The notes: generated by a model from the sequence alone, not told the origin. 34,555 nucleotides of DNA from Verrucomicrobiota bacterium (GCA_019242435.1 JAFAVN010000187.1:1-34555), one strand, 5' to 3'. Positions 1 through 34,555 are shown, numbered from the stretch's first letter. Numbers and translations are program-made.

Positions 1-249
1 CCAGCATGGCCCGCGTGATTCGCAGCCGAATAAAATCGCGGTAGTTCCGCATCCTTTCCGTCTGCTCGCCCTATCTCTAAAATCATTTCCGGACGCTAAC
101 CTCGGTCACTGTATCGATAGTTTTTTCCGATCATTGCAATCAAATCATACGATTTCTCTTATTTATCTTTATCGACTACATCTACGACTAAATAGTAGGG
201 CTTAATTCTGCTTGAAACTCGTCAACCACCCAAAGACTCACCAAAAAAT

Positions 250-1683
250 ATGACAACCAGGTCACGAGAACAGTTAGCAAAAGAACCGGAGGTTGAAGAA
301 TACGACGTAGTTATTCTTGGGAGCGGAGCTGGGGGAAAACTGGCGGCTTGGAATTTTGGGAAGCAAGGACGCCGGGTCGCGGTAATTGAGCGCAAATACA
401 TCGGCGGAGCGTGCCCGAACATCGCCTGTTTGCCCAGCAAGAATATCATTCACAGCGCCAAGGTTGCCTCCTACTTCGGCAAGGGGAAGGAATTCGGGAT
501 GGTTTCCAAGGGGTTTGCGGTCGACATGTCTGGCGTTCGTGACCGCAAACGGAGAATGGTGTCTGACCTGGTTAACGTCCATCTCGAGCATTACAAAGCG
601 AGTGGGGCAGAAATCGTGCTCGGCTCTGGCCGATTTATCGGTCCGAAAACCTTGGAGGCCACAATACCGAACGGCACTATCCGTCGACTTCGCGGGACCA
701 ATGTAGTCATCGATACCGGTACCCGAGCCGCATTAGAACCGATTGCCGGCTTGGCAGAGGCTCAGCCACTCACTCATGTGGAAGCTCTTGAACTCGACGT
801 CATTCCGGAACATCTCCTGGTGGTCGGCGGCGGCTACGTTGGTCTGGAGCTGGCTCAGGCGATGCGACGATTCGGCAGCAAGGTGTCGGTCATCGAACGC
901 AATGAACGCCTGGTGCACCATGAAGACGAAGATGTCACTGACGCTCTGCGGCTCCTTTTCGAGGACGAGGGCATCGATCTTGTGCTGAAAACCCGAGTCA
1001 AAAGGGTCTCCGGAAAATCGGGCCAGTCAGTCAGCATCGTTGTGGAGCAAAACGGACAGGAACGAACGCTGACTGGCAGTCACTTATTGGTTGCAGCCGG
1101 CCGTATTCCTAATACCGAGGATATCGGACTGGATTTAGCCGGTGTTGAACTGACAGACCGCGGCTACGTGAAAGTGAATGAGCGGCTGGAGACCACGGCC
1201 CCGGGCGTATGGGCAGTCGGCGATGTAGCCGGTAGCCCGCATTTTACCCACATCAGCGTTGATGATTTTCGTGTCGTCCTTGCCAATCTCACTGGCGGCA
1301 AACGCACCACCACCGGCAGGCAAGTACCGTTTTGTCTGTTCACCGACCCGGAACTGGCGCGTGTGGGCTTAAGCGAGAAAGAGGCGAAGGCGCAGGGCAT
1401 CCCGTACCGTTTGTTCAAGATTCCTATGGCAGACGCCGCCCTGCGCGTCCACACCCTTTCCGAGCCTCGGGGATTCTTGAAAGCTCTCGTCGAAACTGAT
1501 GGCGACCGCATCCTCGGCTTCACCGCCTTCGGTGCGGGAGCTGGAGAAATTATGTCTTCAGCCCAGATTGCTATGCTCGCGGAGCTTCCCTACTCGATGC
1601 TCGGTGAGGCCGTCCTCGCCCATCCCACCCTCACGGAAGGGCTTGGCCCGTTATTCGAGTCCGCCCCTTCGTTGTCGAAATGA
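250..1683 (+). CDS. Class I FAD/NAD(P)H pyridine nucleotide-disulfide oxidoreductase (Lpd/MerA-like core)
   Basis: 477-aa ORF with ATG start. It has the dinucleotide fold VVILGSGAGG, the redox-active disulfide GGACPNIACLPSK, a second Rossmann motif VVGGGYVGLE, and the C-terminal His-Glu dyad HPTLTEG. There is no NmerA domain and no C-terminal Cys pair. Confidence 0.9.
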   Translation: MTTRSREQLAKEPEVEEYDVVILGSGAGGKLAAWNFGKQGRRVAVIERKYIGGACPNIACLPSKNIIHSAKVASYFGKGKEFGMVSKGFAVDMSGVRDRKRRMVSDLVNVHLEHYKASGAEIVLGSGRFIGPKTLEATIPNGTIRRLRGTNVVIDTGTRAALEPIAGLAEAQPLTHVEALELDVIPEHLLVVGGGYVGLELAQAMRRFGSKVSVIERNERLVHHEDEDVTDALRLLFEDEGIDLVLKTRVKRVSGKSGQSVSIVVEQNGQERTLTGSHLLVAAGRIPNTEDIGLDLAGVELTDRGYVKVNERLETTAPGVWAVGDVAGSPHFTHISVDDFRVVLANLTGGKRTTTGRQVPFCLFTDPELARVGLSEKEAKAQGIPYRLFKIPMADAALRVHTLSEPRGFLKALVETDGDRILGFTAFGAGAGEIMSSAQIAMLAELPYSMLGEAVLAHPTLTEGLGPLFESAPSLSK

Positions 1684-1768
1684 GTGGGCCGTATCAGTTT
1701 TCGGCCGGTCGTTCATACCGTACCCTACGGCACGGACTCATGGCTTCGCTTTTCCAGGCTGGCGCAGC

Positions 1769-4027
1769 TTATAGATGATCACGGAAGAATTTCGCTGTGC
1801 GGATCTCGATCTGCCGGCGCAAAGCCGGATCTAGGACCATATGGGTCGACCCGCTGAGAGGTACAAACTCAAAACTGCGCCCGGCCCGCTCGAGTTGGTT
1901 AATGAGTTTCAGACTGTGACGAAAGTAAACGTTGTCATCCGCAGTGCCGTGAATCAGGAGCAACGGCCGCTGAAGACCAGGCGCATCTTCCAGCAACGAA
2001 TTTGCCGCATAGAGTTTCTCACCAGGAATTCCTAGGAATCGTTCCGTATAGCTGGTGTCATAATCCAACCAGTCAGTGACCGGCGCGCCCGCGACCGCAG
2101 CCTTGAAGATTTCAGGCCTGCGTAGCACGGCAAGGACAGACATATATCCACCAAAAGACCAGCCAGTAATTCCGATCCGGTCCAAATCCAGTTCGGGGTA
2201 TCTTAGCCCGAGCGCCTGTAAGCCGGCAACTTGATCGGCCAGAGGAATTTCGGCAAACCTCTGATAAATCGCCCGCTCCCAATCCCGCCCCCGGCCCGGC
2301 GTTCCTCGCCCATCGATCATCACGACCACAAAGCCCTGATCGGCTAACCATTGGTCCATCAGATAGCTCTCTGCTGCCTGAACCACCCGGTTGTAGCCGG
2401 GACCTCCGTAGACGTCCACGATCACTGGATATTTTTTGTTCGGCAGGAAGTCGCGTGGCCGTACCATGGCGACGTGAAAACCGGGATTGTCACCGGCCGA
2501 CGTAAATTCGAGACGTGGATAAAAAGGAGGCTCCGCTGCTATGCTCGGCAACTCGCCGATAGTAGTACCATCGCGCCGCCGAACGAACGATCTGGCTAAC
2601 GATGTCGGTGTCTTTACCACGTCAACGTAAATGGCATCTTGGTCTTCTCCAAAATTCACCGTGTGCACGCCATCCGCGACCAGTCTGAGTGCCGTTCCCT
2701 GCAGGTCGGTACGCCAAAGTTGGCGATTGGTCGGGTCTTCGGCAGCCAGGAAAAAGATCTCGTTTCCTATAACTCCGCCCAGGCGCTGGTAATGGGTGGC
2801 AGGGGGTAGCAGCACCTTTTCCCGGCCTCCGTCGGCCTGATGTAGTTCCAGTTGCCAAGCGCCCTCCCGTTCTGAGGTCCACAGAAATTCTCCTCCGGGC
2901 AACCAGTGCGGCATTTGCTGATCGATATTGACCCAAGTCGGGTCATGCTCTTGCACCAATGTCTGGGCCCGGCCCGTAACCTGGTCGATTGCCATGAGCG
3001 CCAGATCGTTTTGGTCCCGCGTCTCAACCGTGATGGTGAGAGGGCCGTTTTCCGCAGGCGTGACGCTGACCAGATACGGATATTTGTCATGATCCCATTC
3101 GATCGGGCGAATAGTTTCTGGGTGATCAATTGCAGACATCGCCAGACGCACTAGAACATTTGCTTTGCCGGGCCGGGGATACCGAACGGCGAGAGGCGGA
3201 TTCTCGGGAAACGCCGGATCGCCCACGTTCCAAACCTCTACCGGTGAATTGTCATTGACCTGGAAGACGATAGACCGGCTGTCGGGCATCCACCAATAGC
3301 CACTTTTTCGATCCATTTCCTCTTGCGCGACAAACTCGGCTGTACCGTATGACTTGAGTTCCGTGCCGTCCGTCGTAACCGCCTGCGCTTTCCGGGCAAG
3401 GATATCATACACAAAAAGATTGTTATTACTTACATACGCAACGTATCGCCCGTCAGGCGACGGTGTCGGATCGATCGAGACGCCTTCGGTTTCCAGTTGC
3501 GTTGCTCTTCCCTCTCCCGGCCTCAATAGAAAAATCTTCCCGCTTAGACTAAAGACCACCTGGGACCCGCTGCGGGACAGTTTAAACGAGGTGATTCCAG
3601 TTGTAGTAGTGCGCGATCGCTCACGTCGGGCCTTTTCCTCGCCGGACAAATGCTCGGTTGCTCCGCGCAGTAAATCATCCGGTGCAGCCAGAAGGGTCGT
3701 CTTCTGCGTTTCGATATCAAATTCATAAAGGGCGCCCCTCCGATCCCGCGGGGAAAGCGCTCTTATGAAAATTACCGATTTCCCATCCGCCGTCGGCTCC
3801 GCCTGCTCCGGCCTTCCCAGCGAGAAGCCCTGGGTTGCAATTAATCGTTGCAGATATTCGTCGGATTCTACCGCTTGTGCCGGCCAGCCCGGACCGGCCG
3901 CCAATAAGCCGGAAAACAATAGCATTAAACGGAATACCGTAAGACCAAGGGAGATTGCCTGTGGAGGAGGTACGGATCTGATAGATAGCGCCACCTTAGT
4001 ATCCGACAATACATTAACTGCGGCCAT
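1769..4027 (-). CDS. Dipeptidyl-peptidase IV / prolyl oligopeptidase family S9 serine peptidase, secreted
   Basis: 752-aa ORF with a long N-terminal beta-propeller-like region followed by an alpha/beta hydrolase domain carrying the nucleophile motif GWSFGGYMS and GTADDNV. A hydrophobic signal-like segment LLFSGLLAAGPGWPAQA is present. The start is uncertain (ATG at 4027 or ATG at 3925). Confidence 0.9.
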   Translation of the reverse strand: MAAVNVLSDTKVALSIRSVPPPQAISLGLTVFRLMLLFSGLLAAGPGWPAQAVESDEYLQRLIATQGFSLGRPEQAEPTADGKSVIFIRALSPRDRRGALYEFDIETQKTTLLAAPDDLLRGATEHLSGEEKARRERSRTTTTGITSFKLSRSGSQVVFSLSGKIFLLRPGEGRATQLETEGVSIDPTPSPDGRYVAYVSNNNLFVYDILARKAQAVTTDGTELKSYGTAEFVAQEEMDRKSGYWWMPDSRSIVFQVNDNSPVEVWNVGDPAFPENPPLAVRYPRPGKANVLVRLAMSAIDHPETIRPIEWDHDKYPYLVSVTPAENGPLTITVETRDQNDLALMAIDQVTGRAQTLVQEHDPTWVNIDQQMPHWLPGGEFLWTSEREGAWQLELHQADGGREKVLLPPATHYQRLGGVIGNEIFFLAAEDPTNRQLWRTDLQGTALRLVADGVHTVNFGEDQDAIYVDVVKTPTSLARSFVRRRDGTTIGELPSIAAEPPFYPRLEFTSAGDNPGFHVAMVRPRDFLPNKKYPVIVDVYGGPGYNRVVQAAESYLMDQWLADQGFVVVMIDGRGTPGRGRDWERAIYQRFAEIPLADQVAGLQALGLRYPELDLDRIGITGWSFGGYMSVLAVLRRPEIFKAAVAGAPVTDWLDYDTSYTERFLGIPGEKLYAANSLLEDAPGLQRPLLLIHGTADDNVYFRHSLKLINQLERAGRSFEFVPLSGSTHMVLDPALRRQIEIRTAKFFRDHL

Positions 4028-4273
4028 CGCACATATTGAATGGGCCTGACCGGCTCGCGGTCTCGACCAATGCGGCGGTCAGCCAATTTTCAAAGTTAGA
4101 ATCGTCCAGTCCAGTCGATAATCTCAAATGATTTCCGGAAACCACGAAAAACCCGATCACCGGCCACTTTTCCTGAGTCCGGCAGATCAAGCAGAAAGAC
4201 TGCCCGGGATTCATGAGGGATGCATTTATGAGAGGCCGCCGGGAATTGCACTATGCTTGGGTCCTTCGACCCC

Positions 4274-5182
4274 TCAACCGTTCTGCACGGCGGTAGCGGT
4301 CTTCCGCCCACCTGCTTTCGCCGTTGTGCCAGTAGTCCAATCCACCGCCCGCAATTGCCAACTGTACCAAGCCGTCAGTAGGAAGGCTGTAGCGATAACC
4401 AAGTTCATAGATGCGAAGAAAGGAAGAATCACGTGCAAATGCCCGGGGCCAACGGTAGAGGCTGCCAGCCACGATCCAGCGACCACCAGAATCCCAAACC
4501 CGATGCTGCCAAAGACGGCGTGCTCAGCGTTTGCGATTGGTATGCTTGAATGTCCTCGCAGGCGGATGGCAATAAGAGCTGCCAGGTTCATACAGCAACC
4601 CGACCAAGCCAGTGCGCCAATTGCGTCCGATGGCCGATGCCAGCCGGCAAACAAAACACCGGCGGAAAACAACGAGCTCAGACCTCCGGCGGCAATGCCT
4701 AACCAAAGACGCCATCGGGCCGAAGACACTAAAAGCAGACCTAAGGCGAACGCAGTCCCGATGGTCGCATGCCCGCTTGGATAGCTCGCTACTCGAAGTG
4801 TGACTTCCAGAAATCGATCTTCTCGAATCAGGGTTCGCCAAGGAAGTGTCTCTTTAAAAATCTCAGCTCCTACCACAGCGCTTCCAAAACCTGTCACTGC
4901 GATCACGCCGATCAGAGTACATCGGCGGGCGATAGCAATCAGCAAAAGGATTCCTGCCGCCGCCAGTACCGCGCCTCCCGTAACCAGATCGAGAACGCGA
5001 GCATTCAAAGTGACGATCTTTGGGTTCAACATCTTGCGACCCAAAGACGCGCCATCGTCCAGGGCATGTCCCCAGGGTGTATTCACCACCGCGAAATAGC
5101 AGAGAATGAACACGACCGCGCAAACCGCCAATCCCAATACAATGCCTCGCTGACTAATTCGGCCGGACTTATCTGAAGCCAT
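4274..5182 (-). CDS. PAP2-superfamily membrane phosphatase
   Basis: 302-aa polytopic membrane ORF with ATG start. It carries the acid-phosphatase motifs PSGHAT and WHRPSDAIG. Confidence 0.8.
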   Translation of the reverse strand: MASDKSGRISQRGIVLGLAVCAVVFILCYFAVVNTPWGHALDDGASLGRKMLNPKIVTLNARVLDLVTGGAVLAAAGILLLIAIARRCTLIGVIAVTGFGSAVVGAEIFKETLPWRTLIREDRFLEVTLRVASYPSGHATIGTAFALGLLLVSSARWRLWLGIAAGGLSSLFSAGVLFAGWHRPSDAIGALAWSGCCMNLAALIAIRLRGHSSIPIANAEHAVFGSIGFGILVVAGSWLAASTVGPGHLHVILPFFASMNLVIATAFLLTAWYSWQLRAVDWTTGTTAKAGGRKTATAVQNG

Positions 5183-5670
5183 TATGCGTTTCCGGGAATT
5201 AACTTAGTCGCTTCTCGGTAATGATAAACGATGAAAGCACAATTTATGTGGTTAGCATTACTCACTCTTGCCAGTTACCATAGTAACGTGATGCCGGCCG
5301 GTTTACCTTTTCTCTGCGGATCGGTAGGCGCAGAGAAGCCAGTACACTCGCAAAAGGCAAAGCTTAGTCAAACCATAAATCAAAACTGGGAACCCGAGTA
5401 TGAATGGTTTTACTGACCAGAACAAGAAAGCTTCTTCTGGATTTACTGAGTGATAGATTCCTTGATGGGAGCATTGTTTACAATGCCCTAGAGAAATGTT
5501 TCCTGTCCCGGACGGACTACCTGATCGCAGGCCGACACACGGCGACACAAAACCGCGACTTCGTAGTACCCTTGTCGCGCCCGATCCCGGAGTATCATGA
5601 CAAAGCGTCAAGCTTCACCAAAGCGTAGCAGCGGCCGGTCTCGGCGCGGCGCCCCCTGGCCTTGTCCCAT

Positions 5671-6129
5671 CTATATCTCTCCGTTATCTGAATCCGCCGA
5701 ACCGGGGCCCGGAGTGGGCTCAGGCAGAGGGGCTCCGTTCAGTTCTCGACCTTTCTTGATCGCCTCCGCTGCATCCTCGGGCGTCATGATTACGGCATTA
5801 TATTTTGCCGGATCGTAAACAAAAACGGTCACTGCAATCCCGGTAAGCCTCTCATTGACTACGGGCGAGTAGGTGTCGAAATGAAAAGAAATCACCTGCC
5901 ACCATCGGGTAGACTGTTTCTCGAAGTAGTCTATGTGCCAGTCTGAACGGGTCTCGACCTGAATCCTGGCCTTTGGCGACTCCATCGCAGTGCGGATTAA
6001 GTGCACAATCGACGAATCAAACGTCTTATTGGCCAGAGCCTCAGTATCCAACCGGTCGTCAACAGGTTTTGCCTGTGTGGTCAGGCAAAAGAACGATAAC
6101 ATGCTCAGACCGATCAGCATCCTGGTCAT
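5671..6129 (-). CDS. Secreted hypothetical protein
   Basis: 152-aa ORF with ATG start and a signal peptide (MTRMLIGLSMLSFFCLTTQAKP). It has protein-like composition and a Pro/Gly-rich C-terminal tail. I recognise no family. Confidence 0.6.
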   Translation of the reverse strand: MTRMLIGLSMLSFFCLTTQAKPVDDRLDTEALANKTFDSSIVHLIRTAMESPKARIQVETRSDWHIDYFEKQSTRWWQVISFHFDTYSPVVNERLTGIAVTVFVYDPAKYNAVIMTPEDAAEAIKKGRELNGAPLPEPTPGPGSADSDNGEI

Positions 6130-6196
6130 AATCTAGCCCGTTTACAACCAAGATCATTTCGTCTCAGAAACCTGAGATGGATTGCTGATTTTCAGC

Positions 6197-6751
6197 CTAT
6201 TCGTGTAAACCCTGATCGATCGGCGGGCCGATCTGAAAATCATGAAATTCTACTTCAAAACCCTCGCGTTCCGGTGAACAACACATCAAACCGACTTGGG
6301 CCTTCCGGGCATCGGGAAAATAGGCGAGACGCAGCAACCGGAAAGAGAGTCCATCGCTGGAATATTGAATTTTCACTGCGCTCTGCAGTTTCGTTAATCT
6401 CAACCAGACCGGGCCTGTCGAATGCGCCGGCACAACAGACCAATCCGAAAACTCACGAGTCACGACAGCCGAGAAATAAGTTTGCCCATCGGTGTATTCG
6501 ATCCCCGCTTTGATCCAGTTAGCGGTGTCGAGGCGGATCATTACTCCTGCCTGGTCGTACAACGATTCGTACTTGGCCTCGAACTTAACCTGCGCCGTAA
6601 AATTCCCCGTTTGTTCCTGATAATAGAAATGCCCATTGTCTCGAACAAATCCATAGTGGGTAACCCGCCAGAAATCCGTTCTCAGACCGGTAACCACACG
6701 CAATCGTCCATCGCCGGCCTGCCACACAGGAGGTTCATTCAGCCACTGCAT
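6197..6751 (-). CDS. DUF1349 family protein (concanavalin-like fold)
   Basis: 184-aa ORF whose N-terminus WLNEPPVW...TDFWRVTHYGF...GNFTA is typical of DUF1349 proteins, recalled from memory. Confidence 0.75.
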   Translation of the reverse strand: MQWLNEPPVWQAGDGRLRVVTGLRTDFWRVTHYGFVRDNGHFYYQEQTGNFTAQVKFEAKYESLYDQAGVMIRLDTANWIKAGIEYTDGQTYFSAVVTREFSDWSVVPAHSTGPVWLRLTKLQSAVKIQYSSDGLSFRLLRLAYFPDARKAQVGLMCCSPEREGFEVEFHDFQIGPPIDQGLHE

Positions 6752-6774
6752 TTAGCACTTGGGAAAGCTGCCAT

Positions 6775-6807
6775 CCTCCTGAACTCCTGCAACTCCTGAA
6801 CTCCTTA
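6775..6807. repeat. Tandem 8-9-mer array TCCTG(C)AAC (GGAG-cored on the minus strand)
   Basis: The array reads TCCTGAAC TCCTGCAAC TCCTGAAC TCCTTA and fills most of the 59-nt spacer between two minus-strand genes. Confidence 0.8.
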
Positions 6808-6810
6808 CGG

Positions 6811-7956
6811 CTACTGATCGTTCCCTTGGGTCAAGTCTGCCGCAATAGGAGTCAGAGTTCCAAACAGACCATGAAACACGCCATTTTGTCCCAAAGGACC
6901 AGCGGTAAAAAAGAGCGCATTGTCAGGCTTATTCGCGGGATCTGAGCTTGGCACGCCCGATCCAAAAGCCAGCGACCAGAGCGCCCCCGGACCGCCAATG
7001 CTGATGACCGTGTTGTTCTGGTCCCTGAATTCTCCGGCAAACTTACCTGTGAGCGGATCAAACGCGAGGATCTCTCCGCTTCCGAACTGCCCTACGAGAA
7101 GCTTATGGCTGAACGCCCCGAAATCACCAGGCGCAAGCGTTAGCCCCCAAGGAGCGTTGAACCAGTCGCCCGGTTCCAGACGCATCAGAAACCGGCCGTC
7201 GGGAGAAAAAACGGATACAAAACCAAGACCCGCACCAAAGTTAACGAACGACTTCGTCTTATTTTGTTGGGCGTAAGCGACATAAAGATGGTTGCCGATA
7301 TTCTGCACATTGAAAGGAGCGAATCCCGACGGAACGTGATCGTCTTTAAATGCGCCTTTACCGACGGTCGCCACCTTGAAATTAGTATCGTAAACCGTGA
7401 TTTTGCCGGCCTCGAGGTCGGCGACGTAAAGAAATCGAGTTCCGTTTACGTCGGCGATGGTGGCTCCCGTCAGGATCGATTTGGCCGATCCAGGGACCTT
7501 CTCGACGGCATTATTGAGGTTTACCCCCGGATTCCAAGCCGAGATCGTGCCATCAAATGACGCAAAAATGAAGAGGCCCGGCAGATTGGGGGCCACGGCA
7601 AAATCATTGCTCCCGTTGAAAACAATGCCGGTGGGACTTCCTACCGCCGTCTGCGGTGTATGAGGGATCGCAACGATTAAGCCCTGCTTTACTCCGGCGC
7701 CATTATAGAGGGTAGAGAGGCCCGTAGCATTATCGGAAACCCACCAGGGGCTCCCGGTGCCCCTGGCGATTCCCCAGGGATTTTTCAGGCTGGCATCGGC
7801 CGGGTTACTCCCTTCCGTTTGAGTATCCGAAACCAAAATGGTCTGCTGATATTGCTGAGCGATTGACGCAGCCGGCAAGCAAAACACCAACGCCGAGGTG
7901 ATGGTCATCGCTCGGCGCCACGAAGAACGAGAGGTAAGGCAATTTAGATTTTTCAT
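6811..7956 (-). CDS. Secreted TIGR03118-like repeat (propeller-type) protein
   Basis: The ORF is open to a TTG at 7971, and the first ATG is at 7956. It has a signal peptide ending ASIAQQ, followed by LVSD...LKNPWGIA...SPWWVSDNATGLSTLYNG, which resembles the TIGR03118 family. Confidence 0.7.
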   Translation of the reverse strand: MKNLNCLTSRSSWRRAMTITSALVFCLPAASIAQQYQQTILVSDTQTEGSNPADASLKNPWGIARGTGSPWWVSDNATGLSTLYNGAGVKQGLIVAIPHTPQTAVGSPTGIVFNGSNDFAVAPNLPGLFIFASFDGTISAWNPGVNLNNAVEKVPGSAKSILTGATIADVNGTRFLYVADLEAGKITVYDTNFKVATVGKGAFKDDHVPSGFAPFNVQNIGNHLYVAYAQQNKTKSFVNFGAGLGFVSVFSPDGRFLMRLEPGDWFNAPWGLTLAPGDFGAFSHKLLVGQFGSGEILAFDPLTGKFAGEFRDQNNTVISIGGPGALWSLAFGSGVPSSDPANKPDNALFFTAGPLGQNGVFHGLFGTLTPIAADLTQGNDQ

Positions 7957-8500
7957 GCAGGGCTTCCTCAAGACGAATTTGGGTCTACTCGAAGCGGGTC
8001 GGCGTCTCCCTCCTTACGACCCAGCAGACCGGCCTTTATTCCCAGCGCCAGTATTTTTCAGAAAAACCAGAAAAGCTGCCTGCGTTTGCCAAATCGTGAG
8101 AAATGAAGCCTCGAGTTCTCGTCGCATCCGGGGATAAGTTCTCAAGCAACCAAGTCTGTATGAAGTGTTTATGTGTTTGGGCTTCGAAACGCTTCTGAGT
8201 AAGTTGAATGACCGAGAACGAATGCCTGCCGGGTACGCTTCCAACTTAGCGGATGCGAGCGAAGGAATGTCTGAAAGCATCGCGAATCGGTGGATCGACC
8301 GACAGCGTCCGTTTTGGCGAACTGAATCGAGTAATGAACTGGCGCCACCTCCTCCGGGTACGAGCTTGACCGGTCCAGCGGCCATCATCAGTTTTGGCCC
8401 ACCCAGTCCGCGATTAACCGGTTGTCTGTTGCTCCCGCCGATTTATCGTGGGACTCCTGAAAAGGAGCTCGCCCTCCGGGGCCAACGCTGTTTACACCTG

Positions 8501-9019
8501 ATGTCAAAGGCCCCGCACTTCGAAAAGATTTTTCTGCCTCATCTGGACGCGGCGTACAACCTTGCGCACTGGATCCTGGGCGATGAACGGGAAGCGGAAG
8601 ACGTAGTGCAGGAAGCTTATGCTCGGGCCTGGGAAGATTTTCCTCTTTATCGTGGTGAAAACCCACGAGTCTGGTTACTCACGATGGTTCGAGCTATTGC
8701 GTCGAGTCTGCCTGGAAAACACGTTTCTAAAGACGGGGTGTTGTTAACGGATGAACAAAAGGATTCTACTGAAAAGAGAACCGCCATCCCGCAGCTTGAA
8801 GATTGCAAACAGCGATTCTGGCAGGCGCTGAATTCACTGACCAGCGACTTGCGGGAAGTACTCGTTCTCTCCCACCTCGAAGGGTGGTCTTACCAAGCTA
8901 TCGCCACGGCTCTCGGCGTTTCTTTAGAAACAGTGATGTCTCGTCTCAGTCTCGCCCGTTATCTTTTGATAAACAAGCTCATGCCAGGCACAGATCGGGA
9001 TATCGAAGATGAATTGTAA
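8501..9019 (+). CDS. ECF-type RNA polymerase sigma-70 family factor
   Basis: Region 2 reads HLDAAYNLAHWILGDEREAEDVVQEAYARAW and region 4 reads LREVLVLSHLEGWSYQAIATALGVSLETVMSRL. The ATG at 8501 gives the usual 172-aa size, whereas the ORF-track start at 8165 adds 112 non-sigma-like residues. Confidence 0.85.
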   Translation: MSKAPHFEKIFLPHLDAAYNLAHWILGDEREAEDVVQEAYARAWEDFPLYRGENPRVWLLTMVRAIASSLPGKHVSKDGVLLTDEQKDSTEKRTAIPQLEDCKQRFWQALNSLTSDLREVLVLSHLEGWSYQAIATALGVSLETVMSRLSLARYLLINKLMPGTDRDIEDEL

Positions 9020-9755
9020 AGTCGGGCGACAGTTTCTAGATGCCTATCTCGACGGCGAGCTTGAGATCGAAAAGCGTCTCGAGCTGGAACAGCACTTAAA
9101 TGAGTGCCCCGACTGCCAGAAACTGTTAGAACAGCAACAGAAATTCCGCGTTTTCTTCAATGCAAATGCGCCCTTTTACACGGCTCCAGATGACCTAAGG
9201 GCGCGAGTCCGGACTACGCTGGAAGCTCAGGTTCAAAAGCGAAAAATAATTCTACTGTTCCGTCAGCCTTGGCTCTATGCAGCGGCGCTATTGGTTATAA
9301 GCCTCTGGCTGGCATGGCCGCTTCTGTTCCCTGGCCGAGATAGATATTTGGTTTACGATGCTGCGCTAGATCATTCTCGAGCCAAGTTGCTGGGTCGCCT
9401 CTATGACGTTAATTCAGCCGATCCAGATGTAGTAAAGGATTGGCTAACGGCTAAGTTAGGTTTTACTCCTCCGGTTGTACGGCCCTCTGACCCGCAGTTT
9501 CAGATGCAAGGCGGCCGCGTCGGTGTCGTCCGGGACCGCAAGGTAGCAGCAGTGGTTTATAAAAAAAACCAGGATTTAATTAGCTTGTTCGTTTGGCCCG
9601 CAGGCAATAAGCCGCTGCCGGAGAAGGATTGGTCAGTCAGTGGATATCAGGCCTGCACCTGGAATGCCGCCAATTCCAATTTCGTGGCCATTTCTACATT
9701 AAGCGATCATGACCTGGACGTGTTTATTGATCAGATTAGAGATCAGCTGAAGTAG
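9009..9755 (+). CDS. Zinc-binding (ZAS, zf-HC2) transmembrane anti-sigma factor
   Basis: It overlaps the sigma gene by 11 nt. It has Cys3 followed 25 residues later by HLNECPDC (the H-x3-C-x2-C motif), a single TM helix WLYAAALLVISLWLAWPLLF, and an extracytoplasmic C-terminal domain. Confidence 0.85.
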   Translation: MNCKVGRQFLDAYLDGELEIEKRLELEQHLNECPDCQKLLEQQQKFRVFFNANAPFYTAPDDLRARVRTTLEAQVQKRKIILLFRQPWLYAAALLVISLWLAWPLLFPGRDRYLVYDAALDHSRAKLLGRLYDVNSADPDVVKDWLTAKLGFTPPVVRPSDPQFQMQGGRVGVVRDRKVAAVVYKKNQDLISLFVWPAGNKPLPEKDWSVSGYQACTWNAANSNFVAISTLSDHDLDVFIDQIRDQLK

Positions 9756-9777
9756 TGCAGGAGCTCAGTAGAAGAAA

Positions 9778-9803
9778 GATCGGCTTACCTGTCTAAGCCG
9801 ATC
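9778..9803 (-). terminator. Hairpin terminator between convergent genes
   Basis: Perfect 10-bp stem GATCGGCTTA / TAAGCCGATC with the 6-nt loop CCTGTC. On the minus strand it is followed by TTTCTTC. Confidence 0.65.
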
Positions 9804-9829
9804 GCCCTCGTTCCTAATGGCGCTCATCG

Positions 9830-10165
9830 TTACCTCGCAAACACGACGCAGCCCAAGGAAATCAGAATAGTGACAGCAGCTACTATCAGCGCCAGTTGCT
9901 GATATGCCGGCAACGCCGACCACCAACGCTCGACATAGATCAAGAGCACAAAGTTCTTGCCGAATGTCTTTTCGATATTTTGATCCGCTCCCTTAAGTTT
10001 GTCGTACGGAATTGTACTATTTACCTCGCCCGACTCCTCACTCGCCTTTTTTTCCGCCGAACTTCTCTCCCCAACCAAGTAAATCCCTTCGGCTGCAGCC
10101 AGGCCAAGTATCAGAATGACAATCCCGATACGATAGAGTCTGGAACCTTTGAGCAGAGCGGCCAC
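9830..10165 (-). CDS. Small two-TM membrane protein, unknown function
   Basis: 111-aa ORF with a GTG start and two hydrophobic helices flanking a charged loop. It is followed by a strong hairpin terminator. Confidence 0.5.
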   Translation of the reverse strand: MAALLKGSRLYRIGIVILILGLAAAEGIYLVGERSSAEKKASEESGEVNSTIPYDKLKGADQNIEKTFGKNFVLLIYVERWWSALPAYQQLALIVAAVTILISLGCVVFAR

Positions 10166-10213
10166 CAGTTCATTCTACGTTTTGCTGCGGTATTATCGCA
10201 AACGATTATGGTG

Positions 10214-10356
10214 AAGGTTGAAGGAGTTCGAGGAGTGCTCACAAAGAAAGCGATCAATCGTAGCCTGTCCCATGGACAAGCAACTCATTCATTCTTTCGG
10301 AATTCGATTGACCTCCAGGATGAATCCCGCAGCACTCCTTGAACTCGTTGAACTCT
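10214..10356. repeat. 143-bp element bounded by 26-nt imperfect inverted repeats built from 9-mer units
   Basis: 10214-10239 versus the reverse complement of 10331-10356 gives 21/26 matches, and the inner 16 nt give 15/16. A nested pair GATCAATCG / CGATTGACC lies inside. Confidence 0.7.
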
Positions 10357-10370
10357 TTGAACTCCTCTCT
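10335..10370. repeat. Tandem 9-mer array CTCNTTGAA, 3.9 copies
   Basis: The array reads CTCCTTGAA CTCGTTGAA CTCTTTGAA CTCCTCTCT directly in the sequence. Confidence 0.8.
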
Positions 10371-10381
10371 ATCGATGTTCG

Positions 10382-10417
10382 TTATTGACAAGCGTTATAC
10401 CCCAAATTTACTCAAAA
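10382..10417 (+). promoter_or_regulatory. Promoter-like module upstream of the multicopper oxidase (copy A of a repeated 36-nt motif)
   Basis: TTGACA at 10385-10390, a 16-nt spacer, then TTTACT at 10407-10412. 30 of 36 positions are identical to 14895-14930. Confidence 0.55.
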
Positions 10418-10496
10418 TGCCGAGTTAGGGTATTGTCTTCGACGTTGGCACGGACTACTCGGCTTGCTTACGTTGTTCCCGCAGGATTCACAAACT

Positions 10497-12008
10497 ATGA
10501 GACAGAGCGAAGAGAACCGCATAACGCGCCGGCAATTCTTGCTGGCTAGTGCTTTGGCTGGAGGCAGCGTAATTGTACCCACATCGACGACGGCGCAGAA
10601 CTCGATGCCGATGGCCATGCCGACAACCACTCCAGCGCCGCCGGTTCAAGCCGGACCAGCGAACGTGAGCTTGCGCATCGCCACGGGTCTTCTCGAGCTT
10701 GCCCCCGATCACATAGTCTCGACGACGCTCTATAATGGCCAGTTCCCCGGCCCGCCGTTGCGTTTCAAGGAAGGGGTGCCGATTACGGTTGACGTGTTCA
10801 ACGATACGGATACGCCGGAGCTTGTGCACTGGCACGGCCAGATCATCCCAAGCGACGTTGACGGCGCAGCCGAAGAAGGCACGCCCTATGTGCCGGCGCA
10901 CGGCATGCGACGCATAACCCTCACACCGAAGCCGGCCGGCTTTCGGTTCTACCACACGCATGTCGTGGCCGGGGGCGATCTCAATCGCGGCACGTACACG
11001 GGCCAGGTTGGCCCGGTTTACATCGAGCCCAAGAACGATGCAGGCGCTTACGACCGAGAAATTTTTCTCACGCTCAAGGAATTCGAGCCGACCTTTAGCC
11101 TGGGAGGCGATATGGCGATGGATTTTCTTGCCGGAGCTCCGATACCCGAGCTGCAACAGATCGGCAGGAAATCCGATATCGCCGCAGAGCAAAAGATCAA
11201 GGGCTACGAGGTCGGCTATGACCTCTTCAGCATCAACGGCAAGATCCTGGGTCAAGGCGAGCCGCTCAAGGTCCGGCTGGGTGAACGCGTTCTTTTTCAC
11301 GTGCTCAACGCTAGCGCGACTGAAATTCGCAGCCTGGCCCTGCCCGGCCATCGCTTCCATGTGGTTTCGCTCGATGGCAACCTTGTGCCCAATCCGGCGG
11401 ATGTGCCGGTCCTGTGGATCGGCACTGCCGAGCGCATCTCGGCGATTGTCGAGATGAACCACCCGGGGGTGTGGGTCTTGGGCGACCTCTCCGATGACGA
11501 TCGTGGGCACGGCATGGGTATCGTTGTCGAGTACGCTGGGCGCAGCGGCAAGCCACAATGGATCAAGCCTAAGCCTTACCGTTGGGACTACACCCTGTTC
11601 GCCAGACCCGGAGCAACTGCCCCAATACCAGATGAGGCAATCGAAATGCTCATCGTCAAGCACAACGGAGCGCTGCACGGGTTTAACGAGTGGACCCTTA
11701 ACGGCCAGGCATTCTCGATGGAAACAATGACCCCGAAGCTAACCGTGCACCAGGGCAAACGCTACCGGCTCAAATTTCGCAATGCGAGCGACGACGTGCA
11801 TCCGTTACATCTGCACCGCCATAGTTTCGAGCTGGTGCGCGTCGGCGGCAAGTCGACCGCTGGGGTCATTAAGGACGTTGTGATGGTCGGTGGATTTCAG
11901 GAGGTCGAGTTCGATTTCGTCGCAGACAATCCAGGTCTGACGCTCTTCCACTGCCACCAGCAGCTGCACATGGACTTCGGCTTCATGCAACTGATTGAAT
12001 ATGTTTGA
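10497..12008 (+). CDS. Tat-exported three-domain multicopper oxidase
   Basis: It has the twin-arginine signal ITRRQFLLASALAGG and all four copper motifs: HWHG, YHTHV, HPLHLHRH and HCHQQLHMDFGFM. The ATG at 10497 is preferred over the TTG at 10464. Confidence 0.9.
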   Translation: MRQSEENRITRRQFLLASALAGGSVIVPTSTTAQNSMPMAMPTTTPAPPVQAGPANVSLRIATGLLELAPDHIVSTTLYNGQFPGPPLRFKEGVPITVDVFNDTDTPELVHWHGQIIPSDVDGAAEEGTPYVPAHGMRRITLTPKPAGFRFYHTHVVAGGDLNRGTYTGQVGPVYIEPKNDAGAYDREIFLTLKEFEPTFSLGGDMAMDFLAGAPIPELQQIGRKSDIAAEQKIKGYEVGYDLFSINGKILGQGEPLKVRLGERVLFHVLNASATEIRSLALPGHRFHVVSLDGNLVPNPADVPVLWIGTAERISAIVEMNHPGVWVLGDLSDDDRGHGMGIVVEYAGRSGKPQWIKPKPYRWDYTLFARPGATAPIPDEAIEMLIVKHNGALHGFNEWTLNGQAFSMETMTPKLTVHQGKRYRLKFRNASDDVHPLHLHRHSFELVRVGGKSTAGVIKDVVMVGGFQEVEFDFVADNPGLTLFHCHQQLHMDFGFMQLIEYV

Positions 12009-12106
12009 GCATCCTCGTATCGTTCTCGAAGGCAGTGCTGGGCGGGCAGGACACTAGGCTCTTTTTGTAAAGAGCGTTACAAGTCCTGGCAATCACAGCC
12101 CTCGGG

Positions 12107-13336
12107 ATGGACATGACTCCTTCTACAAATGGCGCCGCGATAACGCAGGGTTTTGCGCGGGGGAATTACCTTGAGATTTTCTTGGTGTTCTTGCGACTTG
12201 GATTGACATCTTTCGGCGGTCCAATCGCGCATCTGGGTTACTTTCGGCAGGAATTCGTGGACCGGAGAAAGTGGCTGACTGAAGAGATCTTCGCCGATCT
12301 CGTCGCACTCTGTAATTTCTTGCCCGGTCCAACCAGCAGCCAGGTTTCCTATTCGATTGGGATGACACGCGGCGGCATTCCCGGCGCCATCTGTGCCTGG
12401 GGAGCGTTTACCCTTCCATCGGCGATTATCATGTTGTTCGCCGCCTATAGCATTCACTGGTTCAGTGGAGCTCAAGGAGCTAGCTGGCTTCACGGTTTGA
12501 AAATTGTCGCTGTGGCCGTTGTAGCTCAAGCAGTCTGGTCAATGGCAACAAGGCTTTGTACCGATCGCACTCGAATCTCTTTCGCCTTTGTGGCAGCCAT
12601 GATTATATTATTAACTAACAACTCTTGGATTCAGGTGCTTACAATTGCACTTGGCGCATTGGCCGGCTGGAAATTGATTCGGGTTAGCGCGCCCTCGGAG
12701 AAACCAGAACTGTTCGCCCGGCTGCCGAACTGGATTGGATCCACCACTGCGCTTGCGATATTTGCTTTTTGCCTTCTGATCATCCCTTTTTTGGCTGCTG
12801 GCAAGCGCGACGGCTGGCTTGCCCTTTTTGACATTTTCTATCGTACTGGATCGCTGGTTTTCGGAGGTGGACATGTTGTTCTACCTCTTTTGCAAGCTGA
12901 GGTAGTTCCAAGGGGCTGGGTGGACAATAATACGTTCTTAGCCGGGTACGGAATTGCTCAGGCGTTGCCCGGCCCGCTCTTCTCGTTTGCGGCATATCTG
13001 GGAGCTGCAAAGAATGGTTCGCCTAGCGGTTGGCTCGCCGGGTTCTGGTGTATATTTGCAATCTTACTGGCTCCCATGCTTCTAGTTACCGGGCTGCTAC
13101 CACTGTGGAGTCGGCTCCGAGCGTCCAGAGCAACTCAGTCGTTGTTGGCCGGCGCTAATGCCACTGTGGTCGGAATTTTATTAGCCGCGCTTTATCAACC
13201 TATTTGGACAAGCACGATCGATTCAGCGAAGAGTTTAGCGCTCGCACTGGTCCTGTTTGTTGGTTTGCAAATCTGGAAAGTAGCGCCATGGATCCTGGTT
13301 ATCGTCGGAGCTATATCCGGCGGCATCTTTTTGTGA
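12107..13336 (+). CDS. chrA: Chromate ion transporter (CHR family, two-domain long form)
   Basis: 409-aa polytopic ORF with the hallmark LRLGLTSFGGPIAHLGYFRQEFVDRRKWL...FLPGPTSSQ, plus a second-half repeat SLVFGGGHVVLPLL...ALPGPLFSFAAYLG. Confidence 0.9.
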   Translation: MDMTPSTNGAAITQGFARGNYLEIFLVFLRLGLTSFGGPIAHLGYFRQEFVDRRKWLTEEIFADLVALCNFLPGPTSSQVSYSIGMTRGGIPGAICAWGAFTLPSAIIMLFAAYSIHWFSGAQGASWLHGLKIVAVAVVAQAVWSMATRLCTDRTRISFAFVAAMIILLTNNSWIQVLTIALGALAGWKLIRVSAPSEKPELFARLPNWIGSTTALAIFAFCLLIIPFLAAGKRDGWLALFDIFYRTGSLVFGGGHVVLPLLQAEVVPRGWVDNNTFLAGYGIAQALPGPLFSFAAYLGAAKNGSPSGWLAGFWCIFAILLAPMLLVTGLLPLWSRLRASRATQSLLAGANATVVGILLAALYQPIWTSTIDSAKSLALALVLFVGLQIWKVAPWILVIVGAISGGIFL

Positions 13337-13339
13337 CCG

Positions 13340-13675
13340 TCATTCGATCAGCTCATGAAAGAGCTCGCGTAGCTTCCGCTTAGCGGCAGCGAGCGCTTTT
13401 TTACCTTTCTTTGTGGCTGAATACTCGCGCCAAGCGCGACGCCCCTCGCGTCTGACCTCTACCGAAAGGTAGCCCCGCTTTTGCAGACCATGTAATAAGG
13501 GATAGATAGTACCCGGGCTCATTTCATAGCCGTGCCGCCGAAGTTCTTCAATCATCCAGAAACCCACCAAAGGCTCCTGTGCGGCATGGTGGAGGATATG
13601 CAGGCGAATAAAACCACTCAGAAACTCGCGGTGATCGGACTCCAGCATTTTTCGATGTAATACTTTCGGAGCCAT
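13340..13675 (-). CDS. PadR family transcriptional regulator
   Basis: It has the winged-helix signature LHILHHAAQEPLVGFWMIEELRRHGYEMSPGTIYPLLHGLQKRGYL. The ORF is open to a TTG at 13711, and ATG starts occur at 13675 and 13648. It is convergent with chrA, with the two stops 3 nt apart. Confidence 0.85.
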   Translation of the reverse strand: MAPKVLHRKMLESDHREFLSGFIRLHILHHAAQEPLVGFWMIEELRRHGYEMSPGTIYPLLHGLQKRGYLSVEVRREGRRAWREYSATKKGKKALAAAKRKLRELFHELIE

Positions 13676-14275
13676 GACAATTTGCAACCTTGGCGCACAA
13701 GCGCTCCGCAAGGCAAGTCTAATTGGCTGGATTCACTATCGCGATTCGTTACCGTGGAATCAGGCCTGGAGCCGCCGCCGAATGGCCATCGAGATGCGAA
13801 TGAAATCAAGCGAGTGGTTTATAGGCAGCACTGGCAGGAGGTGGCTTTACGATAGATCGGTTCTGGCTTTGATTGTCTTTTCTGTCCCTTGTCTCAGACT
13901 CCGCAATCGCTGGCTGTCGATCGCCAAGGTCTTGGATTTCAGAAGACCGAGGTAATCCGGACCGATGATAACCCTGAGATAAAGGAAGACTCATTATTAG
14001 GGCAATATACGATTCGCACCCATTGGTCTGAGAGCGGGACCCAACTCATTTCAGATATTTCATTTCGAACAAAGGACTCGCGAGATGGTCAAATGACGAT
14101 CGTTCGCGACTGGCTGATGGCGGAAAGACTCTGGTCTGGAGAAGCACGCTGAAAATAGCCGGTCAGTCAAGAAGTTGGGCGGTCCGCCGTGTCTGGCGTA
14201 AGCGCGGATCTCGATGAAAAGATCCGCCGATTGCCAGTTGGAACCGGCACTTAAGCTGGTAGCTTCTCGAAGACC

Positions 14276-14773
14276 TCAGTTACTGCTGCCCGGCTCCGCC
14301 AACCCTTTCATGCTTGTTTCTAATCGCAACCGGTCCAGCTGATCAAAGGAGAAATTGTTAAAGAGCAGTAGACGGTGTCGAATAGCTGCGGCGACCCGAT
14401 AATAACTGTCCTCTACTTCCTTCGCAGAGCCTTGCGTTTTTCTTGGATCTCTAAACGGCCAATTAGCCAAAATTGGTTTACCGGGAAACGCCTGACTAGT
14501 CGTCTTGCCTTCTTCGGACAGGGTCACAATGAAATCGAGCTGCCGGTCTTCAAATTCACGCCAAGACTTGCTCCGGGCATCCGACGTGTCTATTTGAAAC
14601 TTGTCCTGCAAGATTTTCAGCGTGACTGGGGAGACTTGTTGTAAGGGAGTGACTCCGGCGCTGAATACTTCGAACCTTTTGGCACCGAGCTCTCTCATGA
14701 AGTACTCAGCAAAAATGCTTCTGCCAGCATTCCATCTGCACAGAAACAGAATCGAGAACTTTGCTTCTGCCAT
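14276..14773 (-). CDS. LMW-PTP / ArsC-fold phosphatase (arsenate-reductase-like, single catalytic Cys)
   Basis: 165 aa with the P-loop LFLCRWNAGRS (C-x5-R-S), FSAGV, and an RDP acid loop. It aligns by eye along Bacillus-type ArsC, but the TLCGDAADKCP segment reads TLSEEGKTTSQAFP, with no resolving cysteines. Confidence 0.8.
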   Translation of the reverse strand: MAEAKFSILFLCRWNAGRSIFAEYFMRELGAKRFEVFSAGVTPLQQVSPVTLKILQDKFQIDTSDARSKSWREFEDRQLDFIVTLSEEGKTTSQAFPGKPILANWPFRDPRKTQGSAKEVEDSYYRVAAAIRHRLLLFNNFSFDQLDRLRLETSMKGLAEPGSSN

Positions 14774-14894
14774 ATGTACAAGACGAGGTTGAGATTGAGC
14801 GGCGCGGATTCAGAAGAAGCCGGGTAGTGTTACGCATTCTGCGCGACTTTAGCCGCACATCAGCTACACCCCCCCGAATCTATATTAGTCCTCT

Positions 14895-14930
14895 TTATTG
14901 ACAAGGGGTATGCTCCAAATTTAGTCAAGA
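14895..14930 (+). promoter_or_regulatory. Promoter-like module upstream of the DUF2064-rSAM genes (copy B of the repeated 36-nt motif)
   Basis: TTGACA at 14898-14903, a 16-nt spacer, then TTTAGT at 14920-14925. The spacing and flanks match copy A. Confidence 0.55.
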
Positions 14931-15056
14931 ATACCAGGCTGGCGCCTGCCCCTACAACAGGTCGAACGCATTATCGTTGTCCTCCCACGCCAAACAATGA
15001 AACCTGAAATACTGATTCCGGGCTGCTGGAATTCTGAGGTCGCGGACCGATGTGCG

Positions 15057-15782
15057 ATGGGAATTATGATCAAGACTCCTCGAAACGGCTTCTCGAAAAC
15101 CCGACTTTGCCCTCCCCTTTCAGGGGAAGAAGCGGCCGGTATCAGCCGTTGCTTTCTAAAAGATACCGGCGCCACGCTCAAAGCCCTCAGCCACCAAGAT
15201 CCTTTCGCAGTCGGTGTTGCGGTTTACACGCCGCTTGGATCCGAGGGTGAACTTGAAGAACTTTTGCCCGCCGGATTCAAAATGATCGCCCAGCGTGACA
15301 AAGATTTCGGGCCTCGCCTGGTAGGAGCCATCCAGGACCTGTTCTCCATCGGATTTGGGGCGGTTTGTCTGATAAGCTCGGATAGCCCGACTCTTCCGTT
15401 TTCTCACTTACAAGAATTGGCAACTTTTCTCAAAGAACCCAAGGACCGAGTCGTTATCGGGCCAAGCTCGGATGGCGGCTATTACGCTATAGGAATGCGC
15501 CATCCGCACCCGAGACTTTTTGAGGAAATTTCCTGGAATACGGATCGGGTTTACGTCGAGACCCTCGAAAGAGCAAAAGAGATCGACCTGCCGGCAATTG
15601 CCTTGCCGGCCTGGTACGATGTGGATGACCGGTTTTCATTACATCGGCTCCTATCCGAGCTATTCCCTGAGCGGACGCACCAGCCGATGCCTAAAGGAGC
15701 GCCCGCCGCAACCACCAAGGGCTTCCTGCGCCAAATGTTCGTACAAGAAGGCACCGGCCGAATCTGGCCGGATGGGCGCTAA
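15057..15782 (+). CDS. DUF2064 / TIGR04282-type (CofC-like) transferase
   Basis: It carries the signature MIKTPRNGFSKTRLCPPLSGEEAA, then LISSDSPTLP, DGGYYAIG, ISWNTDRVY and WYDVDD. An alternative upstream ATG lies at 14997. Confidence 0.8.
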   Translation: MGIMIKTPRNGFSKTRLCPPLSGEEAAGISRCFLKDTGATLKALSHQDPFAVGVAVYTPLGSEGELEELLPAGFKMIAQRDKDFGPRLVGAIQDLFSIGFGAVCLISSDSPTLPFSHLQELATFLKEPKDRVVIGPSSDGGYYAIGMRHPHPRLFEEISWNTDRVYVETLERAKEIDLPAIALPAWYDVDDRFSLHRLLSELFPERTHQPMPKGAPAATTKGFLRQMFVQEGTGRIWPDGR

Positions 15783-15961
15783 TGATAGGTGTCAAGAGGT
15801 TGGCTCGCACAATCCGTCGCTCTGCTGGCGGCTGTTTTACCGGCTTGAAGCAGATGATAACACTGCCGTGAAATCGACATTTGATTTCGACGGAAGCGAC
15901 CGCAGTGTAAGCTCGAAGAGAGCGCCACCTGCAAGGCTAGCAGGCGGGGAAGCGACACCAT

Positions 15962-16993
15962 ATGCGAGCCAAGGCAAACATCGAACTCAACGCCGGTCTT
16001 AAATCTTTTGCGAACGGTTTGCTGCCCGAGTTAATAACCACGCTGCGCCGATGTGCTCCAGGTGACCTCCTCGCCGTCGTTGGCAACGAAGCTGCTATCG
16101 GCACCGACCTTGAAACCTGGTGCCGTTTCACCCGCAATAGCTTGATCGATAAGACCGTCGAAGCCGGTCGCACTCGGTGGCTGATTCGGTGCGCAGAGGC
16201 TCCCGCTGACGACATCATTGATCGCCCCATCGGCTCGCGCCTTTGGCTTTACACAAATTTCGATTGTAACCTCCATTGTGACTACTGCTGCGTGCGCTCC
16301 TCGCCCAGGGCGCCACGGCGGGAACTCGGAATCGCTCGCGTACGGCGCATCGCTAGCGAAGCAGCCGACCTCAATGTGAATGAAATATTTGTGACCGGCG
16401 GCGAACCATTTTTGCTCCGCGACATCGGCGACATCCTGGCTGCCTGCACCGCTACCGCTCCGACTACTGTGCTCACTAACGGCGCGCTAGTCGCACAACG
16501 CCTCGAAATGCTGCGGTCGCTGGCCAGCGACCGCTTGACGTTACAGATCAGCTTGGACAGTCCGACATCCGAACGGCACGACCGTCATCGGGGAAAGGGT
16601 ACTTGGGAACGCGCGGTGAAAGGGATTGAACAGGCTCGGGCGGGGGGCTTCCGCGTGCGATTGGCAGCAACCGTGTCCACTGATGATGAAGCCGAGGAGT
16701 TCCGCCGGTTTTTGGACGCTCGCCGTATCAGTGAAGAGGACCGGGTCGTTCGCCGAATCGTGCTTCGAGGCTTTGCCATCAAGGGCATCGCACTGGCACG
16801 CGCCGATCTAATTCCAGAGGTTACGATCACCGCGGACGGTGTCTACTGGCACCCGGTGGGAGCTGATGACCCGGACCTTCTTGTGACTGCCGAGATCTTT
16901 CCTTTAGCAGAAGCCTTCGCTGCGGTGCGTCTCGCGTTCGAACACGAAAACGAGCATCGCCGCAAGTTGGCGACGATTTTTAACTGCGCCTGA
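15962..16993 (+). CDS. Radical SAM enzyme with N-terminal Cys-less TusA/SirA-like domain
   Basis: 343 aa. Residues 1-85 align by eye to TusA. The cluster motif CNLHCDYC sits at aa 102-109 (nt 16265-16288), and the SAM motif is VTGGEPFLL. Only two Cys follow the cluster, so there is no SPASM, twitch or Cys-rich domain. Confidence 0.85.
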   Translation: MRAKANIELNAGLKSFANGLLPELITTLRRCAPGDLLAVVGNEAAIGTDLETWCRFTRNSLIDKTVEAGRTRWLIRCAEAPADDIIDRPIGSRLWLYTNFDCNLHCDYCCVRSSPRAPRRELGIARVRRIASEAADLNVNEIFVTGGEPFLLRDIGDILAACTATAPTTVLTNGALVAQRLEMLRSLASDRLTLQISLDSPTSERHDRHRGKGTWERAVKGIEQARAGGFRVRLAATVSTDDEAEEFRRFLDARRISEEDRVVRRIVLRGFAIKGIALARADLIPEVTITADGVYWHPVGADDPDLLVTAEIFPLAEAFAAVRLAFEHENEHRRKLATIFNCA

Positions 16994-17087
16994 CTCTGCA
17001 GACGCGACAGGCTACGAGTGGATTTCCCCCTGAAAAGGGAGGAAATTGCGAATAACTTCGTTCTGTCGGGGCTCAAACGCTGGCCTC

Positions 17088-17924
17088 TCATCGATTAAAA
17101 AAACCCTGGTTAGAAGCGGCCTGTCGTAATGTGCCATACCCGTCGAGATGCGGGGATTCCCACCTGCGCAGGCCTTCGGCATCGAGCACGACGCGATGGC
17201 TGGGATTGTCGTAACTCATTCCGGAAAGGGCTGCCGCGAACGCTTTATCCAAGGCTGGGTCGAGATCCGGGCGCGCGGTAAACATGCAATGATTGAACGG
17301 AGGCGACGTCCAGATCTCGGTCAGCGCGCCCTCCGGCACCAAATGCTGAGTCTGCACGGTCTTCCAGAATGGACTGCCGATTGCGCCGGCATCAGCTCGG
17401 CCGTCGAGCACTGCCCGGACGACCTCGACCTCACTGGTACCCGTATCGCCATGTTTCCCGATATCGCTATTGAAGCGTACCGTTAGATAGTCTCTTCCCT
17501 CGAGCAACCCTTCCCGCTCCAGGAAATGAACCGGCAGAATCGCGGCATGTCCGCTGTCGCGGCTGCCGAGGGCTAAGGTTCGATTTTTGAGATCGGCCAG
17601 GGCAGCAATCGACCCGCCGCTGACCGCAACGATTTTGGTTGTCCAACCGATGTCAGTATCCCGCATGGCGATTGGCCGGCAATGTTCGCTGCTCCAGGCC
17701 TCGGCTTGCAGGTACGCGAGGTTGGTATTCCATGCGATGTCAATACGAGGAGTGGGCTCACCTGACTGTGCAAGGAGCGCCCTTACTTGCATTTCGTAAC
17801 TTTGAAACAGGACGACCTCAACTGGCAAGTGTGCCTCTTCCAGAAAGTAGCGCCGCATTCCTTCCCAGATTGTGACCACTTTCGGATCGTATGCGACGGC
17901 GCCTACCCAGATAATTCGGCTCAT
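17088..17924 (-). CDS. PhnD/SsuA-like type II periplasmic-binding-protein-fold protein without signal peptide (cytoplasmic)
   Basis: 278 aa starting MSRIIWVGAVAYDP, with no signal or lipobox. PhnD-like segments include IAALADLKNRTLALGSRDSGHAAILPVHFL and EVEVVRAVLDGRADAGAIG. Confidence 0.75.
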   Translation of the reverse strand: MSRIIWVGAVAYDPKVVTIWEGMRRYFLEEAHLPVEVVLFQSYEMQVRALLAQSGEPTPRIDIAWNTNLAYLQAEAWSSEHCRPIAMRDTDIGWTTKIVAVSGGSIAALADLKNRTLALGSRDSGHAAILPVHFLEREGLLEGRDYLTVRFNSDIGKHGDTGTSEVEVVRAVLDGRADAGAIGSPFWKTVQTQHLVPEGALTEIWTSPPFNHCMFTARPDLDPALDKAFAAALSGMSYDNPSHRVVLDAEGLRRWESPHLDGYGTLRQAASNQGFFNR

Positions 17925-18063
17925 AATTGGTTAATCATTGAATGGATCGTTTCTCGCTAGGAACTTTGAATCGTCCTGGTACTCTTCGAGCAGCAGGGAT
18001 AATGATGCGCCTCGGAGCCGAGGACAGGAGGACGAGCACGAAGCGCCTGCTGAGGACATATGC

Positions 18064-19209
18064 CTAAAAGAGAGGGATACCGAGTATGGCTTTCGCGATG
18101 AACTCGCGGAGGACGTCTCCCGTTGGTGCCATCACTGCCCCAGCGTGAGCATCACGGAACAGCCGCTCGATATTCAGGTGTTTAGAGAAGGCAGAACCTC
18201 CGCACACCCGCATTGCCGTTGAGGTAACGCCGATGGCGATATCACCCGCCGCCGCCTTAGTCTCGAGCACGCGTAACAACGTCGTGTCCCTAGGCTGCTC
18301 GAGATGTTCGACTAAGTCGTCGATACGTGCCGAAAGGCCATCGGTCTCGATCTGCATGGTGGCGAGCAGGGCGCGTAAAGTCGGTAAGCCTTCTCCGAGG
18401 GTTTGCCCGAGATGCTCGAAACGAGCGCTCTTGAGATGGGCCGCGGTTGCAGCTACGGCAGCGCGACAGAGACCGAGCGCAACCGCCGCTGTGCCCAGAT
18501 TAAACAGCGGTAACACTACGTTCAACATCGTCGGGAAACCTTTGGCATCCTCGGTTAACTGGAACTCCGGTGAAAGCTCGCATCCAACCAGCACCATCGG
18601 AGCGGAGGCGTTCGCTCGTAATCCCAGACCATCCCATGCGCCCTCTACTGATAGCCCTGGCAAACCCGCCGGAACCAGATAGAGAGTGGAATCGGTTGGA
18701 CCTGTTCCTTCGGGCGCAAGCGTCGAGACTACATAACTCTGTGCACAGCCGGCGCTCGTCACCCACGACTTCTTTGCTGTGATCTCGACGCCCGCGCTGT
18801 TGCGTCGCGCGCGCGAGACTGGCGCCCAAAAATGACTGCGTGAGCCGGCCTCACTAAACGCCAGCGTGGATAGATGCTCTCCAGCAGCAATTGTCTTGAG
18901 GATGTCCGCAAAGCCGTCGCCCTTCCGGGCAGCCGCGATTGTCGCGGTCGCACAGATATGCATCAGATACACCATCGCCACTGAGGCATCCGCCTCAGCA
19001 AGGATTGCCGTAACCGCCGCAAATGTTCGTGGGCCTAGACCCGTGCCGCCGAGATCCGCAGGTAACATTAGCCCCAGAAGCTCTGCGCGCCCCAAAGCCT
19101 TCACGGCCTCTGTTGAGAAACGACCCTCTCTATCATTCTGCCGAGCAGCTGGAATCAGTACACTATTGCTTATCTCTTTTGCCTGCGATAACGCTGCCTC
19201 GTGATTCAT
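18064..19209 (-). CDS. Acyl-CoA dehydrogenase-fold flavoprotein (probable oxygenase/oxidase-type rather than classical ACAD)
   Basis: 381 aa with three-domain ACAD-like organisation (N-terminal helical domain, KKSWVTSA beta domain, C-terminal helical domain). A GGAGG sequence lies 5 nt upstream of the ATG. The position of the MCAD catalytic Glu (YEGT) reads MAPT. Confidence 0.85.
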   Translation of the reverse strand: MNHEAALSQAKEISNSVLIPAARQNDREGRFSTEAVKALGRAELLGLMLPADLGGTGLGPRTFAAVTAILAEADASVAMVYLMHICATATIAAARKGDGFADILKTIAAGEHLSTLAFSEAGSRSHFWAPVSRARRNSAGVEITAKKSWVTSAGCAQSYVVSTLAPEGTGPTDSTLYLVPAGLPGLSVEGAWDGLGLRANASAPMVLVGCELSPEFQLTEDAKGFPTMLNVVLPLFNLGTAAVALGLCRAAVAATAAHLKSARFEHLGQTLGEGLPTLRALLATMQIETDGLSARIDDLVEHLEQPRDTTLLRVLETKAAAGDIAIGVTSTAMRVCGGSAFSKHLNIERLFRDAHAGAVMAPTGDVLREFIAKAILGIPLF

Positions 19210-19466
19210 GATGCCTCCGTCGGAGCCACTGGGTTGTGAGTTTTTTCATCGAATTCTTAAGCAAGATCGCGATGGGAGTCTGGCAAATTGGCGAGAAATG
19301 GCTTCGATCCCGCATTGTATTAAAAGAATCTTATCAAGCCACACCAAAATTAGGGCAACCATTCCGTCATTTGTATTTCCATAAGAGCGCCAAAATTCGC
19401 CCGATTTCGTTAGGAAATCTTGTGTCAGAAATCGTGATGGCGCCTTTTTGCCGAGCTGTCTCGACC

Positions 19467-19505
19467 TAAAAGCGTTCAGCCGCGACCCGGCCGGCCGCGG
19501 CTGAA
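19467..19505 (-). terminator. Rho-independent-type terminator after the ferritin-like gene
   Basis: 10-bp stem TTCAGCCGCG (19475-19484) / CGCGGCTGAA (19496-19505). On the minus strand it is followed by CGC and then TTTT. Confidence 0.65.
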
Positions 19506-19539
19506 TCTCCTTCTCCAGAAAATGGTTAAGTTGCTTGTG

Positions 19540-20784
19540 CTAAGAGCGCTGGGCGTTATCCGCCGCCGTTGCTAACTGTAAAGACAGATCAAAGAAACCT
19601 TTGCTTTGTCCGTCGAAGAGTCCGTCGGCGATGAAAGCTTGCAGGGTAGCGACGGCGCCGCCTAGAGCGGTGGAAGTAGGACGTATTATCGAGCAGGGAG
19701 GCAGGGCTTCGTTTCCAATGAAGTCGCATGGCTCCGGCTGAATTTTGTTAGTTTGGGTGAGCTCGAGCTTCAGGTTCAGCCGAGCTAATGTAGCCGGATC
19801 ATTCAGATCAGGAAATGTCAACCCGGTTTCAGGGTCGACGACCCCCGCCAATGGTTGGGCAACGGCATTGCCCGCCTTGTCGTGCCAGAGTGAAAAGTGA
19901 TCAATCTCTACTCCGCCGATACTGAGCAAAATCCGTAAAACTTCTTCGCTAGTTGCCTTGAACGCCAGGGTAGGATAAAGACTCGTGCCACCCTGCTCGA
20001 TAAAAGCAAAGTGAAAGCCCGCGGTATTAGCAATCGCTTGTACGCGCTGAGCCGGCGATCCCTCCGGAATTGGCGGCAGCGGCACCACGATATCCGGCGG
20101 AGTGTCAGTGTCGTTCAATGGAATTGCCGGTTCATTCAGGATATTAAAAGGACCTTTGAAGTTCGCGTCCAGGTCCGGGTTCTCCCCGCTCCTATAGCGA
20201 GTGTACCAACTCAGATCTACATTAAGTCTCAGCAAGTTTGTCAGCCGTTTACCGATCTTTTTTTTATCCACTCCTGTCGCCGTGCTGCCCGGCAAAGTTC
20301 GAAAATAGTCAAGGTCGACTGGCTCAGCCCCGTGGGTCCTTAAATACGCGTTCAGGAAAGCTGCATGGCTCAATTCATCATCATTATTATCCGTGATGTA
20401 CTGCGGCATGTCGCCGTCGAGATTTTGTAGCGCTAATTTATAAGCCGGGTTTCCCACATTGGGGGGACCGTCGTTCGGCGCCGTCGCTCCGCCCAACTCA
20501 TTGTATTGAGTCCAGAGATCACTTTCCACAATCTCGGCCCAGGCTGCGAACCTCAAGAGATCCGCATCGCCTTTACTAAGTTTTCCCGATGAGCTTGTCC
20601 CCTGGCCTTTTACCTTATTCAGCAATACTGTACTCGCTGGTAACAACGTGGCTCCAATAATGCCCAGCCCTCTAAGAAAAGAGCGCCGAGGCACCGCGCT
20701 CCGCAATTGCGAATTAGTTAATTCAGCGCCGGGCATCGGCGGCTGCGTCTGAGCGGAGCCGGTGTAGGGTAGTTTTTCTTTCAT
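19540..20784 (-). CDS. Tat-exported ferritin-like domain protein
   Basis: 414 aa with the twin-arginine signal PRRSFLRGLGIIGATLL. DADLLRFAAWAEIVESDLW and a second-half IDHFSLWHD resemble the duplicated ferritin-like (Ferritin_2-type) fold. Confidence 0.65.
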   Translation of the reverse strand: MKEKLPYTGSAQTQPPMPGAELTNSQLRSAVPRRSFLRGLGIIGATLLPASTVLLNKVKGQGTSSSGKLSKGDADLLRFAAWAEIVESDLWTQYNELGGATAPNDGPPNVGNPAYKLALQNLDGDMPQYITDNNDDELSHAAFLNAYLRTHGAEPVDLDYFRTLPGSTATGVDKKKIGKRLTNLLRLNVDLSWYTRYRSGENPDLDANFKGPFNILNEPAIPLNDTDTPPDIVVPLPPIPEGSPAQRVQAIANTAGFHFAFIEQGGTSLYPTLAFKATSEEVLRILLSIGGVEIDHFSLWHDKAGNAVAQPLAGVVDPETGLTFPDLNDPATLARLNLKLELTQTNKIQPEPCDFIGNEALPPCSIIRPTSTALGGAVATLQAFIADGLFDGQSKGFFDLSLQLATAADNAQRS

Positions 20785-21192
20785 AAGATTGAGCGGTATG
20801 CTTAGCCGACACGATCCGGTTAGTAAGTTAGTTTCAATCGAATCAGTGTTCGTCTCGAGTTAGCATACTGAACACTCATAGCATTTATTCCCGCGTTTTA
20901 ATCCGTGGTAACCCACAGGCGATCAGCCGCCTCAGCTGCGCTACGGCGCGTTCCAAGGTTGGGGGATTCAGGACGCCCGTGGCGACTGCGATTTGTGGCC
21001 GTCCAGGTGGTATTCCCTGCTCCGGTTCCATAAGTGTCGGCAACCGGCAATGCGCACTGGGACAGTGGCCGCTACCTGAGTCCGGTTATCGACGTTGTCG
21101 ACGCTCGCGCTCATTCAGGTTCCTGCTGAGCATCGTAGCTGTATCAGGTATAAAGATCTTGCTCCTGCGAAGGACGGGGCTAAAACAGCGTA

Positions 21193-22596
21193 GTGGATCC
21201 GGTGGTCAGCGGCAAAGCGAAGCAAAACATCGCCACCGTCTCGGTGATCGCGAGTGGAAGCATTGCCGCCTTGAAACTCCTGGTAGGGGCCCTAACCGGA
21301 AGCCTGGGGCTGCTGGCCGAGGGCGCTCATTCTCTGTTCGATCTCGTTTCCACCTTAATCACGTTCCTGGCGGTCAGAATCGCGACGGTGCCGCCCGATG
21401 CTAATCATCCTTTTGGCCATGAGCGAGCCGAAAACCTTGGGGCCTTGGCCGGAATGGCACTCCTGGCCGGAGCCGCCATCTACATCCTTTACCACGCGAC
21501 CAAGAGGATCTTTTTTCATCCGGCCGCGCCAGTAGTGAATGCCTGGTCGTTTGGCGTGTTGGCGGTCGCTTTGGTTGTGGATTTATATCGCGCCCGAGCG
21601 CTGCGCTGCGCTTCCAAGAAGTATTCCAGCCAAGCGCTGGCTGCCGATGCTGAGCACTTCAAAAACGACATTCTCGGAACCTTAGCCGTGCTTGCCGGGC
21701 TAACGGTAGTCCAACTCTCTCATTTCATCTCCTTACCGGACTGGCTGGTGTTACGGGCGGACGCGTTGGCGGCAGCGGTTGTAGCATGCATCGCCTTACG
21801 ATCAGCTTGGCGTATGGGCACCGAAGCCATTCGGGCCCTGATGGGAGATGTTCCGGTAGAACTGACCGAGAGACTCAAGCGAACGGTGGAGAGTCTGGAG
21901 GGCGTCGTGAAAGGTTCAACCGAATTGCGGACCCACTTCGTGGGCAACCGCCCGTATGTCGATGTAACGCTGGGTACCCCGCGCGGCGGATCACTGGAAT
22001 CAGCCCACCATCTCACAGAAGCCGTGGAGAAGGCTATTCAGGATCAACTCGCAGGAGCGCAGGCAACCGTTCACGTGGAACCCAAAGCGATTCCGCACGA
22101 GGGCCCGGCCGCCAGTCTGCGCGCGATAGCCGATCAACTCCGGCTACGCGTGCATAACGTTAACGTTTATACGATCGACAGCAGAATCCGCATCGATGTG
22201 GACCTGGAACTGCCGAACACTCTTACCTTAGCACAAGCTCACCGGTATTCCGAGAACCTGGAGCGCGCTCTCTGTCGTGAGTTGTCGGATCCGGTCGCGG
22301 TCGCTATTCACCTGGAGCCACGTAGCGACAAGCCACGACCAGCAACCATCCGCCCATCATCGACCCAAGAAATTCGCGATCTGCTTTCCAAGCTGCCCCA
22401 CGGAACAAATACTCGGGTCCGGGACGTACTCGAAACGGACGAGGGTCTGGTAGTGACCTTAGAAAGAGAATTCCCGGGAGACATGTCGCTGCGGCAAGTC
22501 CACGAAGCGATGACGGACCTTGAGCGTAGTTTAAAGGTTGCGCTTCCAAAAATCATCAGGGTGCACGTTGACCCCGAGCTGCTGCCGCCCGCCTGA
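21193..22596 (+). CDS. Cation diffusion facilitator (CDF) metal efflux transporter with triplicated C-terminal cytoplasmic domain
   Basis: GTG start. Six TM helices carry HSLFD (TM2) and HFKNDILG (TM5) site-A motifs, plus HPFGHERAE. Three tandem segments of about 70 aa follow, ending ATVHVEP, VAIHLEP and IRVHVDP. Confidence 0.9.
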   Translation: MDPVVSGKAKQNIATVSVIASGSIAALKLLVGALTGSLGLLAEGAHSLFDLVSTLITFLAVRIATVPPDANHPFGHERAENLGALAGMALLAGAAIYILYHATKRIFFHPAAPVVNAWSFGVLAVALVVDLYRARALRCASKKYSSQALAADAEHFKNDILGTLAVLAGLTVVQLSHFISLPDWLVLRADALAAAVVACIALRSAWRMGTEAIRALMGDVPVELTERLKRTVESLEGVVKGSTELRTHFVGNRPYVDVTLGTPRGGSLESAHHLTEAVEKAIQDQLAGAQATVHVEPKAIPHEGPAASLRAIADQLRLRVHNVNVYTIDSRIRIDVDLELPNTLTLAQAHRYSENLERALCRELSDPVAVAIHLEPRSDKPRPATIRPSSTQEIRDLLSKLPHGTNTRVRDVLETDEGLVVTLEREFPGDMSLRQVHEAMTDLERSLKVALPKIIRVHVDPELLPPA

Positions 22597-22597
22597 A

Positions 22598-22622
22598 GCT
22601 CGCGGATGACATATCCGGCGAG
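22598..22622. terminator. Imperfect hairpin between the convergent CDF and MFS genes
   Basis: GCTCGCGGAT - loop - ATCCGGCGAG, with one bulge and no clear U-tract. Confidence 0.3.
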
Positions 22623-22623
22623 T

Positions 22624-23871
22624 CTAGCGAGCCGGCTCTCGGCGACCTACCACCAACCGGGTCCCTACCAAAAGAGCGCAAGCGGCAAATAGAAACATGG
22701 CGAGGCCCATGGCGACAGCGGTACCATGATAGAACATCGCTACCAGTTCGCTGGAGATAGCACCACCTAACATCCGGATACTGCCGAAGGCCGATGATGC
22801 TACCCCTGCGATACTCGGCAGCGGTTCCAATGTACCATGCACGGCGTTTGGAGTGATTAACCCCATCGACAACGTATTCAGAATCAGCAGGGGCATAATG
22901 GAAACAGCGTTCAACCGACCAAGCAAGGCACCCCCTAGCAGAAGCCCGGTTGCTGAAAAAGAAATGACGAGGCCGCTGATGACAAGCCGAGTAGTAGAAA
23001 CGCCTTTGGCGCCGAATCGGCCGCTGGCTAGCGCTCCGATCGCGATGGCACAGGCGTTGACGGCGAAAAGAATGCCAAAAATGCGGGGACCAACTCTGAA
23101 AACGTCGATAAACACAAATGCTGATCCTGAGACATAAGCGAAGAGTGCTCCGAAACTAAGCCCGCCGATCAGAAGGTATATTACGCAGGTTTTGTGGGAG
23201 AAAACCCGCCAGTAATTACTTAACAAATGCCGCGGCTTCAGCGCCTGTGGATTTCGAGTCGGAATCGATTCTTCGAGGCCCAACAGCAGCACTGACACTA
23301 CGATCGCACCGGCAATAGCCAGCCAGAAAAACACGGAGCGCCAACCTTGCAGGGCAGCGATTAAGCCACCTAGAGTCGGTGCAATAATAGGGGCGATCGT
23401 GCCTACCACGCTGATATACGAAAGACGAGCTCTGGCAGCAGATCCAGAGAATCGGTCACGCACGATGGCGAGAGCAATCACGGACCCCGCTGCCGCACCG
23501 ATTCCTTGAACAAACCGCCAAGTCGCCAGCACCGCCAAAGAAGGCGCCAGCGCGCACCCCACAGATGCGACTGAGAAGAGCAAACAACCAAACACCAGCG
23601 CGGGACGACGGCCGAAACGATCGGATACCGGGCCAAAGGCTAGTTGGCCGGCTGCGAAGCCGGCCAGGAATAGGCTTAAAATGGATACGGCAGCACCGGC
23701 ATCGACTCCCAACGAGCTGGCAATCACCGGCAAGGATGCCAGGCAGGAATCGATGGAAAGGGACGGTAGGGTTACGCTTGCCGCCAGCAGTATAATGAAG
23801 GCTTTGGATTCAGGACTGATTTTGAGGGGGCGTGAATGGGTAATCTCTTTGCGAGTCGTCAATAGTTCCAT
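22624..23871 (-). CDS. MFS drug efflux transporter, Bcr/CflA-like
   Basis: 415 aa with 12 predicted TM helices and the MFS motif A GPVSDRFGRRP. Confidence 0.9.
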   Translation of the reverse strand: MELLTTRKEITHSRPLKISPESKAFIILLAASVTLPSLSIDSCLASLPVIASSLGVDAGAAVSILSLFLAGFAAGQLAFGPVSDRFGRRPALVFGCLLFSVASVGCALAPSLAVLATWRFVQGIGAAAGSVIALAIVRDRFSGSAARARLSYISVVGTIAPIIAPTLGGLIAALQGWRSVFFWLAIAGAIVVSVLLLGLEESIPTRNPQALKPRHLLSNYWRVFSHKTCVIYLLIGGLSFGALFAYVSGSAFVFIDVFRVGPRIFGILFAVNACAIAIGALASGRFGAKGVSTTRLVISGLVISFSATGLLLGGALLGRLNAVSIMPLLILNTLSMGLITPNAVHGTLEPLPSIAGVASSAFGSIRMLGGAISSELVAMFYHGTAVAMGLAMFLFAACALLVGTRLVVGRREPAR

Positions 23872-23973
23872 CTTTTACAGTCTGCGTATCGCACCGATAT
23901 CGAGAGTTTGAGCACTTCGGCGCTGCTAATCTGTGAGAAATGCAGCCTCATCCCAGAATATGAGACTTGCCGG

Positions 23974-25191
23974 CTACCTCTCACTGATGCCTTTCACTGG
24001 TCCACCAGACACCCGAACTAACATCCCGTCGGAAAGGCTATCGACAGGATTAACAATCACTTGATCGGTGGGTGATATGCCATCAACGATTTCTAATTGG
24101 CCTCCCAGATCCCTACCTATTTTAATTTTCTTGATTCGCACGCGGCCGTCCGGTCCCACCACCCCCAGCGCTGTTCCTTCCGACCGGAACAAAAGCGCGT
24201 TAGCAGGTACTAGCAACGACTGTGGGCCGCTTGTGTCCAGGTGAACCGGTGCATAGGCACCCGGCAAAAGCTGCTCCGAATCGTTAGCCACATCGATCTC
24301 CGTTAACAGGGTTCGGGAGTTCGGATCGATTGCCCGTGCCGTCCTCACCACTTTGCCCTGGAACTTCTGTCCGGGAAACTCGTTAAACGTGACCGTAGCA
24401 GGGCCGCTTACTTGCACGTAGCCCGCCATCCTCTCCGGCACGTTCACGTAAATGCGCAGGGGTGAAACCTGGGCCATGGTAAAGAGGGGCGCTCCGGATC
24501 CGGCGTTTACAATCTGACCAATGTCGGTGTTCCTGGCTATCACGACACCCGTAAATGGGGCTCGGACTATTTTGAAGTCTTGCAAGGCCTGCAATTGCGA
24601 AACCGCGGCGGCATTCGCATTGACCGTGGCCTCCTTCGACCGGAAATCGCTCTCCGCTGTATCGAAATCCTGCTGGGCAATCACCTTTCTTTGTAAAAGA
24701 TCCCGGTCCCTGGCATAGGTAACGCGAGCGAGATCCAGCGCAGCCTGTGCCTGGCGCAGGTTAGCCTTAGCCTGGTTGAGCTGTTGATCGACTTGCGGCG
24801 TATCAATCTCCGCCAGAACGTCCCCTGCCTTCACTTTCGCGCCGATGTCGAAGTACCAGCGCTTCAGGTAACCAGTGGTTTGAGCGAAGATGGGTGATTG
24901 AATATAGGCTTGCGTCTGCCCGGGCAAATCGAGTGATACCGTTGCGGGCGCTTTTTCTGGTGTTACCACGGCGACACTCAATTCTGCGGCGCTATTAGTC
25001 TGTAGTTGCAAAGCAGTGGCGGAAGCAGATCGGGAACGAATGCCCATCACTGCCAATACACCGAATCCGGCCAAGCCAAATAGGATCATCAGGGTGATCG
25101 GCCAAGCGCGCCGGCTCTTTACAGGTGAGCTCTCCCGTAACGTGCGTCCAGCCGGTTGGTCCGGCTTACATTCCAGAGTGCTTGCGTTCAT
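23974..25191 (-). CDS. RND efflux periplasmic adaptor (membrane fusion protein, HlyD family)
   Basis: 405 aa with an N-terminal TM anchor, a coiled-coil hairpin (QQLNQAKANLRQAQAALDLARV), a lipoyl-like segment and beta-barrel domains. Confidence 0.9.
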   Translation of the reverse strand: MNASTLECKPDQPAGRTLRESSPVKSRRAWPITLMILFGLAGFGVLAVMGIRSRSASATALQLQTNSAAELSVAVVTPEKAPATVSLDLPGQTQAYIQSPIFAQTTGYLKRWYFDIGAKVKAGDVLAEIDTPQVDQQLNQAKANLRQAQAALDLARVTYARDRDLLQRKVIAQQDFDTAESDFRSKEATVNANAAAVSQLQALQDFKIVRAPFTGVVIARNTDIGQIVNAGSGAPLFTMAQVSPLRIYVNVPERMAGYVQVSGPATVTFNEFPGQKFQGKVVRTARAIDPNSRTLLTEIDVANDSEQLLPGAYAPVHLDTSGPQSLLVPANALLFRSEGTALGVVGPDGRVRIKKIKIGRDLGGQLEIVDGISPTDQVIVNPVDSLSDGMLVRVSGGPVKGISER

Positions 25192-25218
25192 AAATTGCGA
25201 TTAGTTCCCATTGGATGT

Positions 25219-28200
25219 TTAGGCCGCCGCGGGTTCCGCGGAGCTAGGACGAGTCGAGGAGGAACGCGATTTGCGCACTAACATGAAAACGGTAGGCACG
25301 AAAAACAGAGTGGCCGCAGTCGCAAAAATCAAACCACCGATAACCGCTCGCCCCAACGGCGCGTTTTGTTCACCGCCTTCTCCCAAGCCAAGCGCCATCG
25401 GCACCATGCCGATAATCATGGCCAGGGCTGTCATTAACACCGGGCGCAGCCGAACGTAACCGGCTTGCAGAGCTGCCCGATAGGAATCCTTCAATTCCGT
25501 CCGCTGTTCATTCGCAAAGGTGACAACCAGCACGCTATTAGCAGTGGCAACGCCCATACACATGATGGCGCCCATCAATGCCGGAACACTGAGCGTGGTG
25601 TGAGTGATAAATAACATCCAGACAATACCCGACAAAGCGCATGGTAAAGCCGTAATAATGATGAACGGCTCGATCCAGGATTGGAAGTTAATTACCATTA
25701 AGAGGTAAACGAGCACCATCGAAAATAACAGACCGAGGTACAATCCGACGAAAGATTCGTTCATGGTCCGTATCTGCCCACGAAGGTTGATCGTGCTGCC
25801 TTTTGGCAAATCCTTCTGTGAGCTGTCCACAAGTTTCTGCACATCCGCCGCCACGGCTCCGAGATCTCTGCCGGACACGTTAGCGTAAATATTCAATACC
25901 GGCCGAAGGTTGTAATGGTCGGCTACCGGAAAGGTCGGGCTCCGGCCAATATCAGCCACATTGCCTAGGATCTGCAGGGTCTGGCCGTTGCCGCCTAAGA
26001 TCGGCAGATTTCGTAGGGCGTCCAAAGAATCAATGTCGTACTGTGGCGACATCGCGTTGATCTGATAATTGACTTCGTTCTTGGGATCGACCCAAAAGTT
26101 CGGATTCGTGGTTTGCGATCCACTGAGCGCACCTAGAACAGAGGAGGCCACCTGAGTTTGAGTTAACCCGAGCAAAGCCGCCTTTGAGCGATCAACCGCA
26201 ATGTCCAGCCGGGGTGCATCGGTCGGTTCTTGAATTCTTACGTCCACGGCGCCGGCGACGTGACGCACTTTCTCCATCAGCGCTCGGGCAAACGCAGCGT
26301 TAGCAGCTCGATTTGCGCCGATAACCTGGATATCTAACGGCGCCGGCAATCCGAAGTTGAGAATCTGAGCAACGATGTCAGCCGGCGGAAACCAATAACC
26401 TACACTTGGAAAATCCCGCTGCAGCCGCTGACGAATAGTCTGCACAAACTTGTCTGTGGGATCATGCTTTTCATCGAGCGAGACCAGGATGTCGGCGTCG
26501 GCCGAGCTCATCGTCCCGGTATTGTTATAAGAGAGATTGATCCCGCTGTAAGGAATCCCGAGGTTATCGATGATTCCTTGTAACTGGTTGGCTGGAATCA
26601 CCTGGCGGATCATCGCTTCGATTAAATCCACGTTGCGGGCCGTCTCCTCGATTCGCATTCCGGTTCTCATGCGCACGTGCAAGTCGAATCGGCCGGCGTC
26701 GACATTGGGGAAGAAATTCTGCCCGAGGAACGGGACCAAACACATCGACACGGCGGCAAACCCAACCACCAATACGATCACTTTTCGGGCGTTGCGAAGG
26801 CAAAGACTTAACAGATCGCGATAGGCTTCCCGAAAAGATTCAAACTGTCGCTCAAAACCCCGGTGGATGCCACCAAACCAACCAAAAAGCCGGAAACGAC
26901 GTCTCGGCGAATCCGTCTTTGCCTGCGCACCAGGCCCATGCCCCCTGTGACCCGTTTCTTCTTTCATCCAGTACATCGCTAGCGTTGGCACCAAAGTTCG
27001 CGACAGGATGTAAGAAGCGAGCATCGCGAAAATGACGGCCTCTGCTAAGGGCGTGAACAGGTACTTTGCTACTCCGGAGAGGAAGAAAATCGGAACGAAT
27101 ACGATACAGATACAAAGGGTAGAAACGAACGCCGGAACCGCAATTTGACCGGCGCCCTCACGGATGGCGTCCAATTTTGGTTTACCCTCAGCCAGGTGAC
27201 GATCGATGTTTTCTATCGTCACCGTCGCGTCGTCAACCAGGATACCCACGGCCAATGCCAGACCGCCTAAAGTCATAATGTTGATCGTTTCGCCTAGCGC
27301 ACTTAACGTCACAATCGAACAGAGGATGGCCAACGGGATAGAAATGGCGATAATCATCGTGCTGCGGAAGTCACCCAGGAAGAGCAGGATCATTAAAGCC
27401 GTCAGACAGGCGGCGATTACCCCTTCTCGAACCACCCCTCCAATCGCCGCCGTAACAAAGATGGACTGGTCAGCCAACAACTGTAGGTTGAGCGCGTCCG
27501 GTAACGTCTTCTTCAGTTCGGGCAACATCTTCTTGATCCCGCTGACGATGTCCAAGGTCGATGCATTTCCGGTCTTTTGAATATCCAACATCGTGGCGCG
27601 CTGCCCGTTGAATCGGACCACGTTGGTTTGTGGAATGTTTCCATCCCGAACGTTAGCAACGTCGCGGACATAAATAATACTGTTGCCAACGGTTTTGACT
27701 GGAATCGCGTTCAACTCGGCGATGGACCGGGGGCTGGAGTTGAGACCCACTTGGTATTCCGTCTCGCTGATCTTCACCGTGCCTGCCGGCAAGGTGAGAT
27801 TCTGGGCATTGATGGCGTTTACCACGTCAAACGGCGTCAAACCCCGAGCCTGCAAAGCCTGATAATTGAGGTCGACCTCGACGTACCGCTGCTTGCCGCC
27901 GTAAGGATAAGGAAGCGCCGCGCCGGGGACCGTAATCAATTGCGTGCGGACAAAGTTTAAGCCGTAGTCATTCAACTGCTGCTCCGACATGCCTTTGCCG
28001 CTTAGTCCCACCCGCAGCACCGGCACGTTCGTCGCACTGTAACTCAGCACCAACGGGGGCGTAATCCCAGGAGGCAACTGCTTCAAAATGGCTTGAGAAA
28101 CTGAGGTGACCTGAGCGATGCCGGTCGGCACGTTAGCATACGGCTGCAGGAAAATCTTTACTACCCCAATACCGTATAGCGACTGGGATTCAATGTGTCC

Positions 28201-28434
28201 GATGTTATCGACGGTGGTGGTAAGGACTCGCTCGTAGGGCCAAGTGATTTTCTCCTCCATATCCTGAGGAGAAAGACCCCCGTAGTTCCAGATGACCGAG
28301 ATCACCGGAATATTGATGGCGGGAAAAATATCCTTCGGCGTCCGAAGGATCGCCAGGACTCCGGCGATCAAGATAAAAATTGATAGTACGATGAAAGTGT
28401 AAGGCCGCCGTAGTGCCAGATTAACGATCCACAT
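25219..28434 (-). CDS. RND efflux permease (AcrB/AcrD/AcrF family)
   Basis: 1071 aa starting MWIVNLALRRPYTFIVLSIFILIAG. It has the typical 12-TM organisation with two large periplasmic loops, and its stop lies 27 nt upstream of the adaptor gene start. Confidence 0.95.
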   Translation of the reverse strand: MWIVNLALRRPYTFIVLSIFILIAGVLAILRTPKDIFPAINIPVISVIWNYGGLSPQDMEEKITWPYERVLTTTVDNIGHIESQSLYGIGVVKIFLQPYANVPTGIAQVTSVSQAILKQLPPGITPPLVLSYSATNVPVLRVGLSGKGMSEQQLNDYGLNFVRTQLITVPGAALPYPYGGKQRYVEVDLNYQALQARGLTPFDVVNAINAQNLTLPAGTVKISETEYQVGLNSSPRSIAELNAIPVKTVGNSIIYVRDVANVRDGNIPQTNVVRFNGQRATMLDIQKTGNASTLDIVSGIKKMLPELKKTLPDALNLQLLADQSIFVTAAIGGVVREGVIAACLTALMILLFLGDFRSTMIIAISIPLAILCSIVTLSALGETINIMTLGGLALAVGILVDDATVTIENIDRHLAEGKPKLDAIREGAGQIAVPAFVSTLCICIVFVPIFFLSGVAKYLFTPLAEAVIFAMLASYILSRTLVPTLAMYWMKEETGHRGHGPGAQAKTDSPRRRFRLFGWFGGIHRGFERQFESFREAYRDLLSLCLRNARKVIVLVVGFAAVSMCLVPFLGQNFFPNVDAGRFDLHVRMRTGMRIEETARNVDLIEAMIRQVIPANQLQGIIDNLGIPYSGINLSYNNTGTMSSADADILVSLDEKHDPTDKFVQTIRQRLQRDFPSVGYWFPPADIVAQILNFGLPAPLDIQVIGANRAANAAFARALMEKVRHVAGAVDVRIQEPTDAPRLDIAVDRSKAALLGLTQTQVASSVLGALSGSQTTNPNFWVDPKNEVNYQINAMSPQYDIDSLDALRNLPILGGNGQTLQILGNVADIGRSPTFPVADHYNLRPVLNIYANVSGRDLGAVAADVQKLVDSSQKDLPKGSTINLRGQIRTMNESFVGLYLGLLFSMVLVYLLMVINFQSWIEPFIIITALPCALSGIVWMLFITHTTLSVPALMGAIMCMGVATANSVLVVTFANEQRTELKDSYRAALQAGYVRLRPVLMTALAMIIGMVPMALGLGEGGEQNAPLGRAVIGGLIFATAATLFFVPTVFMLVRKSRSSSTRPSSAEPAAA

Positions 28435-28516
28435 GTTAATATCCTTCCCCTGTCCCTGGGATGAATGTTCTACGACTATCGATCTTTCGGCCTGTTCCCG
28501 AAAATGCTATACTAGG

Positions 28517-28527
28517 ATCAATTTGAT
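28517..28527. promoter_or_regulatory. Palindrome ATCAA-T-TTGAT in the LysR/RND divergent region (possible LTTR box)
   Basis: A perfect 5+1+5 palindrome lies 12 nt upstream of the lysR-type ATG. A TATACT -10-like hexamer sits at 28508-28513. Confidence 0.3.
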
Positions 28528-28538
28528 ACCTTATAAGC

Positions 28539-29447
28539 ATGAATCGCCCTGGCATCCGTGAGTTGGAATGCTTCGTGGCGGTCGCTGAAGAATTGCATTT
28601 CTCGAAAGCGGCCAAGCGCTTGCATATGTCTCAACCGCCGTTGAGCCGGCAAATCCAATCCCTGGAACAGAAGCTTGGCGTACAGCTATTGAAGCGCAAG
28701 ACTCGGCTGGTAGAGCTCACCGCCCCCGGCCGCAATTTTCTAAATGACGCCCGAGAGATTCTGTATCGCCTGGACCGGTCAGTCATCGCCGTCCAACGGA
28801 TGCAGCAGGGCGAGGATGAACGGTTGCGCCTGGGCTTCATCGGTTATTTGCTGGCTCCAGATCTGATCGAGGTTCTGCGCTCTTTTCGAGAAGCACGCCC
28901 TCAATGCCAGGTGGAATTGGTGGATATGGAGCCGGGCGATCAACTCGCTGATATTCGTGAAGGAAAAATGGACGGAGGTTTTTTCGGGATTGGCCCTAAC
29001 GAACCGCTTTGGGACCTTAAAGCCTTCAATTGGAAAACGGTGCCCCTGGTTATTGTGCTTCCGGAGAATCACCGGCTGGCAAATAAAAACTGCAAGCTGA
29101 CCCTGGCCCATTTGAGAGATGAGAATTGGGTCATGGTCTCTCGAACCAGAGCGGCCGCTTTTCGGCGGTTGATCGACGAGTTGTGCGAGCCGGCCGGATT
29201 TTTGCCCCACATCGTCCAGGAATCCGACAGCGTGCAGGCTGTCATGGCTATGGTCGCCGCCGGGACCGGGATCACTATCGTTTCCGAAACGCTCACCCGA
29301 ATGCTGGACCACGGCCTGGTTTATCGAACCTTGTCCTCGCGAGGTGCAGTCCTGCGACGCAATTTTGTCTGGCGCGCCGGCACGGAATCCGAAGCCCTGA
29401 GGGTGTTCTATGAAGTTCTACGCCAATACCGGCAGGAAACGGGGTAG
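28539..29447 (+). CDS. LysR family transcriptional regulator
   Basis: It has the N-terminal HTH LECFVAVAEELHFSKAAKRLHMSQPPLSRQIQSLE and a C-terminal substrate-binding domain. It is transcribed divergently from the RND operon. Confidence 0.9.
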   Translation: MNRPGIRELECFVAVAEELHFSKAAKRLHMSQPPLSRQIQSLEQKLGVQLLKRKTRLVELTAPGRNFLNDAREILYRLDRSVIAVQRMQQGEDERLRLGFIGYLLAPDLIEVLRSFREARPQCQVELVDMEPGDQLADIREGKMDGGFFGIGPNEPLWDLKAFNWKTVPLVIVLPENHRLANKNCKLTLAHLRDENWVMVSRTRAAAFRRLIDELCEPAGFLPHIVQESDSVQAVMAMVAAGTGITIVSETLTRMLDHGLVYRTLSSRGAVLRRNFVWRAGTESEALRVFYEVLRQYRQETG

Positions 29448-29563
29448 CGTTTGGCGCTCGGCGTTTGACGTTTGGCGCTCGGCTGTGCATGTGCTGGCGG
29501 AGGGCCCGATCGGAGCCGATCACGTCGGGGCGAAAGCCTCGGTGCGCGCTTAATGCCGCCGAC

Positions 29564-30379
29564 CTACTCTCGCACCGCATCTTTCTCCTCTTCCGTCAGG
29601 ACGAAGGGGCGAAAGTCGATGTCCATAAGATGAGCGAATCCGTCGACGCCTTTGACGGCCAAGGCACGATCTCCGGTCTGATTCGTAAACAACGGCTCAT
29701 CAATTTTCTTCCAAATGGCCACTGCCTGCTGATTTTTTCTATGCCCCCAACGGTAGGAGATATACTGCTTGCCTCTGGTGAACCGGCGGCACGTAACCGT
29801 GACCTCTACCAACTCCGGATGGTCTGCGGCCGCGCGTAAACGGCGTCGTAGTTTTAGCGTCCGCATACACGCCCAGATCGCGGCAAAAGCTGCTGCCAGT
29901 GCGAATAGCAAGGCTACCGCCAGGCTAATCTCCCGATTCAACAACAGGTCCAGCGCGTAAGACACCGTGGCTACTCTCGGATCCGCTTTCAGGTAATAAA
30001 TCACGGGCTCCTTGGAATCATCGAGATTACCGACAAAAAAGATATCTTTGTTTCGTTCAAACGAAGTAGTATCGCCGCCTTCCGCCCGGACGGTATACTC
30101 GAGTTTTAGATCGCCCCAATTAGTGAACAGATGCGTATGCAGGTCCCCGCTTACGATGCCATTCAGCGCGGGAGCGCCTTCTTTGGCAAGCTGCGCGTCT
30201 TCCAAAATCCCGGGCACCAAGGCCAATGCGAAAATCAGGGAACATCCCGCAAAAAACAACGCAGCGAGGATCAAAAATAATACACTCCGCCTGGTGCCCG
30301 TCTTTTCCGAGATCTCCAACGGGTGCTTGGGAAAAGCTGCTAAGTTCATGACTGGTCCCCAGCTGGTGTCCTGTCCCAT
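29564..30379 (-). CDS. Two-TM membrane protein of unknown function
   Basis: The ORF is open to a TTG at 30406, with ATGs at 30379 and 30349. TM1 (VLFLILAALFFAGCSLIFALALV) is followed by a domain of about 95 aa, then TM2 (ISLAVALLFALAAAFAAIWAC), a basic stretch and a C-terminal domain of about 95 aa. Confidence 0.6.
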   Translation of the reverse strand: MGQDTSWGPVMNLAAFPKHPLEISEKTGTRRSVLFLILAALFFAGCSLIFALALVPGILEDAQLAKEGAPALNGIVSGDLHTHLFTNWGDLKLEYTVRAEGGDTTSFERNKDIFFVGNLDDSKEPVIYYLKADPRVATVSYALDLLLNREISLAVALLFALAAAFAAIWACMRTLKLRRRLRAAADHPELVEVTVTCRRFTRGKQYISYRWGHRKNQQAVAIWKKIDEPLFTNQTGDRALAVKGVDGFAHLMDIDFRPFVLTEEEKDAVRE

Positions 30380-30557
30380 AAATAGCTTGGCTTTTGTTTC
30401 GATCAAAGTGGGCTGCCGGCGGCCAGAGCCATGTTACTTATGGGATGGGAAACGGGTATTAGAGAAATCGGAAACGGGAATCTGTTGTGTCATTTTTCGT
30501 ATGATATTTGTCATTCTCTTGATTCCGGCTCAGGATAGAGCTGACTAGATTCGGACC

Positions 30558-31991
30558 ATGTTCCCCCTTCGAGTTGGATTGTTCGGCATCGGCCTGGATG
30601 CTTATTGGCCGCAGTTCCAAGGCCTAAAGGGCCGGTTGGAGCAAAACATCCGAATTCTTGGGCAAAAGCTGAACCGGCCTGGAGTTGAGATCGTCAATCT
30701 CGGTCTGATTGACTCACCCGCCAGCGCTATGGAAGCCGGGCATCGGTTCCGTCGCGAGGACATCGATCTCCTCTTTCTCTATGTAACAACCTACGCGCTT
30801 TCCTCGACGGTACTTCCGTTGGTACAGCGGGTCCGAGCGCCGGTTATCGTACTGAATCTATCGCCTGCCGCCAGTATTGATTACGCCTCCTTTAACGCTC
30901 TGAACGATCGCACCAGAATGACCGGCGAATGGCTGGCATTTTGTTCGGCTTGCCCTGTACCGGAAATCGCGAATGTGTTTCGCCGCGCAGGAGTTCGCTT
31001 TTTTCAAATTACCGGCGTTCTGGAAGGAGACGCGATCGCGGATTCAGAGATCGAATCCTGGATTGAAGCAGCGCGCGTGGCATCAGTGCTGGCTCATAAT
31101 CGGCTCGGTCTTATGGGCCATTACTACGGGGGCATGCTTGATATCTATTCCGATGTCACTCTGCAATGCGCCACATTTGGCGGGCATGCTGAGATCGTGG
31201 AGGTAGACGAGCTGTCTGCTCTCCGAAAACACGTTAGCGAAAAGGAAATCGGACAGCGCCTATCGGAGTTTCAGTCTGCTTTTGATATTCAGCCGGATTG
31301 CTCAAAAGCGGAACTTGAACGCGCAGCCCGGACCTCGGTTGCCTTGGATCGTCTGGTTTCAACGCACGACCTCGGCTCGATGGCCTACTATTATTCCGGC
31401 ACCGGGAACGTCGAAAACGAGGACGCGATGAGCTCCATCATTCTGGGCAACTCGCTTTTGACGGCTCGCGGAATTCCGGTCGCCGGCGAATACGAGATCA
31501 AGAACGCGCAGGCCATGAAAATCTTGGATACCTTCGGGGCGGGTGGCTCATTTACCGAGTATTACGCCCTGGATTTCGCTGATGACGTGATTCTGATGGG
31601 ACACGACGGTCCTGGACATATCGGCATCGCCGAAGGCAAAACGAAAGTGCGGCCGTTACCGGTCTATCACGGAAAAGTAGGTAGCGGTCTTTCGGTGGAA
31701 ATGTCGGTTCGGCATGGGCATGTGACCCTTCTTTCAGTAGTAGAAACAGCGGAGGGAAAACTCGCTTTCCTGGTCGCGGAAGGGGAGTCGGTTCCCGGCC
31801 CAATTCTCGAGATCGGCAATACAAATAGCCGATATCGATTCAAAACAGGTGCTCGCGCCTTCGTTGAAAGCTGGAATTCTTTCGGCCCGGCACACCACTG
31901 CGCGGTGGGAATTGGCTGGATCGCTGAGAAGATTCGGAAGCTGGGGCTGTTGCTGGGAATCGAAACGCACCAGGTCGGAGAAAGGAAGTGA
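30558..31991 (+). CDS. L-arabinose isomerase (AraA)-like sugar isomerase family protein
   Basis: 477 aa. Segments GEYEIKNAQAMKIL, ILMGHDGPGHI and GPAHHCAVGIG align by eye with E. coli AraA GEGDWKTAALLRIM, LVLGSHMLEV and GGAHHTVFS. Confidence 0.75.
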   Translation: MFPLRVGLFGIGLDAYWPQFQGLKGRLEQNIRILGQKLNRPGVEIVNLGLIDSPASAMEAGHRFRREDIDLLFLYVTTYALSSTVLPLVQRVRAPVIVLNLSPAASIDYASFNALNDRTRMTGEWLAFCSACPVPEIANVFRRAGVRFFQITGVLEGDAIADSEIESWIEAARVASVLAHNRLGLMGHYYGGMLDIYSDVTLQCATFGGHAEIVEVDELSALRKHVSEKEIGQRLSEFQSAFDIQPDCSKAELERAARTSVALDRLVSTHDLGSMAYYYSGTGNVENEDAMSSIILGNSLLTARGIPVAGEYEIKNAQAMKILDTFGAGGSFTEYYALDFADDVILMGHDGPGHIGIAEGKTKVRPLPVYHGKVGSGLSVEMSVRHGHVTLLSVVETAEGKLAFLVAEGESVPGPILEIGNTNSRYRFKTGARAFVESWNSFGPAHHCAVGIGWIAEKIRKLGLLLGIETHQVGERK

Positions 31992-31992
31992 C

Positions 31993-32011
31993 GGAGTAGT
32001 GGAGTAGTGGA
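31993..32011. repeat. Tandem 8-mer GGAGTAGT, 2.4 copies
   Basis: The array reads GGAGTAGT GGAGTAGT GGA immediately after the isomerase stop codon. A partial inverted partner lies at 32079-32097. Confidence 0.75.
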
Positions 32012-32140
32012 CAGGATCGACAAAGAACCGCTCGCGAAGCGCATGGGATCTGTGGTATGCGCTCATCACTCCCATCGTTCCATTGTTTCACCACTCCATT
32101 TCTCCACCACCCAACTCTCCATTTCCCCTAAACTCATTCC

Positions 32141-33640
32141 ATGACAGACGCTGTGCCGATTATTGAGCTACTCGGGATAACGAAGGCGTTCGGGAGTACA
32201 CCAGTTTTGGACGGGGTGGATTTGTCGTTGTTTCCTGGAGAGGTTCACGCATTACTGGGAGAAAACGGCGCGGGCAAAAGCACTTTGGTGAAGATCATGT
32301 CCGGCGTGCATGCCCCAGACAAAGGGATGATTCGGGTGGCGGGGAGAGAGACCGAGTTCAGAGGCCCGGCTCAAGCTCAACAGGCCGGTATAGCTGTAAT
32401 TTATCAGGAGCCGACACTTTTTCCTGATCTTTCCATCGCCGAAAACATCTACATGGGCCGGCAACCCCGGCGAACCGCCGGAATGATTGATTACCCGGCC
32501 ATGTTCAAAGGAGTCACCGGCATTATGAATCAGCTGGGGGTTGCTCTCCGTCCGCAGGATCCCGTGTTGGGCTTGAGTATCGCCGACCAGCAAATCGTGG
32601 AGATCGCGAAAGCGCTCACCTTCGCTGCCAAAGTACTGATAATGGATGAACCGACAGCGGCGCTCTCCTCTGCCGAAGTTGCCCGGCTGTTTGCGGTCGT
32701 AAAGCGATTGAGAGCACAGGGAGTAGCTCTTCTTTTTATCTCCCACCGATTGGAAGAAGTGTTCTCTATCAGCCAGCGAGTGACCATTCTTCGAGACGGG
32801 CAGCTGATCGCTTCCGGTCCTGTGACGGTATTCACCACTGAGGATGTCATCCGCAAGATGGTGGGGCGAGCGCTAATAAACCTGTTTCCGAAGGAAGCCG
32901 GTGAGATCGGCCGGCCGATTCTGAGCGTTCGCCGGCTAGGGCGAGCAGGCGTGTTCAGGGACATCTCGTTTGACGTAAATGCGGGCGAGATTGTCGCCCT
33001 TGCCGGGCTGGTTGGAGCGGGCAGAACCGAGGTGGCCCGCGCCATCTTCGGGATCGACCCGTTGGACGAAGGCGAAGTCAAAATAAACGGAACTGTTTCA
33101 ACAAATTTTGCTCCGGCGACCGCCATGGCAGCCGGTATCGCGTTTGTGCCCGAGGACCGTCAGCAGCAGGGCCTGGTGATGGAACTCTCAGCAAAACGGA
33201 ACGCCACTCTCACGCTGCTAAACCGGCTACATCGGTTCGGTTTGATGGAGCCGAAGAAGGAAAAGGTTCTCGCTCAGGAATGGACGGAGCGGCTCCAGTT
33301 TCGCGGCCATCTGGAAGAGCCGGTCCGGGTATTGTCCGGTGGCAACCAGCAAAAGGTCGTTTTAGCGAAATGGCTGGCTACTCAACCCAAACTCCTGATC
33401 GTTGATGAACCAACAAGAGGGATTGATGTCGGAGCGAAAGCCGAAGTCCATCGGACTTTGTCTCACCTGGCGAACCGGGGCATGGGGATTTTGATGATTT
33501 CCAGTGAGATGCCGGAGGTGCTGGGGATGGCAGATCGGGTCCTGGTGATGCACGAAGGGAAGCTCACCGGCGAATTTACCCGGGCGGAAGCCGATGAGGA
33601 AAAGATCATGGCGGCCGCAGCCGGCCATCAAACGCAATGA
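32141..33640 (+). CDS. Sugar ABC transporter ATP-binding protein (duplicated ABC cassette, RbsA/MglA/XylG type)
   Basis: 499 aa with Walker [10 protein letters not shown], the signature LSIADQQ, Walker B LIMDEPT, and a second-cassette signature LSGGNQQK with [11 protein letters not shown]. Confidence 0.95.
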
Positions 33641-34555
33641 AGACTGATTTTTCCATCGGACCTATCGGCGAGCGATTGGCCCGATCGCGCGAAGCCTGGT
33701 TGATTCTTCTTCTGATCATTCTGGTCAGCAGCACAGCGTCTATGAACGCTCGCTTTTTGGGCGCAGAAGACATCAAAGACCTGATGTTAAATGTTTCACT
33801 GATTGCACTGCTGGCGATTGGTCAAAGCATACCGATCATTATGCGACAGATCGATTTATCGGTCGGTTCAATCGTGGGAATCACCGCTTTCCTCAGCGGG
33901 CTGATCTTTTTCGATCATCCCGGTACCCCTGGCATACTGGTGTTTGTGGTCGGGACGGGAGTCGGTCTGATCCTGGGAGCAATCAATGCGGCTTTAATCG
34001 TCTGGGGAAAGGTCCCCTCTCTCATCGCTACTCTAGGCACCCTGTATATTTATCGAGGCGCTAATTATGCCTGGGTACATGGCCGGCAGATCAATGCTGC
34101 CAATGTCCCGAGCTCTTTTCTGGCGTTAGGCCATATCGGATTTCTGGGAATCCCGGTGCTGATGTGGATCGTGATAATATTTTTAATGTTGGCAGGAACG
34201 GTTCTTCGCCAATTCCCAATTGGACGAGAGTGCTACGCCATCGGCAGCAACCCGGCTGCTGCGATACTGGCGGGGATCAACGTCCCCCGGCGGGTATCTA
34301 CCGGCTTTCTGGTGTCCGGTGCGGTCGCAGGGCTGACCGGCGTACTTTGGCTGGCCCGTTTCGGGACAGTCGACGCTACCGCTGGGTTAGGCATTGAGTT
34401 CCAGGTCGTCACAGCTGCAGTGGTAGGTGGCGTGTCGATTACCGGCGGATCCGGGACAGTCATTGGGGCCGCTCTCGGAGCATTGTTGCTGGGGGTGTTC
34501 AACAGCGCTCTAGTGGTTCTGCGAGCACCGCCTTTCTGGCAACAAGCCTTCCAAG
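33637..34555 (+). CDS. Sugar ABC transporter permease (RbsC-like), 3' end truncated by the window
   Basis: The ATG overlaps the upstream stop (ATGA). I translated the frame by hand to the window end and found no stop. It contains [10 protein letters not shown] and [26 protein letters not shown], typical of the ribose/xylose permease family. Confidence 0.85.

Follow-up and report, generated by a model that had tools for sequence, protein, structure and literature searches.

A candidate reduced copy of a soil-bacterial radical SAM and DUF2064 gene cluster in Verrucomicrobiota DNA

The window, meaning the whole 34,555-nucleotide stretch of Verrucomicrobiota bacterium DNA that was analysed, appears to hold a reduced copy of a widespread, functionally uncharacterised cluster, wherein four genes encode a DUF2064 protein, an Rv1681-type radical SAM protein, an Rv1680-like protein with the PhnD fold and an Rv1679-like protein with the ACAD fold (Table 1). 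We give this reading, together with the tailoring and lipid-carrier mechanism proposed for it, a probability of roughly one half. The cluster is widespread in soil bacteria and, as judged from profile matches, its three-gene core corresponds to families named after M. tuberculosis Rv1679-Rv1681. A search of the literature found no functional study of the cluster and no published function for the Rv1681 family.

An earlier note on this DNA had described three ORFs, and all of them were found with the motifs attributed to them. Its span, 14276-16993, ends before the two most constant partners of the radical SAM gene, however, and these Rv1680-like and Rv1679-like genes (17088-19209), located just downstream on the opposite strand, were overlooked. 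The divergent spacer between the ArsC-like and DUF2064 genes had been given as 223-283 bp. Both lengths occur, and the single value is set by the DUF2064 start that is chosen: 223 bp with the PGAP start (14997) and 283 bp with the start that is equivalent to the JGI call (15057).

Table 1. Coordinates of the features discussed, counted from the first nucleotide of the window
Feature	Position	Strand	Basis
Single-Cys LMW-PTP/ArsC-like protein; not conserved with the cluster	14276..14773	-	PF01451
DUF2064/TIGR04282-type CofC-like nucleotidyl- or glycosyl-transferase	14997..15782 (alternative start 15057)	+	PF09837, TIGR04282
179-bp spacer, DUF2064 to radical SAM gene	15783..15961	.	blastn junction versus relatives
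Rv1681-family radical SAM protein, 343 aa	15962..16993	+	NF049973
TusA-fold N-terminal domain, aa 7-76, beta-alpha-beta-alpha-beta-beta, without catalytic Cys	15980..16189	+	HHalign, Foldseek
CX3CX2C radical SAM cluster motif and adjoining conserved C110 (CNLHCDYCC)	16265..16291	+	Alignment, 81 sequences
Penultimate Cys342, C-terminal F-x-C-[A/G] motif, flexible tail	16985..16987	+	Alignment, 81 close homologues
Rv1680-like cytoplasmic SBP-fold (PhnD/PtxB-like) protein, convergent with radical SAM gene	17088..17924	-	NF049985, PF12974
Rv1679(FadE16)-like ACAD-fold flavoprotein without canonical catalytic Glu	18064..19209	-	NF049984

Conservation and linkage of the cluster genes

The DUF2064, radical SAM, SBP-like (Rv1680-like) and ACAD-like (Rv1679-like) genes travel together in Verrucomicrobiota, Acidobacteriota, Proteobacteria and one branch that is more distant. 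Bradyrhizobium valentinum LmjM3, B. retamae Ro19 and B. murdochi WSM1741 are examples of carriers in culture. When ORFs from 80 loci and the window were clustered, the SBP-like gene was present in 75 of the 81 sequences, with a median gap of 49 bp to the radical SAM gene, and the ACAD-like gene in 68 of them, with a median gap of 30 bp to the SBP-like gene. A functional link between DUF2064 and the radical SAM protein had been proposed from the window, and the neighbourhoods of the relatives uphold it. Among the 46 fully flanked loci, 42 have DUF2064 no farther than 8 kb from the radical SAM gene, even though the genes have been rearranged into more than 10 orders in three phyla. Two distant loci show an overlap between the pair, of 34 nt in L085 and of 7 nt in L088. 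The overlapping pair of L085 has an epimerase gene immediately upstream and a GT2 gene immediately downstream. Direct adjacency of the two genes takes three forms: divergent (L007, L016), tandem overlapping (L085, L088) and tandem (the window, L081).

Each of the three core proteins finds its best family, at full length, in the M. tuberculosis set Rv1681/Rv1680/Rv1679 (NF049973/NF049985/NF049984), although the SBP-like and ACAD-like proteins remain under the narrow curated cutoffs. Consecutive Rv numbers imply that the M. tuberculosis genes are adjacent, as are the three in the window, where the radical SAM gene runs towards the other two. In soil bacteria, DUF2064, GT-C and GT2 genes usually accompany triads of the Rv1679-81 type.

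One possibility, which we consider improbable, is that two independent modules share a genomic island, such that the triad makes or scavenges a small molecule alone, an idea implied for M. tuberculosis, and envelope glycosylation is the separate task of DUF2064, GT-C and GT2. There are nine triad-only 'R>S<A<' architectures, many of them on short contigs, and DUF2064 is missing beside the triad in four of the 46 fully flanked loci and in one myxococcal genome; L086 has no DUF2064 within 10 kb, and the distant P0133 has DoxD and genuine ABC-transporter genes as its neighbours instead. Divergence is also unequal, with cross-phylum identities of 68-86% for the triad versus 31-49% for DUF2064, which could reflect two modules with different histories. 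This separation is nevertheless opposed by the survival of the linkage through so many gene orders, by the three configurations of direct adjacency, and by the window lineage, which kept DUF2064 intact beside the triad while GT-C and GT2 were lost. 

Properties of the encoded proteins

The radical SAM protein matches NF049973 ("Rv1681 family") at 451 bits, above the cutoff of 380, with its residues 21-343 aligned to positions 2-326 of the 326 in the model. This family is large (thousands of members), catalogued and functionally uncharacterised, and many members already carry the JGI name 'TusA-related sulfurtransferase/radical SAM'. Thus, contrary to the earlier view, the architecture is not newly seen. 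The CNLHCDYC and GGEPFLL motifs are present, and PF04055 is matched at 84.5 bits. C102, C106 and C109 occur in all 81 aligned sequences and C110 in 80, and GGEPF (residues 146-150) is invariant. Only two Cys had been counted after the cluster motif, but there are three (C110, C162 and C342), and each of these, like C54 in the N-terminal domain, is missing from at most one of the 81 close homologues. Cys342 is found in all 81 and also in the distant full-length proteins P0122, P0133, P0139, P0160 and P0166. The AF2 model has a pLDDT of 82.9 overall and of less than 50 at residues 338-343.

As predicted, Pfam and NCBIfam searches gave no match to a SPASM or twitch domain, and there is no second (auxiliary-cluster) Cys triad in the alignment of 81 sequences. 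The protein is likewise distinct from ArsS, since its TIGR04167 score of 42.3 bits (cutoff 300) comes from core residues 94-231 only, and the C-terminus is not Cys-rich. Foldseek matches are to generic radical SAM cores only (SkfB, SuiB, BlsE, MoaA, DesII, viperin and AbmM). Among the nearest solved relatives of the catalytic core in sequence and structure searches are the nucleotide or nucleotide-sugar enzymes AbmM (8WM2, the best PDB sequence match), BlsE (7VOB), DesII (8HZY), MoaA (1TV7) and viperin, which fits a genomic context containing nucleotide-sugar enzymes. However, identities to these enzymes are 14-24% with TM scores of 0.41-0.54, the window protein has no auxiliary-cluster domain, and the peptide-modifying enzymes SkfB, SuiB, EpeE and anSME are also structural neighbours, with peptide-modifying radical SAM proteins scoring equally. 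Therefore, the fold does not fix the substrate class.

The TusA-like nature of the N-terminal domain was borne out by HHalign (probability 95.4%, E 1.8e-8 versus E. coli TusA) and by Foldseek (TM 0.76/0.82, rmsd 2.1 A for the isolated domain versus TusA 3lvj_C, with a TM range of 0.76-0.83 for E. coli TusA), along with a weak PF01206 match of 19.4 bits that is under the gathering cutoff of 28.6. The domain shares the fold and topology of TusA/YhhP and keeps the second conserved Cys, wherein C54 is aligned to TusA Cys56. Unlike TusA/YhhP, it is fused to a radical SAM protein and its catalytic Cys is gone: TusA Cys19 is aligned to F16/A17, and none of the 81 close homologues has a Cys at that position. 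Only the distant P0133/P0231 subclade keeps the catalytic CPxP Cys, which is Phe/Ala in the clade of the window. Because the persulfide Cys is replaced in this manner, the domain cannot carry sulfur or selenium in the way that TusA does, and the suggestion that it handles these elements is not sustained.

The DUF2064 signatures KTRLCPPLSGEEAA, SSDSP and DGGYYAIG are all present as reported, and DSP and DGGYY are kept across 58 homologues. The protein matches PF09837 at 91.3 bits in a Pfam profile search, its nearest PDB sequence is 3CGX (E 4e-19), and its verrucomicrobial orthologues are 72-74% identical. In an NCBIfam profile search it passes the TIGR04282 cutoff of 134 with 146.1 bits, as do the DUF2064 proteins of L017 and L085, and PGAP gives it the TIGR04282 name 'arsenosugar biosynthesis glycosyltransferase'. 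We take this family to have been defined by co-occurrence with ArsS (TIGR04167) and TIGR04283.

The Rv1680-like protein scores 304.5 bits to NF049985 (model positions 3-264 of 268; next best 79.5) and does not reach the cutoff of 400, and on this basis it is treated as a homologue outside a narrow cutoff. PF12974 is matched at 111.7 bits, PtxB and PhnD are the nearest PDB sequences, and no signal peptide was found in the protein. The Rv1679-like protein behaves similarly, with 427.4 bits to NF049984 (model positions 14-371 of 371; next best 103.6) against a cutoff of 600. The Glu of YEGT in 2DVL and 1JQI is aligned to the Ala of an invariant 'MAPT' in this protein. In a PDB search it resembles sugar N-oxygenases (KijD3, 3m9v, 2.6e-21; DnmZ; nitrososynthase) and true ACADs, the latter slightly better. 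It shares the ACAD fold with non-dehydrogenase enzymes, namely the SfnB/DszC monooxygenases (101 bits to SfnB), 3-sulfinopropanoyl-CoA desulfinase (100 bits) and KijD3/DnmZ, but is under every curated cutoff.

Glycosyltransferase genes in relatives of the cluster

Most relatives have a GT87-type GT-C gene directly after DUF2064, plus a GT2 gene of the Dpm1/AglJ/PpgS type, and a co-directional GT-C gene follows 54 of 61 DUF2064 genes. The GT-C proteins pass the Pfam GT87 threshold and give MptA_B/GT87 matches. The best matches of the GT2 proteins are AglJ, PpgS and dolichyl-phosphate hexose transferase; their TIGR04283 scores, 30-46 bits, fall short of the cutoff, 182. A Dpm1/GtrB-type GT2 is likewise paired with a GT-C in Ppm1 with the GT87 proteins MptA/MptB/PimE, in ArnC/ArnT and in GtrB/GtrC, and an NDP-sugar dehydratase/epimerase sometimes accompanies the pair in the cluster relatives. 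Unlike these polyprenyl-phosphate-sugar systems, the cluster is coupled to radical SAM, DUF2064, PhnD-fold and ACAD-fold proteins. Lineage-specific extras comprise the NDP-sugar 4,6-dehydratase/epimerase (best matches LegB, RmlB and GalE; epimerase in 8 loci only), a PNP-family nucleosidase (15 of 88 loci, where the PNP_UDP_1 gene has the ACAD gene on one side and DUF2064 on the other), a methyltransferase, DoxX and a second radical SAM protein with SPASM.

The closest relatives hold a block of 4-5.4 kb between DUF2064 and the radical SAM gene, encoding GT-C, NDP-sugar dehydratase/epimerase, GT2, DoxX and methyltransferase, that is missing in the window. Here, blastn homology to L003, L004, L006, L012, L042 and L082 ends at 15769-15775 and restarts at 15961. 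The compact junction is no artefact, since L081, an independent sample at 94% nucleotide identity, has it too. A tblastn search found no match to GT-C or GT2 anywhere in the window. On the reading favoured here, the lipid-carrier half of the cluster was lost from the window lineage or moved elsewhere in it. The TIGR04167 and TIGR04283 partners are absent from the window, as first noticed, but the idea that a differently built radical SAM protein takes the place of both does not hold for GT2, which is present with GT-C in most relatives and is simply missing from this lineage. To call the locus an uncharacterised variant of the cassette composed of radical SAM, TIGR04282 and GT2 genes is nevertheless fair, given a radical SAM protein other than ArsS, a conserved linkage and a literature that yielded no functional study.

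Proposed function and its alternatives

The cluster most likely functions in tailoring a nucleotide-activated sugar-like unit, which, in the relatives, polyprenyl phosphate would carry for glycosylation of the envelope. The CofC-like DUF2064 protein would make or handle a nucleotide-linked sugar-like or phospho-compound, and the radical SAM protein would tailor this compound by radical chemistry, using a core like that of MoaA, BlsE, AbmM and DesII, a TusA-fold docking domain without the Cys that bears sulfur in TusA, and the conserved Cys of its mobile C-terminus. Perhaps the ACAD-fold flavoprotein, which lacks the canonical base, joins in the tailoring and the cytoplasmic PhnD-fold protein holds the anionic substrate, although both of these roles are guesses. 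In complete clusters, GT2 would load the product onto polyprenyl phosphate and GT-C would move it from the carrier to an envelope acceptor. This lipid-carrier step depends on GT2 and GT-C, both of which are missing in the window.

The divergent ArsC-like gene had been offered as a pathway member and as a hint of an arsenic, selenium or sulfur substrate. Its product has the P-loop CRWNAGRS and lacks the resolving Cys pair, as described: Cys12 is the sole Cys, and the positions of the ArsC resolving Cys read 'VTLSEEGKTTSQAFPG'. Pfam LMWPc (PF01451) is matched at 43.9 bits, whereas the ArsC equivalogs TIGR02691 and TIGR02689 reach 52.4 and 48.7 bits versus cutoffs of 174.3 and 157.6. The identity of a thioredoxin- or glutaredoxin-coupled arsenate reductase ArsC was rejected because these cutoffs are missed and there is no resolving Cys. 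None of the 80 loci has an ArsC-like homologue within 8 kb of the radical SAM gene, and the gene adjoins the cluster only in a near-identical second MAG, indicating that it is an unrelated chance neighbour. Since it is never conserved beside the cluster, chemistry of arsenic, selenium or sulfur is unsupported and such a substrate remains speculation. Nothing ties the cluster to arsenic, database names notwithstanding.

These observations weigh against another unlikely reading, wherein heteroatom adenosylation would proceed in parallel to arsenosugar synthesis. The radical SAM protein would put 5'-deoxyadenosyl on an oxyanion-derived arsenic, selenium, sulfur or phosphorus substrate that the PhnD-fold protein offers to it. 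Adenine would then be cleaved off by a PNP-type nucleosidase, leaving a ribosyl derivative for DUF2064 and GT2 to glycosylate. The passing TIGR04282 scores, the GT2 partner in relatives and the PNP_UDP_1 gene in 15 loci are consistent with this scheme, as is membership of the SBP-like protein in the phosphite/phosphonate/'selenate' binding-protein superfamily. There are also hints of a sulfur flavour, including the TusA fold, DoxX/DoxD in about 25 loci, rhodanese in L086, the SfnB/DszC-like ACAD fold and AbmM as the top PDB sequence match. Adenosylation of arsenic by ArsS (Cheng et al. 2021, cited in PMC12159101) provides a precedent. However, the radical SAM and GT2 proteins score far under the ArsS and TIGR04283 cutoffs, the SBP-like protein stays at 80-93 bits to TIGR04553, whose cutoff is 250, and the TusA catalytic Cys is missing. 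There is no ArsM, ArsR or Acr3, the methyltransferase of the cluster shows no more than a generic likeness to ArsM (38 bits), and neither the ArsC-like gene nor metal-resistance neighbours are conserved. The cluster does resemble the arsenosugar cassette (ArsS TIGR04167, TIGR04282 and TIGR04283) in combining a radical SAM protein, a TIGR04282-scoring protein and, in relatives, a GT2. It differs in that its radical SAM protein is of another family, with a TusA-fold N-terminal domain and no Cys-rich or Sec-containing C-terminal domain, its GT2 is Dpm1/AglJ-like, and its constant partners are PhnD-fold, ACAD-fold and GT-C proteins without arsenic genes.

A molybdenum-cofactor paralogue with a MoaA-like GTP cyclase, as might be read from the legacy name of Rv1681 ('MoeX'), from TIGR02668 at 73.7 bits among the better secondary matches and from MoaA among the top structural neighbours, is very hard to credit, given scores of 73.7 versus a cutoff of 325 and 68.9 versus 284, a radical SAM protein that has neither a Gly-Gly tail nor the Cys triad of a C-terminal auxiliary cluster, a neighbourhood devoid of moaB, moaC, moaD and moaE, and conserved partners that are glycosyltransferases, PhnD-fold and ACAD-fold proteins.

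Returning to the tailoring of a nucleotide-activated unit, a broader proposal can be made, albeit tentatively and at less than even odds. The radical SAM, PhnD-fold, ACAD-fold, DUF2064, GT2 and GT87-type GT-C proteins may constitute one undescribed soil-bacterial pathway, in which radical chemistry tailors a sugar or ribosyl unit (to a deoxy-, thio- or heteroatom-substituted form, for instance) that reaches the envelope via polyprenyl phosphate. DUF2064 and GT2 would then represent a general 'rSAM-product glycosylation' module that is also used by ArsS-based arsenosugar synthesis. If this is true, the 'arsenosugar' annotation of many soil TIGR04282 proteins would be wrong.

Genes of the window and their families

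The window represents a complete 34.5-kb contig of the Verrucomicrobiota MAG. The three open reading frames singled out by an earlier note are present where it had placed them, and they are listed below together with two genes located directly downstream of the radical SAM gene on the opposite strand. These two genes encode a protein resembling the PhnD-fold protein Rv1680 (SBP-like) and a flavoprotein resembling Rv1679, or FadE16 (ACAD-like). They are the main partners of the radical SAM gene and had been left out of the interval flagged initially. The DUF2064 motifs quoted in the earlier note are found, with DSP and DGGYY kept across 58 homologues, and its account of the motifs and domain content of the radical SAM enzyme is borne out. 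There are three cysteines after the cluster motif (C110, C162 and C342), not two as had been counted, and at least 80 of the 81 close homologues retain each of these, as well as C54. Promoter and terminator predictions across positions 13300-19700 are no more numerous than in shuffled controls.

Features of the cluster region, with the evidence for each assignment
Feature	Coordinates	Strand	Evidence
LMW-PTP/ArsC-like protein	14276-14773	-	PF01451 43.9 bits; P-loop CRWNAGRS; one cysteine
DUF2064 protein	14997/15057-15782	+	PF09837 91 bits; TIGR04282 146.1 bits, above the cutoff of 134
Radical SAM enzyme	15962-16993	+	CNLHCDYC and GGEPFLL motifs; SPASM and twitch domains absent; PGAP name "radical SAM protein"
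Rv1680-like SBP-fold protein	17088-17924	-	304 bits against "Rv1680 family SBP-like protein" (best hit); PhnD/PtxB fold; no signal peptide
Rv1679-like ACAD-fold protein	18064-19209	-	427 bits against "Rv1679 family acyl-CoA dehydrogenase" (best hit)

The radical SAM protein scores 451 bits over its whole length against the NCBIfam model NF049973, "Rv1681 family radical SAM protein" (cutoff 380), and thus belongs to a catalogued family rather than having the novel build that had been suspected. Its score against the arsenosugar enzyme ArsS is 42 bits (cutoff 300). The NF049973 family has at least 5,449 matching database proteins and is compact, with a handful of full-length representatives at 50% identity; many members carry the JGI label "TusA-related sulfurtransferase / radical SAM". 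The SBP-like and ACAD-like proteins match the Rv1680 and Rv1679 families best, with full-length alignments and a lead of more than 200 bits in both cases, and fall under the narrow curated cutoffs. The individual families are therefore already catalogued, and the triad formed by these three genes is implicitly recognised by NCBIfam. Literature searches on Rv1679/Rv1680/Rv1681, moeX/fadE16, DUF2064/TIGR04282/TIGR04283, TusA with radical SAM, ACAD and phosphonate, and 8WM2 returned no functional description of the triad, nor any account of its conserved association with DUF2064 and the glycosyltransferases GT2 and GT-C. Rv1681/MoeX appears solely as a tuberculosis urine biomarker.

As had been proposed, the N-terminal 80 residues of the radical SAM protein take a TusA fold. 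A model of the isolated domain (pLDDT 87) finds its best PDB matches in E. coli TusA (TM 0.76-0.83, rmsd 2.1 A) and YeeD/TsuB, and the domain profile aligns at 95% probability with E. coli TusA. C54 corresponds to TusA Cys56 in this register. The catalytic Cys19 falls on F16/A17, and no close homologue has a cysteine at that position. Thus, the domain is unable to serve as a TusA-type persulfide carrier; a role in docking or binding is more likely. Only the distant subclade of P0133 and P0231 has a cysteine at the catalytic position ("MDCGSGLL"), and it lacks C54.

The catalytic core resembles MoaA, BlsE, AbmM, DesII and viperin, and equally SkfB, SuiB, EpeE and anSME. A whole-protein Foldseek search returned only generic radical SAM cores, which do not indicate a substrate. 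The penultimate cysteine, part of an F-x-C-[A/G] motif, is kept even in distant members, and the C-terminal tail that carries it is modelled with low confidence and is presumably mobile. In the ACAD-like protein, the canonical catalytic Glu of Y-E-G-T is replaced by the Ala of an invariant "MAPT". Secondarily, this protein resembles SfnB/DszC, a desulfinase, and the sugar N-oxygenases KijD3 and DnmZ.

Conserved neighbourhood and a reduced copy

The comparison covers 80 loci encoding relatives of the radical SAM protein at 68-81% identity, drawn from Verrucomicrobiota, Acidobacteriota and Alpha-, Beta-, Gamma- and Deltaproteobacteria. When these loci are clustered together with the window, the SBP-like gene is found in 75 of the 81 sequences and the ACAD-like gene in 68. 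Most commonly, both genes follow the radical SAM gene on the opposite strand (SBP-like, then ACAD-like), at median distances of 49 and 30 bp, and loci without partners are mostly truncated contigs. Among the 46 loci having full 8-kb flanks, DUF2064 is present in 42, as is the SBP-ACAD pair. The linkage of DUF2064 and the radical SAM gene, whose persistence in relatives the earlier note had left to be checked, is thus conserved. It survives more than 10 gene orders, with DUF2064 placed upstream in the same orientation, divergently, or 3' of the ACAD-like gene.

Further recurrent genes were identified by unbiased ORF clustering. GT-C, a membrane protein of about 460 amino acids of the GT87/MptA-B type, directly follows DUF2064 in 54 of the 61 cases. 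A Dpm1/AglJ/PpgS-like GT2 is found in 52 loci and scores only 30-46 bits against TIGR04283, the GT2 of the arsenosugar cassette (cutoff 182). The proposal that the genes form a variant of a cassette of radical SAM, TIGR04282 and GT2 proteins stands, but GT2 has not been replaced, being present in most relatives and missing from the lineage of the window. Lineage-specific extras include an NDP-sugar dehydratase/epimerase (LegB/RmlB/GalE-like; 8 loci), a PNP_UDP_1 nucleosidase (15 loci), a class-I methyltransferase, DoxX/DoxD, a second radical SAM protein with a SPASM domain, and a protein of about 257 amino acids. The last is encoded directly upstream of the radical SAM gene in most of 24 mainly acidobacterial loci, and it has no Pfam or NCBIfam matches (e.g. 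L017:7081-7854, L060:7251-7988). In Verrucomicrobia and a distant branch, this position is instead occupied by GT2, DoxX, methyltransferase or epimerase genes.

Two loci of the distant branch (54-60% identity) have operons. In L085, epimerase, radical SAM, DUF2064 and GT2 genes succeed one another and their reading frames overlap, with the SBP-like and ACAD-like genes close by; in L088, epimerase, radical SAM and DUF2064 genes are followed by the opposing SBP-like and ACAD-like genes. Multihaem c-type cytochrome genes are located directly 5' of both operons (L085:4998-8877, L088:1-2618). At a myxococcal locus, the triad occurs and DUF2064 is lacking. In L083, the locus of the 43%-identical outlier P0133, the radical SAM gene precedes genes for DoxD and for a genuine ABC transporter of the PhnD type (SBP and ATPase), a context which hints that the cytoplasmic Rv1680-like protein was derived from a transporter component.

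Across phyla in all 80 loci, the triad proteins are 68-86% identical, versus 31-49% for the linked DUF2064. The triad must therefore be under unusually strong constraint or else have spread horizontally in recent times.

The closest relatives of the window have the order DUF2064, GT-C, epimerase, GT2, sometimes DoxX and methyltransferase, and radical SAM, such that 3.5-5.4 kb separate DUF2064 from the radical SAM gene, versus 179 bp in the window. Nucleotide homology breaks off where DUF2064 terminates (stop codon, 15769-15775) and restarts at the radical SAM start (15961). The same junction is present in L081, an independent metagenome contig of 94% identity, and therefore it is not an assembly artefact. 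No homologues of GT-C, GT2, epimerase, DoxX or methyltransferase were found across the whole window, including by tblastn for remnants of all but the epimerase. Judged from this one contig, the window holds a reduced copy of the cluster, with DUF2064 and the triad and without the lipid-carrier half (GT-C and GT2).

ArsC-like gene and metal-resistance neighbours

The ArsC-like protein scores far under the ArsC equivalog cutoffs (52 versus 174 bits and 49 versus 158 bits). It lacks both resolving cysteines, yet is named "arsenate reductase ArsC" by PGAP; possible roles are as a phosphatase or as an enzyme relying on an external thiol. No homologue adjoins the cluster in any of the 80 loci, and the gene is therefore rejected as a partner and regarded as a chance neighbour. 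An identical protein adjoins DUF2064 only in a second, near-identical MAG.

Metal and efflux genes are plentiful on the contig (250-1683, 10464-13711, 21193-28434) and encode a MerA/RclA-like FAD oxidoreductase, a multicopper oxidase, the chromate transporter ChrA, PadR, a CDF transporter, a Bcr/CflA MFS pump, and an RND adaptor and permease. MerT/MerR and heavy-metal P-type ATPase genes are also found near the cluster of L082. A link to metal resistance was rejected, since the multicopper oxidase is beside the cluster in 2 of 80 loci, PadR in one, and ChrA and CDF in none. The ACAD-like gene adjoins one for a 414-aa ferritin-like (PF13668) protein with a twin-arginine-type N-terminus (RRSFLRGLG; 19540-20784, minus strand), which is not conserved at this position in other loci. 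Farther away are genes for an ECF sigma factor with an overlapping ZAS-type (RsrA-like) anti-sigma factor (8165-9755, plus strand) and a TIGR03118 (PEP-CTERM-associated) family protein (6811-7971, minus strand).

Possible pathway and implications

DUF2064 and the Rv1681-type radical SAM protein are conserved as a unit with the PhnD-fold and ACAD-fold proteins, to which most relatives add GT2 and GT-C enzymes of the kind used in polyprenyl-phosphate-sugar glycosylation. We consider that the pathway tailors a nucleotide-activated, sugar-like unit, at a probability of about 0.5. DUF2064 would act as a CofC-like nucleotidyl- or glycosyl-transferase, and the radical SAM protein and the flavoprotein would perform the tailoring. 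In complete clusters, GT2 might place the product on a lipid carrier, from which GT-C would move it to the envelope.

Heteroatom adenosylation, in which the metalloid idea of the earlier note survives solely as an analogy to ArsS, would be an unlikely alternative. It is favoured by the recurring nucleosidase, the oxyanion-binding type of SBP fold and some sulfur-flavoured hints. However, it finds no direct support: all arsenic- or selenium-specific family cutoffs failed and the ArsC-like gene adjoins the cluster by chance, and As/Se/S chemistry as first proposed is unsupported. A possibility of the same low probability is that two independent modules share one island. A molybdenum-cofactor role, after the legacy name MoeX of Rv1681, is very improbable given a score of 74 bits against MoaA (cutoff 325).

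All of the TIGR04282-scoring proteins scanned (window, L017, L085) are partnered with a non-ArsS radical SAM family, so the "arsenosugar" label is no evidence of arsenic metabolism, and this suggests that DUF2064/TIGR04282 proteins are not arsenic-specific. Published studies have read TIGR04282 hits as a sign of arsenic ("stress tolerance: arsenic", "arsenosugar biosynthesis gene fbiD"; PMC11237643, mSystems 2024; PMC8801600), and the label already serves to mark arsenic in soils (PMC11237643). Judging by the contexts found here, it seems unreliable in soil bacteria. Names assigned automatically, among them "arsenosugar biosynthesis glycosyltransferase" and "arsenate reductase ArsC", may thus mislead, as may ecological conclusions built on them. 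The natural reduced version in the window could help to tell soluble chemistry from export steps, and the orphan family named after Rv1679-Rv1681 gains a testable context of conserved partner enzymes and cultured Bradyrhizobium strains.
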